Part shown: positions 1-64,000 of the stretch, piece by piece | Layout: every line of letters starts with the position of its first letter | How positions within the stretch are numbered: position 1 is the stretch's first letter | Source: Spirochaetia bacterium | GTDB lineage: Bacteria; Spirochaetota; Spirochaetia; UBA9216 | Assembly: GCA_963675665.1 (NCBI GenBank) | Contig: OY776510.1 | Span: 3,424,001-3,488,000 of the forward strand | DNA: 64,000 nucleotides | Direction: 5' to 3' | The notes under the pieces: generated by a model | The model's database searches: none | The model's input: only the letters and a program-made list of their open reading frames with translations | What the model was told of the DNA's origin: nothing | Position numbers and translations under genes: made by a program

Positions 1-1
1 A

Positions 2-127
2 TTAGCAGAAATACACTATAATCTTAATGAAAAGGATATTGCCTATAATTATCTTAAAAAGTCTCTTGATAACGATTATGATAAGTTAAAGTGCAGTTTA
101 TTACTTAGAAGAATACAGGACAAATAG
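2..127 (+). CDS. 3' end of a gene truncated by the window edge (helical, TPR-like C-terminus)
   Basis: Open frame LAEIHYNLNEKDIAYNYLKKSL...RRIQDK* ends at TAG 125-127, just before map. Confidence 0.55.
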   Translation, partial: LAEIHYNLNEKDIAYNYLKKSLDNDYDKLKCSLLLRRIQDK

Positions 128-128
128 A

Positions 129-878
129 ATGATTAAACTTAAAAATGAAGACGAAATAAACAGAATAAGAGAATCTTGTAAAATGCTCGCTGATGTATAT
201 GATAATCTGGTTGGTAATATAGCTGAGGGTATAACTACCAATGAAATCAACAAGTTAAGTTATGATCTCATTGTTAAACGCGGAGGTAAACCTGCGTTTC
301 TTAATTATAACGGTTATCCTGCAACAATATGCATTAGTATAAATGAAGAAGTAATTCACGGCATACCTTCCGAACGGAAATTAAAAGACGGAGATATCGT
401 CAGCCTGGACCTCGGAATCAACCTGAAGGGTTACTTCAGTGATGCAGCAAGGACGCTCTCAATTGGCAGAATTCCCGAAAAGACGGCAAAACTTCTTGAG
501 GTAACGCAAAATGCACTTAATGCCGGTATTGACGCATGCAGATACGGCGGCCGGATAAAGGACATTTCATCTGCTGTTTATAAAATTGCAAAAAAGTATA
601 ATTACGGTGTTGTCAGGGAATTCTGCGGACACGGAGTAGGTTTTGAAGTACACGAAGCTCCTCAAATTCCGAATTATGTTCATCCCGGGCCAAATCCAAG
701 AATAAAAAAGGGTATGGTTCTGGCCATAGAGCCCATGATAAACCTTGGAACTGAAAAGGTAAATATTCTTGATGATGACTGGACAGTGGTTACTGCAGAC
801 GGAAAACCTTCCGCTCATTTTGAACATACAGTAGCTGTTTTTGAAGATCGCACTGAAATACTTACTGTTGCAGATTAA
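129..878 (+). CDS. map: Type I methionine aminopeptidase
   Basis: Motifs CISINEEVIHGIP, DIVSLD, FSDAART, GHGVG..VHEAP, AIEPM, SAHFEHT. Confidence 0.97.
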   Translation: MIKLKNEDEINRIRESCKMLADVYDNLVGNIAEGITTNEINKLSYDLIVKRGGKPAFLNYNGYPATICISINEEVIHGIPSERKLKDGDIVSLDLGINLKGYFSDAARTLSIGRIPEKTAKLLEVTQNALNAGIDACRYGGRIKDISSAVYKIAKKYNYGVVREFCGHGVGFEVHEAPQIPNYVHPGPNPRIKKGMVLAIEPMINLGTEKVNILDDDWTVVTADGKPSAHFEHTVAVFEDRTEILTVAD

Positions 879-893
879 AATACCGGAGGAAAC

Positions 894-2339
894 ATGATTT
901 TTAAGACAGCTGACAAAAAATATTTTAAATTAAATATTCTATTGTTCGGAATAATTATTGGTATGGCGGTTTCGTTACTGATATCCGGAAAAGATATTAT
1001 AAAGCCGGTTGAAGCCGGTCAAACTGATTTAAAGGATATGCAGTATACATTCAGAGCAGTAGCAGAAGATGTTCTTCCGGTTGTTGTTGAGATACGTGTT
1101 GTTGATGTAAAAATACAGGAAATGCCGGAAGGCTACAGCTGGCCCTTTAACTATATTGAACCGGACAACGAAACTGACTCTCCGTCTGAAAAACAGGAAT
1201 ATGAAACGGAAGGACTTGGAAGCGGCGTAATTGTTAAAAGAAACGGCTCAACATATTATGTGCTGACTAATAATCATGTTATTGAAGACGCAGACAGAAT
1301 ATCTGTTAGGCTTCACGATAAATCCGAAATAAACGCAAAAATAACGGGTGTTGATGAAAGAAAGGACCTTGCTCTCGTCTCATTCGAATCAGACATGGAT
1401 CTTGATATTGCAGTTCTCGGGAATTCCGATGAGCTTTTTGTCGGCGACTGGGTGCTTGCCGTAGGAAGTCCTCTTGGATATGATTCCACTGTAACGGCAG
1501 GCATCGTAAGTGCAATAGGGCGCAACGGACCTGAAAACAATATAAGTGATTTTATACAGACCGACGCTTCAATTAATCACGGGAATTCCGGAGGGGCTCT
1601 TGTTAACCTTGACGGCGAAGTTGTCGGCATAAATACCTGGCTGGCAACAACTACAGGAGTAAATATAGGTCTCGGGTTTTCCATTCCTGTTAACAATGTA
1701 AAGAACGCAGTTGATGATTTTATAAAATCTGGTTCTGTCCGTTATGGTTGGCTTGGTGTTACAATTGCAAATGCGGATAAATTAACAGCAGAACAGCTTG
1801 AAATCAGCGGCAGGAAAGGTGCCCTGATTTATAATCTCTATGAGGATAGTCCGGCAGGTAAGGCAGGTATTCTTCCGGGAGATTTTATAACGGAAGTCGA
1901 CGGGGTAATGATAAATGACTATAAGCACTTTACAAGACTGGTAGGCGATATAAAAGCAGGTGATAAGATTATACTGAAACTCGTCAGGAATAAAAAAGAA
2001 ATCACCAAAACCGCGGAAATTGAATTAAGAAAGGAAAAAGACGAGATAATAGGACTTTACGAAAAAATATGGCCCGGAATAACTGCAATACCGCTTGATG
2101 ATGAAATAAAGACAGATTTCGGACTTTCCGGCAATGTCGGCGGTGTAATGATAAATGTAGATACGGCTACAAGAGCTTTTAACAGCGGTTTAAAGAATTT
2201 TGATATAATAACTGAAATAAACGGTGTTGATATTAATAATATGTTGGATTTTTTCAACACAATTAACGATAAAAAAGATAACTACAAGATTAAAGTTATA
2301 AGAAATAATCTTGAATTATATATAGATCTTGAAAGATAA
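894..2339 (+). CDS. htrA: Do/DegP (HtrA) serine protease with two PDZ domains
   Basis: GLGSGVI, TNNHVI, DLALV, IQTDASINHGNSGG; N-terminal TM segment; PDZ motif GWLGV. Confidence 0.93.
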   Translation: MIFKTADKKYFKLNILLFGIIIGMAVSLLISGKDIIKPVEAGQTDLKDMQYTFRAVAEDVLPVVVEIRVVDVKIQEMPEGYSWPFNYIEPDNETDSPSEKQEYETEGLGSGVIVKRNGSTYYVLTNNHVIEDADRISVRLHDKSEINAKITGVDERKDLALVSFESDMDLDIAVLGNSDELFVGDWVLAVGSPLGYDSTVTAGIVSAIGRNGPENNISDFIQTDASINHGNSGGALVNLDGEVVGINTWLATTTGVNIGLGFSIPVNNVKNAVDDFIKSGSVRYGWLGVTIANADKLTAEQLEISGRKGALIYNLYEDSPAGKAGILPGDFITEVDGVMINDYKHFTRLVGDIKAGDKIILKLVRNKKEITKTAEIELRKEKDEIIGLYEKIWPGITAIPLDDEIKTDFGLSGNVGGVMINVDTATRAFNSGLKNFDIITEINGVDINNMLDFFNTINDKKDNYKIKVIRNNLELYIDLER

Positions 2340-2350
2340 CAGAGGTTCTT

Positions 2351-2956
2351 ATGTCAAAGATTTTTTTGGAATATAATACTGTAAGAAATAATGCAATAAA
2401 GCTTGCGCATAAGATACTGAAAGACGGATTCATACCTGATGTTATATATGTTTCGTTAAGAGGCGGTGCGTACATCGGTAATGTTATAAGCGAATATTTT
2501 AAAATTGTAAGAACTGAAAGGCCAGTGCTGTACGCTGCAGTTGTTGCGAGATCGTATGTTGACGTTCATAATCATGACGAAGTCAGAATTGACGGCTGGA
2601 CATATAATCCTGAATATTTAAGGCAGGGAGACAAAATTCTGCTAGTCGATGATATTTTTGATTCAGGAAGAACAATAAACTACCTTGCTGATGTTCTGCT
2701 TCGCAGAGGCGTACCGAGAAAGGATCTTAAAATTGCCGTACATGACTATAAATATTTCAGTTACAGAGATGATTTACACCAGTTTAAACCCGATTATTTC
2801 TGCTGCAAGCATGTTATTGATTCGCTGGATGAAGATGTATGGATTCATTATATGAGTCATGAACTTGTCGGATTAAGACAGGATGAACTGGAGAAAAAAT
2901 ATTATGAAGAAGATCAATTATTAAGAGAGGCATTGGATATCCTTGATCAAAAATAA
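2351..2956 (+). CDS. Type I phosphoribosyltransferase (purine salvage-like)
   Basis: SLRGG loop and PRPP-binding ILLVDDIFDSGRT. Confidence 0.85.
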   Translation: MSKIFLEYNTVRNNAIKLAHKILKDGFIPDVIYVSLRGGAYIGNVISEYFKIVRTERPVLYAAVVARSYVDVHNHDEVRIDGWTYNPEYLRQGDKILLVDDIFDSGRTINYLADVLLRRGVPRKDLKIAVHDYKYFSYRDDLHQFKPDYFCCKHVIDSLDEDVWIHYMSHELVGLRQDELEKKYYEEDQLLREALDILDQK

Positions 2957-5900
2957 AGCAAAACGTGCTTTACTGATATTATTCGGTATCTCTGTATTGA
3001 CCGTTCCAGTTTTGGCGGATAGTTATATTGACCATGCTTCCGGTATATATTCTCAGGATATTTTTATTGCAATAAATAATTTTTCAGGTAATGATAAAAT
3101 ATTTTACAGTTTTGGTAATAACGAGAATATGCCGTCAAATCCATATACCGGTGGTTTGTTGTTAAGCGCATTACCCGGTGAGGAAAGAGAATATATTTTC
3201 AATCTTTCAATCGGAAATGAACGTTATACATATAATTATTTAATAGATAAAAGACCGCCGGAAAAACCCGTACCGGAATTAATAGATAATGAAAACGGAT
3301 ATGGATATATATTCACTAATCCGTCGGATAAAGAGATATATTATGGTTTTGAAGATTATAATAAAGGCGAAAAATATAAATGGTCTTCTGAAGTAATATC
3401 TCCGCCGAAATCCGGATTCATATATTATTTTGCAATTGACTCTGCAGGAAATGAAAGTGAAACTGGTATGATATATCCTGTAGAGGATAATGAAACATCG
3501 GGCAGGGTTGTTCTTAATATAAAAAGTCCGGTTGAGGGTGAGTTTTCAAATACTCAATTGCTTTTTATTGATAAGGGAAAGTTTGAATGGATAAAATATA
3601 CGCTTAACGGAGAAGATCCTGTCGGTTCAGGTGTGAAATACACAGTTCCGGTTGAAATAAGAAGATATGGAAATGTTAATTTAAAAGTCTCGGCAAAGCT
3701 TGCCGATTCGGGTAAAATAATTACAAAAGAAATAAACTATAGAGTAAATACAAAAGCCCCCCTGAAAAATATTCCTCCGAGCGGTATATATTCGGGAAGT
3801 ATCAATATAAAAAGTTCGCTTGCCGGGTACAGATACAGTATTGAAGACCGGCTGCCAGGCTCTGAAGACCCTGTTTTTGAAGGCGAACTGAATATTAATC
3901 CCGTATACGGCGGGGTTAAATACACTACTATACGATTAAAAAAAACGGATGAAGAAGATTCAGACTTCCGTTATTTTTATGTTATCGACGATAGAATTCC
4001 CGCTGTCCCGATAATTGATTTTTACAGCAGATTGCCGAATGAAAATATAGTTGATGTAAAAATATCCGGTCCGGAATATGCTGATATCTTTTATACAACC
4101 GACGGATCCTCTCCGGGAAAATCATCATTAAAATATGATTCTGAATTTTCGTTGTCTGTTCCTGAAGACAAAAATGCAGGTTCGATAATTGTAAAAGCAC
4201 GTGCTGTTTCACTTAATGGAAAAAGCGGAGAAATTGTATCAAGTTTTATTACTTATGATACAAAAGAACCTGATGTACCTGATGTATCTATAAATAAAGA
4301 TGAAAATGATGGTTTATATAAAATATCTTATAATCTTGAATCAGGAGATAAGCTTTACTATAGACTGGAAGATTCAATAAACGGTTTTTACCCTGTTGAA
4401 AATGATAACTTTTTTCTTGATATACCCGAAGGATGTTCAAGAGAATTTCGTTTTATTTTTGCTGCCGTGGATTCTGCAGGAAACTGGTCGGATTTTACTG
4501 ATGTTGTACAAATCAAAATAAATAAACTGATTCCGGAAGCGCCGGAAGTAAATTTGATTGAGAATAAAATTATTATAGAAAGTGAGTATCACGTAGTTTA
4601 TAAATATACTGCTATTTTTAACGGAAAAGTTTTTGCAGAAGAAAGCGGCTCATACCTGGATAAAATAGATTTAACGGAAATAATTGTGCCCGGTTCGAGT
4701 TTAAAGTTAAATTTAATAATAACAGATGAATCAGGAAATATTCTTGAAACTGAAAATGATTTTTATTTTCCGGTTGCTGAAGAAAAGAAGGAAGCAGTAC
4801 TTTTTTCAAAAAAACCGGAGAATATTTATACTGGTTCAGAGGTTGAATTTTTTGCATATCCTGATGGTATAGAAGATAAACTTTATTATTACCTTACAGA
4901 AAAAAAGACTGACGGAGAAAATATAACCGAAGGTCCTTTTGAAACAGACGGTAATATTATTGTTCCTGGAAAAGAAAACAGAAGAATCGATTATTTTCTT
5001 GAGATATTTTCTATAAATGAAATGTCCGGCATAAAGTCGCAGGTTAATACCTACAATTTTACTATTGATAATGAAAAACCTGCTTTGCCGGTATTAAAAG
5101 GAATAGAGAATGGCGCTGTTGTAAACAGCAAAGTCATTCTTACTGCTGAAAGCGACGGTGACTCTGTAATTTTTATGAATTATGCGAATGACCCGGATAA
5201 AATAGGAACTCTTTTCAGCAAATCATCAATTATTTTTAATAAACCAATAATATTTGATTCGCCTGTCGGAAAATCCAGAAGTTTTTATCTGATTACGGGG
5301 GCTGGAGATTCAGCAGGAAACAGTTCGGTAAATGATAATGTTTTCAGTTTTACAATCGATAAAACTCCGCCGGTTATAAATGATATAATTGTTGAAAATG
5401 AGAAAGTGGTTTTTAAGGGTGAAGAAAATTTAAAATATTACTATGAAACGGGTTTTAAAGGAACATCAGTAAGAACGCCGGATTTGGAATCGGATTATTT
5501 TACTGAAAGTTTTGAATTTAACCGTACAGAAGATGACGAAAACATTTACATTTTAAAAGTCGTTCCTTACGACCAGGTAGGAAACAAAATAACTTATCCA
5601 TATTCATTTATGTTTAGAATTGATAATAAAAAACCGAAAGCTCCGGAAGAGCCTTTGGTGACTGTAAATGAAAAAAGCAGAAAGGTTTATCTAAGTTGGG
5701 ATAAAACTCAAAATAACATTATATATACGCTTAATAATGAATCTAATGAATATAAACACCCATTTTCAATAAAATATTCATCTGATATAACTGAAATGAA
5801 AATAACTTACCATTCTGTTGACTCTGCAGGAAATGAAAGTGATGACAAGTTGTTAGTTATTAATCTTCCGGGTATTTCAAATACAGAGCTTGTTACCGGT

Positions 5901-7970
5901 ATAAATAATAATTCTTTCTACAGAACCGACCTGGAGTTAAAGTCGGTTAAACCGGGTAGTTTAATTAGATATGAAATAAGCACGGAACAGATTTTCCCAC
6001 CCGAAGTAACAGTTTTCTCCCCGGAACTGCCTGAGAAATTACCGTTTAAAATTGAAGATGGTGAAAGTATTAATTTTATTGTCAGTATGAAAGAATTCAG
6101 GGACAGAAATGATAAAAAGGGCGGAGCAGAACAGGTTTTAAGATTTACCATAGATAAACAACTTCCTGAACCTCCTGAAATCAGCGGAATTAATGACGGA
6201 GAATACTATCTGAACGACTGCACTGCTTTTTTTAAACCATGTGAAGACGACATTTTTTATTCGGTAAGCAGCTATATCGGAAGTCAGGAAATATATGAGA
6301 AGTATTCCGATGCTTTTAAAATCGAATCTCCAGAAGGAACATATAAAAGTTTTGTAATTAATGCTTATACACAGGATTATGCAGGTAATAAAAGCAGTAT
6401 AAAAAGCTGGGAAATAACCATTGATAAAGAAATTATATATGTGTCGAAAAACGGAAAGGATTATTATACCGGAACAAGATCCTGGCCTTATAAAAGTATC
6501 AATAAAGCTATTGAACAAATCAAGAACTCGGATCGTAAAACAATTTTTATAGAAGAAGGACAGTATAATTTAAATTCACCGGCTGTTGTTGATGAAGCGG
6601 TGTCAATATACGGAGGATTCAAAGAAGGCAGCTGGCAGGATAAATCCGGAAGTACGGTTATAACAGTTGATAAAAGTTTCCCTGCAGATAACCCGGCTTT
6701 TTATATATATGGAGGAAACCTGACGCTTGACAATATTAACATTCTAAACGAAGAATCGATTAAAAATAATCTTTTTGTTGTTAATAAAGGGAATCTAAGC
6801 CTTATAAACTCCAGAATTGAATTGAAACTCTCCAAAGGAATATCATTTATAAAGCAGAATTATGGAAAATTAACATTATCCAATATTGAATTAAGCGGTT
6901 ACGGATCCGATGTTCCTGTTGTAGACAGTAATTATGGTGTTGTAAACATTAATAATTGCGGAATAAAATTTGGATCTGAATTTTCACAGTCAACAATTTT
7001 GGAAATTGATAACAGTTCAGATTATTCGTTGACATCAACAGAAATAAATGCTGAAAAAGGTAAAAATATTACAGCAATAGGAATAAAAAACAGCAGTGTT
7101 AATATTAAAAATACAGTAATTAATTGCAGCGATATAGGGATGTCATTTACCGGAATAGAAAGCGTCGACAGTAAATTATCAATGCAATACAGTAAAATTA
7201 TAAGCAGTAAAAATATCCGGTTGTATCGTTCGATTGTATCAGAAGATAGTATTCTTGATATAAAAGCAAATAATTTTAATATAGGCTCTGTTTCTGGTGT
7301 AATTGGTTTTAAAATTACAGGCGGTACCAGCTTCTTTGCAAATAACAGAATAAAAATTGGCAGTGTTAAAGATTTTATTTATGTATATCTTCTTGAAAAG
7401 GGAATGCATAGTATTGAAACTAATATTTTTCAGATTGGCGAATCCGATGAAATTATAAATATAAGAGCAAAAAACTCATCGGTTGATTATTTAAATAATA
7501 CCGTAACAACTGAAAGCGCGAAAAACGGGATTATTATGTTTAAACCTGAAGATAATTCAATTAACCGTATAATAAATAATATAATTATTAATTATAAATC
7601 ATATGGAAAAAATAATATGATTTATAATTCTTATGAAAACTCAATGATATCGTTTAAAAATAACTGTGTTTACGGCTGTGATATTTATCTTGACGGTTTA
7701 ATCAAGGCACAAGATATTATCAGTCTTGATCTTGTAGACGGTATCTATTCTGCAGGACGATTTTCCGGAAACATTGAGGAAAGTCCTGATAAAGTTTTTG
7801 CCGGAACTGACGCTTACTCTTTATCTTCCGAGTCAGAATGTATTGATGCCGGATATGATCTAAAAAATATTATTAAAAACAACACCGATATAGACGGTGA
7901 TATCAGGCCGAACCGTGGTTTAAACAGCAATCCGGCGTATGATATCGGTGCAGATGAATTTTATAATTGA
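2943..7970 (+). CDS. Large secreted protein: Ig/Fn3-like (chitobiase C-terminal type) repeats, DUF1565/beta-helix region, choice-of-anchor-Q-like C-terminus
   Basis: Signal peptide; repeated DSAGNxS and IDxxPPxxP motifs; YTTDGSSP; IYVSKNG...PYKSINKAI; Asn/Ile-rich beta-helix; CIDAG...DIDGDIRP...YDIGADEF. Confidence 0.7.
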   Translation: MIKNKAKRALLILFGISVLTVPVLADSYIDHASGIYSQDIFIAINNFSGNDKIFYSFGNNENMPSNPYTGGLLLSALPGEEREYIFNLSIGNERYTYNYLIDKRPPEKPVPELIDNENGYGYIFTNPSDKEIYYGFEDYNKGEKYKWSSEVISPPKSGFIYYFAIDSAGNESETGMIYPVEDNETSGRVVLNIKSPVEGEFSNTQLLFIDKGKFEWIKYTLNGEDPVGSGVKYTVPVEIRRYGNVNLKVSAKLADSGKIITKEINYRVNTKAPLKNIPPSGIYSGSINIKSSLAGYRYSIEDRLPGSEDPVFEGELNINPVYGGVKYTTIRLKKTDEEDSDFRYFYVIDDRIPAVPIIDFYSRLPNENIVDVKISGPEYADIFYTTDGSSPGKSSLKYDSEFSLSVPEDKNAGSIIVKARAVSLNGKSGEIVSSFITYDTKEPDVPDVSINKDENDGLYKISYNLESGDKLYYRLEDSINGFYPVENDNFFLDIPEGCSREFRFIFAAVDSAGNWSDFTDVVQIKINKLIPEAPEVNLIENKIIIESEYHVVYKYTAIFNGKVFAEESGSYLDKIDLTEIIVPGSSLKLNLIITDESGNILETENDFYFPVAEEKKEAVLFSKKPENIYTGSEVEFFAYPDGIEDKLYYYLTEKKTDGENITEGPFETDGNIIVPGKENRRIDYFLEIFSINEMSGIKSQVNTYNFTIDNEKPALPVLKGIENGAVVNSKVILTAESDGDSVIFMNYANDPDKIGTLFSKSSIIFNKPIIFDSPVGKSRSFYLITGAGDSAGNSSVNDNVFSFTIDKTPPVINDIIVENEKVVFKGEENLKYYYETGFKGTSVRTPDLESDYFTESFEFNRTEDDENIYILKVVPYDQVGNKITYPYSFMFRIDNKKPKAPEEPLVTVNEKSRKVYLSWDKTQNNIIYTLNNESNEYKHPFSIKYSSDITEMKITYHSVDSAGNESDDKLLVINLPGISNTELVTGINNNSFYRTDLELKSVKPGSLIRYEISTEQIFPPEVTVFSPELPEKLPFKIEDGESINFIVSMKEFRDRNDKKGGAEQVLRFTIDKQLPEPPEISGINDGEYYLNDCTAFFKPCEDDIFYSVSSYIGSQEIYEKYSDAFKIESPEGTYKSFVINAYTQDYAGNKSSIKSWEITIDKEIIYVSKNGKDYYTGTRSWPYKSINKAIEQIKNSDRKTIFIEEGQYNLNSPAVVDEAVSIYGGFKEGSWQDKSGSTVITVDKSFPADNPAFYIYGGNLTLDNINILNEESIKNNLFVVNKGNLSLINSRIELKLSKGISFIKQNYGKLTLSNIELSGYGSDVPVVDSNYGVVNINNCGIKFGSEFSQSTILEIDNSSDYSLTSTEINAEKGKNITAIGIKNSSVNIKNTVINCSDIGMSFTGIESVDSKLSMQYSKIISSKNIRLYRSIVSEDSILDIKANNFNIGSVSGVIGFKITGGTSFFANNRIKIGSVKDFIYVYLLEKGMHSIETNIFQIGESDEIINIRAKNSSVDYLNNTVTTESAKNGIIMFKPEDNSINRIINNIIINYKSYGKNNMIYNSYENSMISFKNNCVYGCDIYLDGLIKAQDIISLDLVDGIYSAGRFSGNIEESPDKVFAGTDAYSLSSESECIDAGYDLKNIIKNNTDIDGDIRPNRGLNSNPAYDIGADEFYN

Positions 7971-7998
7971 GATTATTTTAAAGAAAAGTCCATAAAAA

Positions 7999-9189
7999 CT
8001 ACTCTTTGCATTCACTGTCCCAGAAACGGGCAGTACCCTGTAAGCTGTTTTTCCATAAACCGGAATTATAACCAAGAGCAAATACCTTTTCAGAATCTGT
8101 AGCTTCGTCAACAAAAAAATCAAGAATTATACTGTCGCTTAATTCAATGCTGGAATATTGAATATAATTGGTAAGATCTGATGCTGCCAGTTTAGGCGAT
8201 ATGAAAGATTTATTCTCAATGGTGTTGTCTGCATCCATTTCATAATAACCAGATTCTGACGCAGCAAGAATGATGTCGATATCTGTGCCGACAGTGAAAC
8301 GTTTTATTCCGTAAAGAGATTCAAAAAGACCGTCATCATCATATGTATTTTCCAATATTTCCCAGGCGCCGTTTTTTCTTACAAGAAGAACTCCTTCTTC
8401 TGAAGTGAGGTAAACCTCGGTTCCTGCGGCAGGATCCGCATCAGTACATAAAATGCCGGTGAAACCGTCGCCCTTTAAATAAGCCGATTCGGATTCGGAG
8501 TATACATCTGCAGTAACATTTGAGGTTCCGGATTGTGTACCGTCGCCGCTGTAAAGCCTGTTGCCGAAAATAATCCAGTACTCAGAACCATCATAGTCTG
8601 CTTTCAATTCGCCGCCAACGGTTAAGTCTGAAGCGATTATTTCCAGGGGAGTTGTCTCGCTGAAACCGTTTATTGGTCCTGAATATATGGAATATCTGGA
8701 AGAAGAATCAACGGTGCTGAGGAACAGAAGACTGCCGGCTTTAGTAAAATCAATAACTTTCTCGTCTGTGCCGGCGGTGTCGCTTACAGTTAAAGGAGAA
8801 GACCATTTGAGACCGCTGTCAATAGAAGACGTATCAGCTTTGACGAGTATGTAATCAGAACCGTCGGTGCTAAAAAAAGAAGCGAAAGTGTATCCGTCGG
8901 TAAGTATCATGTTATAACAAAGATAATCTTTATATTCGCCTGCAGGCTCACAGATGCTCCATTCCGTATCATTGTCGGCATCAACTTTTCTGTATTGGAA
9001 TTCACCTGTTGCAATTAAATAATAATTTCCGCTCTTTTCCATTGAGCCTATAGTTATGTCTTTCTCAAGCGTGCCGTTGCTTATTGCCGTTTCCTGTTCA
9101 AGACTGTAAAAAAGTCCGCCGGCCTGGTCGGTACAGGACCATAAAAACGATGCTGAAATGATTATTATAAATAAAATAAAATTTCTCAT
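7999..9189 (-). CDS. Lipoprotein, Tp0136-family-like predicted beta-propeller
   Basis: Lipobox FLWSC followed by GLFYSLEQE, resembling the treponemal GIFAAIQSE start; beta-rich sequence. Confidence 0.55.
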   Translation of the reverse strand: MRNFILFIIIISASFLWSCTDQAGGLFYSLEQETAISNGTLEKDITIGSMEKSGNYYLIATGEFQYRKVDADNDTEWSICEPAGEYKDYLCYNMILTDGYTFASFFSTDGSDYILVKADTSSIDSGLKWSSPLTVSDTAGTDEKVIDFTKAGSLLFLSTVDSSSRYSIYSGPINGFSETTPLEIIASDLTVGGELKADYDGSEYWIIFGNRLYSGDGTQSGTSNVTADVYSESESAYLKGDGFTGILCTDADPAAGTEVYLTSEEGVLLVRKNGAWEILENTYDDDGLFESLYGIKRFTVGTDIDIILAASESGYYEMDADNTIENKSFISPKLAASDLTNYIQYSSIELSDSIILDFFVDEATDSEKVFALGYNSGLWKNSLQGTARFWDSECKE

Positions 9190-9198
9190 AATTTTTCC

Positions 9199-9828
9199 TT
9201 AAAAATGATAGACAGCAGAAAGATTCAGCTGAAGAAAATTGGCAATTCTGCTTTGATAGGCATAATCTTCCGAAAAATAAAGATCAGGTATAAACCAGTA
9301 ATCAACATTAATGCCGAAAGCCCATTCTCCGTTAAAATTCCAGTAAGCGCCTGCTCCGGGTTTAATAATCGGATTCACCCTGAAATATTCATCCAGAGTA
9401 TTAAGGGATAGACCTGCATTAATGTAAACAGGGAACTCAAAAGGGTATTTTATAAAGTAATACGACGCAACAAAAGAGATCGGTATCATCGCCAGTGTAC
9501 GGTTATCCGTTGTTGCAAACATGCCGCTTAATTCAGCCCCGATAAGCAGGTTGTCTTTAATAAATGAACCCCATTTAAGGCTTCCTGCAATACCGATGTT
9601 TACAGTATCTATCGAGCCGTACCAGGGTTCATCGTCGGTATGAAAAGGCGCAAAATTTATTAACGGGAAAATTGCTCCGGCATTCAAAGAAAAGATTTGT
9701 TCTCCCTTACTGTAAGAAACAACACCTATGTAATCATCATCCTCAGGAACCTGTTCCTGGTCCTGCGCTGAAAGAGGGATAAGCATTACAAGCAAAAAAC
9801 AAATGAAAGTAATAATTTTTTTAGTCAA
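9199..9828 (-). CDS. Small outer-membrane beta-barrel, TP0733/OmpW-like
   Basis: Signal peptide, amphipathic strands, C-terminal LSAVYHF beta-signal; TTG start with GAGG SD. Confidence 0.75.
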   Translation of the reverse strand: MTKKIITFICFLLVMLIPLSAQDQEQVPEDDDYIGVVSYSKGEQIFSLNAGAIFPLINFAPFHTDDEPWYGSIDTVNIGIAGSLKWGSFIKDNLLIGAELSGMFATTDNRTLAMIPISFVASYYFIKYPFEFPVYINAGLSLNTLDEYFRVNPIIKPGAGAYWNFNGEWAFGINVDYWFIPDLYFSEDYAYQSRIANFLQLNLSAVYHF

Positions 9829-9944
9829 AGTTTTACCTCAGTGAAATATGAAAAAAATAGTACCATCTAAGAACTCTTTTTTCAAGGATATGTTGAAATT
9901 CAGGACTTTTCCATGATAAAAAGAATATCAAAACGGGGGATAAT

Positions 9945-10613
9945 ATGCAATTGAACAGAGTCACAAAGATTGACGATAAAGTTTTAATAAATAATATTTT
10001 GATAAGCGTTGCCGACAAGGCTAATCTTGAAGAGTTGGTAAAAGGACTGACCGAAATTAATCCCGATATAAATATTTTTTCTACCGGCGGCACATATTCC
10101 AGGATAAGCGGGATACTCGGTGAAAATCATAAAAAGAATCTGAAAAGCGTTTCCGAATATACAGGGCAACCCGAAATGCAGGGAGGATTGGTAAAAACAC
10201 TTGATTTCAAGATTTATCTGGGTTTGTTAAGTGAAACCTATAATGATGCTCACAAGGCAGACCTGGAAAGGACGGGTGCAGTGGGTATTGATATGGTTAT
10301 TGTGAATTTATATCCTTTTAAAGAAACAATTTCACAAAAAGATGTTACTCTGGAAGATGCTCGTGCTAATATAGACATCGGCGGTCCATGCATGTTGAGA
10401 GCGTCGGCAAAAAACTTTCTGAGAGTTGTTTCAATCTGTGATCCGTCAGACTATTCAACCGTTCTGGATGAAATGAGGAAAAATAATGGAACTGTTTCAT
10501 TAAATTCAAGATTGAATTACGCCAAAAAAACTTTCGGTCATACCGCTTCTTATGATAAGGCAATTGCGGAATATCTTTTTAAACAGGACGGCAAAGGGGT
10601 TTATAATGTCTGA
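9945..10613 (+). CDS. purH: IMP cyclohydrolase (stand-alone PurH N-terminal domain)
   Basis: LISVADK, STGGT, GGLVKTL, VNLYPF, NIDIGGP, SAKN. Confidence 0.88.
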   Translation: MQLNRVTKIDDKVLINNILISVADKANLEELVKGLTEINPDINIFSTGGTYSRISGILGENHKKNLKSVSEYTGQPEMQGGLVKTLDFKIYLGLLSETYNDAHKADLERTGAVGIDMVIVNLYPFKETISQKDVTLEDARANIDIGGPCMLRASAKNFLRVVSICDPSDYSTVLDEMRKNNGTVSLNSRLNYAKKTFGHTASYDKAIAEYLFKQDGKGVYNV

Positions 10614-11859
10614 AAAAAAGCTATCATCAATGTACAGCAGAATTATCAAAGACCTTTTCCCGGAGAACATGGAAATGTCTTTTTATAATAATGCCGACGA
10701 TAAACAGACTTTGCATTATAAAAAAGCTACATGGACGATTGACGGCGATGAAAAAGGCCTTCGGTACGGTGAAAATCCTGACCAGGAAGCTGCTTTATAT
10801 AAACTCACAAACGGAAATATAACTTTGGGCGAGGTTTCAACAATCTTACCCGGGAAGTATCTTGCTTCGGATATTGAACTGATTCAGTCGGGAAAACACC
10901 CGGGAAAAACAAATATTACTGATATTGATAACTCTTTGAATATACTTCGGTATTTCAGGGATGAGCCGGTAACTGTTATTGTTAAGCATAACAATCCGTG
11001 CGGCGTAGCAACAGGGCCCACTCTTTCAGAATCATATTATAAAGCTTTAATGGCTGACAGAATTGCTGCCTTCGGAGGTGCAATTGCTGTAAACCGGGCC
11101 CTTGACAGGGAAACTGCCGAACTTATTACAGCCAGCTATTCGGAAGTTGTTGCCGCCCCGGATTTTGAGGATGGGGTTATGGATATACTTTCAAAAAAGA
11201 AAAATCTCAGGGTAATGAAAATTGAAAACATGAATCGGTTAAACGAGTTTATAGGAAACAGATTTATTGATTTTAAATCCCTGATTGACGGCGGGCTGAT
11301 TGCTCAATGGTCGTTTGTTCCAAAGATGTCAAAAGAAGACTTTTTACCCGCAGAGACTGAGTATAAAGGCAAACTTTACACTGTAAACAGACAGCCTACT
11401 GAAAATGAATGGAAAGATATGATCTTCGGCTGGCTGATTGAAAGCGGAATAACAAGTAATTCCGTAATTTATGTTAAAGACGGTGCTACGGTTGGAATCG
11501 GTACAGGAGAACAGGACAGGGTAGGCGTGGCGGAAATAGCACGTGACAAGGCATACAGAAAATATGCCGACAGAATTTGTTTTGAAGAATACAAAACACC
11601 TTTAAGCTTGATTAAAGATGAGGATGTATTAAAAAATATACAAAAACAAACAGATCAAGCACACGGCGGAATGAAAGGAAGTGTTATGGTTTCAGACGCT
11701 TTTTTCCCTTTCCGGGACGGAATTGAGGTGGGTTTAAAAGAAGGCGTTTCTGCTGTTATACAGCCCGGTGGTTCGCTCAGAGATTTCGAAAGTATTGAAG
11801 CATGTAATGAATTTAACGCGACAATGGTTTATACCGGACAAAGGAGCTTCAAACATTAA
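10606..11859 (+). CDS. purH: AICAR transformylase (stand-alone PurH C-terminal domain)
   Basis: LRYGENPDQ, VKHNNPCG, AFGG, SDAFFPF, IQPGGS, RSFKH; ATG 10606 overlaps the upstream stop. Confidence 0.9.
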   Translation: MSEKKLSSMYSRIIKDLFPENMEMSFYNNADDKQTLHYKKATWTIDGDEKGLRYGENPDQEAALYKLTNGNITLGEVSTILPGKYLASDIELIQSGKHPGKTNITDIDNSLNILRYFRDEPVTVIVKHNNPCGVATGPTLSESYYKALMADRIAAFGGAIAVNRALDRETAELITASYSEVVAAPDFEDGVMDILSKKKNLRVMKIENMNRLNEFIGNRFIDFKSLIDGGLIAQWSFVPKMSKEDFLPAETEYKGKLYTVNRQPTENEWKDMIFGWLIESGITSNSVIYVKDGATVGIGTGEQDRVGVAEIARDKAYRKYADRICFEEYKTPLSLIKDEDVLKNIQKQTDQAHGGMKGSVMVSDAFFPFRDGIEVGLKEGVSAVIQPGGSLRDFESIEACNEFNATMVYTGQRSFKH

Positions 11860-13896
11860 ATGCTGAATAAAAAAATAAAGATTACACTGGCGGCGGTTTC
11901 AGCAGCAATAGTTTTTATACTTGCAGCTGTTATTGTTATAAACAGTTTCAGACTTTCAAGTTTAAAAAATCTCATAGAAAAACAAAACAGTCTGATTCTC
12001 AAGGAAACTGCAGAGAATCGTGAAACAAGTGATTATCTAAATAATATAAACAGCATGCTTGCATATGATTTAAACAGAACTCGTGCATCATTAGGACTGC
12101 CGCTTGTAGATTACCCTATAAAAGATATTACTAACGGGCCGGAGAATGAACTGTTAGACGAAAAAAGAGATGAAGAACTTCAGGACGCTGTAATAGCGCT
12201 TTTGGAAGCGGAAAATATCAATAAAAAATCCGGGACAATTGGAAAATTTATACGGAATGAGCTGATTAGCGAGTATTTTATTTCGGAAGATATAAAATGT
12301 GAAAAGAAGAGCAACACGCTGTTTGAACTTGAGTATTTAAACAGGGTATTCACTTCCATTAATGCTTTTTCTGAATCAGAAATTCTTCTTACAGGAATAG
12401 ACGGTCAGGATTTAACTGTCGCAGCAGCTTCCAGGGAAGCAGTTTACTTTATCAATCAGAATCTTGAAAAACTTAAAATATTAAATATCGCTATAGATGA
12501 TGCTTACAAAAAACTGGAGAATCTCTCAAAATCAGATGAATTAATCGAAGCTGCCGGGAGTTCAGGCGTTATAAATATTTCAGACCGGAATATTACAGTC
12601 GGTAACAGAATAAATACAAATACAATATCGGGCATATTTGAAGAAAGAGGAGACAGTATCTTATACCGGATAAATCCCGGTAATCAGGAATACACGGAAT
12701 TCGAGTCTTTTCGTGAACATTTGATAATCTCTGCGGCGAAAATGGATAAAAGAAAACCGGATTTGATTCTGCTTGATAAAATAAAAGAAGATTTCCAAAA
12801 ACGTCTGGATGATGAATTTTTTATACAATATCTGAACAGCATGGATTTGAAGATAAATAATCAGCCAAGAGAAGATATTGATTATTATTACTATGACCTG
12901 AACCATTCTGACGGTACAAGGCTGGGCTCATTTTCCATTTTGAAGAAACTGGGTGAAATATATCTTGTAGATGCCGACGAAGTCCCGGTTTCCTCGTTAA
13001 AAACACTTTCAGTTAAAAAGATTCTGGACAGGGAAAACCGGAGGAATTTCATAATTCCTGAAAACATCCCGAAAATTGAAGGTTTGTATTCAAAAGATGA
13101 TTCAATTACTTTTTTACTGGTTGGAAACCATGAGAAAAATACGGACACAATGATTCTTGCGCATGCTGATAAAACAAGCGGAAAAGCTCACCTGATAGGG
13201 ATTCCGAGAGATCTATACTGGAAGGGAAGAAAGATAAACAGTATATATCTGAATTATGGTGCTGAGCAGTTTAAAAACGAATTATCCGAAATTACGGGAC
13301 TTGATATAAAGAATTTCATTATAGTTGATATGTACGCATTTATTGATATCGTAAATATTTTAGGCGGAATAGAAGTTACTCTTGAAGAAGATCTTGTCGA
13401 TCCGACATACCGGACACGCGAAAACGGTGAATGGTCTACTCTGAATTATACTAAAGGAACATATAATTTAAATGGTGTTGAAGCTCTGAGAGTAGCAAGA
13501 TCAAGACATGGTTCCAATGATTTTGAGCGATCAAAAAGGCAACAGCAAATTCTTGAAGCTTTTTATCAAAAAATTATTAACCTGAAGGTTACCGATGCAA
13601 ACAAGGTTTATGCCATGCTGCAGGTTCTGTTTGATTATATTGATACTGATTTCTCGTTTATAGAAATATTGAGTATATTTAACGAGTACAGTGATATTGA
13701 CATATCCGGTAAACATGTACTGAGTTTTGACAATATTCTTTATGACACATACAGCAATATTTATATGCTTGAAGATCAGGACATTGAATTCGATGAAGAT
13801 TTCAATAAAGGCGCATGGATACTTCTGCCGAGAGATAACGACTGGAATAATATACGCTGGTATATCAGAGGAATAATTAATGGAGAAATCCAGTGA
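11860..13896 (+). CDS. LCP (LytR-CpsA-Psr) family protein with long N-terminal extension
   Basis: TDTMIL, IPRDLY, KINS, ALRVARSR..SNDFERSKRQQ; N-terminal TM segment. Confidence 0.85.
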   Translation: MLNKKIKITLAAVSAAIVFILAAVIVINSFRLSSLKNLIEKQNSLILKETAENRETSDYLNNINSMLAYDLNRTRASLGLPLVDYPIKDITNGPENELLDEKRDEELQDAVIALLEAENINKKSGTIGKFIRNELISEYFISEDIKCEKKSNTLFELEYLNRVFTSINAFSESEILLTGIDGQDLTVAAASREAVYFINQNLEKLKILNIAIDDAYKKLENLSKSDELIEAAGSSGVINISDRNITVGNRINTNTISGIFEERGDSILYRINPGNQEYTEFESFREHLIISAAKMDKRKPDLILLDKIKEDFQKRLDDEFFIQYLNSMDLKINNQPREDIDYYYYDLNHSDGTRLGSFSILKKLGEIYLVDADEVPVSSLKTLSVKKILDRENRRNFIIPENIPKIEGLYSKDDSITFLLVGNHEKNTDTMILAHADKTSGKAHLIGIPRDLYWKGRKINSIYLNYGAEQFKNELSEITGLDIKNFIIVDMYAFIDIVNILGGIEVTLEEDLVDPTYRTRENGEWSTLNYTKGTYNLNGVEALRVARSRHGSNDFERSKRQQQILEAFYQKIINLKVTDANKVYAMLQVLFDYIDTDFSFIEILSIFNEYSDIDISGKHVLSFDNILYDTYSNIYMLEDQDIEFDEDFNKGAWILLPRDNDWNNIRWYIRGIINGEIQ

Positions 13897-15194
13897 CTGA
13901 ATCTTTTTTTATAGAGACTTACGGATGTCAGATGAATACTGCCGAATCTTCCGCTGTGGCCGCAAGTCTGGTAAAAAAAGGATGGTCGCCTGCAGAAAAA
14001 CCTGAAGAGGCATCATTAATAATAATCAATACATGTTCTGTAAGAAAGACTGCCGAAAACAGAATTTGGGGCAGACTGGGTTATTATAAACGACTACGTA
14101 ATTATCAAAATTTCAAACTGATTATAATTGGCTGCATGGCTGAAAGGCTGAAAGATTCCATAAAAGAGAATTTCCCGGTTGTAAGTCATGTCGTAAGTAA
14201 TTTTAAAAAAGTAAAGATTGCCGATCTCGTAAAAAAAAATATGGATGAAATTTCAGCCGAACTGGATACCATCGATGAAAAATATGATTTTTTTGATAGT
14301 CATGGAAAGGTTACGGATTCACATTCAATGATTCCGATAATGAACGGTTGCGACAACTATTGCAGTTATTGCATTGTTCCGTACGTTCGGGGCCATGAAA
14401 TTTCAAGGGATGTAAAATCAATTATTTCTGAAATAAAAACGTTGTATGAATCCGGTATTTCCGAAATAACCCTGCTTGGACAGAACGTTAATTCATATAA
14501 AAATGAAGAATATGATTTTTCGGATCTGCTGAAAAAAATACTTGAAGAGACAGGAATAAAATGGCTGAGGTTTACAAGCTCCAATCCCCAGGATTTTACA
14601 GATAAACTCGTAAAAACCATTGACGATGAAGAGCGTATCTGCAGTTTTATACACCTGCCGGCACAGCACGGTTCGAACATAGTATTAAAAAGAATGAATC
14701 GTAAATATACAGCGGAGCAATACATCGATCTTGCACTGAAACTAAAGAATCTTGACAAAAAAGTATCAATATCCACCGACTTGATGGTAGGTTTCCCGGG
14801 TGAAACAAATAATGATTTTTTGCTTTTAAAACAGTTGATGCAGACAGTAAAATTTGAAGAAGCGTTTACATATTATTATAATCCGAGAGAAGGAACTGAA
14901 GCTTATAAATTTTACGATGATGTACCTCAGGAAGTAAAACTTGACAGATTGTCGGAGATTATAAAAATTCAGCAGAAAATTACATTTGAAGAAAAAAGAA
15001 AACGGCTGGGAACAGTTGAAGAAGCAGTTGTTGAAGGCGTTTCAAAAAAAGACAGTAATGAAATTCTGGCCCGTACCGAAAAAAATAGTATGATTGTTTT
15101 TCCCGGAAAATATAAAAAGTCTTCAGAATATGTTAAGATAAGACTGAAAGATTTAAAGGGAAACACATATATAGGAGAGGCTGTTTATGTTTAA
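13893..15194 (+). CDS. miaB: tRNA-2-methylthio-N6-dimethylallyladenosine synthase
   Basis: TYGCQMN, NTCSVR, GCMAE, CDNYCSYC radical-SAM motif, C-terminal TRAM domain. Confidence 0.93.
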   Translation: MTESFFIETYGCQMNTAESSAVAASLVKKGWSPAEKPEEASLIIINTCSVRKTAENRIWGRLGYYKRLRNYQNFKLIIIGCMAERLKDSIKENFPVVSHVVSNFKKVKIADLVKKNMDEISAELDTIDEKYDFFDSHGKVTDSHSMIPIMNGCDNYCSYCIVPYVRGHEISRDVKSIISEIKTLYESGISEITLLGQNVNSYKNEEYDFSDLLKKILEETGIKWLRFTSSNPQDFTDKLVKTIDDEERICSFIHLPAQHGSNIVLKRMNRKYTAEQYIDLALKLKNLDKKVSISTDLMVGFPGETNNDFLLLKQLMQTVKFEEAFTYYYNPREGTEAYKFYDDVPQEVKLDRLSEIIKIQQKITFEEKRKRLGTVEEAVVEGVSKKDSNEILARTEKNSMIVFPGKYKKSSEYVKIRLKDLKGNTYIGEAVYV

Positions 15195-15486
15195 GCTGGT
15201 TTTTTTTCTGACTGGACTTGCAGTTGCGATTCTCTTCAGCGCATTTAATATCGGAAATACAACAGATATTTCTTTCGGATTTACAGTCCTTGAAGAAATT
15301 CCTGTATTTCTAAGCATAGCCATTGCTTTTCTTGCAGGTGCAATATTCACGCTTCCTTTTGCATTCTATGTAAGTATTGGTAATAAAAAAGCAAGAAAGA
15401 AAAAAGAAAAGGAAAAGGCAAGATTCATTTCGGATGAAGCACCGGAAGAGTTTTTGCAGCCTGAAAATATCAGGGATGAGACATAA
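15187..15486 (+). CDS. Small membrane protein, LapA/DUF1049-like
   Basis: Two TM helices, a N...DISFGF motif and a basic tail. Confidence 0.6.
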   Translation: MFKLVFFLTGLAVAILFSAFNIGNTTDISFGFTVLEEIPVFLSIAIAFLAGAIFTLPFAFYVSIGNKKARKKKEKEKARFISDEAPEEFLQPENIRDET

Positions 15487-16387
15487 TCTTGTTTTACTAA
15501 TAATATTAATATCTCTGACACCGGCAACTATACAGGCAGAAGAAGAGACAGGGAGAAGCCCGGAGGCATATGTTAAAGAATTACTGTCGGAAATTGAGTC
15601 TTTACCAGAAAGCGATAAACATAAAGCTTATATAGAGATTGCTGAAATAAAATGCGCGTTGGGGGAATTGGCAGAAGCAGCGGAGTATTTTGAAAAAGCT
15701 TCGCTTTCTGTGAAAGGAAAAAAAGATTTTACATCTCTTTACAGAGCGGCTGAAATAAATGTTGAAACAGCATGTTATAGAGAAGCGGAAGCCCAGATAC
15801 GGGCAATTATGACATTTGCAGATGACCTTGGCCTGCGGATAAAATCAGAGGTACTGTCCGCAAGAATTAAATCAAATATTGACTTAATTGATGATGCAAT
15901 TCTGATATTGAATAATATTATTAAGGCAACTGATAGTATACCAATGGAGGCTGTAAGGTTTATTGATGATTTTTATCAGAAAAATTCAAAAAAATACGAA
16001 TTGCCGGAAATTGCCGACTTCCTGAAAAAGCGAAGTGAAATGATACCATATCAACAAGTGGCAAGAATAATCTCACCTGAAATGTTTTTCAGTAATGAAA
16101 AACTAGATATACAGTTTATTGACAATAACCGGGAAACTGTTAGCCTGGACGATGATGCAGATATAAATGTCTTTTATATACAGCTTGGTTCATTTTCAGT
16201 AAAAGAAAATGCTGAAGATCTTTTTAAGAGGGCTACAGAAAAAGGATATAAAGCTGAAATAAGAACAAAAAACGTAAACGGAAAAGATTATCTCATTGTA
16301 GCAGTGCCGGTGACGGAAGCCGGAGGAGAACAGGAGCTGATAATAAAACTTAAGGAAGACGGTTTTGAAGGTTATCCGGTTTATTGA
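15476..16387 (+). CDS. TPR plus SPOR-domain periplasmic protein
   Basis: Signal peptide from ATG 15476; TPR helices; C-terminal YIQLGSFSVKENAE SPOR motif. Confidence 0.8.
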   Translation: MRHNLVLLIILISLTPATIQAEEETGRSPEAYVKELLSEIESLPESDKHKAYIEIAEIKCALGELAEAAEYFEKASLSVKGKKDFTSLYRAAEINVETACYREAEAQIRAIMTFADDLGLRIKSEVLSARIKSNIDLIDDAILILNNIIKATDSIPMEAVRFIDDFYQKNSKKYELPEIADFLKKRSEMIPYQQVARIISPEMFFSNEKLDIQFIDNNRETVSLDDDADINVFYIQLGSFSVKENAEDLFKRATEKGYKAEIRTKNVNGKDYLIVAVPVTEAGGEQELIIKLKEDGFEGYPVY

Positions 16388-16398
16388 ATCGGGATTGA

Positions 16399-17907
16399 TT
16401 ATTCGATATTATCATTGTTTATTTCAAGAGTTTCTGTCTGCGTTAATCTGAGAAACTCGGAGTCAAACGGGCGAAACCCGTAAATGCTTAATGCTCCCGG
16501 AGTAAGCACAAGCGTTCTCTCTATAGACATTTCTTTCTGTTCTTCCGTATAACCAAGTGCATAGGAACGTTCTTCAATGACTATCCCGCGGTCGTCAAGA
16601 ATCTTTAAACTGAGAATATTGATATCTGCTTTATAGACTGCGAATCCTCCGGTGATTTCTTCAAAAGAGTTTTTCATATAAAAATCTGAGCCGTAAAACT
16701 CAATAATATCACCGGAACCGCTGATATATTGTCCGGAAAGTTCCGGTAATGATGTATAGTCGATTACCCGATCCAAATCCAGGACAGTTTCTTCCTGCAT
16801 ATCCGCACTCATGCGGGTATAATTTCCTGTCCAGATATCATTGGACCCCTTTGTTCTGGTTTGGCTGTCGATATCCCTGACGGTAACGTTTATTTCGTTC
16901 AGATCAAGAATTTTAATATAAAATTCATTTTCAATATAATTAATTATCTCATTTCTGCACCGGACATAGAGCAGGTTGCTGAGAACTTTATAGGAGTTTA
17001 TCCAGCTGTAATTTTCCTGGATATCATCAAGGTAAAAAGTTGAAGCTTTATTCACGGGATCAAAATAAATTATTTTATCGTCATCGTACCACGGGCCTTC
17101 GATAAAATCATAAAAAGCCAGTTCATCGCCGGTGAACAGTTCCTCAAGCTGATTTTCTGCTACAACAGTATTTTCGATTCTTTCCTGTGAAAGAAGAAGA
17201 TATTTCTTCAAAGGAAAATCCCAATAGTATCTGGAAACAATAAGCTCGTTTTCATCTGCTTCGCTTGTTACTGTAATTGTATAACTGATCCCGTTTTTAA
17301 GGCCCTGATGGTACCCTCTTGAACGTTCAAGTTGATTAATCTCTATTGTTCCGCGTTCAGCAATATTAAAGACAGGCAGATATACCGGCTGGTTTCTTTC
17401 GGTTGTATTCTTCCAGAAAATATCAAGCGTTGTATTGCCGTCGGAATCACGGCCGGAGCATACAATCTCGGAGTTATGATCTCCGATAATATCATCAAGA
17501 TAAACAATAAATGATCTGATGTTTTCGGCTTTGGTCCGGCCATTCCAGACGCGTGAATAACTATTCTGGACATTGTCAAAATCGGCAATGGCAATATGTA
17601 TAAAACCGTCGGGATTGGATCGTTCACGGAATACAAGCATCTGTTCTTCCTGGGCATCAAGATCTATGTTCAGGTTAATTGTAGAAATAAGGATCTCATC
17701 AGAACCGAGAGGAATCAGCGGCTTGTCCGAATCAGTGTCGAACGCGCTGCTGTTATATATATTGTCAATTGAATCGCCGTCTTCTGCAGAGGGAGTAATA
17801 TCAGTAACCATTTCAGGAGATTTGTATTCTTCATCCTTGTCCATGCATGAAAGGACAATCAATAAAAAAAATATAACAGAAAAAATATGTAAACTATATC
17901 TAATCAT
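16399..17907 (-). CDS. Pallilysin (Tp0751)-related lipoprotein/adhesin
   Basis: Lipobox IVLSC; NLNIDLDAQEEQ and DIIGDHNSEIV..G motifs; position between the vWA gene and the SPOR/miaB genes as in Treponema. Confidence 0.65.
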   Translation of the reverse strand: MIRYSLHIFSVIFFLLIVLSCMDKDEEYKSPEMVTDITPSAEDGDSIDNIYNSSAFDTDSDKPLIPLGSDEILISTINLNIDLDAQEEQMLVFRERSNPDGFIHIAIADFDNVQNSYSRVWNGRTKAENIRSFIVYLDDIIGDHNSEIVCSGRDSDGNTTLDIFWKNTTERNQPVYLPVFNIAERGTIEINQLERSRGYHQGLKNGISYTITVTSEADENELIVSRYYWDFPLKKYLLLSQERIENTVVAENQLEELFTGDELAFYDFIEGPWYDDDKIIYFDPVNKASTFYLDDIQENYSWINSYKVLSNLLYVRCRNEIINYIENEFYIKILDLNEINVTVRDIDSQTRTKGSNDIWTGNYTRMSADMQEETVLDLDRVIDYTSLPELSGQYISGSGDIIEFYGSDFYMKNSFEEITGGFAVYKADINILSLKILDDRGIVIEERSYALGYTEEQKEMSIERTLVLTPGALSIYGFRPFDSEFLRLTQTETLEINNDNIE

Positions 17908-18892
17908 TTCCCGGCTGCGCAAAGTATTTATTAAGCATATCTAACACTTTTACCTTGATTTCTTCAAGTGGGTATTTGCTTTTAAATCCTGCCGCGGTTT
18001 TATGACCTCCGCCGTTATAAATCTGGGCAATGAATGCTACGTCAATATTACCCTTTGAACGGAGAGAACAACGGAGGATGCCTTCAAGATTTTCCTTGAA
18101 AAAAACCGATACTTTGATCTCTTCACTTTTAAGAGGAATATTAATAAGAGAATCAGCTTCTTCATAAAGGGCGCCGCTCTCAATAATATCTTCTTTGCGC
18201 ATTGTCTGAACAGCAACATGATTGTCATAGAAGAACTCAAGAGTTGAAAGAACTTTGGACTGAAGCATAAGCGATGATATTGAATTGCTCTCATAAAGTT
18301 TTGAGTAAATGAAATTCGGGTTAACTCCGAGTCTTACACATGATTCTGCGATTGAGAAAGTCCTTGCTGTTGTTTTGGGATAAATAAAAGAACCAGTGTC
18401 GTAGACAATGCCCAGATAGATTGCAACGGCCATCTCGTATGAAATTTCAATCTTCATTTCATTAAAAAGCTCAAACAGCATTTCGCATGTCGAGGAAGCT
18501 TCGCTTTCAATATGATTTGCTGTCGAAACCGAATCTCCGCCCTCGTGGTGATCGAAAATAAAATAGTTTTTTACTTTGGAAAGAACGTTTAATTTTATGG
18601 AACCGATATTGTTTATATCGTTTGTATCAAGAATGAGAAGCACCCAGTCGGATATATCATCAGGAAGCTGACTATCATCCTTGTAAAGTTCAATTATATT
18701 GTCGATATCAAGAAAATAATATTTTTCCGCCATAGGATCAGCATTAATTATCTTTATCGTTTTACCTAAAGTTTTTAGAGCAAGATATGCAGCAATCTCG
18801 CTGCCTATTGCGTCGCCGTCAGGGGTTTCATGTGCAGTGAGAATGAACTTGTCATGATTATTAATAAAATCAGCTATCGCTTGAAATCTCAT
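17900..18892 (-). CDS. DHH/DHHA1 phosphoesterase (NrnA-like oligoribonuclease/pAp phosphatase)
   Basis: HETPDGDAIGS, LDT, DHH, YDTGSF, SLRS, GGGHKTAAG. Confidence 0.9.
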   Translation of the reverse strand: MRFQAIADFINNHDKFILTAHETPDGDAIGSEIAAYLALKTLGKTIKIINADPMAEKYYFLDIDNIIELYKDDSQLPDDISDWVLLILDTNDINNIGSIKLNVLSKVKNYFIFDHHEGGDSVSTANHIESEASSTCEMLFELFNEMKIEISYEMAVAIYLGIVYDTGSFIYPKTTARTFSIAESCVRLGVNPNFIYSKLYESNSISSLMLQSKVLSTLEFFYDNHVAVQTMRKEDIIESGALYEEADSLINIPLKSEEIKVSVFFKENLEGILRCSLRSKGNIDVAFIAQIYNGGGHKTAAGFKSKYPLEEIKVKVLDMLNKYFAQPGND

Positions 18893-20051
18893 TAGTTTTA
18901 TTTTTTTTCCTTTCATCGTCGTCTTTATGCAGAATAAGGTTCCTGATAAGTATAAAGGCTATTATACCTGCAATGACAAGAATTACTATAATAATTATAA
19001 GCCAATTGAATCCGCCGATCACGTCTTTTGATTCATTTTTTTCGTTTTTTATTACGTTTTCAGTTTTACTGGCTATTTCAGAATTCTTCTCCGAACCCAA
19101 GTTACAGGAAAAGACAGCCGGAAGAAAGGGGGTGTCTCCTTCAAATTTGAAGATGACTGTACCATCAGTATTTTCAGGTATAATTCCGTTGAGCACTTCC
19201 GATGATAATGTGATATGAATATCGATTGAACTTTCAGGACTTATTGTAGTCGAGTATTTATTATCAAGCAGATGATAATTGCCGCTGCTGTTCTGGAATG
19301 TGATTTGTTCTATGATGACAGTCCTTTCCGATACATAACCTTCGCTGGAAAGAGAAAGGCTTAGAACGCCCCTGGTAATTTCGAAATTATCTGCTGTTAC
19401 CCTGCCGATAATTTCCGACTGACTGATTGGCGGCGGGAGTTCACCGGTAAAATCAAGCGTTTTGTGTGTAGTCGCAAGTTCTTCGGCAAGTTCTTCTACG
19501 GCCGTATCTGTTCCAATCCCCAAAATCATAATTTTCCAGCCTTCGCGCTGAATGGTTTTTGTGTTTTCAAGAAATTTGTGATTAAAGCTGCCGTCCGGGG
19601 TGTAATAGGGACTTTCAGGTGGGGCTTCCTGTTTGCCGTCGGTCAGCAGGATAAGATATTTTCGGTCGAAACGCTGTTGCGTGTCGTTTACAGCAGAATC
19701 AAGCCTGTCAAGAGCATTTCCGATATCTGTAAACCGGCCGTCGGCAGGTATAGCCTTTATAGTATTCATTATGCTGTAAATATTATTTTCTTTGACTATG
19801 CCGTCAAATACAAGATCAGCGTTACCGTAGAACTGAATGAAAACAAGACGATCTCCGGGAATGAGAAAGTCGCTGATAAAATATTCGTTTATATAGGACG
19901 TAACATCATCGATCTCTTCTACCATGGATTTGCTTTTGTCAACGACCAGAAACAGTTCGATATTCTCTGTTCTGGTATCTGCCGAAACGGTAATGACATT
20001 TGCCAGTAATAGAAATAAAGCCGTTATTAAAATTGTAAATTTTTTATACAT
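18870..20051 (-). CDS. vWA-domain membrane protein (Tp0750-like)
   Basis: Signal peptide, MIDAS DKSKSM, TDIGNAL, LLTDG; C-terminal TM anchor. Confidence 0.8.
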   Translation of the reverse strand: MYKKFTILITALFLLLANVITVSADTRTENIELFLVVDKSKSMVEEIDDVTSYINEYFISDFLIPGDRLVFIQFYGNADLVFDGIVKENNIYSIMNTIKAIPADGRFTDIGNALDRLDSAVNDTQQRFDRKYLILLTDGKQEAPPESPYYTPDGSFNHKFLENTKTIQREGWKIMILGIGTDTAVEELAEELATTHKTLDFTGELPPPISQSEIIGRVTADNFEITRGVLSLSLSSEGYVSERTVIIEQITFQNSSGNYHLLDNKYSTTISPESSIDIHITLSSEVLNGIIPENTDGTVIFKFEGDTPFLPAVFSCNLGSEKNSEIASKTENVIKNEKNESKDVIGGFNWLIIIIVILVIAGIIAFILIRNLILHKDDDERKKNKTNEISSDS

Positions 20052-20193
20052 GCGTTTTCCTGTTAAAATAATAGTAACACGATGTTTTTTGATTAAAAAG
20101 CCTTAAAACTTATAAAAAAAAAAAAAACTTACTTTACATATCAGCATGGTTATTGATAATCTGTATACTGATAAAACTAGTAAGGAGAGTCAA

Positions 20194-22248
20194 ATGGGAA
20201 GCGTAGATTTACCAAAAAGTCCAATGGTATTCCACCCGGAAAAAAGAAGTGCGGTGGGTTCCAGGAACTCTCTTGCCCAGGAAAGCAGGGACCAACAGGC
20301 TGAAGTAGAACGGCTGCTTGAAGAAGAAGTCGACAAAGTAATAAACCATATGACAGCAAAATTACCCGATGAAGTTCTTTCAGAACTTGATGTAATGGGA
20401 GGTTTGAAAGAAAAGGTTTATAATTACTTCAACCAGAATTACCAGAACATGTTCAACCGTTATATTGTAACTGCTGAAGATGAAATGGTAAAAAAGGTAA
20501 GAAACTTCGTTGATAAAGAGGAAATGAAGGTTCTTACAAGATACACCCCGAAAGAAATAGCTACACTGCTTGAAGAAGTAGGTGGAATGGATCGCTTCAA
20601 TACCGGCGAAATTGAGAAATCAATTGTAAACATGTACGGACACCTGCAGGGACATATACAGCGTGGTATGAATGATCTTGAAAACCTGACCAATTCACTG
20701 CTGAGACAAAAAACGGATGTTGGTGCTTTTATCAGAGGCGAGAACGCGTATTCGGTTGTAAAATGTTCATTCAAGGACAGTATTCAGAAACCTAAAACTG
20801 TATGCAACGTAAAACTGTCAGTCAATATTCTTGATTCGGAACTGATAAGTCCAATCTTTCATTATCAGGCAACTGTAGAGTATTTGATTAAGGATTTGAT
20901 TTCAAAACAGATTATCGATGCAATCGATAAGGAAATCGAAGTTTTCAAGGATGAAAGACTCGACAAGGGGCTTGAAGAATTAAACGACAGTGAAATAATC
21001 TTCACCAAGATGGGGAAGGTTGAAAACCACACATCCGATGATGTCAACAATGCAAAATCAGCACGGTACAGCTACATTTCAAAGAGCATAATGGAAAAGG
21101 TTGAAGGCCTTCGGGCCGAGATTGATCCTGAAGAATTCGATCCGCTTAATATCAGGGAAAATCTTAAAAAGATTATGGATATCGAGAATATTCGTAACAG
21201 AGGGTATAATACCGCCATTAACTCAATTACAAGTATTCTTGATACTTCAAAGATGGGTTATCAGTATATAGAGAACCTTAAAAATGCACGCGAGCTTGTA
21301 ATTCGTGAATACGAAGATACAGACGATGCAACTTTACCTGATGAACGTTACAAAATAAGAATGAAATACTACGATAATGCACAGCTCATCGAAGAAAGAA
21401 AAGCCTATGATGTACAGGTTAAATCTTTTGAGGTTGAAGTTGAACACATCTGGGACGTTCTTGAAATGGTATACGTAGACGGAAAGAGAATGAAAAGAGT
21501 CACTGACTTTGAAGATCTCTCTAAAATCTACAAAAACAAGGTTAAGAAAAAAATAAAGGTAAAAACCGGTGATCCGGTTTACGAAGATATAGAAAAAAGC
21601 TGGGATGAAGTATCTTTTGTAGATGCTGCTGAAACTGAAGTAGAAAAAATGAACAGGACTTATGTTTTCCAGAAAGATAAACTGCATAAGAAACTTGTTA
21701 TGATGAGAGAAAAACTTCAGGAGATGTACGGTTACAGGTATCCGGTTCAGAGAAGGGTAATGGAAGACAGACTGGCTTTTCTTACTTCTGAATTTGCGAA
21801 ATTTGATTACATCATTAATCCGTATCATATTCAGCCGGGACTCCTTCTTGATGTTGATATTACTTCAATAAAAAGAAAGAAAGCGACTCTGGACGGTATG
21901 GCTAATGTTCTCAATGAATTCCTGCACGGTGTTTCCAAAGGTTTTCAGGATGCAGCATTCGCAGCCTTCTCAAGAAGAAGATCGACCGTACGTGAAGATA
22001 TAGACATGAGCTTTTCATCAGATCTTGAAGAAGAAGATGCGGGGCACCAGCAGTCTTTGGGTTCATCATATCTTGATATGTTGAATGCGCCTGCAGAAAG
22101 CAGTCCTGCTGAAACAACAATTAAAGAAAAAGCACCGGCCAAAAAAACAAAAGCTAAATCTACTGCCAAATCAAAAGGCGTTGTGGATAATGATAAAACA
22201 AAAACTAGACGTGGCAGGCCCAGGAAGAGTAATTTGGATACTATCTGA
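20194..22248 (+). CDS. cfpA: Cytoplasmic filament protein CfpA
   Basis: N-terminus [29 protein letters not shown]...[26 protein letters not shown] matches treponemal CfpA as recalled; AAGGAG SD before ATG 20194. Confidence 0.93.
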
Positions 22249-22270
22249 ATTACTATCTAATTAAAATAAT

Positions 22271-22298
22271 AATCCCCTGTTGAGAAACAGGGGATTTT
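22271..22298 (+). terminator. Intrinsic terminator/stabilising hairpin after cfpA
   Basis: AATCCCCTGTT-GAGA-AACAGGGGATT followed by a short T run. Confidence 0.75.
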
Positions 22299-22316
22299 AA
22301 ATTGAGGTTGCCAAAT

Positions 22317-23318
22317 ATGAATAAAATACTTCGCGTTTATGATAACCTATCAAGCAGGCAGGGGTTTAATGACTCTTTGCTTCATTTTCAGTCTGTAATG
22401 GACATAATTTCTGATTTTGAAGAGGGATATAATCTTGCAGATATACTTAACAGTCTTTTATCTGCCAAAGATATTCAACAGGGGCAGGTAGCTTCAATTG
22501 TTTCGGCTCTTCTGAATGATAAATACGGCTATTACAGCAAATCCGGAAACCTTTCAGTAACAACACACGATTTTGAAACTATTAAATCGGAATTAAAAAA
22601 ACTAAAGGCATTTGATTCTGTTATATGCTATCACCATCCCGAATTGGGATATCTTGTTATTAATCCAAAAAATGAACAAAGCTGGGATGTAACCAACGAG
22701 TTGAGAAAAAATGAGTTTGTTACTGTTTTTGTAGGTACCTTTTCAGACGAGAAAAGAGAAAATGTTCCCAGGGACAAAGTAGCGGAAAAGATCTTTGAAA
22801 TAATAAACGGCAAGAAATCAGTTTTATCTGATGTTATGAAAAAGGGCAGTTATAAGTATACTCCTTATGAAGCTTATGAAGATGAAGAAGAGTATGAAGA
22901 TGAACAGGAATATGAAGATGAAACGGAACCGGATGAGGAAGTAGAAACAGTACAGCCTAAACAGGAGCCGCAAAAGAGCAGCGGATCACAAAAAATGACG
23001 CCGATGTATTCAGTTCCTGTTACCAACGAGTTGTTTCATAACGGTAATGTTGAGGCCTGGAAAAGAATTATTCAGAGTTACAATGCAAAAAATCCGAATC
23101 TTGAAGTACATATTTTTTATGATGGAGAGAGGATTTTAAATATCGCTTCGCTTTTCAAGTGGGGAAAAGTAAAACACGGCAGTGCTATTTTGTTTGCCGT
23201 AGCAGGGGATGATATAAAGGATGTAGCAAAACTTCAGAAATATTTGAAACAGGGTGCAAGTCATCAGTTCGAAGCTTTTCTGAAATTCCCTGTTAATACG
23301 GTAATAAATCTTTTCTAG
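22317..23318 (+). CDS. Conserved spirochaete protein (TP0747-like position) with acidic linker and C-terminal HPr-like domain
   Basis: GAGG SD and ATG 22317; C-terminus VPVTNELFH...YDGERILNIASLFKWGKVKHGSAILFAVAGDD follows the HPr pattern by eye. Confidence 0.6.
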   Translation: MNKILRVYDNLSSRQGFNDSLLHFQSVMDIISDFEEGYNLADILNSLLSAKDIQQGQVASIVSALLNDKYGYYSKSGNLSVTTHDFETIKSELKKLKAFDSVICYHHPELGYLVINPKNEQSWDVTNELRKNEFVTVFVGTFSDEKRENVPRDKVAEKIFEIINGKKSVLSDVMKKGSYKYTPYEAYEDEEEYEDEQEYEDETEPDEEVETVQPKQEPQKSSGSQKMTPMYSVPVTNELFHNGNVEAWKRIIQSYNAKNPNLEVHIFYDGERILNIASLFKWGKVKHGSAILFAVAGDDIKDVAKLQKYLKQGASHQFEAFLKFPVNTVINLF

Positions 23319-23334
23319 AAAAACGAGGAAAAAA

Positions 23335-25971
23335 ATGGATATAAAAGAAAATACATATTTTATCACTAATAAAGCTTCAGCGAAAAAAACACCTGATTCA
23401 AATAAAATAGGTATTAGGGGGCAGCACGCATATGATCTTATGAAAATGGGTCTTCCTGTAGTACCTGGATTTATTATTAATACGGTAGCTTCGCCGCGGC
23501 TGGAAAAAGAAGATGATCTGATTAGTATTTTTAAACCTTTTTTCGATTATTACCGTAAACTTTCAGGCAAGGTTTTTGACAGTGAAGACAACCCCATGCT
23601 TTTAAAGATTGTACTGAGTTCAAATCTTGCAATAGCTTCTTATCCGACGTTGCACAATTTCGGTCTTGCAGATAACACCTTTGAAGGTTTCAGCAAATAT
23701 GTTGGAAAAGATTTTGCAAACCATGAATTCCTGTTCATGCTGAACGGTCTTTTTCAGGTTGAATTGAGAATTGCTGAACTTCTTGAAGATAATAAAGCGA
23801 TCGACAGATACCGTAAAAATCTTAAAAAGCTGAAAGTTCTGAATTCCGAAGATAAAAAGGTTGATTATAACAAGATACTGGAAGGTTTCAAGAATGAACT
23901 TGAACCCGGTCTGTTTAAAAGCGCATCGGAACAGATGAAGATTGTGCTTAAAAGAGTAAGTTATCTGATTAAACTTGAAGATGTGGAAGACACAGGAGTT
24001 GCTATTCTTGTGCAGCCGATGGTATACGGCAATTACGGTAAAGACAGTTATTCGGGCTATTTTTCAACAAGAAACGCAATAACCGGAGATGCTGTTCTGG
24101 ATGGCGAGTTTTTCCAGAATAAATTCAATTCTGCCGAATCAACAGGAAAAGATATCAACAAGATTGACAGGAAATATCTTGATGAATTTAAAGAAATTGC
24201 AGTTAAGCTTGAAGATGAATATCGTGAAATCAGAAAAATAGGTTTCACTATTGAAAGCGGGCGATTATCGCTGATAAACCAGAATCCTGTAAATGAAAAA
24301 TCAACGAGAGCAGATATTAAACTGCTACTGGATCTTTACAATAACAAAACTATTGATCAGAAAGAAGTAATAACAGGTATCAAACCTTCGCAGCTAAACG
24401 AGTTGCTGCATCCGGTTATTGATATGAAATCAGTTCAGAATTTAAAGAAAATCGACGGCGGTATTTCCGGGGCTCCGGGGGCAACCATAGGAAGAGTCTT
24501 TTTCTCTACCGAGGCGCTTCTCGATGAGTTTAAAAATGCCAGACTTAATGATATGGACGACAGGCTTATACTTTGTCTGACTTCCAGTTTTGCAGAAGAC
24601 GTAAAGGCAATTGAAGTTTCATCGGGGGTCCTTTCTTCTGAGGGAGGCTATTCAGCTCATGCATCGGTAGTAGCACGTCAGTACGGGAAGGTTTCGCTTG
24701 TAAATCCCGCTATGAAAATCAGCGGAAATAAAGCGGTAATCGGTGATGTTACCATAAAAGAAGGCGATGTAATAACGTTGAATGTTCCGGACTTTGCCGC
24801 GCCGAGCATATATCTTGGCCAGGCAGGCCTGATACAACCGGATCCTGCAAAAAACGGTTTGATTGAATTTTCAAAAATTGTAAAGGAAAATATAGAAAAC
24901 TTTGAAATCAGGGCAAACTGCGACAAGGCAAACGACGCCAAGCTCGCGCTGGCGTTCGGAGCTGACGGTATAGGTCTCTGCAGAACAGAGCATATGTTTT
25001 TTGACGAGTCACGGATTAATGTTTTCAGAGAAATGATTTTTTCAGAGGATGACTCGAAAAGAAAAGCTGTTCTCAAGAAATTAAAAACAATGCAGAAAAA
25101 AGATTTTACCGATCTGCTGAGCGTAATGGCCGGCAAAGAGGTAAACATCCGACTGCTTGATGCTCCATTGCATGAATTTCTGCCCCATAATAAAGCAGAG
25201 ATAAAAGCTTTTTGTGATTATATGAAAAAATCAACGGGAAAGAGCTTTACCGAGAAAAATCTTCAGGAAAAATCGGAGAGTCTTAGGGAATTTAACCCGA
25301 TGCTCGGGCACCGCGGTTGCAGAATAGCAGTATCATACCCGGAAATATATCAAATGCAGGTTGAAGCCATATTTGAAGCTGCTTATGAGCTGCAGGCAAA
25401 GAAAATAGTTGTCAAACCGGAAATCATGGTGCCTTTGATTATGAATGAAGCAGAACTGAAGATGATTCTATACGGAAAGAAAATCGAAGGTTCGCAGTAT
25501 CCGGGTCTTCTTGAAGTAGAAAAGGAAATTCGCGAGAAGATGAAAGCCAAACCGCTAAAATTTAAAGTCGGAACGATGATTGAACTTCCTGCAGCCGCCC
25601 TGTCCGCCGGTAATATTGCGCGTTATGCTGAATTCTTTTCATTCGGTACAAATGATCTTACCCAGACTACACTTGGCCTTTCAAGAGATGATTTCACTTC
25701 TTTTATGCCTGATTACACCTTGTACGACATTATAAGCGGAAATCCTTTCAGAACACTTGAAAAGCCGGTAAAGGAACTTATTGCACGCGCTATACAGCGC
25801 GGAACAATAACAAGACCGGACTTGCTGAAAGGACTATGCGGCGAGCATGGAGCAGCCCCTGAAAATATAGATTTCTGTATCAATGTTGGGCTTGATTATG
25901 TTTCATGTTCTACATATTCGGTGCCTATTGCCGCATTATCCGCTGCACAGGCATTGATTAAAAGAAAATAG
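23335..25971 (+). CDS. Pyruvate phosphate dikinase-like PEP-utilising protein with degenerate nucleotide-binding domain
   Basis: Intact GGYSAHASVVAR, GIGLCRTEHM, IRLLD, NPMLGHRGCR, MIELP, SFGTNDLTQ, LCGEH; ATP-grasp motifs altered. Confidence 0.85.
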   Translation: MDIKENTYFITNKASAKKTPDSNKIGIRGQHAYDLMKMGLPVVPGFIINTVASPRLEKEDDLISIFKPFFDYYRKLSGKVFDSEDNPMLLKIVLSSNLAIASYPTLHNFGLADNTFEGFSKYVGKDFANHEFLFMLNGLFQVELRIAELLEDNKAIDRYRKNLKKLKVLNSEDKKVDYNKILEGFKNELEPGLFKSASEQMKIVLKRVSYLIKLEDVEDTGVAILVQPMVYGNYGKDSYSGYFSTRNAITGDAVLDGEFFQNKFNSAESTGKDINKIDRKYLDEFKEIAVKLEDEYREIRKIGFTIESGRLSLINQNPVNEKSTRADIKLLLDLYNNKTIDQKEVITGIKPSQLNELLHPVIDMKSVQNLKKIDGGISGAPGATIGRVFFSTEALLDEFKNARLNDMDDRLILCLTSSFAEDVKAIEVSSGVLSSEGGYSAHASVVARQYGKVSLVNPAMKISGNKAVIGDVTIKEGDVITLNVPDFAAPSIYLGQAGLIQPDPAKNGLIEFSKIVKENIENFEIRANCDKANDAKLALAFGADGIGLCRTEHMFFDESRINVFREMIFSEDDSKRKAVLKKLKTMQKKDFTDLLSVMAGKEVNIRLLDAPLHEFLPHNKAEIKAFCDYMKKSTGKSFTEKNLQEKSESLREFNPMLGHRGCRIAVSYPEIYQMQVEAIFEAAYELQAKKIVVKPEIMVPLIMNEAELKMILYGKKIEGSQYPGLLEVEKEIREKMKAKPLKFKVGTMIELPAAALSAGNIARYAEFFSFGTNDLTQTTLGLSRDDFTSFMPDYTLYDIISGNPFRTLEKPVKELIARAIQRGTITRPDLLKGLCGEHGAAPENIDFCINVGLDYVSCSTYSVPIAALSAAQALIKRK

Positions 25972-25984
25972 TCAGCTTTTTGAT

Positions 25985-26027
25985 AAAAAAAAGCCGGTTG
26001 TTAAAAGATGTTACAACCGGCTTTTTT
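25985..26027. terminator. Bidirectional intrinsic terminator
   Basis: A-run-GCCGGTTGT...ACAACCGGC-T-run between convergent genes. Confidence 0.85.
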
Positions 26028-26041
26028 GAATTTAAAATCGA

Positions 26042-26590
26042 TTAGAAAATGCTGAATTTTTTTATAGCCTCAATAACAAGTTTTGCTGCTTCCTGAGCGT
26101 CCCTTTTGGGAACCTGAGCTTCCCTGTTGAATGTTTGAACAAAAAAGAACTCAATTGTTTCAAAAACATCCGGAAGATTATAAAAACAAAGTGCGAAGTT
26201 AATACCGGTCGGTTTTAAAATTGTAAATGAAGAATAGGTGACAAGAGGTTCTTTCGGGACCATAATCTTGTACTGATTTTTGGCATTATGTATATTCAGT
26301 TCACTGAATCTGAAGGGGATGGAACTTCCATGTTCACGGGATACGGGCTCCACATATTTTCTTGAATACATGGTTGGTTCAACAAGAATGTACAGTTTGC
26401 AGCCGTCAGTCTGAAAAGTAATACCTTCGTCGCTTGCAGTAATATTTTTAACACCGCCGTAAGCAACAACTTCATATATAGAGTAAGGTGAATTATTCTT
26501 AAAAAAGGACGACACTATATAACCGCCGTCATGCGGAAGCTTACCTTCATGATAAGCCTGAAAAAGATCCAAAGCTTTTGTTTGAGCCAT
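26042..26590 (-). CDS. Hypothetical protein
   Basis: 182-aa ORF with GGAGG SD; no recognised motif. Confidence 0.7.
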   Translation of the reverse strand: MAQTKALDLFQAYHEGKLPHDGGYIVSSFFKNNSPYSIYEVVAYGGVKNITASDEGITFQTDGCKLYILVEPTMYSRKYVEPVSREHGSSIPFRFSELNIHNAKNQYKIMVPKEPLVTYSSFTILKPTGINFALCFYNLPDVFETIEFFFVQTFNREAQVPKRDAQEAAKLVIEAIKKFSIF

Positions 26591-26641
26591 TTTTTCCTCC
26601 TGATGTTATTATAATTTACACAACTTTAATTCGCAATAAAG

Positions 26642-28531
26642 TTATTTTTTTTTTGATTGTTCAGCCTTTTTACTGTACATCTCAGCCCATTCGATAAGAC
26701 CTTTCTTGCGGTAGATTACACTCATATTATAATAAACTCTTCGGTCGCTGATTCCGTTGTAAATGCATTTTTGAAAAACATTGAGAGCTTCTTCATCCAT
26801 ACCGTTTTTATAAAGGGTTACTCCGTAAACAAGAAGAAGGTCTACAGACGGTTTTTTGAAAGCCTCTATGGCGCTTTTCAGTAAAGGAAGAGTTTCAGAA
26901 TCTCTGCCTTCTTTTCTCATGCAGAAAAGAAGCAGTTTCAGATATTCCTCATTGAAAGGTGAATTTGAAAGCAGCTGTCGATAGAGAATCGATGCTTCCC
27001 TGTAAATTCCGGCCTTGCGGCAACAATATGCCAGCTTTTTAATGTAAAAAATTTCATTTGAGAGAGAAGCTATAATTCTATACTGGTCTGATGCAGTCCT
27101 GTAATCACCGTTTCTGACAAGCATTCCGGCGTAAAGAATCCTTCTTTCGGTATCATTTTCATAAAAAGAAAGATATTTCTTAAGTACTGGCAACAATGGT
27201 TTTCCGGCAGGTTCTGCCGATTCTATCAGTCCGTTCCAGGCATCGCTCAGACTGTTCTCAATTTTTAATGCATTTTTGAATGAACTGTAAGCGCGCAAAT
27301 AATCAGATACGGACATTTCACCATATCCTTTTGCTGTGAGCAGCCAGCCGTCTTTCTCTTTTTTTAAACGGTTTTCGACGGCGGGTTTCCAGGTATTATA
27401 ATCTTTGTTCAGCTTCCAGCTGCATAATATGCGGTAGTATTCCGCAAAATCATCGTCCGGATTCTTTATTTCGATTATATCAAGTTCGGAATCAACTCCT
27501 GAATAATCATTCTCAAGCCATCTTACTGATGCTCTGCCGTAATGCGGTTCTACGGTTTTTTTATTAATTTCTGAAGCACGGGTGAAATGATTATATGATT
27601 CTTCAAGCCTTCCGCTGTTTTTGAGACATTCGCCGGCAAGAAGATGCATGTCGTAAGTCCGTTCTTTTTTTAAAGAAGAAATTGCGTAATACAGGGCGGT
27701 GCTGTAATCTTTTTTTAGCCAGAAGGCGACGGCAAACGATTGCCCGGTATTATCCAGGGTGTTTAAAAAAGATTTTATTTCGTCCTGCTCTTTATATGTT
27801 GACAGTAATTCAAAGGCACTGTCGATATCACCGACCAGCATGTATAATTCAGCAAGAATGTTTTTTACAAGGGAATCTTCAGGTACAATACTCGCTGCAT
27901 AATATATATATTTGGCAGCTTTGACATATTCTTTTAATTCTTTATAGATTATGCCCGTATATAATTTTGTCGTAAGAGAAGTGAAACCTGAATCTTCAAG
28001 AAAAAGAAGCCCCTTTAAAGCTTTTTGGTAATTTTCATTCCTGAATTCCTTAAGAGATAAAACAAGAATGCTGTTTATATACATCGTATTGACTTTTTTG
28101 TTATTTGGTTCTTCAGCGATAGCTTTTGAAAGGTAATCTACAGCCTTTTCAGGACATCCGCAGCGCAGCATCGCATATCCAAGGTAGACAAGCGAAGGCG
28201 CAAAATCAGGTTTTAACCGCAAAGCCTCATTAAAGCAAGATGCGGCACGGTGGAATTTGCCTGTTGCTATGTAGGTTCTGCCGAGATAGAAATAACCTGC
28301 ACCGGATTTTGGAGCTTTTGTAATATAAAGCCTCAGAGAAATAATGGCGTCATCAAAATTTCCAAGCTCGTGGCAGGCACGTCCAAGGTAAAGCAGCGCT
28401 TCGGGTATATCATCCGAAAGATTTAAAACATTTCTGAGTTTTATTACGGCTGCCGCGTAATTGCGCCTGCGTCCGTCTTCGATTGCATTTTGGAATAAAT
28501 TATTAACCCTGTTTTTTGAATTTACCACCAA
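26642..28531 (-). CDS. Tetratricopeptide repeat protein (start may be GTG 28528)
   Basis: Many TPR units, e.g. ALLYLGRACHELG and GYFYLGRTYIATG. Confidence 0.85.
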   Translation of the reverse strand: MVVNSKNRVNNLFQNAIEDGRRRNYAAAVIKLRNVLNLSDDIPEALLYLGRACHELGNFDDAIISLRLYITKAPKSGAGYFYLGRTYIATGKFHRAASCFNEALRLKPDFAPSLVYLGYAMLRCGCPEKAVDYLSKAIAEEPNNKKVNTMYINSILVLSLKEFRNENYQKALKGLLFLEDSGFTSLTTKLYTGIIYKELKEYVKAAKYIYYAASIVPEDSLVKNILAELYMLVGDIDSAFELLSTYKEQDEIKSFLNTLDNTGQSFAVAFWLKKDYSTALYYAISSLKKERTYDMHLLAGECLKNSGRLEESYNHFTRASEINKKTVEPHYGRASVRWLENDYSGVDSELDIIEIKNPDDDFAEYYRILCSWKLNKDYNTWKPAVENRLKKEKDGWLLTAKGYGEMSVSDYLRAYSSFKNALKIENSLSDAWNGLIESAEPAGKPLLPVLKKYLSFYENDTERRILYAGMLVRNGDYRTASDQYRIIASLSNEIFYIKKLAYCCRKAGIYREASILYRQLLSNSPFNEEYLKLLLFCMRKEGRDSETLPLLKSAIEAFKKPSVDLLLVYGVTLYKNGMDEEALNVFQKCIYNGISDRRVYYNMSVIYRKKGLIEWAEMYSKKAEQSKKK

Positions 28532-28561
28532 ATAAGGTTAACATATAATTGATATTTATAC

Positions 28562-28590
28562 TTGTGGATTTTTATTAAAAATGATATAAA
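28562..28590 (+). promoter_or_regulatory. Sigma70-type promoter for the riboswitch leader
   Basis: TTGTGG-N17-TATAAA with extended TG; predicted start about 28597, just before P1. Confidence 0.55.
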
Positions 28591-28600
28591 TATTCAACGG

Positions 28601-28704
28601 ATTTTCTCCGAATTATTTCAGCTAAGGCATTTATCGCTATGCAGGAATAATCGATGGGTATTGATGGAAACGTTAATGCCTCCCGCACTTGGAAAGGAGA
28701 GGGA
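28601..28704 (+). ncRNA. Moco/Wco (Tuco)-type riboswitch aptamer, P3-less variant
   Basis: P1 TTTTCTCC/GGAGAGGG; P2 ATTATTTC/GGAATAAT with tetraloop receptor GCTAAG/TATGC; P4 GGTATTGATG-GAAA-CGTTAATGCC; P5 TCC..GGA; conserved end GCCTCCC...GGAAAGGAG. Confidence 0.82.
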
Positions 28705-28719
28705 TTATGGCAGAAACTT

Positions 28720-28753
28720 GCCCGCTCCTTCTTTTGGAAGCGGGCGTATTTTT
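28720..28753 (+). terminator. Riboswitch expression-platform terminator
   Basis: GCCCGCTCC-loop-GGAAGCGGGC then GTATTTTT; its CTCCTT can alternatively pair with the aptamer AAGGAG. Confidence 0.6.
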
Positions 28754-28926
28754 GCCTTTTTATAAAGGCAGAATTTAAAATATCATAGTTCGGGTCGATC
28801 GCAAAAAAGGTTTGTATATAGTTTCCACCATAATCCTTCCGTATATGAACAGCGATTGGCCCGTTTTTTCCAACAACCACTTTGTTTTTATCTTCACATT
28901 TAATGCGCTTTCTGATACATTTCGGT

Positions 28927-30354
28927 ATGGAAGACAAGAGTATATTCAGAAATATTTCACCGCTCGATCACCGATATTATTTATCAAATCGACAGATTTT
29001 CGATTCATTAGCTGACTACATCAGTGAAGAAGCAAGCATTATGTATTGCATCAAGGCGGAAGCTGCGCTGCTTAAAAGTCATATGAGCCTGTACGGCGAA
29101 AAATATGCAGAGTTTTCCAGTATTGTTGATACGCTGGCTGACTCAATAAAACCTGAAGAAGTTTATGAGGAAGAAGAAAAGACCCAGCATAATATCAGGG
29201 CCCTTGTCAATGTGATGAAGAACAAGGTGCCGGATGAACTAAAACCTTTTATTCATCTTGGAGCAACATCAGTAGATATTCTTGATACTGCATCGTCAAT
29301 GAAGTACCGGGATGCAGTCAGAAAGGTGATTCTGCCGCAGCTTATAAAACTGGAAAAGCAGCTTGCCGAAATCGCTTCAAATGAGGCCTGTACCCCGCAG
29401 GTAGGAAGAACCCACGGGCAGCATGCAGTTCCAATTACCCTCGGCTTTGCTTTGTCGGAATATGTATCCAGACTCGGTAAATCAATTGTTGAAATAGAAA
29501 GGCTCTCGAAGGAACTGAGAGGAAAACTGGCAGGCGCTGTAGGATCATACAATTCAACCAGCATGATAGTCAGCGATCCTTTTGATCTTGAAGAACGATA
29601 TCTTGATTTTCTCGGTTTGAAAGCCTCCGAACATTCAACCCAGATGGTGGAACCGGAATATCTGTTGAGACTTCTTACCGAGATAAATACCGCTTTCGGA
29701 ATAATTGCAAATCTTGCCGATGACCTGAGAAACCTGCAGCGTTCGGAGATATCGGAGCTGAGGGAAATGTTTACGGCCACCCAGGTTGGGTCATCAACAA
29801 TGCCGCAGAAAAGAAATCCGTGGAATTCCGAACATGTTAAAAGCCTGTGGAAGGCGTTCAGTCCCCGCGTGATTACATTTTTCATGGACCAGATCTCGGA
29901 ACACCAGAGGGATCTGTCAAATTCTGCATCAACCCGGTTTATTGCTGATTACCTTGCAGGATTCACTGCGGCAGTTGCCCGTATGATAAAAATTACTGCA
30001 ACACTTTATGTCGACAGGGAAAGACTTTCAGCAAATCTGAATTTCACCGGGGACCTTGTATTAGCTGAAGCTGCATACATTCTTCTGTCATGCGCAGGAG
30101 AACCGGACGCCCATGAGGTTATCCGGAAAGTAACGCTAGAGTGTGAGAAAAATAAAACTACTCTGGCTGTTGAACTGCCGAAAAAACCGGAAACATGGAA
30201 AAAAATCTCTACGCAGCTGAAGACTGTTACTGGTCAGGATGCTTCAGATTTCTTTTCAAAGCCGGAGATGTACCGGGGCAAATCAGCTGAAAAGGCTGAG
30301 GCCATATCAGCAAAATATAAGGAAACAATGAAAAAACTTGAGGAGAGCCTTTAA
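28927..30354 (+). CDS. purB: Adenylosuccinate lyase
   Basis: ISPLDHRY, HLGATSVD, GRTHGQHA, GSSTMPQKRNP signature. Confidence 0.95.
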   Translation: MEDKSIFRNISPLDHRYYLSNRQIFDSLADYISEEASIMYCIKAEAALLKSHMSLYGEKYAEFSSIVDTLADSIKPEEVYEEEEKTQHNIRALVNVMKNKVPDELKPFIHLGATSVDILDTASSMKYRDAVRKVILPQLIKLEKQLAEIASNEACTPQVGRTHGQHAVPITLGFALSEYVSRLGKSIVEIERLSKELRGKLAGAVGSYNSTSMIVSDPFDLEERYLDFLGLKASEHSTQMVEPEYLLRLLTEINTAFGIIANLADDLRNLQRSEISELREMFTATQVGSSTMPQKRNPWNSEHVKSLWKAFSPRVITFFMDQISEHQRDLSNSASTRFIADYLAGFTAAVARMIKITATLYVDRERLSANLNFTGDLVLAEAAYILLSCAGEPDAHEVIRKVTLECEKNKTTLAVELPKKPETWKKISTQLKTVTGQDASDFFSKPEMYRGKSAEKAEAISAKYKETMKKLEESL

Positions 30355-31793
30355 TGAATATAAAAGAATCACTCAGTTACGACGACGTTCTGCTAGTTCC
30401 GGGATATTCTGATGTTCTGCCGCATACCGCCGATGTCCGAACCAGGCTTGTAAAAGACATTTACCTGAATTCTCCGATTATTTCAGCGGCAATGGATACC
30501 GTAACGGAGGAAGAGCTTGCAATAGCGCTGGCGCTTGAAGGAGGAGCCGGAGTTATTCACAGGAATTTAAGCCCGAAAGAGCAGGCCTCTCAGGTGGCCT
30601 CTGTAAAGCGTTTTCTTAACTGGATAATAGAGAAACCCGTCACAGTGCTTGAAGACACGCTGATAGGCGATGTGAGACGGCTGAGAGAAGAATACGGGGT
30701 GTCAGGCTTTCCCGTAACAAATACCGAAGGAATTCTGACGGGTATAATTACCGGAAGAGACCTCAGATTTCTGGAAGACGACAACCTTCATGTAAAAGAT
30801 GTAATGACTCCGAATCCGGTTATTGCAGAAGGGGTGCCGACCCCGGAAAGCGCCAGAATAAAATTTAATAAACACAAGATAGAAAAACTGCCAGTAATAG
30901 ACAAAGACGGAAAAATAACAGGATTAATTACCGTAAAGGATATGGAAAAGCATGGAGATCACCCTGAGGCGGCAACTGATTCATCAGGAAGACTTATAGT
31001 GGGCGCAGCAATTTCCCCGCAGGATTATGACCGAAGGCTTCCGCTTCTTGTGGAGAGCAAGGTTGATTTTGTAGTGCTTGATACCGCCCATGGCGACGCA
31101 AAAAGCGTCAGCGACGCGATAAGCGATATTAAACGCAAATACAGTGTCCCGGTTGTGGGCGGAAATGCAGCTACCGCAGAGGCTACAAGACGTCTTATAG
31201 ATGCAGGCTCCGATGCGGTTAAAGTAGGCGTCGGTCCGGGGTCAATCTGTACTACAAGAATTGTAGCCGGAATCGGAGTCCCTCAGTTTTCAGCCGTTTC
31301 ATGGTGCGCGGAAGAAGCAGAAAAAGACAATATCCCGGTGATTGCCGACGGCGGCATAAAGTTTTCGGGTGATATTCCGAAAGCAATAGCTGCAGGGGCA
31401 TCGTCTATAATGGTCGGCAATCTTTTTGCAGGGTTAAAGGAAGCTCCCGGCAGCGAAATAATATTTGAAGGCAGAATCTTCAAACAGTACAGGGGAATGG
31501 GCTCGATCGGGGCAATCAAGGAAGGCAGCGGAGATCGCTACCAGATGAAGAAAGGTGATACTCCGGTACCGGAAGGAATCGAGGGGCGTGTGCCGTATAA
31601 GGGCGAGCTCAGGGCTTTTCATCATCAGCTGATAACCGGTCTGAAAAAAGGGATGACCTATTGCGGTTGTTCGAACATAGAAGAATTGCGTAAATATCAG
31701 AATTTTGTTAAGATTTCGCCGGCCGGTTTAAGAGAGAGTCATGCTCACGATATCATGATTACTCAGGAAGCGCCAAACTACTCGAAAAACTAA
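30354..31793 (+). CDS. guaB: IMP dehydrogenase
   Basis: [12 protein letters not shown] pair, [26 protein letters not shown]. Confidence 0.97.
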
Positions 31794-31803
31794 GAGGTAT
31801 TTT

Positions 31804-33027
31804 ATGAATCTTGTTGTTGTCGGAGCTCAATGGGGAGACGAAGGCAAAGGAAAAATTGTTGATTATCTTGCTGAAGAATCTGATCTTATCGTAAGATTTT
31901 CGGGCGGCGCGAATGCCGGCCATACAATCGTTGCCGGAGATGTTACTTACAAGCTTCATCTCGTTCCGTCAGGTATTATTTACGACGACAAAAAGGTTGT
32001 CCTCGGCACAGGAATGGTTATAGATCCGGAAGCTCTTTTTAACGAGCTTGCAACAATTGAGAAACAGGGAATTAACTGGGAAAACAGAATATACATTTCC
32101 GACAGGGCGCATCTTGTTCTTCCGCGATACCGCGAAGAAGACATAGAACTTGATAAAAATCGATCCAATCCAATCGGTACCACAGGACGCGGCATTGGAG
32201 TTACATATGCGCATAAGGCTCATCGCGACGGAATAAGGGTAGGCGACCTTTACAATGAAAAACTGTATGCCGGCCTATCCGGCGACGACCGTGAATATCT
32301 GGATCAGTACAAAGACAGAATGAAGGATATGGTTCTGGATCTATGTACTTTCATGGCTGAAAACAAAGGGAAACGAACGCTGTTTGAAGGAGCGCAGGGA
32401 GTGCTTCTTGATCTTGATGTCGGAACTTATCCGTATGTCTCATCCGGATATTCCCAGGCTGCCGGGGCAGCGATGGGCGGGGGCATAGGACCAAGAAATA
32501 TCGACGGCGTTCTCGGAGTTTTCAAGGCATATTCTACAAGGGTTGGAAATGGTCCGTTTCCTTCCGAGTTTCAGGACAACAGGGACGGCCAGCTTGAGAA
32601 TTATATACGGGAAACAGGCCGGGAATACGGTGTTACGACCGGAAGGCCCAGAAGATGCGGCTACCTTGATTTGCCCGCGCTTAAATATGCCTGCAGGGTA
32701 AATTCCCTGGATTCTCTTGTTCTTACGCACCTCGATGTCTATGACGAAATAAGCGAACTGAAAGCGTGTATAGCCTATGAATGCGACGGCGAACTTGTTG
32801 AAAATTTTCCAGCCGATATTTCAGTTCTTGAAAATTCGGTTCCGGTAACAAAATCTTTTAAAGGCTGGAATAAAAGCCTTAAAGATATAAGAAACTATGA
32901 AGACCTTCCGGCAGAAGCCAAAGAATATATAAAATTTATAGAAGATTACACTGAAACCCCGGTTGATATTGTTTCGATCGGATACAGACGCGAAGAAACC
33001 ATCCTTCGAAAAGATTTCTGGAAATAG
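31804..33027 (+). CDS. purA: Adenylosuccinate synthetase
   Basis: QWGDEGKGK, GANAGHT, IGTTGRGIG, EGAQG, GVTTGRPRRCG. Confidence 0.97.
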   Translation: MNLVVVGAQWGDEGKGKIVDYLAEESDLIVRFSGGANAGHTIVAGDVTYKLHLVPSGIIYDDKKVVLGTGMVIDPEALFNELATIEKQGINWENRIYISDRAHLVLPRYREEDIELDKNRSNPIGTTGRGIGVTYAHKAHRDGIRVGDLYNEKLYAGLSGDDREYLDQYKDRMKDMVLDLCTFMAENKGKRTLFEGAQGVLLDLDVGTYPYVSSGYSQAAGAAMGGGIGPRNIDGVLGVFKAYSTRVGNGPFPSEFQDNRDGQLENYIRETGREYGVTTGRPRRCGYLDLPALKYACRVNSLDSLVLTHLDVYDEISELKACIAYECDGELVENFPADISVLENSVPVTKSFKGWNKSLKDIRNYEDLPAEAKEYIKFIEDYTETPVDIVSIGYRREETILRKDFWK

Positions 33028-33049
33028 ACAGTGCAGACAGGGAGCAGAA

Positions 33050-34597
33050 ATGGATAAAATCCTCGTATTTGATTTCGGAAGCCAGACGACCCAGCTCATA
33101 GCAAGAAGAATTCGTGATTTTGGTGTATATACCGACATCGTTACCGCAGAAACCGAATGTACTGAAGAGCTTCTAAAGGACGTCAAGGGGATTATTCTTT
33201 CAGGTTCGCCGTATTCGGTGTATGAGAAAGGCGCTCCGACGCCTCATCATTCCATATACGAAACAGGACTGCCTGCTTTAGGTATATGTTACGGTTTTCA
33301 GAGAATGACAGCGGATTTCGGCGGTGAGGTCAAGGCCCTTGAAAAAACAGAATACGGGCGTTCAAATATAAATTACACGATGGAGCTGCCGCTTTTTAAA
33401 GGAATTCCTGATGGTTTTACATCTTGGATGAGTCACGGCGACAGTATAAACAGGCTGGGCAACGGATTCTCCCTTGCTGCAGAATCACAGCATCATATTG
33501 CCTGCGCATACAATTCAGAGAAAAATCTGTACGGTATACAGTTTCATCCCGAAGTAACGCATTGTGAGCACGGAAATGACATACTCAAAAATTTTGCAAT
33601 TGAAATTTGCGGGGCTGAAACAGGCTGGGATATGGCTGCCTATCTGAAACAGGAAAGCGAAGCTGTAAGAAAACAGGCCGACGGTCGTGATGTCCTTCTG
33701 CTTATTTCGGGCGGGGTTGATTCCACTGTTGTCGGCGGACTTCTTCTTAAATCGATTGAGCCTTCCAGGGTGCATCTAATGTACATAGACACCGGCCTTA
33801 TGCGCAAAAACGAATCTATAGAAGTTGAGACGGGTTTAAAAAAACTCGGAGCAGAGAATCTCTATTTAATTGATGCCTCGGAACGTTTTCTTGCCGCACT
33901 GAAGGGCATTAGCGAACCGGAAAAAAAGCGGGAAATAATAGGTGACCTTTTTATAAAAGTACAGGAAGACGAGATAAAAAAACGTCTCAAAGGCGATTAC
34001 ATGCTTGCCCAGGGCACGTTGTATACCGATCTTATCGAATCAGGCAAGGGCGTAGGGAAAAAAGCGCAGGTTATAAAATCACACCACAACGTGCGTTCGC
34101 CGCTTGTAGAGGCAAAACGAGATAAAGGATTGATTATTGAACCTTTGGGAAAACTTTACAAAGATGAAGTCCGCGAACTAGGACGCAGAATAGGGATAAG
34201 CGATGAAATTATCAGGCGCCACCCGTTCCCGGGGCCGGGGCTTGCCGTCCGGATTCTCGGAGACATAACCGATGAAAAATGCGAAATACTCCGTGAAGCA
34301 GACTGGATTTTCATCAACGAGCTAAAATCCCGCGGTCTTTACGACAAAATCTGGCAGGCGTTCTGTGTTCTGCTTCCGATACGATCAGTCGGTGTCGCCG
34401 GTGATCTGCGGGAATACGGATATGTTCTTGCCCTAAGGGCAATTACATCAAGTGACGGAATGACAGCCGATGTTTATCCGTTTGAGACCAGGGACATACT
34501 CGAGATATCATCGCTGATAACGAATTCTGTCCGCGGAATCGGAAGGGTTGTATATGACGTTTCTTCAAAACCGCCGGCAACCATCGAATGGGAGTAA
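33050..34597 (+). CDS. guaA: GMP synthase (glutamine-hydrolysing)
   Basis: DFGSQ, GICYG, QFHPEV, SGGVDS, KSHHNV, HPFPGPGL, KPPATIEWE; GGAG SD before ATG 33050. Confidence 0.97.
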   Translation: MDKILVFDFGSQTTQLIARRIRDFGVYTDIVTAETECTEELLKDVKGIILSGSPYSVYEKGAPTPHHSIYETGLPALGICYGFQRMTADFGGEVKALEKTEYGRSNINYTMELPLFKGIPDGFTSWMSHGDSINRLGNGFSLAAESQHHIACAYNSEKNLYGIQFHPEVTHCEHGNDILKNFAIEICGAETGWDMAAYLKQESEAVRKQADGRDVLLLISGGVDSTVVGGLLLKSIEPSRVHLMYIDTGLMRKNESIEVETGLKKLGAENLYLIDASERFLAALKGISEPEKKREIIGDLFIKVQEDEIKKRLKGDYMLAQGTLYTDLIESGKGVGKKAQVIKSHHNVRSPLVEAKRDKGLIIEPLGKLYKDEVRELGRRIGISDEIIRRHPFPGPGLAVRILGDITDEKCEILREADWIFINELKSRGLYDKIWQAFCVLLPIRSVGVAGDLREYGYVLALRAITSSDGMTADVYPFETRDILEISSLITNSVRGIGRVVYDVSSKPPATIEWE

Positions 34598-34601
34598 ATA
34601 T

Positions 34602-35261
34602 TCAGCTTAATAAAAGATCTGCAAGTTCGTGAACACCGGTGAAATAGTAATCACAGTGTTCACGCATATGGGCTTCTATCTCGGGAATGCTGTGTCCCCA
34701 GCCTGCGCCAGCAATACTGATCCCTGATTTTTTTGCCATTTCAAGGCCGGGTTTAAGATCATCAACCAGTAGAATCTCTTCTGTTGCCAGATTATATTTG
34801 CTTTTAATTTGTTCAACCGGCCATACAGAAGGTTTTCTTTTTTCAGGATCATAATCCCATCCGAAGATAATATCCGGGTGTACCCCGGATCCGTTAACTT
34901 TATAATGACGGCTTATAACATCGGCCTCGGAGTGGGATACAACAGCAACAATGCCGTTTTTTCTTTGAAATTCCGATATCAGTTCAGTGATGCCTGAAAA
35001 AAAATTGGGATTGGAGGTTTCATTAAATTCACGCCAGATTTTATATTCCTGCTGAATTTCATCCTCAGTGAATTTAAGTTCTCCTGTGAAAAATTCCATA
35101 ACGCCCGGATCGAAGTTTTTTCTGAACCAGGTGTCAAGGCTGACTGGTTCGCTGTCGGGGCGCATTTGTCTGATTGTTTCAACATGTGCCGGATAGTGAA
35201 TTTCTGCAGTGCTGTTTACGCTTGTATCGTCGTGATCCAGAATAAGACATTTAAACTTCAT
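34602..35261 (-). CDS. HAD-superfamily hydrolase
   Basis: LDHDDT motif I, VVS motif II, RKP, VDDLKPG motif IV. Confidence 0.8.
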   Translation of the reverse strand: MKFKCLILDHDDTSVNSTAEIHYPAHVETIRQMRPDSEPVSLDTWFRKNFDPGVMEFFTGELKFTEDEIQQEYKIWREFNETSNPNFFSGITELISEFQRKNGIVAVVSHSEADVISRHYKVNGSGVHPDIIFGWDYDPEKRKPSVWPVEQIKSKYNLATEEILLVDDLKPGLEMAKKSGISIAGAGWGHSIPEIEAHMREHCDYYFTGVHELADLLLS

Positions 35262-35318
35262 AGCGTCTGTTTTAACATACTATTTGAAGTAAAATCAATA
35301 AGTTGTTATATTATGGCA

Positions 35319-35888
35319 ATGATTATCAGGTCGTTATGTGTTTTCTGCGGGTCAAGCTTTGGTACAGAGACGGTTTACGGGGAGAAAACAAGGGAATTCG
35401 GAAAATATCTGGCTGAAAGAAAGATAACCTTGATATACGGAGGCGGTGCTGCAGGCCTGATGGGCGTTCTTGCTGAGGCTGTACTTGATAACGGGGGCAG
35501 CGTGATTGGGATTATACCCGAAATGATTTATAAAAAGGTAGAACATCTGCCCCTAACTGAAACAATTATTACCGAAGACATGCATTCGAGAAAGAGAATG
35601 ATGTATGACAAATCAGACGCCTTTACAGCGCTTCCCGGCGGCATCGGAACCATTGAGGAAATAAGCGAGATTTATACATGGCAGCAGCTGGGTTATCACC
35701 GAAAAGCCGTGTCCTTGTATAATATAAACAATTTTTATTACAAATTTGCTGAATTCCTCGACAGCGCATGTGATATGGGCTTTATAAAAGAAATTCACCG
35801 AAACCGGCTTATTATTGAGCAGGATGCAGAAAAGCTGATTGAGAAAATCGAGAATTACAGTGAAGAAACAGTTGATAAATGGAGTTGA
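35319..35888 (+). CDS. LOG family (TIGR00730) nucleotide phosphoribohydrolase
   Basis: CVFCGS, YGG...GLMG, MHSRK, PGGIGTIEE. Confidence 0.9.
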   Translation: MIIRSLCVFCGSSFGTETVYGEKTREFGKYLAERKITLIYGGGAAGLMGVLAEAVLDNGGSVIGIIPEMIYKKVEHLPLTETIITEDMHSRKRMMYDKSDAFTALPGGIGTIEEISEIYTWQQLGYHRKAVSLYNINNFYYKFAEFLDSACDMGFIKEIHRNRLIIEQDAEKLIEKIENYSEETVDKWS

Positions 35889-35898
35889 GTAAAATCAT

Positions 35899-36780
35899 AT
35901 GGATAACATGACTATTTTCCTGCTGGAAAAAGGACGGTACAGAGGGGCAATACTGGATGCAACCGTTATGGTGCAGAAAATGAGAGATTCACACAATACA
36001 GGCATACTGGAAACTTTTGCTCTCGGCGAGACCTATATTGCAGCAGGTCTTCTTACTACCATGCTGAAAGGAAATGACCGACTAGGAATTGTTTTTGAAT
36101 GCGGAGGCCCGATAAAGGGGATAAATGTAGAGGTTACAGCTGCAGGTCATGTTCGGGGGTTTCTTAAAAACAATCCGTTTCCGCTTGAAAAAATTCCGGA
36201 CAGTATGGATTTGTCAATGTTGTTCGGACCCGGATTTTTGTCAGTTATAAAATACCCGGAAGACAGCAAACAGCCTTTTAGCGGGCAGGTAATGATTCAA
36301 TACGGCAGCATAGCAAAAGATCTTGCTTATTATTATACAACTTCTGAAAACCTGCCGACTGCTTTTAATCTTAGTGTCAAATTTAACCGGGACGGCAGCC
36401 TGCTGGGCGCCGGAGGAGTTTTTATACAGAAAATGCCGGATGAAGAGTCTGCTGAGGATAATTCTGAAGCGGAAAGAATCCAGGATGCGCTGGTCGGAAT
36501 GACTTCAATAGGTTTAAGTCTTTCTGATGGTAAAACACTTCAGGAAATCATCAGCAATTCCTTCGGTGATTTTTTTCCGAATGTAATCGGCACGCGGAAT
36601 ATTGAATTTAAATGCAGCTGTAATCGTGAATTGTTCAGTAATTATCTTAACGGTCTTAAGGAAGAAGATAAAAAAGAAATATTTGAAAACGGACCGTACC
36701 CGGTTACTACAGTTTGCCATAACTGTAATACCTCTTATGAATTCAACAAGCATGAACTGAAGAAAATTTTTAATTACTGA
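35899..36780 (+). CDS. hslO: Hsp33 redox-regulated chaperone
   Basis: GPIKG, YYTTSENLPT, AGGVFIQKMP, CSC...CHNC zinc motif. Confidence 0.9.
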   Translation: MDNMTIFLLEKGRYRGAILDATVMVQKMRDSHNTGILETFALGETYIAAGLLTTMLKGNDRLGIVFECGGPIKGINVEVTAAGHVRGFLKNNPFPLEKIPDSMDLSMLFGPGFLSVIKYPEDSKQPFSGQVMIQYGSIAKDLAYYYTTSENLPTAFNLSVKFNRDGSLLGAGGVFIQKMPDEESAEDNSEAERIQDALVGMTSIGLSLSDGKTLQEIISNSFGDFFPNVIGTRNIEFKCSCNRELFSNYLNGLKEEDKKEIFENGPYPVTTVCHNCNTSYEFNKHELKKIFNY

Positions 36781-36785
36781 AAAAA

Positions 36786-36818
36786 GGGAGTAAACCTTTA
36801 ACTTGTGGGTTACTCCCC
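36786..36818. terminator. Hairpin between convergent genes
   Basis: GGGAGTAA...TTACTCCC inverted repeat preceded by an A run. Confidence 0.6.
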
Positions 36819-36826
36819 GTAATTAT

Positions 36827-37162
36827 TTACTTTTCGGTTTCGTTTTCGGAAGCATTGATCTGTTTTTTTAGTGAATTCAGTCTATTTTCAAGGTAATCTG
36901 CCTCTTCCCGAAGCATTTGATTATATTCTTCGTCTGTAACAGCGCCGGCATTTACACCGTAACCGGGATGAAAACCCTGTCTGAAGCCGCCTCTTAAAAA
37001 TCCTCTTCCTGCAAAACCTGCACCTGCCCCGAATCCGCCGCCCCTGCGTCCGAATCCGCTCCTGTTATACGAGCCCGGCATATTATTACCATTACAATAG
37101 CCGGCGCCCCTGCCTGTTCTTGGTCCCATTCCGTTCGGTCCCGTTCCGTTTCCCATTGGCAT
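36827..37162 (-). CDS. DUF5320 family protein
   Basis: MPMGNGTGPNGMGPRTGRGAGYC start, Gly/Arg-rich middle, C-terminal coiled coil. Confidence 0.85.
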   Translation of the reverse strand: MPMGNGTGPNGMGPRTGRGAGYCNGNNMPGSYNRSGFGRRGGGFGAGAGFAGRGFLRGGFRQGFHPGYGVNAGAVTDEEYNQMLREEADYLENRLNSLKKQINASENETEK

Positions 37163-37227
37163 ATGATACCTCCATGTGTATCTGTGAGGCTGATAATCGA
37201 TTTTTGGATACAGCCTCTGTTCCGTTA

Positions 37228-37566
37228 TTAAAAAGCTGTCAGCTTTCCTTCCCTATACGAGTCATAAGCTTCTTTCAAGCTCATATTCTGTGCACCTGTA
37301 AAAATTTTTAAATTTGCTTTCTGCAAAACAGCAGCGGCATTTCCGCCTGGCCCGTTTCCGGTAATTAGAACATCAGGTTCAAGATCAAAAAGTTTTTTGG
37401 CTGTCTGAGGTCCGGCGCCGTGGGCCGCATTCTGGATGTCAAGATTGTTAACCGTTTTTATTTCTTCGCTGTCTTCATCATACATGAAAAGAAAATCGGC
37501 TCTTCCGAACCTCGGGTCTATTTCGGCATCCCAGTTTTCGCCTTTTGCAGTTAATACAATTTTCAT
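37228..37566 (-). CDS. NifB/NifX family FeMo-cofactor-binding-like protein
   Basis: IDPRFGRA, HGAG, ITGNGPG. Confidence 0.85.
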   Translation of the reverse strand: MKIVLTAKGENWDAEIDPRFGRADFLFMYDEDSEEIKTVNNLDIQNAAHGAGPQTAKKLFDLEPDVLITGNGPGGNAAAVLQKANLKIFTGAQNMSLKEAYDSYREGKLTAF

Positions 37567-38453
37567 TATTTCTCCTTCGCTGATACATCTTTGACAGTTT
37601 TATCCCATGCATCATATATCAGCTTTTTAATTTCGCTGTTGTTATATTCAGCTGCCGTTTTGCCGGCAGTTATAGCTTTTGTAAAATCTTCATTGTACGG
37701 TATAAGTTCAATGATGCTGACTTTCTCTTTTGCGGCGTATTTTTTCAGTTCATCAGTAAGCTGCAAATTAAGATCAAATTTATTGATTATAAGACCCGCG
37801 CGTATTTTAAACTTTTTTATGAGTTCATGAACCCTTTTAAGATCATGTACCCCTGATTTGGTCGGTTCTGTAACCAGAAGAACGTAATCAGCTCCGGTAA
37901 GTGAGGATACTACTGGACAGCCGATACCGGGAGAACCGTCGATTATAATCATTTCAATTCCAAGTTTATCAGCCGCAGCTCTGGCATTCTTTTTTACTTT
38001 TGCAACAAGTTTGCCGGAATTGTCCGCACCGGGTCTTAATCTGGCGTGAATCATTACGGCCCCGGTTTTTATAGTCGACTCGAAAATATCGCCTACCAGG
38101 GCATCTTTCATAGATATTGCCTGCTCAGGGCATATCCGGGCGCAATATCCGCAGCCTTCGCAGTTCATTCGGTCTATCGAGAACACCTCGTTATCATTGT
38201 TAACCGCACTGAATCTGCAAATATCACCGCATTTCCCGCAGGAAATACATTTTCCGTTATCTATTTCTGCAACTAAACCGCTGTAAAAATTTTCCGATTT
38301 ATTATAGTCTGGTTCAAGCATAAGATGCATGTCGTCGGCGTCGACATCACAATCGCCTACAACAAGATTTTTACTACCTATAACCGCAAACGACGAGGTA
38401 ATTGAAGTTTTACCGGTTCCGCCTTTTCCTGAAATTACAACAACTTCCTTCAT
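37566..38453 (-). CDS. MinD/CobQ-like P-loop ATPase with 2x[4Fe-4S] insert
   Basis: SGKGGTGKT, DCDVD, CISCGKC...CEGCGYC, DGSPGIGCP, VTEPT. Confidence 0.88.
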   Translation of the reverse strand: MKEVVVISGKGGTGKTSITSSFAVIGSKNLVVGDCDVDADDMHLMLEPDYNKSENFYSGLVAEIDNGKCISCGKCGDICRFSAVNNDNEVFSIDRMNCEGCGYCARICPEQAISMKDALVGDIFESTIKTGAVMIHARLRPGADNSGKLVAKVKKNARAAADKLGIEMIIIDGSPGIGCPVVSSLTGADYVLLVTEPTKSGVHDLKRVHELIKKFKIRAGLIINKFDLNLQLTDELKKYAAKEKVSIIELIPYNEDFTKAITAGKTAAEYNNSEIKKLIYDAWDKTVKDVSAKEK

Positions 38454-39334
38454 GAATTACGGTTCTCCTGATAGTTTTTGAGATAGTCCAGTATTTTTTT
38501 CAATTCAAAACTGAACGCCGGAATAAATTCATGTATAATTTTGCCCTGTGAATAGATTTCCGCAACCTCGCGCATATTAGGTAATTTTGAAATAATGTCT
38601 ATTCCGTTTTCAAAACAGTATTTTTCTACTTCGTTGTTGCCAATCCCGTACCTGTTTATAACAACTGCAAAATTCCTTCCAATTTCCCTGACGGTATTAA
38701 CGGCTAATTTAAGATCATGCAATCCGAATGGTGTTGGCTCGGTTACAAGGATTATAAAATCGCTGTTTTTGGCAACTTCAATAACCGGGCATGATGTACC
38801 CGGGGGAGAATCCATAATTAACAGCAGGTTTTCATCATTGACAGCGTATTCTTTTTCGATAAAATCAATGCTTTGTGAAATAAGAGGAACGGCCTGTTCC
38901 TGTCCTATATCAAGTCTGCTTTCAATAAATGTAAATTTTTCAGCATCCTGAACTTTTAATTCACCCATTCGTATTTTTTTCATGGGAAGGGCGCCTTCAG
39001 GGCATAATTCGGAACATGCATAACAGCTGTGACATAATTCAGGCAAAATCATTATACTTTTGCCTATTTTTAATACGCTTCCAAAATTGCAGACTTCATC
39101 ACAAAGACCGCAAGAAGAGCATCTGTCTTTTTCCCATTCAGGAACAGATTTAAATTTTTCTTCAAATTTTACAGTTTTGCCTTTTATAAACAATCCTGAA
39201 TTTGGTTCTTCCACATCAAGGTCAGCAAGAACTATTTTTGAATACTTGTTTGTCGTAGATATATAATCGGCGAGGTTAACTGATAATGTTGTTTTACCGG
39301 TTCCGCCTTTTCCGCTTGCAACAGCAACCTTCAT
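38450..39334 (-). CDS. MinD/CobQ-like P-loop ATPase with 2x[4Fe-4S] insert (paralog)
   Basis: SGKGGTGKT, DLDVEEPN, CSSCGLC...CHSCYAC, DSPPGTSCP, VTEPTPFG. Confidence 0.88.
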   Translation of the reverse strand: MKVAVASGKGGTGKTTLSVNLADYISTTNKYSKIVLADLDVEEPNSGLFIKGKTVKFEEKFKSVPEWEKDRCSSCGLCDEVCNFGSVLKIGKSIMILPELCHSCYACSELCPEGALPMKKIRMGELKVQDAEKFTFIESRLDIGQEQAVPLISQSIDFIEKEYAVNDENLLLIMDSPPGTSCPVIEVAKNSDFIILVTEPTPFGLHDLKLAVNTVREIGRNFAVVINRYGIGNNEVEKYCFENGIDIISKLPNMREVAEIYSQGKIIHEFIPAFSFELKKILDYLKNYQENRNS

Positions 39335-39786
39335 TACCTTCGGCCTCCGTGATACCGGTTGCAGCATCTGCCGTGACCATAACCGCCGGCAACGTCTATA
39401 AGATTTTTGGATCCGCATGCCGGACATTCTGTGTAAATCTTGTTGAAATCAGTTCTGAACATATGCTCGCAACTATTGCATTTGATAATATTTCCACGAA
39501 AATGGATATTTCCGCCGTCGATTTTCAGTTCGGCTCCGTCAATTATAAACTCAGCTACTTTACGCCTTGCTTTTTCAATCAGGCGTGTGAAAGTTGATCT
39601 GGAAATTTCCATCATCCGGGCCGCTTCGGCATGATCCAGGCCTGAATAGTCGGCAAGCCGAACAGCTTCAAACTCGTCAAGACTTAAAGTAATTGTCTTA
39701 AGATTGGTTCTTGCCAAACCGGTCGGTTTGAATGAATTAAAAAGAGGAGGTGAATTAACAATTCTTTCCTTTTCAGGTCTGGGCAT
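39334..39786 (-). CDS. DUF134 family HTH protein with C-terminal zinc ribbon
   Basis: MPRP...FKP, DEFEAVRLAD, MEISRSTF, CNSC...CPAC. Confidence 0.88.
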   Translation of the reverse strand: MPRPEKERIVNSPPLFNSFKPTGLARTNLKTITLSLDEFEAVRLADYSGLDHAEAARMMEISRSTFTRLIEKARRKVAEFIIDGAELKIDGGNIHFRGNIIKCNSCEHMFRTDFNKIYTECPACGSKNLIDVAGGYGHGRCCNRYHGGRR

Positions 39787-39804
39787 ATGTACTCCTTATA
39801 TTTC

Positions 39805-39833
39805 AAAGTAATGCACATATGCCCATAAGTCAA
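39805..39833 (-). promoter_or_regulatory. Promoter with a palindromic operator in its spacer (DUF134 operon)
   Basis: Minus strand TTGACT-tATGGGCATATGTGCAT-TACTTT; the spacer is an ATGnnCATATGnnCAT dyad. Confidence 0.65.
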
Positions 39834-39906
39834 GAGGTTCCGGGAATTTTTTTAATTATTACATTATGGTCGCTCTTTCAAAACTCTCAGAGTTTAGAAA
39901 GAGCCT

Positions 39907-41106
39907 CTATAATCTGCTTTTCAGGATATCAATAATATCTTCTTTGCTGAATATGACCGGGCTGTTCTTGTTTGAAGATGCTGCTGCAATTTTTTCCAGG
40001 CTGGCTTCTGTGACGCCAAATGCGGAAAGTTTTTTGATTTCCATTGATTCAGTCATTACGTCAAGCACCTGAATGAAACGGGCCCTTGCCTCCCGGGGAA
40101 GAAGGTCGTCACTTTTTGCAGCAATATAGCCAAGTTTTGCTGTTTTAAGCATAGCAGGGGCATCAGGATCATTTTTTTCAAGCCTTTCGATGGTATGTTT
40201 AATGCCTGTCGCCAGCAAAGTTCCGCATACAGTTCCGTGAGGGATATCAAAAAAACCGCCTACGGCACCTGCCATCCCGTGAACAATACAGTACCCGCAG
40301 TTTGCGAGGGCCAGGCCGGAAATATATGCACCGTAGGCCATTTTAAACCAGGCTGCTTCACAGTCCGAATCACAGTATTCTTCATTTTTCTTGTCCGAAG
40401 TTACGACGGGAAGAGCCTCAAGCATTCCTTCAATTGCACCCTGGACGAGAATATCGGTATAGAATGTCGCTTTTGTTGAAAGATATGATTCAACAAGCTG
40501 GGCAAGGGCGTCCATACCACTGCTCGAAGCTATGTCTACGGGACATCCGTAATAAAGCTCCGGATCAATGATGGCAGTATCGGGAATATAATTTAAATGT
40601 CTTAAAGATTTTTTAAAACCGTCAGAACCTACGCGGCTTAAAACAGAATTATAAGTTGCTTCTGCTCCGGTTCCGGCAGTAGTTGGTACTGCAATAAACG
40701 GTATTTTGCGTCCTGAGGGTGTTTTGTCGCCTATGCCTTCAAGAAAATCACATACGCTGCCTTCTTCGCAGAGCATGGCGCTTACGGCTTTTGCTGTATC
40801 TATAACAGACCCGCCGCCTACGGCAGCGATTGAATTAATCTCGTTTCCGCGGAGTTCTTCGGTTATTTTGTCAACCAGATCAGGCGAAGGTTCTGATTTT
40901 ACATTGAAAATACTGTAATTTAAGCCTTTGTCGTCAAAAGACTGCCTGATTTTATCAAGGATGCCGCTTTTTTTCAGAGAAGATCCTCCTGTGAAAAGTA
41001 CTGTATTCCTGCCGCAGGCTAAAACTTCATCACTGAGCTGCATTACAGAACCGGGTTGAAATATCCTCTTTCTGTTTGTTATTAAACTAAAAGATGAAAT
41101 AGTCAT
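39907..41106 (-). CDS. Iron-containing alcohol dehydrogenase
   Basis: GGGSVIDTAK, VPTTAGTGAE, DALAQ, IVHG...HG. Confidence 0.9.
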   Translation of the reverse strand: MTISSFSLITNRKRIFQPGSVMQLSDEVLACGRNTVLFTGGSSLKKSGILDKIRQSFDDKGLNYSIFNVKSEPSPDLVDKITEELRGNEINSIAAVGGGSVIDTAKAVSAMLCEEGSVCDFLEGIGDKTPSGRKIPFIAVPTTAGTGAEATYNSVLSRVGSDGFKKSLRHLNYIPDTAIIDPELYYGCPVDIASSSGMDALAQLVESYLSTKATFYTDILVQGAIEGMLEALPVVTSDKKNEEYCDSDCEAAWFKMAYGAYISGLALANCGYCIVHGMAGAVGGFFDIPHGTVCGTLLATGIKHTIERLEKNDPDAPAMLKTAKLGYIAAKSDDLLPREARARFIQVLDVMTESMEIKKLSAFGVTEASLEKIAAASSNKNSPVIFSKEDIIDILKSRL

Positions 41107-41213
41107 AAAGACAGCCTCCTTTACAGCGCATTATAATCCGGCATAAAAAATTGATAAAGCAAAAAAAGTAATTTTCTACTTGAACAGTTATCTCTTTTTA
41201 ATTACTGTAAATT

Positions 41214-41510
41214 ATGCAGGAAACCATAAAAAAAATTATGGAAGCAGAAAAAAGAGCCGCTGAAATCGTAACCGAGGCAAAAGAAAAAGCAGTAAATCTT
41301 ATTGCGGGCGTTGATTCCGAGTTATCCGATAAACTTAATAAATTCAGGGAAGAAGAGCTTAAACGTTTTAACAGTGAGATTGAAAAAGCCTCGGTTGAAA
41401 ATAGTGCTGCTTTGGAAAAGATTAAAAAGACTGAAGTGTCGGTGACGATTGATCTTGATGCTGTTTCAAACGAAGTTCTTGCAAGAATTTTAAATACGGT
41501 TTTTGATTAA
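41214..41510 (+). CDS. V/A-type ATPase peripheral stalk subunit G/H
   Basis: IKKIMEAEKRAAEIV coiled coil; first gene of the operon. Confidence 0.75.
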   Translation: MQETIKKIMEAEKRAAEIVTEAKEKAVNLIAGVDSELSDKLNKFREEELKRFNSEIEKASVENSAALEKIKKTEVSVTIDLDAVSNEVLARILNTVFD

Positions 41511-41512
41511 CT

Positions 41513-42583
41513 ATGAAAAAGACGGCTGTTTCAGAATACGGTTATATAAATGCAAAGCTTAGAGCAAGGTTAAGCCGTATTTTAACTGATGAATTTAAAA
41601 GAGCCATGATCGATGCCGACGGCATAGAGGACGCAATTCAGGTCCTCGCTAACCACGACTATACATCTGCTGCGGAAACATGGAATAAAACAGGTGATAT
41701 TCAGAATGTAGAATTTGAACTTTTTAAAAACCATATTGGAAATTATCGTATGGTTATCAAGAATACCGACGGAGAACTGAAGGAATTCACCAATATTCTT
41801 ACGATAAAACCTGAAATAGAAAATATAAAAACAGCTTTGCGTCTATGGTATGGAAGCAGGATAAAAAACAGGCCGATAGGTTACAGGGCTGCATACCTGT
41901 ATAAAGAAAGAATATATGAAAATATTGAATGGGATGCACTGATAAATGCAGTCAGCTATGATGATGTGTCCGCTGTTTTCCAGAATACAATATACAGGGA
42001 TATTTTTAAAAAACATACGGTTCTCGATGCTCACGACAGTATTTTCAACATTGAGATTGCACTTGATAAACTTTATTACCGGTTTTTAAATGAAAACAGT
42101 AAAAAATTGTCATCGGATGATCGTCGTGTTATTCATGAGATAATATCTACAGAAATTGATCTGCAGAATATAAGCTGGCTAATCCGGTATCATCATTTTT
42201 ATAAAATGGAGTTTTCCGAACTAAAAAACATTATCATTCCCGGCGGTCACGGTCTTGAACTTGACGCCCTGGTAAACCCGGGCGAAGATGTATCGTCTTC
42301 GATATCTCCGTTTGATTTACTGAAAAAGGATTATCCGGAATTATCAACTATAAATATTTCCGACAAGCATAATTTTTCCGGACAGGCCGTTATGTTCGAA
42401 CAGCTTCTTGATGAGACACAAAAACGAAAATTTACCTCGATACTTGCCGGTTACCCGTTTACCATAGGAATAATACTTGTTTATTTTTTCATGTCCGGGC
42501 GTGAATTAAATTTTATTGCTTCTGTTCTGAATGGAAAGAATTACAGATTCTCATCACAAAGAATTGAGGAGTTGACAAAATGA
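41513..42583 (+). CDS. V/A-type ATPase subunit C (d/AC39)
   Basis: YGYINAKLRAR, EIDLQNI; operon context. Confidence 0.85.
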   Translation: MKKTAVSEYGYINAKLRARLSRILTDEFKRAMIDADGIEDAIQVLANHDYTSAAETWNKTGDIQNVEFELFKNHIGNYRMVIKNTDGELKEFTNILTIKPEIENIKTALRLWYGSRIKNRPIGYRAAYLYKERIYENIEWDALINAVSYDDVSAVFQNTIYRDIFKKHTVLDAHDSIFNIEIALDKLYYRFLNENSKKLSSDDRRVIHEIISTEIDLQNISWLIRYHHFYKMEFSELKNIIIPGGHGLELDALVNPGEDVSSSISPFDLLKKDYPELSTINISDKHNFSGQAVMFEQLLDETQKRKFTSILAGYPFTIGIILVYFFMSGRELNFIASVLNGKNYRFSSQRIEELTK

Positions 42584-44565
42584 GTCTGTTTACATCAAAA
42601 ATGAGGCTTCTTTCCGCTGTTGTATTAGAGGAAAAATCTGAAGCAGTAGCCCGTGAGCTTTTAAAACTCGGTCTGCTTGATTTTATCGAGATATCAAAAC
42701 TGTTTGATAAAGACAGCATCAGGCTTAAAAGTAATAATACATCCAATTCTGAAATTTCTGATTTAAGACGAAAACTCGAAACAATCTATCAGCAGGTTGA
42801 ACTGGACTATCCTTACAGGGATATACTCAGTGTTGAAGAGATGACAGAATTAAAACTGTCGGAAACAAGGGATACTATTGAGAAAATATCCGCAGAACTA
42901 CAAAAATTGAGAGATAACCAGAAAAAACTTCACCAGGAAAAACTTAAAATTGAAGAACTGATTGAATATCTCAGCTCTTCAACCGGAAAAAAATCACCGG
43001 TTTCAGGGTTTGTAAACGTACATAAGGGCAAACCCGGACGCGGCGTTTTTGAGGATATGCTGAATCATCTAAAATCCGTGCCTCATTTCGGATCTGATAT
43101 CCCGGATACTGACAATCACATCCTTATATCCCTGAGAAGAGACGAATCTGTTGTTAATGAAGTTTTCAGAAAATATGAATGGATTGAAAATGACGTTCAG
43201 TCCCGCAGCATGCATGACAATGAAATACTTATTGGAAAAATGCATAAAAATGCTGAAAAAATAAATGTTGAACTTAATGAAAATCATTCGGAAATGAAAA
43301 AGATCGTCCTTAAATATAAAGAGAATATTGATATTTTATGGAAAAACCTGCGAATTCACGAACTTTACGGTACAATTAAAAATAATTTTTCACATACTGA
43401 ACGTACCAGTCTGTTTTCCGGCTGGTTGCCTGCTGAAAAATCTGAACAGGTTGAAACTTCCATAAGAAACGCATCGGACAATAATTGCATAATTGAATGG
43501 TCTGAACCTGAACAGTTCAAAAGAGAAAGTGTACCGGTTGAAATCAGGCATTCAAAAGCACTTGCGCCTTTTCAGATGCTTGTTGAGAATTATGCTACTC
43601 CCGAATATGGTACAATTGATCCGACAATATTTGTAGCAGTCGCCTATATGATTATGTTCGGATTAATGTTCGGAGACGCCGGTCAGGGTTTTATTGTAGT
43701 ACTTATTGGTATTTTTGGTAAAATCCTTATGAAAAAAGCATCTGCAGGGATAAAAAAACTGATGCAGCTGTTTATTTACTGCGGTTCGGCATCAATAGTG
43801 TCAGGTGTATTGTTCGGATCATATTTCGGATACAAGCTTTTTCAACCGCTATGGTTTGATTATCACGGGGTGGTTTCAGGCCACAGCACTTTAAGCTCCG
43901 GAAATATTAATGATGTATATGACATTCTGAGAATAACCATATATTTCGGAATTGCTGTAATAGGCACAGGACTTATAATAAACTGGATTAACCTGTATAG
44001 AAAAAGAGACTTTTTCTCTTTTTTTCTGGATAAATCAGGCATTATAGGCGGGTGGTTTTACGGCTGCGGAGTATACACTGCTTTCTTCTTTGTAGCCAAC
44101 AGTTATAAAAAATTACCGCCGGGCAATCTGTTGACTTTGTTTTTCGGTATTCCGGTAATTATAATGTTATTCAAGGCGCCGCTGCATTTTCTGCTGCATG
44201 AAAGAAAACATAAAAGTTTTACTGCATTTACACTGATTGATTTTTTTATGGAATGGGTTGTAGAACTTCTTGAAATATTTTCAGGATATCTTGCAAACAC
44301 GCTTTCTTTTATGCGGGTTGCAGGACTTGGAATTGCACATGTAAGCCTGATGGTCGCTTTCGATACGATAGCCGGTATGACTCACGGAGCAGCGTCGATA
44401 ATTATTCTGGTCTTTGGAAATATACTGGTTATTGCACTTGAAGGGCTGTCGGCAGGAATACAGGCCTTAAGGCTTAATTATTATGAATTTTTCTCAAGGT
44501 ATTTTACCGGTAAAGGTATTGCATATAATCCGGTTTCTCTTCGAAACCGTAAACAGGAGGGCTAA
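42580..44565 (+). CDS. V/A-type ATPase subunit I (a)
   Basis: P.YGTIDPT, FGLMFGDAGQG, NTLSFMRV, LRLNYYEFF. Confidence 0.93.
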   Translation: MSLFTSKMRLLSAVVLEEKSEAVARELLKLGLLDFIEISKLFDKDSIRLKSNNTSNSEISDLRRKLETIYQQVELDYPYRDILSVEEMTELKLSETRDTIEKISAELQKLRDNQKKLHQEKLKIEELIEYLSSSTGKKSPVSGFVNVHKGKPGRGVFEDMLNHLKSVPHFGSDIPDTDNHILISLRRDESVVNEVFRKYEWIENDVQSRSMHDNEILIGKMHKNAEKINVELNENHSEMKKIVLKYKENIDILWKNLRIHELYGTIKNNFSHTERTSLFSGWLPAEKSEQVETSIRNASDNNCIIEWSEPEQFKRESVPVEIRHSKALAPFQMLVENYATPEYGTIDPTIFVAVAYMIMFGLMFGDAGQGFIVVLIGIFGKILMKKASAGIKKLMQLFIYCGSASIVSGVLFGSYFGYKLFQPLWFDYHGVVSGHSTLSSGNINDVYDILRITIYFGIAVIGTGLIINWINLYRKRDFFSFFLDKSGIIGGWFYGCGVYTAFFFVANSYKKLPPGNLLTLFFGIPVIIMLFKAPLHFLLHERKHKSFTAFTLIDFFMEWVVELLEIFSGYLANTLSFMRVAGLGIAHVSLMVAFDTIAGMTHGAASIIILVFGNILVIALEGLSAGIQALRLNYYEFFSRYFTGKGIAYNPVSLRNRKQEG

Positions 44566-44916
44566 GTGAAAGCCAAAAGGGAATTTAAACGTAAAATAGT
44601 TTTGAGTATTGTTTTTCTTGTAGCGTTTATGGGAATTTTTTCATTCATCGGAACAGATTCGCTTTACGCGGATTCGACGCAAACTACGGACAGTACCGGG
44701 GGGAACACAATGCTGGGTCTTATAGCAGCTGCACTTGCTTTCGGATTCGGAGCAATCGGAGCCGGAATCGCTATAGCAAATGTAGGCGCAGCAGCAATGG
44801 GTGCAATCGGAGAAAAACCTGAAATAGCCTCCCAGGCCCTGATATTTGTAGCGCTTGCGGAAGGCGTTGTCGTTTTCGGATTTATTACAGCGCTTATGAT
44901 TCTCGGAAGGGTCTGA
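44566..44916 (+). CDS. V/A-type ATPase proteolipid subunit K (c), single hairpin with N-terminal leader
   Basis: GAIGAGIA, EKPE, ALAEG carboxylate; GTG start after AGGAGG. Confidence 0.9.
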   Translation: MKAKREFKRKIVLSIVFLVAFMGIFSFIGTDSLYADSTQTTDSTGGNTMLGLIAAALAFGFGAIGAGIAIANVGAAAMGAIGEKPEIASQALIFVALAEGVVVFGFITALMILGRV

Positions 44917-44925
44917 TATTCTTTA

Positions 44926-45231
44926 ATGAAGTATTTTATTATAGGTGATGAAGATACTGTTCTCGGATTTGAACTTGCAGGCGTTTCCGGAATTGCCGTT
45001 GAAACATCTGATGATACGGACAAGGCTTTTACATCAGCTTTGCAGGACAGGGAAAACGGTATTATAATCATCACCGAAAATGCGGCGTCAATGATAAGAG
45101 AAAGAGTGGACAGTCTCCTGTTTACGGCCGCATTTCCGCTAATCGTTGAGATACCGGGCAGCGAAGGACAGAATAAAGACAGAAAAGACCTTAGAACCCT
45201 TGTGAACGAAGCGATAGGGATAAAACTGTAG
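44926..45231 (+). CDS. V/A-type ATPase subunit F
   Basis: IGDEDTVLGFELAGV, IVEIP. Confidence 0.9.
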   Translation: MKYFIIGDEDTVLGFELAGVSGIAVETSDDTDKAFTSALQDRENGIIIITENAASMIRERVDSLLFTAAFPLIVEIPGSEGQNKDRKDLRTLVNEAIGIKL

Positions 45232-45233
45232 CC

Positions 45234-45845
45234 ATGGATGATAACAAATTACTGCAGAGTATTATTGAACAATCAAAGAAGGACGCTGAGAAAATTCTTG
45301 AAAAAGCTGAACAGACTGCTGAGGAAAGACGTTCTTCTTTCAGCTCAAATCTGACGCGCATACAGAACGAAACAGACAGTAAAATAGCGGACAGACTTGA
45401 AGAACTGAAAAAGCGCTCCGACTCTGCTGTAATTTCTGAAATACGCAGGCAGCGCTTAAAAAAGCGTGAATTTGTAAACGCTGAAATCAGGCAGTTTTTC
45501 CTGAAAAAAATTCAGGAAATGATTGGGACGCCTGAGTATGATTTGTTTCTTGCAAAGCTTATTGCGGAAGGCGCCCTGGCGGTTGATGATGATATTGCTG
45601 TAGTAAATTGCTCTTTCAGAGAAAAAATAACGGATTCGATTCTATCCAATGCTTCAGAAATAATCAAAAAAAACACCGGAAAAGAAATTAAGTTGATACT
45701 TGCAAAATCTCCACCGTTAACCGGACAGGGAATAGTAGTCGAATCAGAAAACGGCCGGATAGCTTATAACAATCAGATTGAAACAAGGCTTAGACGGTTT
45801 GATGAAGATATCAAAGGAGTAATATCAAAATGGATAACAGAATAA
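45234..45845 (+). CDS. V/A-type ATPase subunit E
   Basis: N-terminal coiled coil; GIVVES..GRIAYNNQIETRL. Confidence 0.85.
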   Translation: MDDNKLLQSIIEQSKKDAEKILEKAEQTAEERRSSFSSNLTRIQNETDSKIADRLEELKKRSDSAVISEIRRQRLKKREFVNAEIRQFFLKKIQEMIGTPEYDLFLAKLIAEGALAVDDDIAVVNCSFREKITDSILSNASEIIKKNTGKEIKLILAKSPPLTGQGIVVESENGRIAYNNQIETRLRRFDEDIKGVISKWITE

Positions 45846-47605
45846 TCGGACGAGTTAAAAGAGTTAACGGACCTGTTATTGAAGCTTCAGATATTACAGA
45901 TGCTATGATGATGGAACTTGTCCGGATAGGAGAGGGTAAACTGGTTGGCGAAATTGTCAAACTGTCCGGTAATACTGCAGTTGTTCAGGTCTATGAAGAT
46001 ACAACAGGAGTCCGTCCGGGAGATAATGTATACGGAAGCGGAATGCCTCTTTCAGTTGAACTTGGACCTGGTCTTATCGGAACAATTTATGACGGAATAC
46101 AGCGGCCGCTGGAAGCTCTTCTTGAAGCATCCGGTGAATATATCGAGAAAGGTATTACAAAACCTGCCCTGAACCGTGAAAAAAAATGGCATTTTATTCC
46201 GCAAAAAGGTCTTAAGGCAGGCGAAAAAATTGAAGAAGGTTTCCAGATCGGAATGGTAAAGGAAACCGAAAGGGTTTCTCATAAAATTCTTGTGCCTCCG
46301 GGAAAAGGCGGAACCATCAAAACAATAGCAGCAGAGGGCGATTATTCAATCGAAGAAATTGCTGCAGAGATAGACACGTCAAAAGGTCCGTTTCAAATGA
46401 GTTTTTACCAGCGCTGGTCAATCAGAAATCCGCGCCCGGTAAAAAAGAGGGAACCGCTTAATATCCCGCTGATAACGGGCCAAAGGGTAATTGATACGCT
46501 TTTCCCGCTTGCGAAAGGCGGTACTGTTGCCATTCCCGGCGGTTTCGGAACAGGTAAAACAATGACACAGCATGCTGTAGCAAAATGGTGCGATGCCGAC
46601 ATTATCGTCTATATAGGCTGCGGAGAGCGCGGTAATGAAATGACAGATGTACTAATGGAATTCCCTGAGCTGATAGACCCTAGAACCGGAACCTCCCTGA
46701 TGGACAGAACTATCCTTATAGCTAATACTTCAAACATGCCGGTATCTGCCCGCGAGGCAAGTATTTATACTGGAGTAACACTAGCTGAATACTACCGTGA
46801 TCAGGGTTACCATGTTGCAGTTATGGCGGATTCAACATCTCGCTGGGCGGAAGCGCTCAGGGAATTATCGGGACGTATGGAGGAAATGCCTGCCGAAGAA
46901 GGGTTTCCGGCATATCTTCCAACCCGTATCGCCGAGTTTTATGAAAGGGCCGGCTATATGAAGGTTCTGGACGGTTCGGAAGGTTCAGTTACGATTATCG
47001 GTGCTGTTTCCCCCCCGGGAGGCGATTTCTCCGAGCCGGTAACGCAGCATACTAAAAGATTTGTTCGGTGCTTCTGGGGACTTGATCGCCAGTTGGCGAA
47101 CGCAAGGCATTATCCAGCTATAAGCTGGCTTGATTCATACAGCGAATATCTCGGCGATGTTTCTGACTGGTGGGAAACGCATTCAGGTACTTCATGGCTT
47201 AAAAACAGGGCTGAAATGATGGAGCTGCTTCAAAAAGAAGTAAGGCTTCAGCAGGTTGTAAAGCTGGTAGGCCCGGATGCTTTGCCCGACAGTCAGCGTT
47301 TTGTTATCGAAGTCTGTTCAATGTTCAAGAACGCATTTCTGCAGCAGAACGCCTTTGATGATATAGACAGGTATTCAACTATTGAAAAGCAGGTGAGAAT
47401 GATGGAAATAATCCTTACCTACAGCAGACGCGGAGCTGATGCTATCAGGCGGGGAGTTACTCTGGTAAAATTAAGGCATATGAAAATTATACAGGACATC
47501 GCCAGGATGAAACTGAATATCCCGAATGACGATATGAACGGTATGGATAAACTTGAAGCCCGTCTTGAACGGGCGATGGATCAGCTGGAGAGCATTTATG
47601 AATAA
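45830..47605 (+). CDS. V/A-type ATPase catalytic subunit A
   Basis: [38 protein letters not shown]. Confidence 0.97.
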
Positions 47606-49001
47606 AAACCTTATCGAAAAGGAACTGCTGTCCGGCAGAGAATATGCCGGCGTTGATCAAATTGAAGGGCCGCTGGTATATATTAGAAAAACACATCCGG
47701 TAGGATACAAGGAGCTTGTAGAATGCATAGACAGAGACGGAAATGTACGAACCGGCCTCGTACTGGATACTTCCGAGGATGTTGTAGTAGTTCAGATTTT
47801 TGAAGGCACATCCGGTCTGACTCTGCCTCAGACAAGAATGCGTTTTATGGGAGAACCGCTTTCAATCGGTGTGTCCGAATCAATGCTGGGACGTGTTTTT
47901 AACGGGCTCGGCAAACCCGTAGACGGCGGTACTGCTCCGCCGACCGAAGAACTTCTTAATGTAAACGGCCGGCCGATAAACCCTACGGCAAGAGAATACC
48001 CGCGGGATTTTATCCAGACCGGTGTTTCTATTATCGACGGGATGACGACGCTTATCCGCGGACAGAAGCTTCCGATCTTTTCGGGAAACGGGCTTCCTCA
48101 TAACGAACTTGCCGCGCAGATAGCCAGGCAGGCAAATATTAAGGGTGATCAAACAAATTTTGCCGTAGTTTTTGCTGCTATGGGTGTAAAACATGATGTT
48201 GCAAGGTATTTTATCAACAGTTTTGAAGAAACCGGCGTTATAGGGAATGTAGCGCTTTTTCTGTCGCTGGCGGATGATCCGTCGATTGAACGTACTATAA
48301 CGCCGCGTACGGCGTTAACCCTTGCCGAACATCTTGCTTTTACAAAAAATATGCATGTTCTCGTAATTATGACTGATATGACAAACTACTGTGAATCGCT
48401 CAGGGAAATTTCCACCCTTCGGGGCGAAATTCCGTCGAGAAAGGGATACCCGGGTTATCTTTATTCGGACCTTGCCGAACTTTACGAACGGTCCGGGATG
48501 CTGAAAGGTATTGAAGGCTCAATAACGCAGCTGCCCATTCTTACAATGCCGAACGACGACATCAGTCATCCTGTGCCTGATCTTTCGGGATATATAACCG
48601 AAGGGCAGATTGTTTTTGAACGCGAAATGTACGGCCGAGGGATATATCCTCCAGTGGCAGGCCTGCCGTCATTGTCAAGGCTTATGAAGGACGGAATCGG
48701 AGAAGGTATGACGCGTGAAGATCATCCTCATCTTTCAAACCAGCTTTTTGCTGCTTACAGTTATGTAAAAGATGTGCGTAATCTTGCTTCGGTTATAGGA
48801 GAAGAAGAACTGACCCCCCTTGATCATCAGTATATGGAATTTGGAGATTTTTTTGAACGTTCTTTTGTTAACCAGGACAATCATGAAAACCGTTCAATTG
48901 AGGAAACGCTTGATATAGGTTGGGAAGCGCTGTCAAAACTTCCTGTTGAAGAACTGCACAGGGTAACTGAAGAAGAAATAGATGAATACTATGGACGTTA
49001 A
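47598..49001 (+). CDS. V/A-type ATPase subunit B
   Basis: [34 protein letters not shown]. Confidence 0.97.
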
Positions 49002-49020
49002 CGACGGAGAATGATGAATA

Positions 49021-49650
49021 ATGAAGCGTAATGTAGCGCCGACAAGATCCAACCTTCTCAAACTCAAAGAAGAATTGAAGTTCGCCGAACTGGGGTATGA
49101 GCTTCTCGATCAGAAAAGAAACATACTTGTTATAGAATTGCTGAATCTTGTAGATCAGGCGGTTGAGTATGAAGCAAAAGTTAATGCATCGCTTGACACC
49201 GCATATTCATCTTTACGTGATTCCATTTTGAAAATGGGTAAACTTAAAGTAGGAAACCTCAGCGGCGCAATCGGTGTGGAAAATGAAATAAGTTTGAAGG
49301 AACGCAGAGTCATGGGAGTAAAACTTCCTGTTGTTGATACTGAGTTTACTGATAACGGCCCGTATTTCAGCCCGCTTGATACAAGTTTTCTTGTTGAAGA
49401 AGCTCTCGACGGTTTTAAGGATTCATTGAAACTGATGGGCAGACTGGCTGAACTTAAGGTGTCTATAATGCGTCTTGCACTTGAAGTCAAAAAAACGATA
49501 AGAAAGGTCAATGCTCTTGAAAAAATAGCAATACCTGACCTTAAGGAAACGCTGGATTTCACTTTAAGCCGGCTTGAAGAGGCTGAACGTGAAAATTTTA
49601 TATTGATGAAACTGGTTAAAACCAGGCTTGAAAAAAAGAAGTTGGAATGA
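49021..49650 (+). CDS. V/A-type ATPase subunit D
   Basis: PTRSNL, LLDQKR, KKTIRKVNALE. Confidence 0.93.
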   Translation: MKRNVAPTRSNLLKLKEELKFAELGYELLDQKRNILVIELLNLVDQAVEYEAKVNASLDTAYSSLRDSILKMGKLKVGNLSGAIGVENEISLKERRVMGVKLPVVDTEFTDNGPYFSPLDTSFLVEEALDGFKDSLKLMGRLAELKVSIMRLALEVKKTIRKVNALEKIAIPDLKETLDFTLSRLEEAERENFILMKLVKTRLEKKKLE

Positions 49651-49666
49651 AAATACAGGAGGAACG

Positions 49667-50152
49667 ATGAGTGGTCCGATAAAGAATATACTTGTTTATA
49701 TCGACGGAACGGAAACATCAATCTCGGCGGCAATGTATGCAATTGCTCTGGCCAAGACAACCGGTGCGTCGTTAACAGCTCTGTATGTTGTAAACACAAG
49801 GGCATTGAATGATCTGGTCAAAGCGAGGATCTTTCTGAAAGAAGAGGAAGCAGAATATCATCAGGATCTGGAAAAGGACGCCGAGAGGTATCTTAATCAT
49901 GTACGAAGACTGGCTGAAAAAAAGAATATGGCTATAAATATAAAAAGTCTTTCAGGTACAATTCATCGTGAAATAAAAAATGAAATAAAAGAAAATAATT
50001 ATGATATGCTGGTGCTTGGCGGAATATCAAATATAAGAAGCAGACGCGACGAGTTTTTCAACGAAACAGATCGTGCCATGAGGGCAGTAAGCTGTCCGGT
50101 TCTTGTTATTAAGGACGAAGAGCAGGTGTGGGAGATTTTTGAAGCCGTTTAG
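49667..50152 (+). CDS. Universal stress protein (USP)
   Basis: KNILVYIDGTE, LYVV, DMLVLG, CPVLVIK; AGGAGG SD. Confidence 0.88.
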   Translation: MSGPIKNILVYIDGTETSISAAMYAIALAKTTGASLTALYVVNTRALNDLVKARIFLKEEEAEYHQDLEKDAERYLNHVRRLAEKKNMAINIKSLSGTIHREIKNEIKENNYDMLVLGGISNIRSRRDEFFNETDRAMRAVSCPVLVIKDEEQVWEIFEAV

Positions 50153-50161
50153 GAGATAATT

Positions 50162-50611
50162 ATGGGATTTATAGAATTACTTGACAAGAACCTTATAAAA
50201 GTTCCGATTGAAGCAAAAATTAAAAATGACGTACTTGAAGAACTGGTTAACCTTCTTGACTCTGAAGGCAAACTTAAAGACCGTGAACAGGCTCTTCAGG
50301 ACATTTTAAAACGCGAAATGCTCTGCAGTACCGGGCTTGAACGTGGTATTGCCGTACCTCATGCCAAAACAGACTCTGTTGATCAGATGGTAATGGCAAT
50401 TGGAATATCTCCAAAAGGAATAGATTTCAATGCTCTGGACGGAAACCCGTCATCGCTGTTTTTCATGATTCTGGCGCCGCCGGATATGTCGGGTCCGCAT
50501 ATTGAAGTTTTATCGGATATAGCAAAAGTAACAAAATCAAATGCGGTATGCAGGCTGCTTACAGCTGCAATAAATGCGGACGAGGTTATTGAACTTTTTG
50601 AAGATGAGTAA
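50162..50611 (+). CDS. PTS EIIA protein (Ntr/fructose-mannitol class)
   Basis: REMLCSTGLERGIAVPHAK containing the phospho-His; FNALDG. Confidence 0.9.
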   Translation: MGFIELLDKNLIKVPIEAKIKNDVLEELVNLLDSEGKLKDREQALQDILKREMLCSTGLERGIAVPHAKTDSVDQMVMAIGISPKGIDFNALDGNPSSLFFMILAPPDMSGPHIEVLSDIAKVTKSNAVCRLLTAAINADEVIELFEDE

Positions 50612-50612
50612 A

Positions 50613-50634
50613 GATAACCCCGGTCGGGGTTATC
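50613..50634. terminator. Hairpin ending the ATPase-USP-IIA operon
   Basis: GATAACCCC-GGTC-GGGGTTATC perfect stem. Confidence 0.6.
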
Positions 50635-50647
50635 AGAGATACCCGGT

Positions 50648-51826
50648 TTAAAAATCCTGATTGTTTTTGTCTGAATCTTCCTTATCCGGAGATTTTTTGT
50701 CTCCATGAATGAGATAAACATGCGGAAAGGGAATGGAAATATTATTGTCCCTGAATTTTCTCCAAATCATCCTGTTAATATGATCATGGGCATCGAATTT
50801 ATACTGAAGATCCGTTATCCATGTAAAAAGGCTTAAATCAAGACCCGAGTCGCCGAAACCTTTAAAACGCGCAACCGGCGGAGGATTTTTCAAAGAATAT
50901 GGACAGTCTTTTCCAATTTCTTCAAGAATCTTTAATGCAATCTCGGGATCATCGCCATAAGAAATCTGGACTTTGTTTTTGATTACTATTTCCCTGTTTT
51001 CATAGGAATAGTTATGAACCACGTTTTCAACAAAATTGGAATTGGGAACAATTATATTCTCATTGGTCATGGTAGTAATATTTGTAGAGTTAAGCCTTAT
51101 CTGGGTAACAGTTCCCTCAAATCCGTTTATAGTAATACGGTCGCCTTCCTTAACGGGTCTGCTGAAAATTATTATAAGACCGGCAATAATATTGGAAACA
51201 ATCTTCTGCAAACCAAAACCGAGCCCGATTCCAAGCACTCCGAAAATAAGCGTAAGCGCGGAAAGATCAATACCGATAACAGACAGACCTATTAAAACGA
51301 TGATAATCATCACCCCGTATTGAATGATTGATGTAAAACTGAATTGCTTTGATTTATCAAAACCCATTCTGTCAAGAAGATCTTTGCTGACCATTCTTTT
51401 TATTGTTTTGCCGACCCATGAGCCTATATAGAAAACCGGAATGGTCAGAATGATTGTTATTATTGTTATTCTTGTTTGACCCGATTCAATAATCGGTTGA
51501 TTCAGAACCTCATAAATCATTCCAAGATATTTCATTGTCTCAGCGCCCAGGAGGTTCGCAACAAGAACAATAACAAGAATGTAATAAATAATATTTATTC
51601 CCCGTCTTATCCAGGTGTTTGCAGCTTTTTTATTTTCGTCTTTTGCCTTTGATCTGTTTACAAGTGCCGAAAGGCCTCGTTTGAAGATCTTGAAAACAAA
51701 GAAAATGATGACCACTGGAATAATCAACCTGAGAAGAAGATTCAGCAGATTAAACGGAAGTTCAAGATTTCCGATTGAAATTGTAGATAAAAGTACTGTT
51801 TCTATAAATTCTTTAATGTTTTCCAT
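50648..51826 (-). CDS. MscS family mechanosensitive channel
   Basis: GLGFGLQ..VSN, RPVKEGD, VPNS, FGDSGL, IPFP. Confidence 0.9.
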   Translation of the reverse strand: MENIKEFIETVLLSTISIGNLELPFNLLNLLLRLIIPVVIIFFVFKIFKRGLSALVNRSKAKDENKKAANTWIRRGINIIYYILVIVLVANLLGAETMKYLGMIYEVLNQPIIESGQTRITIITIILTIPVFYIGSWVGKTIKRMVSKDLLDRMGFDKSKQFSFTSIIQYGVMIIIVLIGLSVIGIDLSALTLIFGVLGIGLGFGLQKIVSNIIAGLIIIFSRPVKEGDRITINGFEGTVTQIRLNSTNITTMTNENIIVPNSNFVENVVHNYSYENREIVIKNKVQISYGDDPEIALKILEEIGKDCPYSLKNPPPVARFKGFGDSGLDLSLFTWITDLQYKFDAHDHINRMIWRKFRDNNISIPFPHVYLIHGDKKSPDKEDSDKNNQDF

Positions 51827-51879
51827 ATACCTGTTAGTCCATATAGTAATATTTATATCGATAATTATATAATTTCTTT

Positions 51880-51908
51880 TTGACAATTTCTATTATCCAT
51901 TTTATCAT
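51880..51908 (+). promoter_or_regulatory. Sigma70 promoter of the hydrogenase operon
   Basis: TTGACA-N17-TATCAT. Confidence 0.6.
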
Positions 51909-52016
51909 ATATTATTGTTTTCATCAGTACTACTAGAAATAATTTAGCATCAGTCTTTCTTGAAGATTTTTTGGCTTAGAAAAAGGAACAGCTTAAGCAA
52001 ATAAACTAAGAAGGAG

Positions 52017-52541
52017 ATGTACATGGCAGAAACTGTTCAGAGTCCACACAAAGAATTAACCGAAGAACAAATTATCCGGCAGACAGACATTGTAGTAGGT
52101 GAATTCGAGGGAAAACAGGGAGCACTCATTCCTGTTCTTCAAACCATGCAGGATATTTTCGGATACCTGCCCGAAATTGCTTTAAAAAGAGCGGGCGAAA
52201 AGATGAAAATTCCTTACAGCGAGGTGGCTGGCGTCGTTAGCTTTTACAAATACTTTTCAACAGTTCCCCGCGGGAAATTTCTTATCAGGGTATGTCTCGG
52301 CACATCCTGCTATGTGCGTGGGGGAAAAGAAGTACTTAAAAGTCTGAAAGAAAATCTTGGCATCGATATAGATGAAACAACTGACGACCGGCTCTTTTCG
52401 CTTAAAGTCGGACGATGTTTCGGTGCATGCGGCCTTGCTCCTGTAATTATGATAAATGATGATATCTATCGACGGGTTAAGCCCTCAAAAGTAGGTGAGA
52501 TTCTTCAGAGTTACAGAATTATGGAGGCTGAAAATGGTTAA
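52017..52541 (+). CDS. NuoE-like [2Fe-2S] hydrogenase subunit (HydC/HndA type)
   Basis: LIPVLQ..Q, VCLGTSC, RCFGAC. Confidence 0.92.
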   Translation: MYMAETVQSPHKELTEEQIIRQTDIVVGEFEGKQGALIPVLQTMQDIFGYLPEIALKRAGEKMKIPYSEVAGVVSFYKYFSTVPRGKFLIRVCLGTSCYVRGGKEVLKSLKENLGIDIDETTDDRLFSLKVGRCFGACGLAPVIMINDDIYRRVKPSKVGEILQSYRIMEAENG

Positions 52542-55500
52542 AAGCGTTAAGGATCTCGAAAAGATTAAAGCAGCTAACAAGGAAAAACTTGATTTCAGGC
52601 TTCTTTCAACTACTTCTTCAGAGAATATCAGGGAAGAAATGATCTCAAAAAGCGGCCGCTACGATATAGCCCTGTGTATGGGTACAAGCTGTCAGTCGTC
52701 AAAATCCGTTGAAGTAGCAGCAGCACTTGAGGAAGAGATAAAAAAGAACGGGATGGAAGACAAGGTTACACTTGTAAGAACCGGTTGTAACGGATTCTGT
52801 GCTGTAGGCCCGATAATGGTTATGTATCCAGGTGGCATTCTTTATAACGGAATGTCTGCTGAAGACGTTCCGGAAATTTTTGAACAGCATATACTCAATC
52901 ATCAACTGGTTGAAAGATGCATGTATCACCACCCGGTATCCGGTGCGGTAATTCCGCATTATATGGATTTGCCTTTTTTTGCAAAACAGGAATTGAGAGT
53001 ACTGCGGAACAAGGGCGTTATTGATGCGGATAGTATCGACGAATATATAGGCAGAGACGGCTATTTCGGATTTGCAAAGGCACTTACTGAAATGGACCCT
53101 CAGGAAGTTGTTGATGAAGTAAAAAGTTCAGGCTTGCGCGGACGCGGCGGCGGAGGGTTTCTTACAGGACTGAAATGGTCTTTCTGTAAAAACTCAAAAA
53201 GCGATAAGAAATATATCCTTTGTAATGCAGATGAAGGGGATCCCGGCGCATTCATGGACAGAAGTATTATTGAATCTGATCCGCATTCCGTCATAGAGGG
53301 TATGCTTATCGGTGCATACGCCATTGGAGCAGACGAAGGTTATATATACTGCCGTGCTGAATACCCGCTGGCGCTTAAACGCCTGGAAACTGCAATTACC
53401 AAATGCGAAGAATACGGAATCCTGGGAGATAATATTCTCGGAACGGATTTTTCGTTCAGATTGCATATTTCAAGAGGATCCGGAGCATTTGTTTGCGGTG
53501 AAGAAACAGCTCTTATGAATTCAATCGAGGGCAAACGCGGAGAACCCAGACCAAGACCGCCGTTTCCTGCAGTCAAAGGACTATGGGGAAAACCTTCGGT
53601 ATTAAATAACGTTGAAACTTTTGCAAACGTACCTCTTATACTTCATAACGGGTATGAATGGTACAGAACAACAGGTACGGAAAATTCGCCAGGAACAAAA
53701 ATATTTGCTCTTACCGGAAATGTTGTAAACGTCGGACTGGTGGAAGTGCCTATAGGAACAAGCCTCGGAGACCTGATATATGAAATAGGCGGGGGAATGC
53801 AGGACGGAAAGGCTTATAAATCTGCCCAGATAGGCGGCCCTTCCGGCGGGTGTATACCGAAAAGCCATCTGAGTATATCGCTTGATTTCGAATCGCTTCA
53901 GGAGCTCGGTGCAATAATGGGTTCCGGCGGACTGGTTGTTATGAGCGAAGACACCTGTATGGTCGATGTTGCAAAATTCTTTCTTGAATTCGTTCTTGAA
54001 GAATCATGCGGAAAATGCGTTCCGTGCCGCGTCGGAATAAAGAGGATGCATGAAATTCTTGAACGCATATCCGAAGGTATGGGAGAAGAAGGCGACATAG
54101 AAAGACTTATAAAGCTCGGTACCATAATCAAGCAGACATCGCTTTGCGGTCTCGGTCAGACTGCGCCGAACCCTGTTCTTTCTACAATTCAGCATTTCCG
54201 AAAAGAATATGAAGATCATATCATACACAAACACTGTGAAGCGGGAGTTTGCCCGGGACTGGTTCGTGCGCCCTGTCAGAGCGCTTGTCCGGCCGGCGTT
54301 GATATTCCTGGTTTTATTTCGCTGATAAAAGAAAAACGATATGCAGAGGCTCTTCAGCTGCATCGTGAAAAAAATCCTTTTGCAGCAATATGTGCAAGGG
54401 TATGTTTTCATACATGCGAAGACAAGTGCAGACGAGCCATGCTTGACGACCCTGTTTCTATAAGGGCTTTAAAACGATTTCTTGTTGAACAGGAAATTGT
54501 CGTTCAGTTACCTGAAGTTCTGGAAAATAACAAAAACGCGGTCAAAAAGGTAGCTATTATCGGCGCCGGTCCTGCAGGTCTTTCCTGCGCTTATTTCCTG
54601 GCAAGGCTGGGTTACCAGCCGAAGGTTTTCGAAGCAGAAAGCCGGCCCGGCGGAATGCTTACCCAGGCCATTCCCGCTTACAGGCTTCCCCGTGAGGAAA
54701 TTGCCCGCGAGATAAGAATGGTTGAGCGGATAGGCGTTGATATTAACTGCGACATGAAGCTCGGCAAGGATTTTACCCTGAAGGGTCTCAAAGACGAGGG
54801 ATATGAAGCGGTTTTCCTGGCAACCGGAGCCCCGGTAGGTACGGCTCTCGGTATACCCGGAGAAGATGCCGACGGAGTTGATGATGCGCTGACATTTTTG
54901 AAACAGTATAATATTCGTGGTAATGCAAGGATAAAGAAAAATGTTCTTGTTATAGGAGGCGGAAACGCAGCTATAGACGCTGCCCGAACGGCAATAAGGC
55001 TTGGTGCCGATTCAGTAACAATTGTTTACAGGAGAAAACGGAGCCAGATGCCAGCATACCAGGAAGAAGTTGAAGAAGCGATTGTAGAGGGTGTAAAACT
55101 TCTTGATCTTACCCAGCCTGTAGAGGTTGTAAAAACGGCAGACGGCAAGGTTTCAGGATTGAAATGTCTTCATATGACGCTCGGTGATTTCGACAAACAG
55201 GGACGGAGACGTCCTGTTAAAGAAAGCGAGGACTACTTTGTTGTTAAAGGCGACCAGATAATTGCAGCTATAGGGCAGGGCCTGGACTCAAGTCTGTTCG
55301 AAGGTATTGAAGGACTTGAATATACAAACAAGGGTTTTGTTAAAATCGATGAAAGTACAGGACAAACTTCCGTTAAATGGCTTTATGCAGGAGGTGATAC
55401 ATCATCAGGTCCGTCTTCGGTTGTTAAGGCCATACATGCAGGAGAAGTTGCAGCCGTTGGAATAGATTATGAATTAAGCGGCGAAGATCATGCTTTCTGG

Positions 55501-55719
55501 CGTGAAGAGAAGATGAATGATACAAACTTTGACCCCGACCGTGATCCGGTTCCATACCCGCGGGAGAAAGTGCCGTTGGTTCCAGTTGAAAAACGACGTT
55601 CGAATTTTGACGAAGTAGAGCTTCCATGGACTGAGGCAGTCGCTCTGCGGCAGAGCGAAAGATGTTTAAGATGCGATTACGGTAAACCTGTAATACCCAG
55701 GGAGGTTATAAATGACTGA
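52534..55719 (+). CDS. NuoF/HydB-like FMN-NADH subunit fused to a GltD-like FAD/NADPH module
   Basis: Thioredoxin-like 2Fe-2S; GRGGGGF, NADEGDPGAFMD, CGEETAL, SCGKCVPCR; then PCQSACP, CARVC..CEDKC, IGAGPAG, GGGNAA..YRR, RCLRC. Confidence 0.9.
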   Translation: MVKSVKDLEKIKAANKEKLDFRLLSTTSSENIREEMISKSGRYDIALCMGTSCQSSKSVEVAAALEEEIKKNGMEDKVTLVRTGCNGFCAVGPIMVMYPGGILYNGMSAEDVPEIFEQHILNHQLVERCMYHHPVSGAVIPHYMDLPFFAKQELRVLRNKGVIDADSIDEYIGRDGYFGFAKALTEMDPQEVVDEVKSSGLRGRGGGGFLTGLKWSFCKNSKSDKKYILCNADEGDPGAFMDRSIIESDPHSVIEGMLIGAYAIGADEGYIYCRAEYPLALKRLETAITKCEEYGILGDNILGTDFSFRLHISRGSGAFVCGEETALMNSIEGKRGEPRPRPPFPAVKGLWGKPSVLNNVETFANVPLILHNGYEWYRTTGTENSPGTKIFALTGNVVNVGLVEVPIGTSLGDLIYEIGGGMQDGKAYKSAQIGGPSGGCIPKSHLSISLDFESLQELGAIMGSGGLVVMSEDTCMVDVAKFFLEFVLEESCGKCVPCRVGIKRMHEILERISEGMGEEGDIERLIKLGTIIKQTSLCGLGQTAPNPVLSTIQHFRKEYEDHIIHKHCEAGVCPGLVRAPCQSACPAGVDIPGFISLIKEKRYAEALQLHREKNPFAAICARVCFHTCEDKCRRAMLDDPVSIRALKRFLVEQEIVVQLPEVLENNKNAVKKVAIIGAGPAGLSCAYFLARLGYQPKVFEAESRPGGMLTQAIPAYRLPREEIAREIRMVERIGVDINCDMKLGKDFTLKGLKDEGYEAVFLATGAPVGTALGIPGEDADGVDDALTFLKQYNIRGNARIKKNVLVIGGGNAAIDAARTAIRLGADSVTIVYRRKRSQMPAYQEEVEEAIVEGVKLLDLTQPVEVVKTADGKVSGLKCLHMTLGDFDKQGRRRPVKESEDYFVVKGDQIIAAIGQGLDSSLFEGIEGLEYTNKGFVKIDESTGQTSVKWLYAGGDTSSGPSSVVKAIHAGEVAAVGIDYELSGEDHAFWREEKMNDTNFDPDRDPVPYPREKVPLVPVEKRRSNFDEVELPWTEAVALRQSERCLRCDYGKPVIPREVIND

Positions 55720-57475
55720 TCTTAAAATTAATGGAATTGAAATCTCCGTCGAAGACGGAACTACTATACTTGAAGCAGCAAAAAAGCTTGGAATCGAAAT
55801 ACCTTCTCTCTGTTACCTTGAAGGACATCAGCCTCTGGGCGCATGCCGTGTATGTGTTGTTGAAGTGGAAGGCGCGCGGACGCTTATGCCGTCCTGCGCA
55901 ACCCCTGTAACGCAGGGTATGGTGGTACAAACCAATACAAGAAAAGTCCGTGAGGCAAGACGCCTTGTTGTTGAACTGCTTCTTAGTGAACATGAAGGCA
56001 ACTGCCAGTATTGCGACAGAAGCAGTGATTGTGAACTTGAAGCTATTTCATCAATTCTGGATATATCAAAACCCAGGTATGTCGGAGAAAAACCGGATAC
56101 GCATTTTGACTATTCGACAAAGGCACTTATACGGGATACCGGAAAATGCATAAAATGCCGGCGTTGCGTTACCGCATGTAACGAAATCCAGGGTGTCGGA
56201 GCTATTTTCCCGCAGAATCGGGGTTATGAAACTGTAATCGGTCCTGCATTTACATCTGATTTGGCCGATGTTCAGTGTGTTCAATGCGGACAATGCGCAG
56301 CGGTTTGCCCTGTAGGAGCAATTACAGAACGTTCGAATATAGATGAAGTATGGGATGCAATCGATAACCCGAATAAACATGTTGTAGTACAGACTGCTCC
56401 TGCAATCAGGGCCGCCCTTGGAGAATGTTTTGACTATGAGCCTGGAACACTTGTTACCGGCAAGATGGTTACCGCGCTTCGTTCACTTGGTTTTGATGCA
56501 GTTTTCGACACAAACTTCACTGCAGATCTGACAATTATTGAAGAAGGAACCGAACTGCTTACCAGGTTGAAGAAAGCTCTTGTCGATAAGGAGCCGGTTG
56601 CGCTTCCGATGTTCACCAGCTGTTCACCGGGATGGGTAAACTATGCTGAATACTTTCAGCCCGCTTACCTTGATAATATTTCAACATGCAAGTCTCCACA
56701 GCAGATGTTCGGCGCTGTTGCAAAAACATATTATGCACAGAAGAAGGGCATTGATCCGAAAGACATGGTTGTAGTATCAGTCATGCCGTGTACTGCCAAG
56801 AAATACGAAGCAGCACGAGCAGAAATGACCGACAGCGGTTTTACAGATGTGGATTATGTACTAACTACAAGAGAACTCGGCAAAATGATTAAATCAACGG
56901 GAATAGACTTTACAAGTCTGCCTGACGGTGAGATGGATAATCCGCTTGGAGTTTCATCAGGAGCTGCCGATATATTTGCAAATACGGGCGGTGTAATGGA
57001 AGCCGCTGTACGTACGGTTTACGAACTTGTAACGGGTACCGAACTTCCTTTTGAAAATCTGCATCTCAAACAGGTTGCCGGGCTGGAAGGTTTAAAAGAA
57101 GCAAGTCTGAAGATAGAGAACACTGTTCCCGACTGGAATTTCCTTGAAGGCGCTGAACTTAAAGTTGCGGTTGCACACGGCCTTGGAAATGCAGCTGAAG
57201 TTTTCAGGCGTCTTGAAAAAGAACCTGATCGTTATCATTTTGTAGAAATTATGACCTGTCCCGGCGGCTGCATCGGCGGCGGCGGACAGCCGAGGTTTAC
57301 AGACGATAGCGTCAGACTTAAACGAATTAACGCAATATATGCTGAAGATGAAGGAAAACCGATAAGAAAGTCTCATATGAATCCGATGATTACCCAGATT
57401 TATGAAGAATTTCTTGTGAAACCGCTGGGCGAGAAATCGCATCATCTTCTACATACGCATTATGCAAAAAAATAG
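55712..57475 (+). CDS. hydA: Group A [FeFe]-hydrogenase catalytic subunit
   Basis: H-cluster motifs TSCSPGW, MPCTAKKYE, EIMTCPGGCIGGGGQP; N-terminal 2Fe-2S, His-ligated 4Fe-4S and 2x4Fe-4S. Confidence 0.95.
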   Translation: MTDLKINGIEISVEDGTTILEAAKKLGIEIPSLCYLEGHQPLGACRVCVVEVEGARTLMPSCATPVTQGMVVQTNTRKVREARRLVVELLLSEHEGNCQYCDRSSDCELEAISSILDISKPRYVGEKPDTHFDYSTKALIRDTGKCIKCRRCVTACNEIQGVGAIFPQNRGYETVIGPAFTSDLADVQCVQCGQCAAVCPVGAITERSNIDEVWDAIDNPNKHVVVQTAPAIRAALGECFDYEPGTLVTGKMVTALRSLGFDAVFDTNFTADLTIIEEGTELLTRLKKALVDKEPVALPMFTSCSPGWVNYAEYFQPAYLDNISTCKSPQQMFGAVAKTYYAQKKGIDPKDMVVVSVMPCTAKKYEAARAEMTDSGFTDVDYVLTTRELGKMIKSTGIDFTSLPDGEMDNPLGVSSGAADIFANTGGVMEAAVRTVYELVTGTELPFENLHLKQVAGLEGLKEASLKIENTVPDWNFLEGAELKVAVAHGLGNAAEVFRRLEKEPDRYHFVEIMTCPGGCIGGGGQPRFTDDSVRLKRINAIYAEDEGKPIRKSHMNPMITQIYEEFLVKPLGEKSHHLLHTHYAKK

Positions 57476-57543
57476 TGTATTAGAGAGGATAAATATAGTA
57501 TAATGTGTATGATTGATAAATTAATAATAATCAGGAGGGCATT

Positions 57544-57978
57544 ATGAACCTGGGTGAATTGATTAAGAAAAAAGGCACGGAAGTTATTACGGTAAAATCA
57601 AAGAACACTATTGAAACAGCTCTTCATACAATGAATGAAAAGCACATAGGCGCACTGATGGTTGTTGATGATTCCGGTGAAATAGAAGGAATTATCAGTG
57701 AACGTGATTTTCTGATGGTCTGTCATAAATGCGGTGATGTAAAGTATGTAAAAGAGATTATGACACCGAAAGACAAGCTGATTACATTAACGCCAAAAGA
57801 TTCTCTTCAGAAAGCAATGAAGATCTTTACTGAAAAAAAGATCAGACACCTTCCTGTCACAGACAACGGCAAACTTAGCGGGATAATATCAATTGGTGAT
57901 ACTGTTAAAGCAATGCTTGATGCGCTGGAACAGGAAAACAAGTACCTTAACGAGTACATTATGGGACAGGATATTTAA
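57544..57978 (+). CDS. CBS-pair protein
   Basis: IGALMVV..GIISERD, IRHLPV..GIISIGD. Confidence 0.9.
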   Translation: MNLGELIKKKGTEVITVKSKNTIETALHTMNEKHIGALMVVDDSGEIEGIISERDFLMVCHKCGDVKYVKEIMTPKDKLITLTPKDSLQKAMKIFTEKKIRHLPVTDNGKLSGIISIGDTVKAMLDALEQENKYLNEYIMGQDI

Positions 57979-58002
57979 GTTAAGTTATTTAATAAGAAAG
58001 AC

Positions 58003-58034
58003 GGCTGCCCGTAAAAAATACGGGTAGCCTTTTT
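58003..58034 (+). terminator. Intrinsic terminator
   Basis: GGCTGCCCGTA-loop-TACGGGTAGCC followed by TTTTT. Confidence 0.8.
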
Positions 58035-58057
58035 AGTTAAAAGTATTTAAAACCAAA

Positions 58058-60013
58058 TCAATCAACCTGCATAAGAAAATCAAAATCATCATCTTCTGAA
58101 TCCCTTGCGAACAGGAGAAGCTCATCGTCATTTAAGGATGCAAATCTTCCGAAAGTTGTTGATTTGTCACTGTTTATGTCACGACTATGATTTGAATAAG
58201 TTGTCTGATAGAAGGCAAGTAATTTTTCCCTGTGAATGCCCATTTCAATCATTTTTGCAGCTGCTTTTCTGATAAGTTTTAATTTATTCTTCAAATCTTC
58301 TTCCGAATCAATACTCCATACGCCGAGCGCAACAGGTTTATCATCATTATTAAGATCTCCGGAAAATTCCCCTCGTAAAAGCTGGTCGCGCGGTTTGCCC
58401 AGGTATTGAACGAAATCAAGATGTTCTGCAAGTTTTCTGTCCGAGGCAATAAACTCGCCTGTTTCAGGGTCGATCGTAAAAATCATAACATTTTCAATCG
58501 CCTGCCCGTAGCTTTTCAGTCTGGCTCCGGTGAAAGTATTTTTTTTGCCGATGATTTTAACAAGATAATTTTTCCTATCTTTTATTTCCCTCGCTATTTC
58601 GAAAAGCCACTCTTTGAGTATTTTTCGCTCGCTTTTCAGATTATATATAAAATCTTTAAGCTTTCGGTTTCCGTTTACACCCTCGAAATATCCGAGTATT
58701 GTTCGGTAAATTGTTCTCATATTATTTGAGTTACTGAACATTAAAATAAGATCGAACATGAAAATTTCCATCTTTCTCAGCTGCCAGATATAAGTAATAA
58801 TTTGTGTGCGATCAAGCTCTTTACTGAAATCGAATTTCTCCCAAAGATCTTTAAATTCGTTGAAACGCCTGTTCATCTTTGTAAAACGCTGATCAATTTC
58901 AATATACGACTGGTGAAAACGTATTTTCCAGCTTGTACCGTATCGGCTGCTTGAAACAATTATGTTCTCGGCGCCGAAGGTGGAATAAATCTGAAGGGTA
59001 CCAAAACCTTCTCCCGCATTCCGGTGCTTTGTGGTTCTGCCGACAAACATCGGAAAACCTTCATTATCTTTTATAAGAAGCTCTTCAGGAATTCCGATTC
59101 CGTTATCGCGTATTGAAAGAATAATTTCATCGGAACGTTCTGCAAGAGAAATTTTTATAAATCCTTTTATTCCTTTTTCTTCAATTGCATCAAGAGCATT
59201 CGAAACAATATTGATAATTGCCCTTCCGATGTTTTCATGGTAACCAAGAACAGCCGAATTCTTTGTGTTTAGTTTTATCTGTAAACAACATTTTATTGGC
59301 GAAGCCTGAATAAAAGGTACAATTCGTTCAAGTATTAAATCTCGAAGATTTACTTCATGCATTATTTTACGTGAATCACGAAAATAATTAAGCATATTTA
59401 TAAGGGTGGTAGTCTCCCTGTTTATATCTTCAACAATCTTGTCGCAGTTTTCAGCAGAAAGTGAATCTACCATATGTGAGAGCAAACGAATCAGTTTTCG
59501 CGCATCATGCCTCGTTTTTCCAATTTCTACAGATTCCGGAAGTTTTTTAAATTCTGCTGTTCGGGCTTTTATAAGAAGTTCTTTTTCTGCTTTAACAAGG
59601 TAATAAACAAGATTTCGGTATACAAGCGACTCGCCCAGAGTAAAACCCTGCATTTTAAAAAACTCAAGAGTGTCCGCCTGTTTTTCCCAGATATAAAGAT
59701 ATATCTCGGCTTCTGACGGTATGGCATCTGCAAGATGGTTTATAAATGACTGTCCGATACCGCGTCCTCTACCGAAAGGGCTTACAACAATTTTGTAGAT
59801 ATGAAAGTTTTCCTGCTTTTCATCTGCATATACAAGCATATACCCGAGGATTTCACGTTCTTCAATCCATACGCAACTATAATCGTAGTTTTTCTCTATG
59901 GCCGAATCCCTGACATAGGGTGATGGAATAATGAAAGTATCGAGATTCAGTAAAGGATTTTTTCTGATTCTTGATTCGATTAATGGTGTCAGCTTAAAAA
60001 TGTTATTATTCAT
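58058..60013 (-). CDS. GNAT domain-histidine kinase-like ATPase fusion with unknown C-terminal domain
   Basis: VSPFGRGRGIG acetyl-CoA motif A; RHDARK H-box-like; NIVSNALDA, IRDNGIGI, GEGFG boxes. Confidence 0.75.
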   Translation of the reverse strand: MNNNIFKLTPLIESRIRKNPLLNLDTFIIPSPYVRDSAIEKNYDYSCVWIEEREILGYMLVYADEKQENFHIYKIVVSPFGRGRGIGQSFINHLADAIPSEAEIYLYIWEKQADTLEFFKMQGFTLGESLVYRNLVYYLVKAEKELLIKARTAEFKKLPESVEIGKTRHDARKLIRLLSHMVDSLSAENCDKIVEDINRETTTLINMLNYFRDSRKIMHEVNLRDLILERIVPFIQASPIKCCLQIKLNTKNSAVLGYHENIGRAIINIVSNALDAIEEKGIKGFIKISLAERSDEIILSIRDNGIGIPEELLIKDNEGFPMFVGRTTKHRNAGEGFGTLQIYSTFGAENIIVSSSRYGTSWKIRFHQSYIEIDQRFTKMNRRFNEFKDLWEKFDFSKELDRTQIITYIWQLRKMEIFMFDLILMFSNSNNMRTIYRTILGYFEGVNGNRKLKDFIYNLKSERKILKEWLFEIAREIKDRKNYLVKIIGKKNTFTGARLKSYGQAIENVMIFTIDPETGEFIASDRKLAEHLDFVQYLGKPRDQLLRGEFSGDLNNDDKPVALGVWSIDSEEDLKNKLKLIRKAAAKMIEMGIHREKLLAFYQTTYSNHSRDINSDKSTTFGRFASLNDDELLLFARDSEDDDFDFLMQVD

Positions 60014-60022
60014 TTTAATCGA

Positions 60023-60316
60023 TTATGTGTAAAATAGCGGTTCAAACATTCTTCCGAAGCGCTTTTTGGCCATCCATGGTTCTACAGTTTCTCTCCATTT
60101 CAGGTAATGATCTGTTTCCTTGTGTGCTACAACCGATACTTCATCACGGTAAACTTCATAAAGGAAAAACAAACCTTCGGTTTCTGATGAGCGACAAAGA
60201 TCAAACCTGATATTGCCGGTTTCCCTGATTGTATTAAGATGATTATCTTCCGTTGCTTTAATAAAATCATCTTCATGTCCCTGTTTTACATAGACTTCTA
60301 CACAATAAGCTATCAT
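60023..60316 (-). CDS. ABM-family (LsrG/quinol monooxygenase-like) protein
   Basis: ETGNIRFD, FFLYEVY, AHKETDHY..WR. Confidence 0.85.
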   Translation of the reverse strand: MIAYCVEVYVKQGHEDDFIKATEDNHLNTIRETGNIRFDLCRSSETEGLFFLYEVYRDEVSVVAHKETDHYLKWRETVEPWMAKKRFGRMFEPLFYT

Positions 60317-60405
60317 TGCTATCCTCCGCTTATTATTATCCTATCATATTTTTTCGTGATATTTCAAAGGAATGATAAAAAAACATAAAACATGAAATAT
60401 TGAGC

Positions 60406-60763
60406 TGGAGGTGGGGGGAATCGAACCCCCGTCCTGACGGGCCCAACACAGGCGTCTACAAGCTTAGTTTTTTCTTGGTTTTTCGGAATCAGAACGGCGA
60501 AAAAACCTGCCAACTGACTCTATATTCTGAAAAAATGTCCCTGGTACTGCTCAGACTCAGCATCAGGTAAAGCACTGGTTTCTTTCAGGAGCAGCCGGTC
60601 TTCAGTGCAGCATACCGACGTCCCGCGCTGCATAATTAAGCAGCTAAAGCGTAATCAGCTTCGAAATTATCTTCGGCAATTACATTTAGGTCCAGTTTAA
60701 AGAGTTAGGGCTCTGCCTGCAGCCTGTACCGAAACATCCGCCAGTCGAAACCAGTGCACCCCC
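60406..60763 (-). ncRNA. ssrA: tmRNA; tag reading frame AEDNFEADYALAA*
   Basis: 5' GGGGGTGCACTGGTTTCGAC; 3' T-arm GGTTCGATTCC and CACCTCCA with G3:U; tag ORF 60677-60636; CCA not encoded; smpB nearby. Confidence 0.95.
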
Positions 60764-60831
60764 GGTAAGGTGTGTTCAAAAAGAATATACAAACATTTCC
60801 ATTGAATTGCAATATGTTATATAATATTGTT

Positions 60832-61779
60832 ATGAATGAACTTATTAAAAGAATAATACCGGTTTTCCTGATTATCTTTATCGGGTACTTTATTAAACGA
60901 AAAAACGTTGTAACTGATGATGGAATAAAAACGTTAAAAAAACTTATCGTTACAATTTTTCTTCCTGCAAGTCTTTTCTTTGCCTTTCTTGACGCTGATC
61001 TTGATGAAAAATATCTGGTTCTTATTGCAGGTGTTTTTTTATTATGCCTTCTGCTTTATTTTATCGGGTTTGTTTTTAAAAAATTTAATGTTCTTGATTC
61101 TATCTACGGTGCAGAGTTCTTTACAGGATTCGAATTCGGTATGGTAGGGATTGCTCTTTTTTCAGGAATATTCGGAGTAAAAGCGCTTCCGGTAATATCG
61201 CTGATAGGACTGGGGCATGAATTTTTTATCTGGTTTGTTTATCTTCCGTTTCTGCAATCGCATTCGGATGAGTATAAAACCAGTTTTAAAGATGTTTTAA
61301 TCTCATTTCTAAAATCTCCGATTATAATCGCAATAATCGCTGCAATAATTTTTAATAAAGCAGGCCTTGCAAATACATTAAGAAATAATTTTATCAGCGG
61401 TGGTTTTTTAACTGCAGCGCAATGGTTTTCTTCAGTAACAATATCGGTAGTTTTAATTGTACTCGGCAGCAGTCTGAGATTTGAAAACATATCATTCCTG
61501 AAAAGTTTAAAATTCATAGCGCTCCGAATTGTTATAGTCGCTGCAGCCGCAGTCGGCGGATTCTTTGCGGTTAACAGGTTAATTCCTGATTTACCTGTTC
61601 TTTTTCCATATGCATGGCTTACCTTTTTTATACTTCCGCCTCCGTATATAATTCCGATTTATGTTCCGGATTCGCATAAAGAAGAAAACATTTTCCTTTC
61701 AAATACTATAATGCTGTATACGCTGATAAGCCTTGCAGTTTTTGTAGTTTTTCTTTTTATAAGTCCGCCGGCTCTTTAA
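60832..61779 (+). CDS. AEC (auxin efflux carrier)-like membrane transporter
   Basis: About 10 TM helices; IIPVFLIIFIGY, LPASLF, GMVG, KSPIIIA. Confidence 0.75.
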   Translation: MNELIKRIIPVFLIIFIGYFIKRKNVVTDDGIKTLKKLIVTIFLPASLFFAFLDADLDEKYLVLIAGVFLLCLLLYFIGFVFKKFNVLDSIYGAEFFTGFEFGMVGIALFSGIFGVKALPVISLIGLGHEFFIWFVYLPFLQSHSDEYKTSFKDVLISFLKSPIIIAIIAAIIFNKAGLANTLRNNFISGGFLTAAQWFSSVTISVVLIVLGSSLRFENISFLKSLKFIALRIVIVAAAAVGGFFAVNRLIPDLPVLFPYAWLTFFILPPPYIIPIYVPDSHKEENIFLSNTIMLYTLISLAVFVVFLFISPPAL

Positions 61780-61809
61780 AAACCGGCGGTATTTCATTAT
61801 AAAGAACGG

Positions 61810-62298
61810 TTAAATTTTTTGTCTGAATTCACGCTCTACAGCACGTTTTTCATCACGGTTGCGGATTGTATCCCGTTTATCCTGAACGTTCTTTCCCCGG
61901 CAAATTCCTATTTCAACCTTGATTTTTGAGTTTTTCAGGTAAACTTTAAGCGGAACAAGAGTGAATCCTTTTTCATCAATCTTTCGCGACAGTCGTTTAA
62001 TTTCCTGTTTATGCGCCAGTAAACGCCTGTTGCGATCCGGCTCATGGTTATTTATATTTCCAAAATCATACTGAGAAATATGCAGCTGTATAAGCCATAG
62101 TTCAAGGTTTTTTACTATAGCATACGAATCGGAAAAAGAGAACTTTCCATTTCTCAGGGACTTTACTTCCGTCCCCTGAAGTTCAATACCGCACTCAAGG
62201 CTTTCTTCTACAGAATAATTAAATCGTGCTTTACGGTTTAATGCCAATATCTTGATACCGTCTTCAGTATATTCGTTTTTTTTGCCTTTTTTTGCCAT
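61810..62298 (-). CDS. smpB: SsrA-binding protein
   Basis: NRKARFNY, GIELQGTEVKSLR, RRLLAHKQEI, DKR. Confidence 0.97.
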   Translation of the reverse strand: MAKKGKKNEYTEDGIKILALNRKARFNYSVEESLECGIELQGTEVKSLRNGKFSFSDSYAIVKNLELWLIQLHISQYDFGNINNHEPDRNRRLLAHKQEIKRLSRKIDEKGFTLVPLKVYLKNSKIKVEIGICRGKNVQDKRDTIRNRDEKRAVEREFRQKI

Positions 62299-63852
62299 TT
62301 ATTCCTTTACCAGCACAGGTCTGAAACCGAGAAACTCAGTACACCATTCCGGCGGTTGAGAACCCCTGGTTGATATACTGATATTATCGTCATTGGCCCA
62401 GCTTCCGCCGCGTACTGATTTTTCCACTCCGGGATATTTCCCGTAGTAAACTTCATTGTAAGCCGGATTTCTTGAAGTAATAAGCGCAGATGCAGGAGCA
62501 TACCAGTTATCGCACCATTCCCACAGGTTTCCCTTCAAGTCATAGAAACCGCTGTTACCAGGGTATCTGCCGTCTACTGTCAATGGTCCATTTGCAGAAC
62601 TATCGTTAAAAATTCCGGCTGAGTCAGATTCTGTTAATGCAGCCCATTCCCATTCATGATCATCCGGAAGTCTGACGGTATATTCAGACAGGTATGGCGG
62701 AAATTTGGATTCGAGCCAGTTACAGAATGAATCAGCAGCATACCATGAAATAAAATTAACGGGAACATTATCTTCTGAAACATCAAAATCCTTTAAATAG
62801 TCCTGGTTTACAAGACCGTCGCTGATAAGCTTGTCTTTATTTTCAAGCCGCCAATCCGGGTTTTCCGACAAAAACAAACGGTACAGATCGTTTGTAACTT
62901 CCCGATCCATAATCATAAAGTCATCAACTGCGGCAGGGTACGGAAAATTATTTCCGTCGGCGCCTATCAGAAACTGCCCGCCCGAAAGCATCAGGAACCG
63001 CATTCCGTTAACCGTTACAGCAGCTTGCGGAGCAGGGAAGTCGTTGCTGAAATCCCGTAGGAAAGACCCGTATTCTTCCTGCAGGGCCGGATACCATTTT
63101 ACGTTATTTTCTCTGTTCTCATCAGAAAGCAGGCTGTAAAACCAGAAAGGTAAATTCTCAAAAAACTTCACTGAATCCTGAAAGAAACTTAATTCGGTAA
63201 AACTTGAAACGATACCCGGTTTTACGTTTATGGAATCGCCGCTTTTTATTTCTTCAAAAATAACAACGGCATCGAGGAAATCCTTATAAAGGATTTCATT
63301 ATGTATAAAAGGGATTACACTGTATAAAAAACCAGACAATTCTGCCGTATTATTGTAACCTGAAGCCTGCAAATCCCTGAAAAGCGGACCCATTACCGGT
63401 TTAGGCTGATAGTTGTCAAAAAACGAATCAATCATACACCATTCTGCAAATTCCCTGAAAGAATTAATCAAAAATCCATCAGGATCTGAAATATCAACAG
63501 TAACAGAGAAGTTTTCTTTATTTGGTGAAAAAAGAGAACCGAATATTCTGTTATCACTAATAATTTCATCACTTATATAGTTAAAATATTTTTTTTCTAT
63601 GCTTACAGAATGTTTACCTTCGGGAACAAATACTTTACACGGTGTAGCACCCTGATATTTTCCGTCGATATAAACAACAGCATTTTCCGGTATTGAATTA
63701 AATGAATAAACGGTACCCGGGCGTATTATTCCAGGGAAAAATAAAAGAAAAAACAGGACAGCTGCAATAATTACGGAATAAAGAACAAGAAGATATTTTC
63801 CCGGCTCAACACCCATAATCGGTTTAAGTTTTACTTGATCGTTATCACTCAT
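62299..63852 (-). CDS. PEGA plus FGE-sulfatase (SUMF1/EgtB/PvdO-like) domain membrane protein
   Basis: SIPENAVVYIDG PEGA motif; EVTN, RLP...EWEWAA, GNLWEWC, RGGSW, GFR. Confidence 0.85.
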   Translation of the reverse strand: MSDNDQVKLKPIMGVEPGKYLLVLYSVIIAAVLFFLLFFPGIIRPGTVYSFNSIPENAVVYIDGKYQGATPCKVFVPEGKHSVSIEKKYFNYISDEIISDNRIFGSLFSPNKENFSVTVDISDPDGFLINSFREFAEWCMIDSFFDNYQPKPVMGPLFRDLQASGYNNTAELSGFLYSVIPFIHNEILYKDFLDAVVIFEEIKSGDSINVKPGIVSSFTELSFFQDSVKFFENLPFWFYSLLSDENRENNVKWYPALQEEYGSFLRDFSNDFPAPQAAVTVNGMRFLMLSGGQFLIGADGNNFPYPAAVDDFMIMDREVTNDLYRLFLSENPDWRLENKDKLISDGLVNQDYLKDFDVSEDNVPVNFISWYAADSFCNWLESKFPPYLSEYTVRLPDDHEWEWAALTESDSAGIFNDSSANGPLTVDGRYPGNSGFYDLKGNLWEWCDNWYAPASALITSRNPAYNEVYYGKYPGVEKSVRGGSWANDDNISISTRGSQPPEWCTEFLGFRPVLVKE

Positions 63853-63916
63853 ATAGTGAGATTATATTTATATCCCGGCCTTGTCAACTTTTGTTATTAC
63901 ATGATATTGTTTATAC

Positions 63917-64000
63917 ATGAATAGCTTTCTGCCTGATGTTCAGCGTAATACTGAAAGATTTTTAAGCTGGCGAAAACGCCGGCACAGAATAAAAAAGGAA
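63917..64000 (+). CDS. 5' end of a gene truncated by the window edge (possibly signal peptidase I, by Treponema synteny only)
   Basis: ATG 63917 MNSFLPDVQRNTERFLSWRKRRHRIKKE, open to the edge, promoter-like sequence upstream. Confidence 0.4.
   Translation, partial: MNSFLPDVQRNTERFLSWRKRRHRIKKE

Follow-up and report, generated by a model that had tools for sequence, protein, structure and literature searches.

A PPDK paralog and a tandem HPr-fold protein inherited with the spirochaete filament gene cfpA: a possible PEP-driven His-to-His relay

The gene that we call ppdkL belongs to a separate, old paralog lineage and is no ordinary glycolytic PPDK; its presence in genomes follows that of cfpA, not carbon metabolism. 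Together with the HPr-fold protein encoded just upstream (the partner), its product may form a PEP-driven His-to-His relay linked to the CfpA filament, a reading that we hold tentatively and put somewhat short of an even chance. In the mechanism that seems most likely, ppdkL would accept a phosphoryl group from PEP on His442 with release of pyruvate, would no longer hand it to a nucleotide in the manner of PPDK, and would transfer it to the most likely acceptor, His241 in the second HPr-like domain of the partner, with which it is co-translated: the result would be a PTS-like relay in which a PPDK frame takes the place of Enzyme I. Its output would probably be on the CfpA cytoplasmic filament (regulation or tethering), not on sugar uptake. 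The anatomy, residue pattern, fold, co-inheritance and selection of the pair are the observed part of this case. The initial annotation had proposed an Enzyme I/HPr-like relay for the two genes; its observation was confirmed and its interpretation only partly supported. The strict link to cfpA, a second HPr-like domain and the presence of canonical Enzyme I and HPr in the same genomes go beyond it. No experiment on ppdkL or on the partner protein was found in the literature.

The window is the whole stretch of DNA analysed, i.e. 64,000 nucleotides from a Spirochaetia bacterium (GCA_963675665.1 OY776510.1:3424001-3488000). The coordinates initially given for the gene pair and for the His codon of ppdkL (CAT, 24658-24660) were right, and the locus reads as follows:

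20146..22248, + strand: cfpA (cytoplasmic filament protein A; NCBIfam NF040882 cfpA_ASD, 1183 bits for a cut-off of 500)
22271..22296, + strand: hairpin between cfpA and the partner gene (inverted-repeat scan, 11 pairs; terminator-like, weak T tract)
22317..23318, + strand: partner gene, 333-aa protein of the PF27497 family (ATG 22317, stop at 23318)
23335..25971, + strand: ppdkL, 878-aa PPDK paralog (Pfam, NCBIfam and PDB sequence matches; ATG 23335, stop at 25971)
25973..26027, no strand: terminator-like hairpins between ppdkL and a convergent 182-aa gene (scan and sequence reading)

In this module cfpA is the first gene, followed by the gene of the tandem HPr-fold protein and by ppdkL. A GAGG is found 9 nt 5' of the partner ATG; ppdkL, which has its own GAGG, starts 16 nt past the partner stop, and the median gap between the two was 15 nt over 72 loci. 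The hairpin after cfpA is possibly an attenuator. Among 80 related loci, 76 had cfpA upstream of the gene pair, and for three of the other four the contig was too short there. Among the genes around the module, none for a PTS sugar permease was seen. The joint repression of TDE0842, TDE0843 and TDE0844 in T. denticola, as given in Table 5 of PMC3914990, supports the idea of a relay.

The co-occurrence profiling that had been suggested was run on 201 genomes, which were searched for the N-domain of ppdkL (present in 111), the C-domain of the partner (109) and cfpA (108). All three were found together in 108 genomes; three genomes had parts only, cut by contig ends, and 90 had none. All 108 of the sampled cfpA genomes had ppdkL, and none of the 90 genomes without any module gene had it, many of these having canonical PPDK. 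The latter was also present in about 96 of the 111 ppdkL-bearing genomes. The coupling of the genes, by the 15-nt median gap and by the presence of all three in 108 genomes, argues for a joint function in phosphotransfer. Canonical Enzyme I and HPr, on the other hand, are encoded elsewhere in the same genomes, and this counts against a relay since there is no 'need' for a second one. The partner protein was found in at least 553 genomes. The module is widespread in the class, the syphilis and periodontitis treponemes included, and two of its three genes are either without a known function or probably have a wrong one assigned to them.

The features of the partner are the following:

22530..22817, + strand: first HPr-like fold, aa 72-167 (DSSP order beta-alpha-beta-beta-alpha-beta-alpha; VIA matches)
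22857..22991, + strand: acidic, variable, disordered linker, aa 181-225 (pLDDT below 50 at residues 190-217; length and sequence vary)
22992..23315, + strand: second HPr-like fold, aa 226-333, nearly invariant (AF2 and structure searches)
23037..23039, + strand: CAT codon of His241, candidate phospho-acceptor, within TNELFHNGNVEAW; residue just before helix 1

Relatives of the partner numbered 3026 at E<=1e-3; every named one was spirochaetal, and the annotation was 'hypothetical' wherever there was a name. The protein database carries a precomputed PF27497.1 label for the 333-aa protein and for all 120 relatives listed. The full-length AF2 model had a pLDDT of 81, and the modelled domains, for both of which the best VIA match was HPr, support an open-faced beta-alpha-beta-beta-alpha-beta-alpha HPr-like fold. 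In the wide VIA search the first domain matched E. coli HPr (9s8b_C) with a Z of 7.3, an rmsd of 2.5 A and 81 of 85 residues aligned, then 7ff5_A (Z 6.4), 1pch_A (Z 6.3) and the NPr 5t17 (Z 5.9). In the family alignment, its loop equivalent to that of His15 had no conserved His and variable residues. The dN/dS of the linker was 0.18-0.55 versus at most 0.10 for the flanking domain, in the single comparison with unsaturated dS.

The second domain had a mean column identity of 83% (39 sequences), and its 108 aa modelled alone gave a pLDDT of 94.2 and a pTM of 0.88. With Foldseek, HPr and Crh chains made up the whole of the best 28 matches listed (ranks 1-30), with an E of 2.4e-3 at best, a TM of up to 0.68 and a probability reaching 1.00. 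With VIA, they filled the first 29 rows (Z 6.1-7.9, rmsd 2.0-3.0 A, 77-83 residues aligned), the Z of up to 7.9 going with an rmsd of 2.0 A and 78 of 85 residues aligned and the best other fold being at Z 6.1; according to the tool's note, a Z of 7-8 is typical of best matches for models without a true match, which counts against a relay. The initial annotation had made its reading depend on an HPr fold in the partner, and with HPr and Crh leading both searches the model points to that fold. It had also described an HPr-like pattern at the C-terminus: this stood at the level of the fold and failed at that of the sequence. Indeed, the last 108 aa had no Pfam (E<=0.1), NCBIfam or PDB sequence match, a PF00381 scan of the genome hit three other places and not the partner gene, and hhalign against 30 spirochaete HPr sequences gave non-significant probabilities of 2% and 5.5%. 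Since no match was significant, the HPr-like pattern of this domain is not provable by sequence, and the absence of HPr homology at that level weakens the case for a relay.

All 39 sequences compared had His241, as did each of the 80 loci listed, and it was retained in 5 of 5 triads of a distant clade (about 32% overall identity). It is residue 16 of the model, where helix 1 begins at 17; in HPr, His15 caps helix 1. As model residues 2-91 superpose on HPr residues 1-85, His241 would match His15 within one or two residues. This position before helix 1, together with HPr being the best match of both domains, supports the transfer from His442 to His241, and so does the coincidence in the fold of the invariant patches of the second domain (N12-K24 and L54-G63) with the two that HPr conserves in spirochaetes (G13-P18 and K45-A55). 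In spirochaete HPr sequences H15, R17, P18 and S46 are all invariant; to the disadvantage of a relay, the second domain has no equivalent of Arg17 or Ser46 and no H-(A/T)-R-P signature, reading F-H-N-G-N at His241 versus x-R-P after the His in HPr, with Asn or Asp as the residue before helix 2. Among 12 stand-alone relatives of the domain, found in other gene contexts, 2 had a His at that position. The conservation of His241 in the distant triads and its not being fixed in the stand-alone forms argue for a relay; the latter fact also argues against it, as the fold family would then be no intrinsic phosphocarrier. Likewise adverse is that invariance extends over the entire stretch around His241 and hence does not single out the His.

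Four features make up the ppdkL protein:

23335..24354, + strand: rebuilt N-domain, aa 1-340 (23 of 109 canonical-invariant columns kept; own family-specific invariants)
24355..24864, + strand: swivelling His domain and linkers, aa 341-510 (Pfam PEP-utilizers 29 bits versus 86 in the canonical paralog)
24658..24660, + strand: CAT codon of the catalytic His442, inside EGGYSAHASVVARQ / GGYSAHASVVAR
24865..25968, + strand: PEP/pyruvate domain, aa 511-878 (catalytic motifs intact; 77 of 95 canonical-invariant columns retained)

The three domains (ATP-grasp, swivelling His, PEP/pyruvate) are colinear with those of PPDK. Residues 22-875 aligned on positions 15-865 of TIGR01828, and in the best PDB matches (E 1.8e-133) residues 23-877 aligned on residues 16-872 of 2dik. 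The TIGR01828 score was 633.2 bits, below the curated equivalog cut-off of 843.45, and that of Pfam PPDK_N 20.3 bits, under the gathering score of 27; as a control, the canonical PPDK of the same genome gave 1317.8 and 186 bits, respectively. Pfam PEP-utilizers_C scored 228 bits on ppdkL. With TIGR01417 (PTS Enzyme I) the score was 102.1 bits, below the cut-off of 341.7, and the best-scoring stretch covered model positions 348-530 only, in the PEP domain. A quick tree grouped ppdkL with the PPDKs, not with Enzyme I. Colinearity with PPDK, without the helical HPr-docking subdomain of Enzyme I, weakens the relay proposal. The initial view that ppdkL is not an ordinary glycolytic PPDK is in agreement with its separate lineage and with the co-resident canonical PPDK.

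Columns were compared between 19 canonical spirochaete PPDKs and 73 ppdkL sequences. The canonical-invariant ones were retained in ppdkL for 77 out of 95 in the PEP domain, 16 out of 36 in the His domain and linkers and 23 out of 109 in the N-domain. His442, invariant in 48 of 48 sequences, aligned with the His of GGMTSHAAVVAR in C. symbiosum PPDK, and its loop G-G-x-x-x-H-A-x-V-V-A-R was present as GGYSAHASVVAR. The motifs GLCRTEHMFF, RLLDAPLHEF, NPMLGHRGCR, GTMIELP, FGTNDLTQ and GLCGEHG were invariant or nearly so; those of the PEP/pyruvate site (Arg, Glu, Asn-Asp, Cys) were identical to their C. symbiosum counterparts and presumably provide the same site residues as in PPDK. The phospho-His loop and PEP/pyruvate motifs noticed at the outset are, then, kept. 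To judge from the sequence, the residues needed for PEP autophosphorylation are present, and this intact machinery for the PEP half-reaction (His442 loop and PEP motifs) supports a relay. So does the clustering in the His domain of derived residues common to both ppdkL clades: 7 of 52 canonical near-invariant columns changed there to the same new residue in both, the corresponding counts being 2 of 135 for the N-domain and 2 of 132 for the PEP domain.

The same residues weigh on the proposal that both proteins are non-catalytic parts or assembly factors of the CfpA ribbon, ppdkL being a pseudoenzyme scaffold and the HPr folds interaction modules. Strict co-inheritance and adjacency with cfpA, the first HPr-like domain devoid of His and the stand-alone relatives of the second without a fixed one would fit. 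However, a scaffold could do without His442, without the Cys of GLCGEHG and the PEP-site Arg, Glu, Asn and Asp, and without the 77 conserved PEP-domain columns out of 95. The motifs also persist in the distant clade, which keeps the His loop, and the two clades share 77 of 132 near-invariant columns of the PEP domain. We regard this proposal as very improbable.

The N-domain is where ppdkL departs from PPDK: 86 of the 109 canonical-invariant columns were altered, to new invariants (73 sequences, numbered by the canonical PPDK of the same genome). Lys28 was replaced by Arg, Arg98 by Val or Ile, Gln282 by Phe, Ser96 by Lys and Leu113 by His in 73 of 73 sequences, and Arg141 by Phe in 70. The SMPGMM loop is gone, with a gap at Gly107 in 65 of 73. 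In the QGEDVVAGIRTP motif, Asp285 was replaced in all 73, about a quarter of the sequences retained Glu284, and IRTP was deleted; further on, Asp326 was lost, Glu328 became Arg in 65 of 73 and Gln340 became Asp, Glu or Asn. Ser96 and Leu113 apart, these positions bind ATP, phosphate and Mg in C. symbiosum PPDK. A nucleotide side rebuilt in all 73 sequences supports a relay, while the retained adenine-hinge motifs MV(F/Y)GN and TR(D/N)xxTGE speak against it, as they suggest that adenine nucleotide binding is still possible. The initial annotation was correct in describing altered nucleotide-binding motifs. Its 'dead' ATP-grasp domain has to be abandoned because of purifying selection (dN/dS 0.03-0.07, as low as in the other ppdkL domains) and of the domain's own invariant residues. 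The docking role that it gave this domain would be speculative; between the two ppdkL clades the domain shows little conservation (17-19% identity).

Selection on the N-domain as strong as on the catalytic domains would also be expected if His442 passed its phosphoryl group to a small non-nucleotide acceptor lodged there, e.g. orthophosphate, to give PPi for the PPi-dependent glycolysis of spirochaetes, or another anion; the HPr-fold protein would then be a filament adaptor or regulator, not a phosphocarrier. The new basic or aromatic invariants where acidic Mg ligands were (Ser96Lys, Glu328Arg, Leu113His) and the partner-domain relatives without a fixed His are in line with this. It would also supply a nucleotide-free PEP-to-pyruvate step to G140, a 1.1-Mb genome of the Treponema branch which has ppdkL only, with neither canonical PPDK nor pyruvate kinase. 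Yet the 17-19% identity and the two shared derived positions out of 135 are odd for a conserved pocket, the extreme conservation of the His241 loop and the retention of the His only in ppdkL-linked forms are left unexplained, and the data name no acceptor: this scheme is unlikely.

The gene content of G140 favours a metabolic PEP-to-pyruvate role and thus counts against a relay. It would be accounted for if ppdkL were a working PPDK with a divergent nucleotide site, as annotated for TP0746 and TDE0844, the adjacency of cfpA being conserved gene order only. The adenine-hinge motifs and the full-length colinear alignment to TIGR01828 and to solved PPDKs (E 1e-133 to 6e-190) go in the same direction, and this role is assumed in the literature, as far as the accessible part of PMC10013896 goes. 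We nevertheless find it less probable again than transfer to a small acceptor, given the 86 N-domain columns changed to new invariants, the scores under curated cut-offs, the canonical PPDK also retained in about 96 of 111 genomes, and the match to cfpA in 108 of 108 genomes with absence from the 90 module-less ones, many of which have canonical PPDK. Besides, G140 has a GTP-type PEPCK and an oxaloacetate decarboxylase beta subunit, a possible alternative PEP route.

TP0746 of the syphilis bacterium, labelled PPDK, appears to be the ppdkL paralog. Its rebuilt nucleotide site changes the expected energy balance of a hard-to-study organism, T. pallidum, for which metabolic reconstructions make TP0746 an ATP-yielding PPDK (PMC10013896, accessible part). 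The broader claim, that spirochaetes with a CfpA filament run a dedicated, PEP-fuelled second PTS-like phosphorelay acting on the cytoskeleton, with the corollary that T. pallidum is without a true PPDK, is doubtful. If true, the output could be filament assembly, membrane or chromosome attachment, or a coupling of division to the glycolytic state; the PEP-to-pyruvate step and the mapped ATP yield of T. pallidum would need revision. In that case a phosphotransfer system would, for the first time, be linked genetically to an intermediate-filament-like cytoskeleton in bacteria, and a PTS-like relay would clearly have arisen twice, the second time from PPDK.

Among known systems, PPDK (EC 2.7.9.1; TIGR01828; 1DIK, 1KBL and 2DIK from Clostridium symbiosum) has the same domain order and length as ppdkL and shares the catalytic His loop and the PEP/pyruvate motifs. 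It differs by the score (633 versus 843 bits), the 86 replaced N-domain columns out of 109 and the deleted IRTP loop, and ppdkL invariably comes together with cfpA and an HPr-fold protein. PTS Enzyme I/HPr, EI-Ntr/NPr included, is likewise PEP-utilising with swivelling His and PEP domains, and the module resembles it by the adjoining small HPr-like fold with a His before helix 1; the neighbourhood, where no PTS sugar permease was seen, recalls PTS-Ntr. Unlike Enzyme I, ppdkL has no helical HPr-docking subdomain and carries a 340-aa domain derived from ATP-grasp, and the partner, with its two domains and 333 aa, is unlike HPr and shows no HPr signature that can be detected in the sequence. VadK (Rv1127c) of Mycobacterium tuberculosis reportedly retains the ATP-grasp and His domains and is without the PEP domain, a truncation opposite to the change in ppdkL. 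According to the accessible part of PMC13400623, VadK is a kinase evolved from PPDK, hence a precedent for a PPDK re-purposed to a regulatory role outside its ancestral reaction; that part describes no HPr-fold partner or filament link, unlike what is found for ppdkL. Finally, in rifampin phosphotransferase and relatives of the PEP-synthase/PPDK family, as presented in the accessible part of PMC4844700, a phospho-His swivels between two substrate domains, one of which has been exchanged: there the ATP donor was kept and the acceptor domain changed, whereas in ppdkL the PEP side was kept and the nucleotide side changed.

The stretch analysed corresponds to G000:C1:3424001-3488000, in a genome (G000) assembled as a single contig of 5.15 Mb. 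The genes and hairpins of interest are the following, the kept positions being counted over 80 related loci.

18870-20051, minus strand: vWA-domain protein whose C-terminus carries a membrane helix (position kept in 61/80)
20146-22248, plus strand: cfpA, cytoplasmic filament protein A (NCBIfam cfpA_ASD, 1183 bits)
22271-22296, plus strand: terminator-like hairpin 3' of cfpA (scan and sequence reading)
22317 (ATG) to 23318 (stop), plus strand: partner gene, 333 aa, without Pfam or NCBIfam match
23335-25971, plus strand: ppdkL, 878-aa PPDK homolog (Pfam, NCBIfam)
25973-26027: hairpins ending the unit and facing the convergent gene (sequence reading)
26042-26590, minus strand: 182-aa convergent neighbour, no family above threshold (position kept in 57/80)
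26642-28531, minus strand: 629-aa TPR protein (position kept in 59/80)

The partner stop codon and the ppdkL start are 16 nt apart, and a GAGG precedes each of these two genes. On re-reading the sequence, the coordinates of the pair given in the initial annotation were found to be correct, as were both histidine codons (His241 of the partner, His442 of ppdkL). The 182-aa neighbour gave no Pfam match, no meaningful PDB match and, in NCBIfam, only a sub-threshold one (E 0.043). A side observation is that the C-terminal tail of CfpA (22190-22245) is basic and contains an AT-hook-like R-G-R-P motif.

Relatives of the partner are numerous (3026 at E ≤ 1e-3), and at least 553 GTDB genomes encode one; all those listed carry the precomputed label PF27497.1, and every named one is a spirochaete 'hypothetical protein'. 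Among the best 80 loci, ppdkL follows the partner in 79, the contig ending 27 nt past the partner in the other one, and cfpA lies upstream in 76, three of the remaining four having no room for it on the contig; the median partner-ppdkL gap is 15 nt (72 measurable loci). We also surveyed 201 genomes of 90% completeness or more, drawn evenly from the class, with a ppdkL N-domain query whose scores are bimodal (orthologues at 102 bits or more, canonical PPDK at 81 or less). ppdkL was found in 111 genomes, the C-terminal domain of the partner (C-domain, aa 226-333) in 109 and cfpA in 108; 108 genomes have the three together and 90 have none of them. The incomplete cases are two genomes where ppdkL is at a contig start (G108, G112) and one with no room for cfpA (G146). 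The three genes are firmly established as a conserved module. Canonical PPDK was present in 150 of the 201 genomes; 96 of the 111 ppdkL genomes have it, 9 have only a sub-cut-off match and 6, with fragmented assemblies, are ambiguous. Its occurrence is independent of the module pattern, and the cfpA-partner-ppdkL order is kept in all five ppdkL-only genomes examined. One genome (G111) has, off its main-module contig, a second partner C-domain (G111:C20:24247-24570) and a second cfpA (G111:C53:174738-176549).

Over its whole length ppdkL is colinear with TIGR01828 and with PPDKs of solved structure (2dik, E 1.8e-133). Its scores and those of the canonical paralog of the same genome are respectively 633 (cut-off 843) and 1318 bits for TIGR01828, 20.3 (under the gathering score, 27) and 186 bits for Pfam PPDK_N, 29 and 86 bits for the mobile His domain, and 228 and 260 bits for the PEP domain. 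For a column by column comparison, 19 canonical spirochaete PPDKs (the G000 one and 18 fetched) were set against 73 ppdkL (the window's, 67 from related loci and five from ppdkL-only genomes, L087_10416, an unrelated 887-aa ORF, being left out). Of the columns invariant in the canonical set, those retained in at least 90% of ppdkL were 23 of 109 in the N-domain, 16 of 36 in the His domain and linkers and 77 of 95 in the PEP domain, which bears out the earlier reading of altered nucleotide-binding motifs together with a retained PEP side and catalytic His. That ppdkL is a PPDK paralog with both of the latter intact is firmly shown.

The N-domain changes are new invariants and not decay. Lys28Arg, Ser96Lys, Gly100Ser, Leu113His, Gln282Phe, Arg346Lys and the replacement of Arg98 by Val or Ile are found in 73/73 sequences, Arg141Phe in 70/73 and Glu328Arg in 65/73; neither Asp326 nor the SMPGMM loop survives, and the IRTP loop has been deleted. 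The positions changed include Lys22, Arg92, Gly101-Met103, Arg135, Asp321, Glu323 and Gln335 of the C. symbiosum PPDK, which we take to be phosphate and Mg ligands. In passages of PMC5371819, no list of nucleotide ligands was found. In the only two sequence pairs with unsaturated dS, dN/dS was 0.030 and 0.073 for the N-domain, 0.026 and 0.075 for the His domain, and 0.043 and 0.053 for the PEP domain. Such low values mean that the N-domain is maintained by selection; they rule out a decaying remnant and, with the new invariant residues, go against the 'dead' ATP-grasp domain initially proposed. We consider it firmly shown that this domain has been rebuilt and is under selection. The ppdkL frame of one genome only (L057:6509-9127, i.e. 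G013:C61:6515-7519) has an in-frame TAG near its 5' end, which could reflect an error in the sequence, a start further downstream or a defective gene copy.

Since the hinge motifs MV(F/Y)GN and TR(D/N)xxTGE are retained, ppdkL may still bind adenine. One genome also bears on whether ppdkL could be a still functional PPDK: G140 (single contig, 1.1 Mb, 99% complete), whose ppdkL (54% identical) nests among the Treponema loci in a quick ML tree, has only ppdkL and is without canonical PPDK; pyruvate kinase was not found there, and a GTP-type PEPCK and an oxaloacetate decarboxylase beta subunit are present. Weighing this genome and the hinge motifs against the extent of N-domain replacement, we regard a functional PPDK as quite improbable. 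The G140 gene (810749-813376) spans positions 810772 and 811414, both assigned to TP0746, 'Ppdk', in PMC10013896; TP0746 is therefore very probably ppdkL itself. Table 5 of PMC3914990 shows joint repression of the T. denticola genes TDE0842 (cfpA), TDE0843 and TDE0844. In supplementary file 1 of the T. pallidum yeast two-hybrid study (PMC2386257), TP0747 as bait has five low-score preys, each with 93-285 partners, and TP0746 is absent from that file. A literature search returned no paper on the function of TP0747, TDE0843 or TDE0844, on a PPDK-like paralog or on PF27497, and passages of PMC1665464 added nothing on the subject.

In the AF2 model of the whole partner (42-row alignment, pLDDT 81), a helical part comes first, a disordered acidic linker separates a beta-alpha-beta-beta-alpha-beta-alpha domain (72-167) from another of that topology (about 226-318), and two short helices come last. 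In a structure search independent of Foldseek (48,161 PDB representatives), the best match was an HPr for both the first domain (9s8b_C, Z 7.3, rmsd 2.5 Å, 81/85 aligned) and the C-domain (1kkl_H, Z 7.1, rmsd 2.6 Å, 77/86 aligned); ferredoxin-like and other folds did not exceed Z 6.1. Modelled by itself from a 43-row alignment of greater diversity, the C-domain reached a pLDDT of 94.2 and a pTM of 0.88, with helix 1 starting at residue 17, straight after His16, which is His241. With Foldseek, among the matches listed, the first 28 (ranks 1-30) were all HPr or Crh, with a best E of 2.4e-3 and none at 1e-3 or better. With VIA, the second structure search, rows 1-29 were all HPr or Crh (Z 6.1-7.9, a Z of 7-8 being by itself common), row 30 was a GlmM domain (Z 6.1), and model residues 2-91 superposed on HPr residues 1-85. 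The assignment carries weight because the matches are exclusively HPr or Crh, HPr is fully covered and two independent domains agree. The HPr-like pattern first noticed at the end of the partner is supported at the level of the predicted fold and not demonstrable at that of sequence: the C-domain matched nothing in Pfam or NCBIfam, a search of the PDB with its profile returned no HPr, and hhalign gave probabilities of 2% and 5.5%. The best PDB match of that profile, over the C-domain (22992-23315) segment NELFHNGNVEAW...YP..V.IF, was to an RxLR effector repeat from Phytophthora (5zc3_B, E 1e-4); as the target is a helical repeat, the match was put down to a fortuitous similarity of motif.

The C-domain hardly varies (mean column identity 83%), and its invariant runs, N12-K24 and L54-G63, coincide in the fold with the conserved patches of 30 spirochaete HPr, G13-P18 and K45-A55. 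In the first domain, the loop equivalent to the HPr active site contains no conserved His. As modelled, the partner firmly displays two HPr-like folds; in the second of them an invariant His occupies the predicted HPr active-site position.

A metagenome scan revealed five distant cfpA-partner-ppdkL loci (L166, L168, L169, L171 and L172), with identities to the window's proteins of about 40% for cfpA, about 32% for the partner and 32-35% for ppdkL. Their ppdkL N-domain is more degenerate (17-19% identical, no Pfam PPDK_N detection) and the GGY(A/T)SHA loop is kept; in the partner, NELFHYGNVEAW is found with its His, and His287 is not kept. An ML tree (quick search, rooted on the two G000 Enzyme I genes, long branches flagged) groups the two ppdkL clades (SH-aLRT 100) and leaves the canonical PPDKs outside. 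The derived residues that the two clades have in common are densest in the His domain, with 7/52 columns, against 2/135 of the N-domain and 2/132 of the PEP domain.

When 1.84 billion representatives were searched by profile, 131 matched, and 12 single-domain proteins (108-147 aa) were picked from these and aligned. The position of His241 is occupied by a His in only two of the 12; in most there is one 1-3 residues off, and two have none in the loop. In the readable contexts, neither ppdkL nor cfpA was found; the stand-alone relative lies directly 3' of an AICARFT-only purH-like gene (~350-430 aa) at L150, L161, L162, L164 and L157, and 5' of a ubiE-type methyltransferase at L150 and L164. Three of them are located as follows.

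L150:3191-3577: stand-alone relative
L161:3781-4137: stand-alone relative
L164:5734-6279: stand-alone relative

In the purH-like/methyltransferase neighbourhood the C-domain fold has a second gene context. Since these proteins lack a fixed His and, in the readable contexts, ppdkL and cfpA, the family of this fold extends beyond the proteins to which the relay idea applies; a fixed His accompanies the ppdkL-linked form.

Our tentative reading, plausible though short of probable, is that PEP would phosphorylate His442 of ppdkL, that the phosphoryl group would pass to His241 of the partner, and that the output might bear on the CfpA filament. The predicted complex of full-length ppdkL and the C-domain, run without controls, had ipSAE values of 0.02 and 0.00. 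We give these values no weight in either direction. A small non-nucleotide acceptor for ppdkL, the partner being an adaptor, would leave the invariance of His241 in the ppdkL-linked form unaccounted for; we hold this to be rather unlikely. That both proteins are non-catalytic scaffolds is very improbable given the retained PEP side and catalytic His.

Genes of the canonical PTS are present in the same genome as the module.

G000:C1:4636982-4638139: full Enzyme I gene (open frame 583 aa)
G000:C1:2765423-2766586: full Enzyme I gene (open frame 585 aa)
G000:C1:912444-912686: canonical HPr gene
G000:C1:2762004-2762240: canonical HPr gene
G000:C1:1508422-1508565: HPr-like stretch within a 525-aa frame

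G140 likewise has an HPr and an EI-like gene, and an EI-like gene is found in the four other ppdkL-only genomes, on which ground the idea that ppdkL substitutes for a missing Enzyme I was dropped.

Follow-up and report, generated by a model that had tools for sequence, protein, structure and literature searches.

The window, that is, the whole stretch of 64,000 nucleotides analysed here, carries three consecutive genes on its plus strand: cfpA, which encodes cytoplasmic filament protein A; a gene for a protein of the TP_0747 family, hereafter X; and a paralogue of pyruvate phosphate dikinase (PPDK) (Table 1). The cytoplasmic filament family model matches residues 21-625 of CfpA, and residues ~626-700 form a basic, Lys/Ala-rich tail. 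X begins 68 nt after the end of cfpA and is separated from the PPDK-like gene by 16 nt. The stem-loop between cfpA and X was assigned by the scanner to the minus strand, with TTTTAAATT lying 3' of the stem on the plus strand. The reading frame of X opens at 22302, and the ATG used by its homologues, at 22317, yields a protein of 333 residues. The first-pass annotation of this DNA had proposed an HPr-like domain at the C-terminal end of the frame; the peptide it quoted is the C terminus of the plus-strand frame ending at 23318, and the histidine it pointed to at codon 23037 is present, as His241. An internal start at Met227, which is where many database proteins of 104-107 aa begin, was considered and dropped because no obvious Shine-Dalgarno sequence was seen by eye, the residue is a threonine in a divergent lineage, and most of the short entries come from short contigs. 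The 182-aa ORF convergent to the PPDK-like gene has no Pfam or NCBIfam match.

Table 1. Genes, protein regions and putative RNA structures around X (window coordinates)
Feature	Position	Strand	Basis or remark
VWA-domain membrane protein gene, divergent from cfpA	18870..20051	-	PF13519 and PF00092; tblastn match in 61/80 loci
cfpA (cytoplasmic filament protein A)	20146..22248	+	NF040882 cfpA_ASD, 1183.3 bits (cut-off 500)
11-bp stem-loop between cfpA and X	22271..22296		putative; terminator-like or attenuator-like
Gene X, TP_0747-family protein, 333 aa	22317..23318	+	ORF list and homologues
X, predicted N-terminal three-helix part, residues 14-69	22356..22523	+	DSSP of full-length model: helices 14-35, 40-49 and 55-69; blocks at pLDDT 68-94
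X, predicted first HPr-like alpha/beta domain, residues 72-167	22530..22817	+	active-site position without conserved His
X, predicted disordered linker, residues ~186-224	22872..22988	+	pLDDT <50 for 189-222
X, predicted second HPr-like domain (C-domain), residues 225-333	22989..23315	+	very conserved; model pLDDT 94.5, pTM 0.88
His241 codon, residue just before C-domain helix A	23037..23039	+	DSSP and conservation
PPDK-like paralogue, 878 aa	23335..25971	+	TIGR01828, 633 bits
Stem-loop 3' of the PPDK-like gene, between convergent genes	25973..25996		terminator-like, 9 pairs
Conserved 182-aa ORF, convergent to the PPDK-like gene	26042..26590	-	tblastn match in 57/80 loci

X is a real, conserved gene. 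A search of a collection of 5.8 billion proteins returned 3026 homologues at E<=0.001 out of 4489 candidates, and among the 120 matches listed all carry a precomputed PF27497 assignment, are named hypothetical and derive from Spirochaet* records. At the nucleotide level, at least 553 of at least 598 pattern matches encode an X relative (tblastn; contigs, one genome per species). PF27497.1 is also precomputed on X itself, which places the protein in a family named TP_0747_N in Atlas clusters (92-98% of members). The N-terminal region of about 185 residues, previously described as an unknown domain, thus belongs to a known family. PF27497 appears to cover just the N-terminal part, as its name implies and as its absence from proteins consisting of the C-domain only indicates; no function is attached to the name. 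The C-domain matched no Pfam family in the Pfam copies queried, and PDB sequence searches with alignments of X retrieved no related solved structure. We found no function for the TP_0747/TDE0843 family in the literature searched, where TDE0843 appears in expression data only.

The gene order around X is strongly conserved. In the 80 best loci, tblastn detects cfpA upstream of X in 77, the three misses being cases in which X lies at a contig start, and the PPDK-like gene downstream in 79, with the single miss at a contig end. No PTS gene was seen beside X in the same 80 loci in a search covering the five window neighbours. In Treponema denticola, Table 5 of a microarray study (PMC3914990) lists TDE0842 (cfpA), TDE0843 (a conserved hypothetical) and TDE0844 (a putative PPDK) as repressed together. 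For the cfpA mutant, PMC3398590 describes phenotypes of chromosome condensation and filamentation. Across a sample of 401 Spirochaetota genomes, in which kin are not independent and lists were compared by eye, the C-domain profile matches 144 genomes and the cfpA model 148; the two occur together in 143, X alone in one and cfpA alone in five. In the X-only genome, 76 nt separate X from a contig end, and the five cfpA-only genomes (G338, G261, G278, G385 and G400) show partial matches or are drafts (in 80-510 contigs, 82-100% complete). Entire groups are devoid of both X and cfpA, for instance families f20 (0/75) and f25 (0/38) and genus g8 (0/24).

The loci in which X and cfpA are not adjacent add to this picture. 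Among eight such genomes examined, X is still directly 5' of the PPDK-like gene in five (G011, G039, G325, G347 and G010). In family f47, which comprises small genomes, X adjoins neither cfpA nor the PPDK-like gene (3/3 loci) and is instead followed by a 442-aa coiled-coil repeat protein in all three, the enzyme being located elsewhere in the genome. This coiled-coil neighbour was considered as a CfpA-like protein and rejected (BLASTP E 0.066; no meaningful NCBIfam match). A profile of the N-terminal domain of the X-linked type of enzyme (X-type enzyme) matches 145 of the 401 genomes at E<=1e-40, and 138 of these are among the 144 X-bearing genomes. The other seven give weak matches of 1e-41 to 1e-47, and the three of them that were retrieved are canonical PPDKs by sequence; strong matches are confined to X-bearing genomes. 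cfpA, X and the PPDK-like gene form a three-gene spirochaete module, and their constant association hints at an undescribed phosphotransfer or adaptor module. The first-pass annotation had missed what we regard as the strongest context of X, namely the degenerate PPDK paralogue, a relative of Enzyme I (EI), immediately downstream and the co-occurrence with cfpA.

A full-length model of X, built from a 31-sequence alignment with a mean pLDDT of 77, shows two folded parts joined by a linker. Ten-residue block means in the N-terminal part are mostly 88-95, those of the C-domain are 70-88, and values fall below 50 between residues 189 and 222. The linker is acidic and Tyr-rich here, with its YEDEEEYEDEQEYEDE (YEDEEE) run, as had been noted earlier, and it models as disordered; this composition is, however, a property of close relatives only. 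Other members of the family have Lys/Ala/Pro-rich linkers of different length, and the corresponding alignment columns are mostly gaps or vary in composition.

The C-domain was modelled separately from a 35-row alignment to which distant stand-alone relatives had been added, and HPr or Crh heads all three structure searches with this model. In a Foldseek search against the PDB, ranks 1-21 are all HPr or Crh (E 0.007-0.07, probability 0.69-0.99, target TM up to 0.68), with no row at E<=0.001. Superposed on HPr, the model covers 77-84 of 83-89 residues at 2.0-2.9 Å. A search of the ESM Atlas with the C-domain alone returned a single unnamed 121-aa cluster at 0.83. We consider the HPr and Crh matches a positive structure test of moderate strength for a resemblance to the HPr fold, so that the HPr-like domain first proposed from the sequence finds its match at the level of predicted structure. 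The modelled order of elements, beta-alpha-beta-beta-alpha-beta-alpha, is the one found in HPr/PtsH (PF00381), Crh and NPr, and in the model a histidine directly precedes helix A, in what is probably the place of HPr His15. Compared with HPr, helix A is extended by ~5 residues and a further helix follows at the C terminus. According to DSSP, His241 is residue 17 of the model, helix A spans residues 18-34, and Ser278, the last residue of the NIAS motif (codon 23148-23150), is the first residue of helix B. Going by the DSSP helix start and the offsets between the aligned ranges, His241 would lie opposite HPr residue 14-15. We take the positions of His241 and Ser278 to be the places of His15 and Ser46 in HPr.

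The N-terminal region of X is predicted to hold an HPr-like alpha/beta part of its own, which speaks against taking it for an unrelated effector module. The two HPr-like folds bear no sequence sign of a duplication, as an hhalign comparison of residues 70-170 with residues 225-333 gives a probability of 0.19%. Unlike HPr, the C-domain forms the C-terminal end of a 333-aa two-domain protein, whose gene has cfpA and a PPDK paralogue as neighbours rather than PTS genes.

Comparisons of sequence, in contrast to those of structure, do not connect the C-domain with HPr. PF00381 gives no match to X even at E<=10 (Pfam), and a C-domain profile of 25 sequences, run against all PDB sequences, lists nine at E<=10, none of which is HPr. 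Against the 88-aa HPr of the same genome, hhalign with the C-domain profile returns a probability of 0.09%, and BLASTP with X aligns six residues at E 0.72, elsewhere in the X protein. The C-domain has no detectable sequence similarity to HPr, and the motif-by-motif parallel drawn in the first-pass annotation is not above chance in view of these negative results. The genome has HPr genes of its own, two being short ORFs (88 and 94 aa), and another match falls within a 525-aa frame; the 88-aa protein carries GIHARPA and NAKSIMG, and its gene adjoins an ORF that, judged by eye, looks HprK-like. Two kinds of profile match were set aside as chance resemblances: the best PDB row, the oomycete RxLR effector 5zc3_B (E 1.5e-4), matches at motif level over two short helical stretches, and P0351 (named a Bacillus collagen-binding/SpaA pilin-related protein), P0361 and P0365 match over multiple stretches.

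Conservation within the C-domain is unusually high, with a mean column identity of 80% over 25 sequences; the CfpA proteins of these loci share 64-92% identity with that of the window. When the C-domain HMM was run over 380 collected proteins, 322 emerged as strong members (>=120 bits) and 58 as weak ones (fragments and distant relatives). Among the strong members, the column of His241 contains H in 320 (S 1, gap 1), which bears out the expectation that the histidine would be conserved in orthologues. The column two residues further on, equivalent to Arg17 in HPr, is G in 319 of 322, so that HNGN stands in place of the HARP of HPr and Arg17 is missing. The Ser46-like residue is present in X but is not kept in the family (S 134, T 125, A 62, N 1), and another histidine, His287, is less strictly maintained (H 278, N 17, R 10, T 4, S 3).

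His241 is embedded in a fully invariant patch consisting of N13, F16, N18, G19, N20, E22, W24, L55, F56, W58 and G59 (domain numbering). The invariant residues cluster in V11-K25 and L55-G64, corresponding to the loop and helix A and to helix B and its loop. Because the neighbours of His241 and the stretch L55-G64 are as invariant as the histidine itself, His241 is best seen as part of an invariant face made up of helix A, helix B and their loops. The conserved face of HPr is likewise made up of helices A and B, and in EIN-HPr complexes HPr meets its partners through the helix-A/helix-B face.

Relatives of the C-domain also exist outside this context. A profile search of 1.84 billion cluster representatives returned just 131 proteins at E<=0.001, the tail of which includes stand-alone proteins of 108-147 aa, the named ones coming from 'Deltaproteobacteria'/SAR324 MAG records. 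A metagenome scan with the stand-alone alignment identified 29 loci, comprising 22 stand-alone genes and seven divergent triads. An AICARFT-type gene lies upstream of the stand-alone gene in 5/5 loci examined, and a UbiE-type methyltransferase gene lies downstream in 2/3. At the aligned His position, none of the 21 readable stand-alone sequences has a histidine (E 5, G 4, T 3, K 3, S 2, V 2, A 1, R 1), and a histidine occurs within two residues of it in seven of the 21. The seven divergent loci preserve the whole cfpA-X-PPDK-like arrangement, with CfpA 36-42% and X 31-33% identical to the proteins of the window, and all seven X proteins retain NE(L/F)FHYGNVEAW, including the equivalent of His241, whereas His287 is replaced. 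The histidine is found in all seven divergent triads and in 0/21 stand-alone proteins, which indicates that it tracks the cfpA/PPDK-like context and not the fold.

The third gene of the module encodes an enzyme of the PPDK branch that has diverged strongly from a canonical dikinase. It scores 633.2 bits against TIGR01828, under the cut-off of 843.45, and 20.3 bits against PF01326 (PPDK_N), under the cut-off of 27; TIGR01417 (EI) gives 102 bits, and PF00391 and PF02896 are both present. A canonical PPDK elsewhere in the same genome, to which the enzyme is 33% identical, scores 1317.8 bits against TIGR01828 and matches PPDK_N at E 1.3e-54. The three-domain layout of canonical PPDK is shared (model positions 15-865). 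Both kinds of PPDK occur in four of five other genomes tested, and the fifth, G102 (1.1 Mb), has the X-type only, so that in this genome the enzyme may still be needed as a genuine dikinase.

The divergence is distributed unevenly over the domains. We counted columns in eight canonical spirochaete PPDKs and 24 X-type enzymes, scoring a canonical-invariant column as retained when kept at >=90% (a count with five canonical sequences agrees). The X-type clade retains 16/154 such columns in the nucleotide domain, where 79/154 are lost, as compared with 22/58 in the linker and His domain and 87/126 in the PEP/pyruvate domain. The LGGKGANLAEM (GGKGA), VSVRSGAAVSMPGMMDT and NAQGEDVVAGIRTP motifs are replaced and GIRTP is deleted in 24/24 sequences, VRSGAAVSMPGMMD likewise being replaced or deleted. 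We take the motifs lost to be the ATP- and phosphate-binding motifs known from the C. symbiosum PPDK literature. The GGxxxHAxVVAR motif with the catalytic histidine is retained, and this residue, His442 (codon 24658-24660), is invariant in the X-type alignment. In genome G347 the enzyme is a 586-aa ORF carrying PF00391 and PF02896 only, 52% identical to residues 319-872 of the window's enzyme; it has no nucleotide domain, and there is a 4-nt overlap between its start and the stop of X. Judged from sequence, the nucleotide (ATP-grasp) domain of X-type enzymes is degenerate and the catalytic histidine and PEP/pyruvate domain are kept, which suggests that the site receiving the phosphate in a dikinase has been lost from these enzymes or radically altered in them.

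In several respects this arrangement recalls the Enzyme I-HPr pair, as a PEP-utilising phospho-histidine enzyme (PF00391 and PF02896) is encoded beside a protein with a predicted HPr fold, and the enzyme of G347 is EI-sized. It differs in that the X-type enzyme belongs to the PPDK branch, is without EI's helical HPr-binding subdomain and usually keeps the degenerate ATP-grasp domain. Literature searches for a link between an HPr-like protein and pyruvate phosphate dikinase returned nothing relevant. A complex prediction with the 878-aa enzyme and the 109-aa C-domain gave a score of 0.02 against a mark of 0.32, which speaks neither for nor against binding.

We tentatively put first a reading in which the C-domain acts as an HPr-like phospho-acceptor for the adjacent enzyme, while holding it to fall somewhat short of probable; the dedicated phosphocarrier insulated from the PTS that the first-pass annotation proposed goes further than the results allow. 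The reading is placed first because the enzyme seems to keep an EI-type PEP autophosphorylation on a swivelling His domain and the X protein encoded upstream has the predicted fold of an EI substrate, together with an invariant histidine at the presumed phosphorylation position of such a substrate. We infer the following steps: the enzyme would autophosphorylate from PEP on His442, its nucleotide site being non-working; the C-domain would dock onto it through the invariant helix-A/helix-B face and accept the phosphoryl group on His241; and the N-terminal part and linker of X would connect this to a further component, for which the CfpA filament ribbon is the leading candidate. Nearly equal in weight is the possibility that X is not phosphorylated at all and works as an adaptor or regulatory subunit, whose two HPr-like folds serve as binding modules on a flexible tether, one holding the enzyme and the other the CfpA ribbon or another target, with His241 simply forming part of a binding patch. 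Since His241 is one residue of a fully invariant surface patch, its invariance fits a pure binding surface equally well. The build of X, with two folded domains and a disordered linker of varying length and charge, would suit such a role, as would the lack of an Arg17 equivalent, the variability at the Ser46 position, an N-terminal HPr-like fold without a conserved active-site histidine, and stand-alone relatives in which the fold works without one. Histidine is nevertheless an unusual helix N-cap residue, and it is present in every triad-linked orthologue examined, including all seven at ~32% overall identity in which His287 is lost. The neighbouring enzyme, moreover, retains its phospho-histidine and PEP site without a recognisable site to pass the phosphate to. 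The strict co-occurrence of X and cfpA, which together with the adjacency of the enzyme gene also speaks for an adaptor, suggests for the adaptor and the phospho-acceptor alike a role at the filament for the opposite end of X.

The same association with cfpA speaks for a third possibility, in which X belongs to the cytoplasmic filament as a structural accessory, bridging or anchoring it for example, and has no functional tie to the PPDK-like gene, whose adjacency would merely reflect conserved gene order. Treponemal cytoplasmic filaments reportedly have unidentified 'bridging and anchoring components', to judge from the title of an earlier paper (Izard 2004, cited in PMC3398590), and a protein that is found together with cfpA in 143 of 401 genomes, with one occurring alone in only six, and directly downstream of it in 77 of 80 loci and seven very divergent metagenome loci would be a candidate; the coiled-coil neighbour of X in all three f47 loci points the same way. 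We nonetheless judge this distinctly unlikely, given that X stays with the PPDK-like gene when cfpA moves (5/8 loci), the two genes being 16 nt apart in the window and overlapping by 4 nt in G347, that a stem-loop separates cfpA from X, and that the X-type enzyme shares the phyletic pattern of X. That X is an ordinary PTS paralogue of HPr phosphorylated by Enzyme I would be in keeping with its predicted HPr-like fold and His position and with the canonical EI genes of this genome and 5/5 other triad genomes tested. It is, however, very improbable in light of the failure of PF00381 to match at any threshold tried and the hhalign result, the separate canonical HPr genes present here (two of them short) and in 5/5 other triad genomes, the missing Arg17, and the lack of PTS genes beside X in the 80 loci, which were searched for the five window neighbours.

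Returning to the phospho-acceptor reading, its furthest extension would be a second PEP-driven His-to-His phosphorelay in filament-bearing spirochaetes, separate from the PTS, in which a PPDK-derived, EI-like enzyme, its nucleotide domain inactive or missing, would phosphorylate a TP_0747 protein with two HPr folds that acts on or at the CfpA ribbon. We regard this extension as speculative and on the unlikely side, along with its corollary that the sole 'PPDK' of reduced treponeme genomes such as that of T. pallidum (TP0746 position) would be something other than a dikinase. Should the phospho-acceptor reading hold, the annotation of the cfpA-linked gene as 'pyruvate phosphate dikinase', a basis of metabolic reconstructions for reduced treponemes, would be called into question.

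TP_0747/TDE0843 is a conserved 'hypothetical' protein of treponemes, including the agents of syphilis and periodontitis, and of free-living spirochaetes. The structure models suggest that its family is an HPr-fold family invisible to sequence methods, in a new partnership; if true, a family beyond the reach of those methods would have been identified. The sources searched, as far as their text was available, name no partner protein for cytoplasmic filaments, and X would, if the proposal is correct, offer the first molecular way in to the companions of the CfpA filament. Even if X is only an adaptor, it would still be a candidate for the unidentified filament-associated components.

The gene that follows the TP_0747-family gene (X), which encodes the HPr-like C-terminal domain (C-domain), varies among the sampled Spirochaetota. 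In three small genomes of family f47, a 442-aa coiled-coil protein built from EIVEELARKELIDRDRII-type repeats starts no more than 15 nt after X and replaces the PPDK-like gene, the degenerate PPDK paralogue; BLASTP detects no likeness between this protein and CfpA, the cytoplasmic filament protein. In the complete genome G347, the PPDK-like gene is EI-sized (586 aa), lacks the nucleotide domain, and has a start that overlaps the X stop by 4 nt. The cfpA match of this genome is far from X, within a 2159-aa open frame containing one TAA. The PPDK-like enzyme is 965-972 aa long in families f28, f36, and f14 (for example, G018:C2:21603-22880), where the profile match to its N-domain is broken into two segments, which suggests that the degenerate nucleotide domain carries an insert of some 90 aa.

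X itself is divided in genome G332 by a frameshift within the linker, such that the N-domain frame continues into out-of-frame sequence and the C-domain occupies a separate 126-aa frame. The split may be natural, reflect a sequencing error, or mark a pseudogene.

Coordinates of the features discussed in this section
Feature	Location	Strand	Remarks
442-aa coiled-coil protein	L085:8138-9466	+	also in L084 and L086
X split by frameshift	L108:332-1260		genome G332
PPDK-like gene without nucleotide domain	L090:6594-9427 and G347:C1:2249885-2251645	- (L090)	beside X
Canonical HPr and upstream 329-aa ORF	L081:1483-2758	-	own genome, C1 near 912 kb
Stand-alone C-domain relatives	L110-L131		metagenome contigs
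Very divergent cfpA-X-PPDK-like triad	L132-L138		metagenome contigs
182-aa ORF	window 26042-26590	-	convergent to PPDK-like gene
CfpA C-terminal tail	window 22021-22245		residues about 626-700; Lys/Ala-rich, basic

The organism's own genome additionally encodes a canonical 88-aa HPr, with GIHARPA and NAKSIMG; the ORF immediately before it, of 329 aa, resembles an HPr kinase/phosphorylase by eye. Among the PEP-utilising genes of this genome are two of EI size and two that are longer.

Metagenomic relatives of the C-domain occur in two settings. The stand-alone relatives are His-less proteins of about 108-182 aa, encoded in neighbourhoods that have nothing to do with cfpA or with PEP-utilising enzymes: an AICAR-transformylase-type gene precedes them in all five loci examined, and a UbiE-type methyltransferase follows in two of three. 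The divergent triads encode proteins that are 36-42% (CfpA) and 31-33% (X) identical to those of the window, the X proteins being 274-297 aa long with a short linker.

Within the window, the convergent 182-aa ORF has no match in Pfam and NCBIfam searches. Its counterpart is found by tblastn in 57 of 80 related loci, at 43-87% identity, and it may be part of the same module as cfpA, X, and the PPDK-like gene.

The cfpA family model stops at residue 625, leaving outside it a basic tail that contains TRRGRPRKS, a motif that appears AT-hook-like on visual inspection; residues 648-677 give a weak match to Rv3852_fam (E 0.1). A chromosome-condensation phenotype is described for cfpA mutants (PMC3398590), and the basic tail may be relevant to that phenotype.

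What the first reader, a model, noticed from the sequence alone, without database searches (positions are those of the whole stretch)
23335..24300. Systematic loss of ATP/Pi-site residues in the PPDK N-terminal domain
Compared with the canonical Clostridium symbiosum PPDK motifs as recalled: GGKG (Lys22) reads GIRG; SVRSGA..SMPGMMDT (Arg92) reads KIVLSSNLAIASYPT; AQGEDVV reads KFNSAES; DMEFT (Asp321/Glu323) reads KIGFT; LQTR (Gln335/Arg337) reads INQN. The ORF is intact and full length (878 aa), which points to repurposing rather than pseudogenisation. If the orthologs next to cfpA in Treponema share these changes, their annotation as metabolic PPDK would need revisiting.
Basis: partly seen in the sequence, partly recalled or inferred. 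Interest (0 to 1): 0.75.

Follow-up and report, generated by a model that had tools for sequence, protein, structure and literature searches.

The report
PPDK look-alike lacking its ATP site
This spirochaete gene resembles the glycolytic enzyme pyruvate phosphate dikinase but has lost most residues that handle ATP while keeping the PEP-handling half, and it always sits beside the cytoplasmic-filament gene cfpA, so it is probably a PEP-driven phosphotransfer enzyme rather than a metabolic dikinase; the syphilis treponeme's only annotated copy is of this kind.

Summary
ORF 23335..25971 (878 aa) aligns end to end with C. symbiosum PPDK. In its N-terminal ATP-grasp domain, K22 is R, R92 is V, the G101-D104 loop is rebuilt, the QGEDVV stretch is deleted, and D321, E323 and R337 are replaced. 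One correction: Gln335 is kept, as Q316.

The catalytic His and all PEP/pyruvate-site residues are intact. This is not decay. The same changes are fixed in 273 distinct relatives, including the T. pallidum, T. pedis, T. putidum, T. vincentii and T. phagedenis proteins. The N domain still folds as a PPDK ATP-grasp and is under purifying selection.

The window's genome also has a canonical PPDK. In 401 sampled Spirochaetota genomes the paralogue occurs in 137, and 136 of those carry cfpA. In the related loci with enough upstream DNA, the order cfpA, 338-aa gene, paralogue holds in 71 of 71 and 55 of 55 loci.

The 338-aa protein (a TP0747 homologue) is predicted to have two HPr-like folds and an invariant His. 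That support is weak: Z 6.3-6.9 and no sequence signal.

Best reading: it works like PTS enzyme I, passing phosphate from PEP to its own His and then to a partner, not to AMP and PPi. This scan noted the same family before on other DNA. I found no paper describing it.

The parts
20146..22248 (+). cfpA, cytoplasmic filament protein, first gene of the conserved unit
   Evidence: NF040882 cfpA_ASD scores 1183 bits against a cut-off of 500. It lies upstream on the same strand in 55 of 55 related loci that have more than 3400 nt of upstream DNA.
22271..22296 (+). Stem-loop followed by UUUUAAAUU between cfpA and the next gene; possible partial terminator or attenuator
   Evidence: 11-bp stem, -17.5 kcal/mol. 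Its function is inferred only.
22302..23318 (+). 338-aa protein, a TP0747/TDE0843 homologue. The likely true start is ATG 22317, after a GAGG. It has two predicted HPr-like domains (aa 77-172 and 235-320), a low-complexity linker, and an invariant His246 (codon 23037-23039).
   Evidence: It lies directly upstream of the paralogue in 71 of 71 loci. Alignment A2 has H246 and its neighbours N242-K254 invariant in 71 of 71 sequences. The AF2 model has pLDDT 85.8. VIA-align gives HPr at Z 6.9 and Z 6.3. No sequence-level HPr signal was found.
23335..24354 (+). PPDK-like protein, N-terminal domain (aa 1-340): ATP-grasp fold with a rebuilt site. Changed positions are R28, K91, V93, Y103-P104, R300, K301, G303, Q316, N317 and P318.
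24457..24834 (+). Central swivel phospho-histidine domain (aa 375-500). The catalytic His442 lies in GGYSAHAS (codon 24658-24660).
   Evidence: PF00391 scores 29.3 bits. His is present in 272 of 273 relatives. The codon was checked.
24877..25971 (+). PEP/pyruvate-binding TIM-barrel domain (aa 515-878) with the full catalytic set: R550, R606, E750, N773, D774 and C835.
   Evidence: PF02896 scores 228 bits. Each residue is present in 272 or 273 of 273 relatives.
25987..26027 (.). Stem-loop flanked by an A-run and a T-run between the convergent genes; probable two-way terminator that ends the unit
   Evidence: 15-bp stem, -21.3 kcal/mol.

Best explanation
The gene encodes a spirochaete-specific paralogue of pyruvate phosphate dikinase, called PpdkL here.

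It keeps one half of the PPDK mechanism. PEP bound in the C-terminal barrel phosphorylates the swivelling His442 and releases pyruvate.

It has lost the other half. The ATP-grasp domain no longer has the Mg2+ ligands or most of the phosphate-binding residues needed to pass the phosphate on to AMP and PPi. That domain is kept as a fold. Its former active site is rebuilt into a conserved, mostly basic surface: R28, K91, R300, R303 (K301 in this clade), R/K317 and K322.

I infer that this surface now presents a different acceptor to the phospho-His. The most likely acceptor is the co-transcribed 338-aa protein, whose conserved C-terminal domain looks like HPr and carries an invariant His. If so, PpdkL works like PTS enzyme I, in a PEP-dependent relay tied to the CfpA cytoplasmic filament.

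Shown here: the residue pattern, the retained fold, selection, the coexisting canonical PPDK, and the gene linkage.

Inferred: PEP autophosphorylation, loss of ATP/PPi chemistry, the identity of the acceptor, and any effect on the filament.
For: Residues:
- The His and PEP-site residues are invariant. The ATP-site residues are replaced in 273 distinct relatives and in 11 of 11 paralogues, against 0 of 11 canonical copies from the same genomes.

Fold:
- The N-domain model has pLDDT 89.9 and pTM 0.88. Its best PDB matches are PPDK N domains, E 8e-18 to 2e-15, TMq 0.60-0.75.

Constraint:
- Over 55 genome pairs, N-domain identity is 0.36 in paralogues against 0.65 in canonical copies. The His and C domains are equal (0.60 against 0.61-0.63).
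- dN of the N domain is about 1.3-2.2 times that of the C domain. dN/dS is 0.07-0.12 where it could be computed.

Not redundant:
- The window's own genome has a canonical PPDK.
- About 117 of 137 paralogue-bearing genomes also have one.
- The two groups are split by a branch with 100% support, and the branching order inside each group is similar.

Linkage:
- 136 of 137 paralogue-bearing genomes carry cfpA, and 252 of 401 have neither.
- The 338-aa gene lies directly upstream in 71 of 71 loci, and cfpA in 55 of 55.
- Only 16 nt separate the 338-aa gene's stop codon from the paralogue's start.
- TDE0842-0844 are co-repressed in T. denticola (table and passages of PMC3914990).

Partner:
- HPr chains are the top matches for both halves of the 338-aa model. 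Residues 77-172 match 9s8b_C at Z 6.9, rmsd 2.6 over 82 residues. Residues 235-320 match 1kkl_H at Z 6.3, rmsd 2.4 over 77 residues with 21% identity.
- His246 sits just before the first long helix and is invariant in 71 of 71 sequences.
Against: - No biochemistry exists, and nucleotide binding is untested.
- K22 to R is conservative. Q335 is kept. Most relatives have R/K one position before R337. A rebuilt anion site could therefore still bind PPi, Pi or a nucleotide.
- One complete 1.1-Mb genome (G102) has the paralogue but no canonical PPDK and no pyruvate kinase. The literature assumes that TP0746 makes ATP.
- The HPr likeness rests on a predicted fold at a middling Z, where the tool itself warns that values under 8 are common. 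Foldseek gives E 0.1. HMM and profile-profile comparisons with HPr are not significant (hhalign probability 1.4%).
- His246 lacks the Arg that follows His15 in HPr (H-N-G-N here; the HPr motif is recalled).
- The window's own clade (18 of 273) lacks R303 and R/K317.
Confidence: 0.5

Rival explanations
1. It is still a working PPDK, or a close variant that uses a nucleotide and PPi. Its ATP-grasp site has drifted, and substitute residues (R28 for K22, K91 for R92, R/K317 for R337, Q316 for Q335) do the same job.
For: - K to R is conservative. K91 lies two residues before the R92 position, so on the same face of the strand. Q316 is invariant. R/K317 is present in 255 of 273 relatives.
- G102 has no canonical PPDK and no pyruvate kinase.
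- Papers call TP0746 the glycolytic Ppdk.
Against: - Both acidic metal ligands are gone. D321 is variable. E323 is R in 252 and G in 18 of 273 relatives, which reverses the charge.
- The G101-D104 loop and the QGEDVV stretch are lost.
- It scores below the TIGR01828 and PF01326 cut-offs.
- It coexists with a canonical copy in most genomes.
- G102 has a GTP-type PEPCK and an oxaloacetate decarboxylase beta subunit. That gives another route from PEP to pyruvate.
Confidence: 0.08
2. It is a PEP-dependent phosphotransferase to a small anion or metabolite bound in the rebuilt basic pocket, not to a protein. One example would be Pi, giving PPi.
For: - The pocket changed from acidic, metal-binding to conserved basic residues.
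- The PEP half-reaction is intact.
- Making PPi from PEP would suit organisms that use PPi-dependent glycolysis. That T. pallidum does so is recalled and was not checked here.
Against: - It does not explain the strict linkage to cfpA and the 338-aa gene.
- The window's clade lacks two of the basic residues.
- No ligand evidence exists.
Confidence: 0.17
3. It is a sensor or scaffold. It autophosphorylates from PEP, or merely binds PEP and pyruvate, and its state changes how it binds CfpA or the 338-aa protein. No onward phosphotransfer occurs.
For: - The gene linkage is the same as for the best explanation.
- The N domain evolves faster than the other domains, as a docking surface might.
- The HPr evidence is weak.
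Against: - Complete invariance of the catalytic Cys, Arg, Glu, Asn and Asp of the PEP site and of the His argues for turnover, not binding alone.
- An invariant His in the partner would have no role.
Confidence: 0.2

Closest known systems
Pyruvate, phosphate dikinase (EC 2.7.9.1; C. symbiosum 1DIK/1KBL, maize 1VBG, Flaveria 5JVJ; TIGR01828)
   Same: Same length and three-domain order. It aligns end to end (E 1e-133). The C domain is about 51% identical to the same genome's canonical copy. The catalytic His and the PEP/pyruvate residues are the same. The N domain has the same fold.
   Different: The nucleotide/phosphate site is rebuilt. The N domain is only 24% identical to the canonical copy. 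It scores below the family cut-offs. It forms a separate clade. It is fixed in a cfpA gene cluster, not a metabolic one.
PTS enzyme I and EI-Ntr (PtsI/PtsP; TIGR01417)
   Same: It has the PEP-utilizers_C barrel plus a swivel His domain. PEP is the proposed donor. It is encoded next to a protein with a predicted HPr-like fold and a conserved His. This is what it may work like.
   Different: It has no EIN helical HPr-binding domain. A degenerate ATP-grasp stands in that place. TIGR01417 scores 102 bits against a cut-off of 342. The partner is a 338-aa two-domain protein with no sequence match to HPr.
Rifampin phosphotransferase and PEP synthase (ATP-grasp plus swivel His with a swapped third domain)
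   Same: These are precedents for the PPDK chassis being re-used with one substrate domain exchanged (abstract and passages of PMC4844700). They are weaker structural matches of the N domain (E 8e-7 to 6e-5).
   Different: Those enzymes keep ATP chemistry and change the acceptor domain. Here the PEP domain is kept and the ATP domain is the one changed.

Membership tests
Pyruvate, phosphate dikinase (TIGR01828 / EC 2.7.9.1) | Three domains in the order ATP-grasp, swivel His domain, PEP/pyruvate TIM barrel | tested here: met
Pyruvate, phosphate dikinase (TIGR01828 / EC 2.7.9.1) | Catalytic His455 | tested here: met
   His442 in GGYSAHAS. His is present in 272 of 273 relatives.
Pyruvate, phosphate dikinase (TIGR01828 / EC 2.7.9.1) | PEP/pyruvate-site residues R561, R617, E745, N768, D769 and C831 (roles recalled) | tested here: met
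   R550, R606, E750, N773, D774 and C835 are each present in 272 or 273 of 273 relatives.
Pyruvate, phosphate dikinase (TIGR01828 / EC 2.7.9.1) | ATP/Pi-site residues K22, R92, the G101-M103 loop, D321, E323, Q335 and R337 (roles recalled; Lys22 seen in PMC4844700) | tested here: not met
   Only Q335 is kept, and K22 is R. R92 is V. D321 and E323 are replaced, and R337 is replaced. The loop is rebuilt.
Pyruvate, phosphate dikinase (TIGR01828 / EC 2.7.9.1) | Score above the curated cut-offs of TIGR01828 and PF01326 | tested here: not met
   633 bits against 843. 20.3 bits against 27. The genome's other copy scores 1318 bits.
Pyruvate, phosphate dikinase (TIGR01828 / EC 2.7.9.1) | Reversible ATP + Pi + pyruvate to AMP + PPi + PEP activity | not testable with these tools
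   This needs an enzyme assay.
PTS enzyme I (TIGR01417) | PEP-binding barrel plus phospho-His domain | tested here: met
   PF02896 and PF00391 both hit.
PTS enzyme I (TIGR01417) | N-terminal helical HPr-binding domain, and a score above the family cut-off | tested here: not met
   Pfam gave only the three PPDK-type domains at E <= 0.01. TIGR01417 scores 102 bits against 342.
HPr (PF00381), for the neighbouring 338-aa protein | Sequence match to the family | tested here: not met
   The window protein has no PF00381 hit at E <= 5. PF00381 is not among the 25 families listed for the 71 members; 62 families matched in all and 37 were not shown. A PDB profile search found no HPr at E <= 10. hhalign against 27 spirochaete HPr sequences gives probability 1.4%.
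HPr (PF00381), for the neighbouring 338-aa protein | Open-faced beta-alpha-beta-beta-alpha-beta-alpha fold with the active His just before helix 1 | tested here: inconclusive
   The DSSP order in the model fits, with His246 before helix 247-263. HPr chains rank first for both halves, at Z 6.3-6.9. Foldseek gives E 0.1. No residue-level structural alignment was available.

The most novel reading that the evidence does not exclude
Spirochaetes have a third kind of PEP-dependent phosphorelay, beside the sugar PTS and PTS-Ntr. It is built on a PPDK chassis whose ATP-grasp domain became the docking site for a tandem-HPr-like carrier. It links the PEP/pyruvate state of the cell to the CfpA cytoplasmic filament, and so to cell division or chromosome handling. 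As a corollary, the syphilis treponeme would have no true PPDK. Its last glycolytic step, ATP yield and PPi budget would then need redrawing, for instance through PEPCK plus oxaloacetate decarboxylase.
Probability: 0.3. Interest if true: 0.85.

Novelty: new variant of a known kind. Interest (0 to 1): 0.7.

Why it matters
TP0746 and TDE0844 are carried in annotations and papers as the PPDK of pathogenic and oral treponemes (passages of PMC10013896, PMC8525777 and PMC3914990). The T. pallidum copy is assumed to make ATP from PEP, AMP and PPi.

If the ATP/PPi half-reaction is gone, metabolic models of T. pallidum need a different route from PEP to pyruvate. The interpretation of ppdK expression changes and of TP0746 variants would also change.

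The work also gives the little-understood CfpA filament two testable partners and a possible metabolic input. It offers a clear case of an ATP-grasp domain kept as a fold after losing its chemistry.

RefSeq already names many members 'putative PEP-binding protein', so the annotation pipeline implicitly declines to call them PPDK. My searches of the held library found no paper that describes the lost site or the filament link. Subscription journals are mostly not covered.

Tried and rejected
Binding is therefore untested.
- Sequence-level tests of the HPr idea gave nothing significant: Pfam on 71 members, a PDB profile search and hhalign against 27 spirochaete HPr sequences (probability 1.4%, though the 44 aligned columns are in the expected register).
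- Foldseek on the 338-aa model gave no match at E <= 0.001.
- The ESM Atlas gave scores of 0.82-0.89, which are leads only. One cluster is named 'TP_0747 N-terminal domain-containing protein', PF27497. That model is not in the local Pfam copy.
- No RNA holder was listed for the locus, so co-transcription was not checked and read laying was not used.
- dN/dS: synonymous sites are near saturation (pS 0.69-0.89). 7 of 15 domain comparisons gave no dS.
- I tested whether the charge of the 338-aa protein's linker covaries with the pocket residues 301/303/315/317. It does not. Linker charge runs from -23 to +17 within one signature class.
- Ye et al. 2001 (pmid 11468288) is not held. PMC5371819 held none of the residue names I searched for.
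- I considered pseudogenisation and rejected it. The frame is intact, residues are invariant, and the gene is retained in a 1.1-Mb genome.
- The tree has no outgroup, so the age and direction of the duplication are not established (quick search only, the careful one did not finish).
Full report
**The object.** Window 23335..25971 (+) is an intact 878-aa ORF with an ATG start preceded by GAGG.
- Pfam finds a strong PEP-utilizers_C domain (228 bits, aa 517-872) and the mobile His domain (29 bits). The PPDK_N nucleotide-binding domain scores 20.3 bits, below its cut-off of 27.
- The NCBIfam PPDK equivalog TIGR01828 scores 633 bits, below its cut-off of 843.
- The protein aligns end to end with C. 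symbiosum PPDK (1DIK, E 2.1e-133).

**Checking the observation.** I counted along the printed 1DIK alignment. The pairs are given with the 1DIK residue first.
- G21-K22 is I27-R28.
- S90 is K91 and R92 is V93.
- The G101-M102-M103-D104 loop is S102, a gap, Y103 and P104.
- The QGEDVV stretch falls at a 4-residue gap.
- D321 is K301, E323 is G303 and R337 is P318.

In contrast, His455 (His442 here) is present. So are the PEP/pyruvate-site residues: RTEH, RLLD, NPMLGHRG, MIELP, GTNDLTQ and CGEHG.

Gln335 is retained as Q316 once the single-residue gap is placed as in the 2DIK alignment. Q316 is invariant in the family.

The roles of these residues are recalled from the mutagenesis literature. 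Ye et al. 2001 was not held. Only the role of Lys22 was seen in print (passages of PMC4844700).

**It is a family, not a decaying copy.**
- A search with residues 1-400 found 898 relatives at E <= 0.001 among 7998 candidates scored. The best 120 all share the altered motifs.
- A second search from the T. phagedenis member listed proteins named by their sources as T. pallidum (P0124, 901 aa, on a contig of 1,139,417 bases), T. pedis, T. putidum and T. vincentii. They carry the same changes.
- Over 273 distinct full-length members: K22 is R in 272, and R92 is V in 273 with K two residues before it in 273. E323 is R in 252 and G in 18, and D321 is variable. Q316 is invariant. Position 317 is R in 136, K in 119 and N in 18.
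- In the same 273 members the His is present in 272, and R550, R606, E750, N773 and C835 in 273 (D774 in 272).
- The window belongs to the clade of 18 with K301/G303/N315/N317. There a Lys two residues before position 303 may stand in for the Arg that the other relatives have at 303 (inference).
- In 11 genomes for which I extracted both copies, the canonical copy has every ATP-site residue in 11 of 11. The paralogue has none of K22, R92, G101, D321 or E323.

**Fold and selection.**
- An AF2 model of aa 1-350, built with 74 sequences, has pLDDT 89.9 and pTM 0.88. The only very uncertain stretch is 265-268, where QGEDVV is missing.
- Its best PDB matches are PPDK N domains: 2r82 at E 7.9e-18 and TMq 0.72, and 5jvj_A at TMq 0.75 and rmsd 4.4. 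Identity is 18-23%. 24 matches reach E <= 0.001.
- Across 55 pairs of the 11 genomes, the N domain is 36% identical among paralogues and 65% among canonical copies. The His and C domains are equally conserved in both (60% against 61-63%).
- Between the two copies in one genome, identity is 24% for the N domain, 33% for the His domain and 51% for the C domain.
- Nei-Gojobori estimates on close relatives give an N-domain dN of 0.13-0.29, against 0.07-0.15 for the C domain. dN/dS is 0.07-0.12 where dS could be computed. Synonymous sites are near saturation.
- The N domain is therefore relaxed relative to a working ATP-grasp but still clearly constrained.

**A second, canonical PPDK.**
- The window's genome (one 5.15-Mb contig) has a canonical PPDK about 370 kb away, scoring 1318 bits with all motifs.
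- In 401 sampled Spirochaetota genomes, 258 have a match over the TIGR01828 cut-off and 282 have a match at E <= 1e-80. 137 have the paralogue, using the N-domain profile A1 at E <= 1e-70.
- By my reading of the best E-values, about 20 of the 137 lack an over-cut-off copy. My list had 25 sub-cut-off genomes where the tool's tally implies 24. So about 117 genomes carry both.
- A quick maximum-likelihood tree of the 22 proteins separates canonical copies from paralogues by a branch with 100% SH-aLRT support. The internal branching orders are similar. There is no outgroup, and the careful search did not finish.

**Gene context.**
- The paralogue follows cfpA (NF040882, 1183 bits) and a 338-aa gene.
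- A scan of one genome per species (185,579) gave 401 confirmed relatives among 458 pattern matches. Of the best 80 loci, 76 carry a spirochaete label.
- In those loci the 338-aa gene lies within 12-99 nt upstream in 71 of 71 loci with enough DNA. cfpA lies upstream in 55 of 55. A conserved 182-aa gene converges downstream in 55 of 66.
- Across the 401 genomes, cfpA is in 148 and the paralogue in 137. Both are present in 136, the paralogue alone in 1, cfpA alone in 12, and neither in 252. Relatives are not independent, so this is a pattern and not a statistic.
- In the window, a stable stem-loop with a U-tract follows cfpA. Only 16 nt separate the 338-aa gene's stop codon from the paralogue's start. 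A stem-loop flanked by A- and T-runs follows the paralogue.
- In T. denticola, TDE0842-0844 (cfpA, a hypothetical protein, and 'pyruvate phosphate dikinase, putative') were repressed together (table and passages of PMC3914990).

**The neighbour.**
- The 338-aa protein has no Pfam hit in the local library.
- Its last ~110 residues are almost invariant across the phylum, including N242-K254 with His246, in 71 of 71 sequences.
- The AF2 model has pLDDT 85.8. Residues 236-318 show the beta-alpha-beta-beta-alpha-beta-alpha order, with His246 just before the first long helix.
- Against 48,161 PDB representatives, the top matches are HPr chains for both halves. Residues 77-172 match at Z 6.9, rmsd 2.6, with 82 of 85 residues aligned. 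Residues 235-320 match at Z 6.3, rmsd 2.4, with 77 residues aligned and 21% identity.
- These Z values are in the range the tool calls common. Foldseek gives only E 0.1. HMM and profile-profile comparisons with HPr are not significant.
- The HPr likeness is therefore a supported lead, not a finding.
- The complex predictor was unavailable.

**Metabolic context.**
- Of five paralogue-only genomes that I checked, four have pyruvate kinase.
- The fifth, G102, is a complete 1.1-Mb genome at 99% completeness. It has no pyruvate kinase and no canonical PPDK. It does have a GTP-type PEPCK (544 bits) and an oxaloacetate decarboxylase beta subunit (504 bits).
- A route from PEP to pyruvate therefore exists in G102 without a PPDK.
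- Retention of the paralogue and cfpA in so small a genome argues that they matter.

**Reading.**
- The half-reaction PEP + His to pyruvate + His~P is very probably kept. The AMP/PPi half is very probably lost.
- The conserved, now basic, former ATP site most likely presents another acceptor. The fixed neighbour with an invariant His is the best candidate, which would make the protein work like PTS enzyme I.
- It is not a member of the EI family. It lacks the EIN domain and scores 102 bits against a cut-off of 342.
- It fails two defining tests of PPDK: the ATP-site residues and the curated cut-offs.
- The rivals are a divergent but working PPDK, a small-anion phosphotransferase, and a sensor or scaffold.

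**Novelty.**
- RefSeq names many members 'putative PEP-binding protein'.
- The papers I read in passages still treat TP0746 as the glycolytic Ppdk.
- Five full-text searches found no description of the lost site or of the filament link.
- This scan had already reached a similar reading on other genomes (e1-5048468 and e1-5048467).

Noticed in passing
window 22120-22248 (C-terminus of CfpA): CfpA ends in a K/R-rich tail containing R-R-G-R-P-R-K, an AT-hook-like motif (translation).
   Followed up: no
window 26042-26590 (-) and 26642-28531 (-): A 182-aa protein with no Pfam or NCBIfam hit converges on the paralogue. It is conserved at 49-87% identity in 55 of 66 related loci. A 629-aa TPR protein usually follows it.
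   Followed up: partly
G056, G032, G126, G119, G044, G018, G104, G154, G175: A subgroup of paralogue-like ORFs of about 965-972 aa matches the N-domain profile only from position ~140-170 onward. Their first ~250 residues differ from the rest of the family.
   Followed up: no
P0073, P0124, P0160, P0168: The Treponema members carry C-terminal extensions rich in K, A and P, up to about 100 residues in T. pedis. These are absent from the window's protein.
   Followed up: no
window 22302-23318, aa 183-231: The linker between the two predicted domains of the 338-aa protein is low-complexity. Its net charge ranges from -23 to +17 among relatives. It is strongly acidic and Tyr-rich in the window.
   Followed up: yes
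G000 outside the window: The genome also encodes two EI-like proteins (583 and 585 aa), two larger PEP-utilising proteins (758 and 774 aa open frames), two HPr genes, and an HPr-like stretch inside a 525-aa frame.
   Followed up: no
The ESM Atlas lists a cluster named after Pfam PF27497 'TP_0747_N'. The N-terminal part of the 338-aa protein family therefore has a recent Pfam entry that is missing from the local Pfam copy.
   Followed up: no

Follow-up and report, generated by a model that had tools for sequence, protein, structure and literature searches.

A P3-less Moco/Wco-class riboswitch upstream of purB-guaB-purA-guaA may gate a small RNA in one genus of marine Spirochaetales

What does a molybdenum/tungsten cofactor riboswitch control when the genes behind it make purine nucleotides? 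In the excerpts of Regulski et al. (2008; PMC2408646) that are used here, the P3-lacking ("Tuco") subclass of the Moco RNA motif is described as tied "almost exclusively" to molybdopterin synthesis or tungsten-cofactor enzymes; expression platforms of both the RBS-sequestering and the terminator type are described, and an organism may possess several copies. The copy under study lies in a 64,000-nt window (the whole stretch of DNA analyzed) from a Spirochaetia bacterium, where the riboswitch-bearing cassette and the downstream operon occupy positions 28562–34597 of the plus strand (Table 1). The initial annotation had recognized the next same-strand genes as the AMP/GMP synthesis operon, purB-guaB-purA-guaA, in the place of Mo/W genes, and the profile searches agree. 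The products of guaB (TIGR01302, 541.8 bits; cut-off 481.5), purA (NF002223, 485.1; cut-off 402) and guaA (NF000848, 635.8; cut-off 400) pass their cut-offs, while that of purB falls below the cut-off of 326 with TIGR00928 (249 bits) and clears those of Pfam Lyase_1 and ASL_C; the genome offers no other candidate for adenylosuccinate lyase.

Table 1. Features of the cassette and neighboring genes, with positions counted from the first nucleotide of the window.
Feature	Position	Strand	Details
Divergent TPR-repeat gene	26642–28531	-	Left neighbor of purB, conserved across the family
Upstream promoter P_up	28562–28590	+	-35 TTGTGG 28562–28567; 17-nt spacer; TG 28582–28583; -10 TATAAA 28585–28590
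Moco/Wco-class riboswitch aptamer (RF01055) without P3	28594–28715	+	cmscan; P1 = 28604–28609 with 28696–28701
ACGGA, predicted RNA 5′ end	28597–28601	+	Invariant in 5/5
Linker GGGAUUAUGGCAGAAACU after aptamer	28701–28718	+	AUG at 28707, 7 nt 3′ of P1 AAGGAG
23-codon open frame from linker AUG	28707–28778	+	Probably no gene
Terminator T1	28720–28753	+	Stem 28720–28728/28736–28745; U-run 28749–28753
Terminator-like hairpin T2	28791–28869	+	Outer stem B 28791–28802/28852–28863
T2 inner stem B2	28810–28819/28841–28850	+	Inside T2
Invariant 31-nt box UAUAUAGUUUCCACCAUAAUCCUUCCGUAUA (T2 apical loop)	28815–28845	+	28820–28836 complementary to linker 28702–28718
T2 U-run	28864–28869	+	3′ end of T2
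Proximal purB promoter	28893–28929	+	-35 TTCACA 28893–28898; 17 nt; TG 28913–28914; -10 TACATT 28916–28921; 5 nt; ATG 28927
purB (adenylosuccinate lyase, divergent clade)	28927–30354	+	Profile matches
guaB (IMP dehydrogenase)	30354–31793	+	TIGR01302
purA (adenylosuccinate synthase)	31804–33027	+	NF002223
guaA (GMP synthase)	33050–34597	+	NF000848; start = ATG 3′ of GGGAG

The aptamer had been annotated as complete and P3-less, and the Rfam covariance model bears this out. A cmscan search of the entire window matched RF01055 on the plus strand at 78.4 bits (E 2.8e-17, model positions 1–135), compared with a gathering score of 36 bits. The alignment agrees with the consensus at every core position and has deletions at the P3 model positions, which places the element in the P3-lacking subclass. 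Orthologous aptamers score 72.8, 70.9 and 67.9 bits. Five orthologous sequences were available for comparison, of which G004 and L092 are closely related to each other. Across the five, both the GAAA loop (GGAAAC) and its receptor (CUAAG/UAUG) are present and invariant, and the receptor-flanking pair differs (UA in two, GC in one, UG in one and another combination in one). Both-sided changes affect 7 of 11 pairs in P2 and 2 of 11 in P4, with P1 invariant, and the aptamer covariation score of 0.207, compared with 0.108 in shuffles, was attained by none of 500 shuffled alignments. Judged by its sequence, the element is a genuine P3-less riboswitch of the Moco/Wco class that is kept by selection in one genus, since compensatory change is seen in the aptamer stems, T1, and T2.

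The cassette spans ~245 nt (28597–28842) between P_up and the ancestral purB promoter. It occurs upstream of purB in four species of one marine Spirochaetales genus and on one metagenome contig; the genus count is four of five genomes with assembled sequence ahead of purB, and in the sixth, G002, a contig end interrupts this region. It was not found beside purB in the family's other genera, and in a sample of the class it sits at purB in 3 of 151 genomes, plus G001, all of one genus. Comparison of downstream genes in relatives thus finds the association with purB conserved within the genus, and the placement is not a one-off accident. In one congener, G005, both promoters are intact and a clean deletion has removed what lies between a point just past the predicted start and the 3′ end of the box; in a purB tree this genome falls inside the cassette-bearing group (support 80/95). 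Because exactly this stretch was lost, the cassette behaves as a unit.

P_up, read directly from the sequence, is of the extended -10 type (TGaTATAAA). It is absent from the list of a consensus promoter scan, which names a neighboring TTTACC-17-TATAAT at 28521–28549 instead. In alignments, its geometry (-35, 17 nt, TGn, -10) is kept in all five orthologous sequences, which supports the promoter that had been proposed ahead of the aptamer. Transcription is predicted to start at ~28596–28597. The ACGGA at the predicted 5′ end is complementary to two partners, the UCCG of the P1 5′ strand and UCCGU (28838–28842) at the 3′ edge of the T2 loop; the former is chosen in single-sequence minimum-energy folds and the latter in the RNAalifold consensus.

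Directly after the aptamer comes T1, with a fold energy of -17.4 kcal/mol here and -13.9 to -17.4 kcal/mol across the five orthologues. An antiterminator, in which AAAGGAGAGGG pairs with the pyrimidine-rich 5′ arm and loop of T1, is predicted in all five (-15.1 to -17.9 kcal/mol). The ligand-OFF design originally suggested, with a terminator able to pair with the P1 3′ strand, is therefore predicted in every orthologue, and a terminator directly after the aptamer together with an alternative pairing for P1 is predicted to form a transcription-terminating OFF platform. A strong GC-rich terminator is peculiar to this copy among the 11 RF01055 copies in the genome. Between aptamer and T1 lies a linker in which 16 of 17 aligned columns (28702–28718) are invariant; the exception, an A-to-G change in G003, leaves a G-U pair in place. 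The open frame that begins at the linker AUG is probably not a gene: its length ranges from 23 to 53 codons among orthologues, the encoded peptides differ without conservation, and the other two frames are similarly open.

A second hairpin, T2, with its U-run is found in all five sequences at -16.3 to -24.3 kcal/mol (z -3.9 to -5.4). Its stem B covaries, with four distinct arm sequences of which every one is paired, although a fixed-column count gives 64% paired only, as bulges shift the register. The C-rich loop of 21–24 nt is invariant in 24 of 24 columns and the box occurs once per cassette-bearing genome, whereas other helix arms share 43–60% pairwise identity. Such invariance of the loop, together with that of the complementary linker, suggests a constraint beyond base pairing. 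The loop–linker helix itself, with 19 of its 20 pairs invariant, is without covariation support. When nascent RNA is folded to 28850, loop–linker pairing is favored in all five sequences; in the full-length RNA the two states lie within 1.2 kcal/mol of each other in three of five, and T2 is the minimum-energy fold in four of five. This pairing could stop T2 from forming in time and so allow read-through, which would count against an RNA that ends at T2. A genome-wide complementarity search for targets of the loop returned best sites within coding regions and no conserved site. A 15-nt match in an mfd-like gene was rejected as a target, as it is not kept in G001, G003, or G004.

The operon has a promoter of its own. 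This had been raised as a caveat, and the consensus scan lists the promoter; the point is strengthened by the layout (-35, 17 nt, TGnTAnnnT, exactly 5 nt, ATG), which is shared by all 10 family genomes with upstream sequence, including five from outside the genus that lack the cassette. No Shine-Dalgarno sequence or purine-rich stretch precedes purB in any of the 10, while guaB, purA, and guaA do have Shine-Dalgarno sequences. By the criterion of a -10 element 5–7 nt upstream of the start codon and no Shine-Dalgarno, the promoter is of the leaderless type, with a predicted start site. An RNA-library contig of low depth (2.4x) covers 28880–29095, and so begins 47 nt upstream of the purB ATG, at odds with a strictly leaderless purB; it could represent carried-over DNA. 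T2 adjoins the promoter in all five sequences, with a gap of 3–23 nt to the -35 hexamer. The U-runs of G003 and G001 stop 3 nt short of that hexamer, a spacing that reads as a typical end-of-unit/start-of-unit junction.

With two terminators and the operon's own promoter intervening, direct control of the purine operon by the riboswitch is doubtful. Control of purB by read-through could occur, but a simpler reading is available, because T2, a family-wide promoter, and a Shine-Dalgarno-free start all lie between T1 and purB. The account that we tentatively prefer, while granting it somewhat less than an even chance, is that the switch mainly sets where the upstream transcript ends, at T1 (~160 nt) or T2 (~275 nt), and thereby gates a small RNA. 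With cofactor bound, P1 would hold GGAGAG, T1 would form, and the transcript would end near 28753. With cofactor absent, AAAGGAGAGGG would pair with the T1 5′ arm and polymerase would continue, mostly stopping at T2 near 28869. The output of the riboswitch would then be a non-coding extension that displays the loop, a putative effector that the linker could mask. The purine genes would be transcribed chiefly from their leaderless-type promoter, with the upstream transcript contributing leak-through only. To our knowledge, almost every riboswitch described so far regulates, in cis, the gene that follows it, which counts against this account.

A more elaborate version, which we hold to be rather unlikely as a whole, has one aptamer serving two terminators of opposite polarity: T1 would terminate when the aptamer is bound, and T2 when it is free and T1 is bypassed, with the C-rich loop acting in trans. 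Alternative pairings of the free aptamer would occupy ACGGA and the linker, so that T2 could fold. The short RNA would be made when tungsten or molybdenum cofactor is plentiful and the long RNA when it is scarce, and the linker would re-mask the loop once cofactor returns. If true, this two-terminator reading would describe a small RNA of cofactor starvation, with no precedent in this riboswitch class, and the position of the long RNA against the purB promoter may couple cofactor status to AMP/GMP synthesis.

The most serious competitor, and a realistic possibility though not a probable one, is a cis attenuator, in which transcripts made when cofactor is scarce pass both T1 and T2 into purB-guaB-purA-guaA. 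Pairing of the linker and the T2 loop would precede synthesis of the T2 3′ arm, so that T2 is bypassed and a cofactor-repressed input is added to a constitutive proximal promoter. The metabolic link could be the GTP demand of MoaA/MobA, or the role of guaB as a cofactor-independent route to XMP when xanthine-dehydrogenase-type enzymes are without cofactor. This would be default riboswitch behavior: the operon is the next same-strand unit, ~175 nt 3′ of T1; the association with purB is kept in five sequences; and the nascent folds, by favoring loop–linker pairing, give the complementarity an antiterminator role. The Shine-Dalgarno sequences of guaB, purA, and guaA would allow translation from a long transcript. 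The genome also possesses moaA and four MoCoBD_1 (xanthine dehydrogenase family) genes, and another Moco riboswitch already precedes an aldehyde dehydrogenase gene, whose product is a likely substitute that needs no cofactor. However, the conserved U-run and covarying stem of T2 are not readily accounted for if every transcript runs past T2, and pairing alone does not account for the invariance of loop and linker. The Shine-Dalgarno-free purB start with its ancestral promoter 5 nt away, the loss of the cassette in G005, and the restriction to one genus likewise argue against it, as does the lack of a riboswitch on moaA itself. Cofactor synthesis is, moreover, a trivial share of cellular GTP.

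Coupling of the two promoters with no shared transcript is improbable. Polymerases released at T2 would interfere with, or re-initiate at, the abutting purB promoter, and the riboswitch would adjust the activity of that promoter with the mRNA still leaderless. A conserved terminator and a conserved leaderless-type promoter side by side are in keeping with this reading; it is purely inferential, however, and leaves the invariant loop unexplained.

That the riboswitch is a functionless relic, landed by chance or orphaned by loss of a Mo/W gene, fits the data poorly and is very unlikely: the missing Mo/W gene, the loss in one congener, and the single-genus range would suit it, but the linker, the box, and the core of the aptamer are invariant amid flanking spacers that have diverged to 30–38% identity, compensatory changes occur in the stems, and in the riboswitch-free sister genus the TPR gene starts only ~75 nt from the purB ATG, with no gene at the site. 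Just as improbable is the proposal that the same fold senses another ligand, a purine nucleotide or pterin intermediate suited to the operon. It draws on the unusual gene context and on the fact that, in the excerpts of Regulski et al. (2008; PMC2408646), the tungsten link of P3-less forms comes from gene associations and not from biochemistry. Against this, the core matches the family consensus, the copy has the second-highest score of the 11 in the genome, and elsewhere in this genome P3-length copies stand before the genes for an aldehyde:ferredoxin oxidoreductase and a TupA-like ABC transporter. The 10 other copies precede genes for ABC transporters, a tungsten-type oxidoreductase, aldehyde dehydrogenase, or radical SAM proteins, and there is no sign of a variant ligand.

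Among known systems, the B12 riboswitch with EutX/Rli55 and the SAM riboswitch SreA are reportedly riboswitch-controlled non-coding RNAs. In this type, no regulated ORF lies directly behind the switch, and the ligand selects between a short RNA and a long RNA with an extra functional hairpin. The spirochaete cassette may follow the same logic, in that its leader ORF is not conserved and the T2 loop is invariant in 5/5, but purB does follow on the same strand; the ligand class differs as well, and the 3′ end of the long RNA would be set by a second intrinsic terminator, with a loop able to pair with a linker farther upstream. Another departure from the usual arrangement is that of antisense-acting riboswitches, for which excerpts of PMC9943018 give 24 antisense compared with 834 sense cases for MOCO, and in which, as proposed here, the target is something other than the gene next in line on the same strand. 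An antisense arrangement was rejected at the purB locus because the opposite strand is gene-free downstream until 34602. The closest relative remains the Moco RNA motif as described in the excerpts of PMC2408646: the match to RF01055 is full-length, P1, P2 with its tetraloop receptor, and P4 with its GAAA loop are all shared, AAAGGAG likewise stands in the P1 3′ strand, and P3 is absent as in the "Tuco" subclass. Unlike the copies described there, that upstream of purB has no link to a molybdopterin or tungsten-cofactor gene, being followed by purB-guaB-purA-guaA and not by genes for Mo/W transport, cofactor synthesis, or cofactor-dependent enzymes, and it adds a second terminator with an invariant loop ahead of a gene that has its own promoter.

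Upstream of purB lies a cassette of ~245 nt (28597-28842) in which an aptamer, a linker, a terminator hairpin (T1), a spacer and a second terminator hairpin (T2) follow one another. The cassette is genuine, with more structure than the initial annotation could see, and it is confined to one genus. Five orthologous copies were compared: those of the window's own genome (G000), of three congeners (G001, G003 and G004), and of a metagenome contig (L092).

Features of the cassette, of purB and of the second covariance-model match (window positions)
Feature	Elements and position	Strand	Basis
Upstream promoter (P_up), extended -10	TTGTGG 28562-28567, 17 nt, TGaTATAAA, hexamer end 28590	+	sequence reading
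RF01055 aptamer	28594-28715	+	covariance-model scan, whole window
Linker	28701-28718		5-sequence comparison
Terminator T1	stem 28720-28728 / 28736-28745, U-run 28749-28753	+	fold, -17.4 kcal/mol
Invariant 31-nt box (T2 loop and edges)	28815-28845	+	5-sequence comparison
Proximal purB promoter	TTCACA, 17 nt, TGaTACATT, 5 nt, ATG; 28893-28929	+	consensus promoter scan
purB	28927-30354	+	ORF
tmRNA gene	60403-60763	-	covariance-model scan, 148 bits

Two covariance-model matches in the window exceed their thresholds, RF01055 and tmRNA. The RF01055 match covers the full model with the P3 positions deleted and reaches 78.4 bits (gathering score 36 bits), which bears out the Moco/Wco-type aptamer proposed in the initial annotation; no other Rfam family was matched within 28500-28960 at E <0.89. 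The consensus core is complete (CUCCGA, CUAAG/UAUG, GGAAAC, GCCUCCCG and UUGGAAAGGAG). Among the five sequences, pairs changed on both sides make up 7/11 in P2 and 2/11 in P4, and the covariation score of the whole structure is 0.207 versus 0.108 in shuffles, a value reached by none of 500 shuffles. Sliding the partners out of register lowers pairing from 97% to 41-49%. The aptamer is thus a canonical one maintained by selection, and a member of the P3-lacking subclass of RF01055, which one study links to tungsten-cofactor genes (Regulski et al. 2008, PMC2408646).

A promoter ahead of the aptamer had also been claimed, and the geometry of P_up is indeed kept in all five orthologues. The consensus promoter scan missed it and listed a neighbouring site (28521-28549) instead. 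From this geometry, transcription is predicted to start at ~28596-28597, and the ACGGA at the predicted 5' end of the RNA is invariant in the five sequences.

The linker, GGGAUUAUGGCAGAAACU, shows variation at just one of its 17 aligned columns (28702-28718). It leads into T1, which is predicted in every one of the five sequences, and whose pyrimidine-rich 5' arm and loop can alternatively pair with AAAGGAGAGGG (-15.1 to -17.9 kcal/mol, 5/5). The T1-side partner in this antiterminator differs among species (CUCCUUCUUUU, CUCCCUUUU, CCUCUUC and CUCUCUCUUUU). In the predicted folds, aptamer and T1/antiterminator form a switch of classical OFF design, as had been proposed from the alternative pairing of terminator and P1. 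The spacer that follows differs among the copies both in length and in sequence (32% identity), and G000 alone carries an extra AU-rich hairpin, GCCUUU-UUAU-AAAGGC (28754-28769), directly after the T1 U-run.

T2 is a second conserved terminator-like hairpin, comprising a long stem, an apical loop and a U-run (-16.3 to -24.3 kcal/mol, z -3.9 to -5.4 in the five sequences). Its outer stem B (10-12 bp) is built from four different arm sequences, all of them paired, and encloses an inner stem B2 of 8-10 bp. The loop columns are invariant (24/24), whereas the arms, which merely pair, are only 43-60% identical. Within the box, 28820-28836 is complementary to the linker and, in the consensus fold, 28838-28842 to ACGGA. 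Of the 20 pairs in this long-range helix 19 are invariant, and the sole change, A to G, gives G-U; since the helix never varies, the loop-linker pairing receives no covariation support. Folding of the nascent RNA to 28850 favoured loop-linker pairing in all five sequences. In full-length folds the T2 hairpin is the minimum-energy state in four of them, and the two states lie within 1.2 kcal/mol of each other in three. The energy model gave no separation for a ligand-dependent choice between the two, with P1 forced or not.

Three other uses of this region were considered and rejected. A leader peptide from AUG 28707 would run 23-53 codons across T1 in all five sequences, but the peptides differ and other frames are about equally open. 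A small minus-strand ORF over the box stops within 5-18 codons and lacks conservation. Complementary arms flanking T1 raised the prospect of an invertible DNA switch, but the orientation of T1 is identical in all five assemblies; no strand-changing joints were reported, although rare variants would have escaped notice.

The next same-strand ORFs after T1 are purB, guaB, purA and guaA, so the AMP/GMP synthesis operon was correctly recognized. The last three exceed their NCBIfam cut-offs. With TIGR00928, purB reaches 249 bits, below the cut-off of 326, and it passes Pfam Lyase_1 and ASL_C. It is the sole adenylosuccinate lyase candidate in the window's genome (96% complete), is conserved in 95 of the 151 genomes sampled from the class (44-88% identity), and looks like a divergent PurB clade. 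The suspicion that purB has its own promoter also proved sound: this promoter is independent of the cassette and ancestral, and in 10/10 family genomes with upstream sequence, cassette-less ones included, precisely 5 nt separate its -10 element from the ATG. Because of this spacing and the absence of a Shine-Dalgarno sequence at purB (guaB has GAGGAG, purA AGAGG and guaA GGGAG), we infer a leaderless purB mRNA from the ancestral promoter, and the gene appears leaderless throughout the family. The end of the T2 U-run lies 3 nt from the purB -35 hexamer in G003 and G001, and 23 nt in G000.

What the cassette does can be read in two ways. We tentatively favour a riboswitch-gated small RNA, in which the cassette would switch between two RNA lengths and leave purB largely insulated: a short RNA of ~160 nt would end at T1, and a long one of ~275 nt at T2. 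This is favoured because a conserved promoter of leaderless type lies behind two conserved terminators, because the cassette is inserted upstream of that promoter, and because loop and linker are frozen far beyond the needs of pairing, which suggests an additional partner. Against it, no partner of the T2 loop was found in genome scans; mismatch and duplex searches for trans targets of the box gave sites inside coding regions, and a perfect match of 15 nt within an mfd-like gene was discarded because G001, G003 and G004 lack it.

The other reading, which we consider only slightly less likely, is cis attenuation of the purine operon by the riboswitch. Three more points weigh against the small-RNA reading: riboswitches usually control the gene that follows them; early loop-linker pairing could, as modelled, let polymerase past T2; and a low-depth RNA-library contig covers the 47 nt that precede the purB ATG. 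That contig spans 28880-29095, and the same run has no cover over 28702-28835; neither observation is interpretable, and such contigs mark neither transcript boundaries nor strand. The public sequencing listed comprised 11 runs, all as contigs, including one RNA run at a share of 0.05; four runs were compared.

The proposal that the aptamer is an orphan left by gene loss is not borne out, since in the sister genus a TPR gene starts only ~75 nt from the purB ATG and therefore no Mo/W gene was lost here. Homologues of purB occur in all 11 family genomes (the family being the whole order sampled), while RF01055 stands 170-175 nt upstream of purB in G003, G001 and G004 and ~210 nt upstream in G000, all of one genus; in the congener G002 the contig ends inside purB and the upstream region is absent. 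The purB loci of five genomes from four other genera gave no RF01055 match at E <=0.1. At class level (151 genomes, 54 with RF01055 and 95 with purB at E <=1e-80), coordinates compared by eye place RF01055 beside purB only in G000, G003 and G004; in a further genome, G039, the two share a contig 45 kb apart. Metagenomes yielded 72 loci with the box 17-mer, of which one (L092, the fifth cassette) is real; the remaining 71 do not contain the extended box, and several, judged by eye, resemble the beginnings of unrelated genes on the opposite strand. In contigs of other public runs, aptamer-plus-linker and box are conserved and the middle is divergent. As to a source, no close paralogue of aptamer plus linker was found in the 11 family genomes, nor a linker-like site in five cassette-less ones.

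One congener, G005, retains a P_up-like sequence and the proximal promoter and lacks the cassette. Its gap runs from just past the predicted start (between GATA and CGGA) to the box end (between UCCGUA and UAUAAAU), and the 3' arm of stem B is kept in its G003 form. In a nucleotide tree of purB (11 rows, all retained, one partial; a single gene with moderate support), G005 falls beside G003 and G001, within the genus that bears the cassette (support 80/95). Given this placement, the absence would most simply be a secondary loss, with the cassette behaving as one unit. Such a clean deletion provides a natural control in a small, testable system.

The window's genome (5.15 Mb, one contig) holds 11 RF01055 matches, six of them without P3 by match length. 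The other ten precede FecCD/Peripla_BP_2-type ABC transporters, TupA/ModA-like transporters with TOBE ATPases, and further enzyme genes (ferredoxin with aldehyde:ferredoxin oxidoreductase, NAD-type aldehyde dehydrogenase, radical SAM genes). A strong GC-rich terminator immediately behind the aptamer is seen at the purB-linked copy alone, and at one other copy there is a weak AU-rich hairpin. The genome encodes moaA (genome position 100593-101573, 370 bits), beside which none of the 11 matches lies, and four xanthine-dehydrogenase-family MoCoBD_1 genes. Among these other copies (L037-L046), five precede the FecCD/Peripla_BP_2-type transporters, two of these with large radical SAM genes. Such transporters are of the siderophore/B12 uptake type, whereas the usual Moco-riboswitch regulon contains ModABC/TupABC, which hints at uptake of chelated metal or pterin. 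A P3-containing copy directly adjoins the start of a gene for an NAD-type aldehyde dehydrogenase (PF00171; L042, G000:C1:2460130-2461671). This enzyme probably substitutes, independently of the cofactor, for the tungsten aldehyde:ferredoxin oxidoreductase, whose gene follows another copy (L039). Elsewhere in the class sample, two matches follow each other in head-to-tail order with 5 nt between them (G031:C195:8-160 and 165-307), and may form a tandem Moco riboswitch.

To our knowledge, Moco/Wco riboswitches are known only ahead of genes for metal uptake, cofactor synthesis and cofactor-dependent enzymes. The purB-linked copy falls outside this usual regulon: selection has kept a canonical aptamer ahead of the AMP/GMP branch operon instead. 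Cis attenuation, if true, would tie cofactor status to purine nucleotide synthesis, and a riboswitch-gated small RNA, if that holds instead, would be equally new for the class. No Moco-class switch upstream of purB or guaB was found in the literature as available, whose supplements (S3 Table of PMC9943018, Fig. S4 of PMC2408646) could list odd contexts. Nor did the accessible main-text literature yield a second terminator with a linker-complementary loop. An expression platform of tandem terminators, the second with an invariant linker-complementary loop, appears to be undescribed. The nearest functional analogy to the cassette is presumably found in EutX and Rli55, RNAs controlled by B12 riboswitches.
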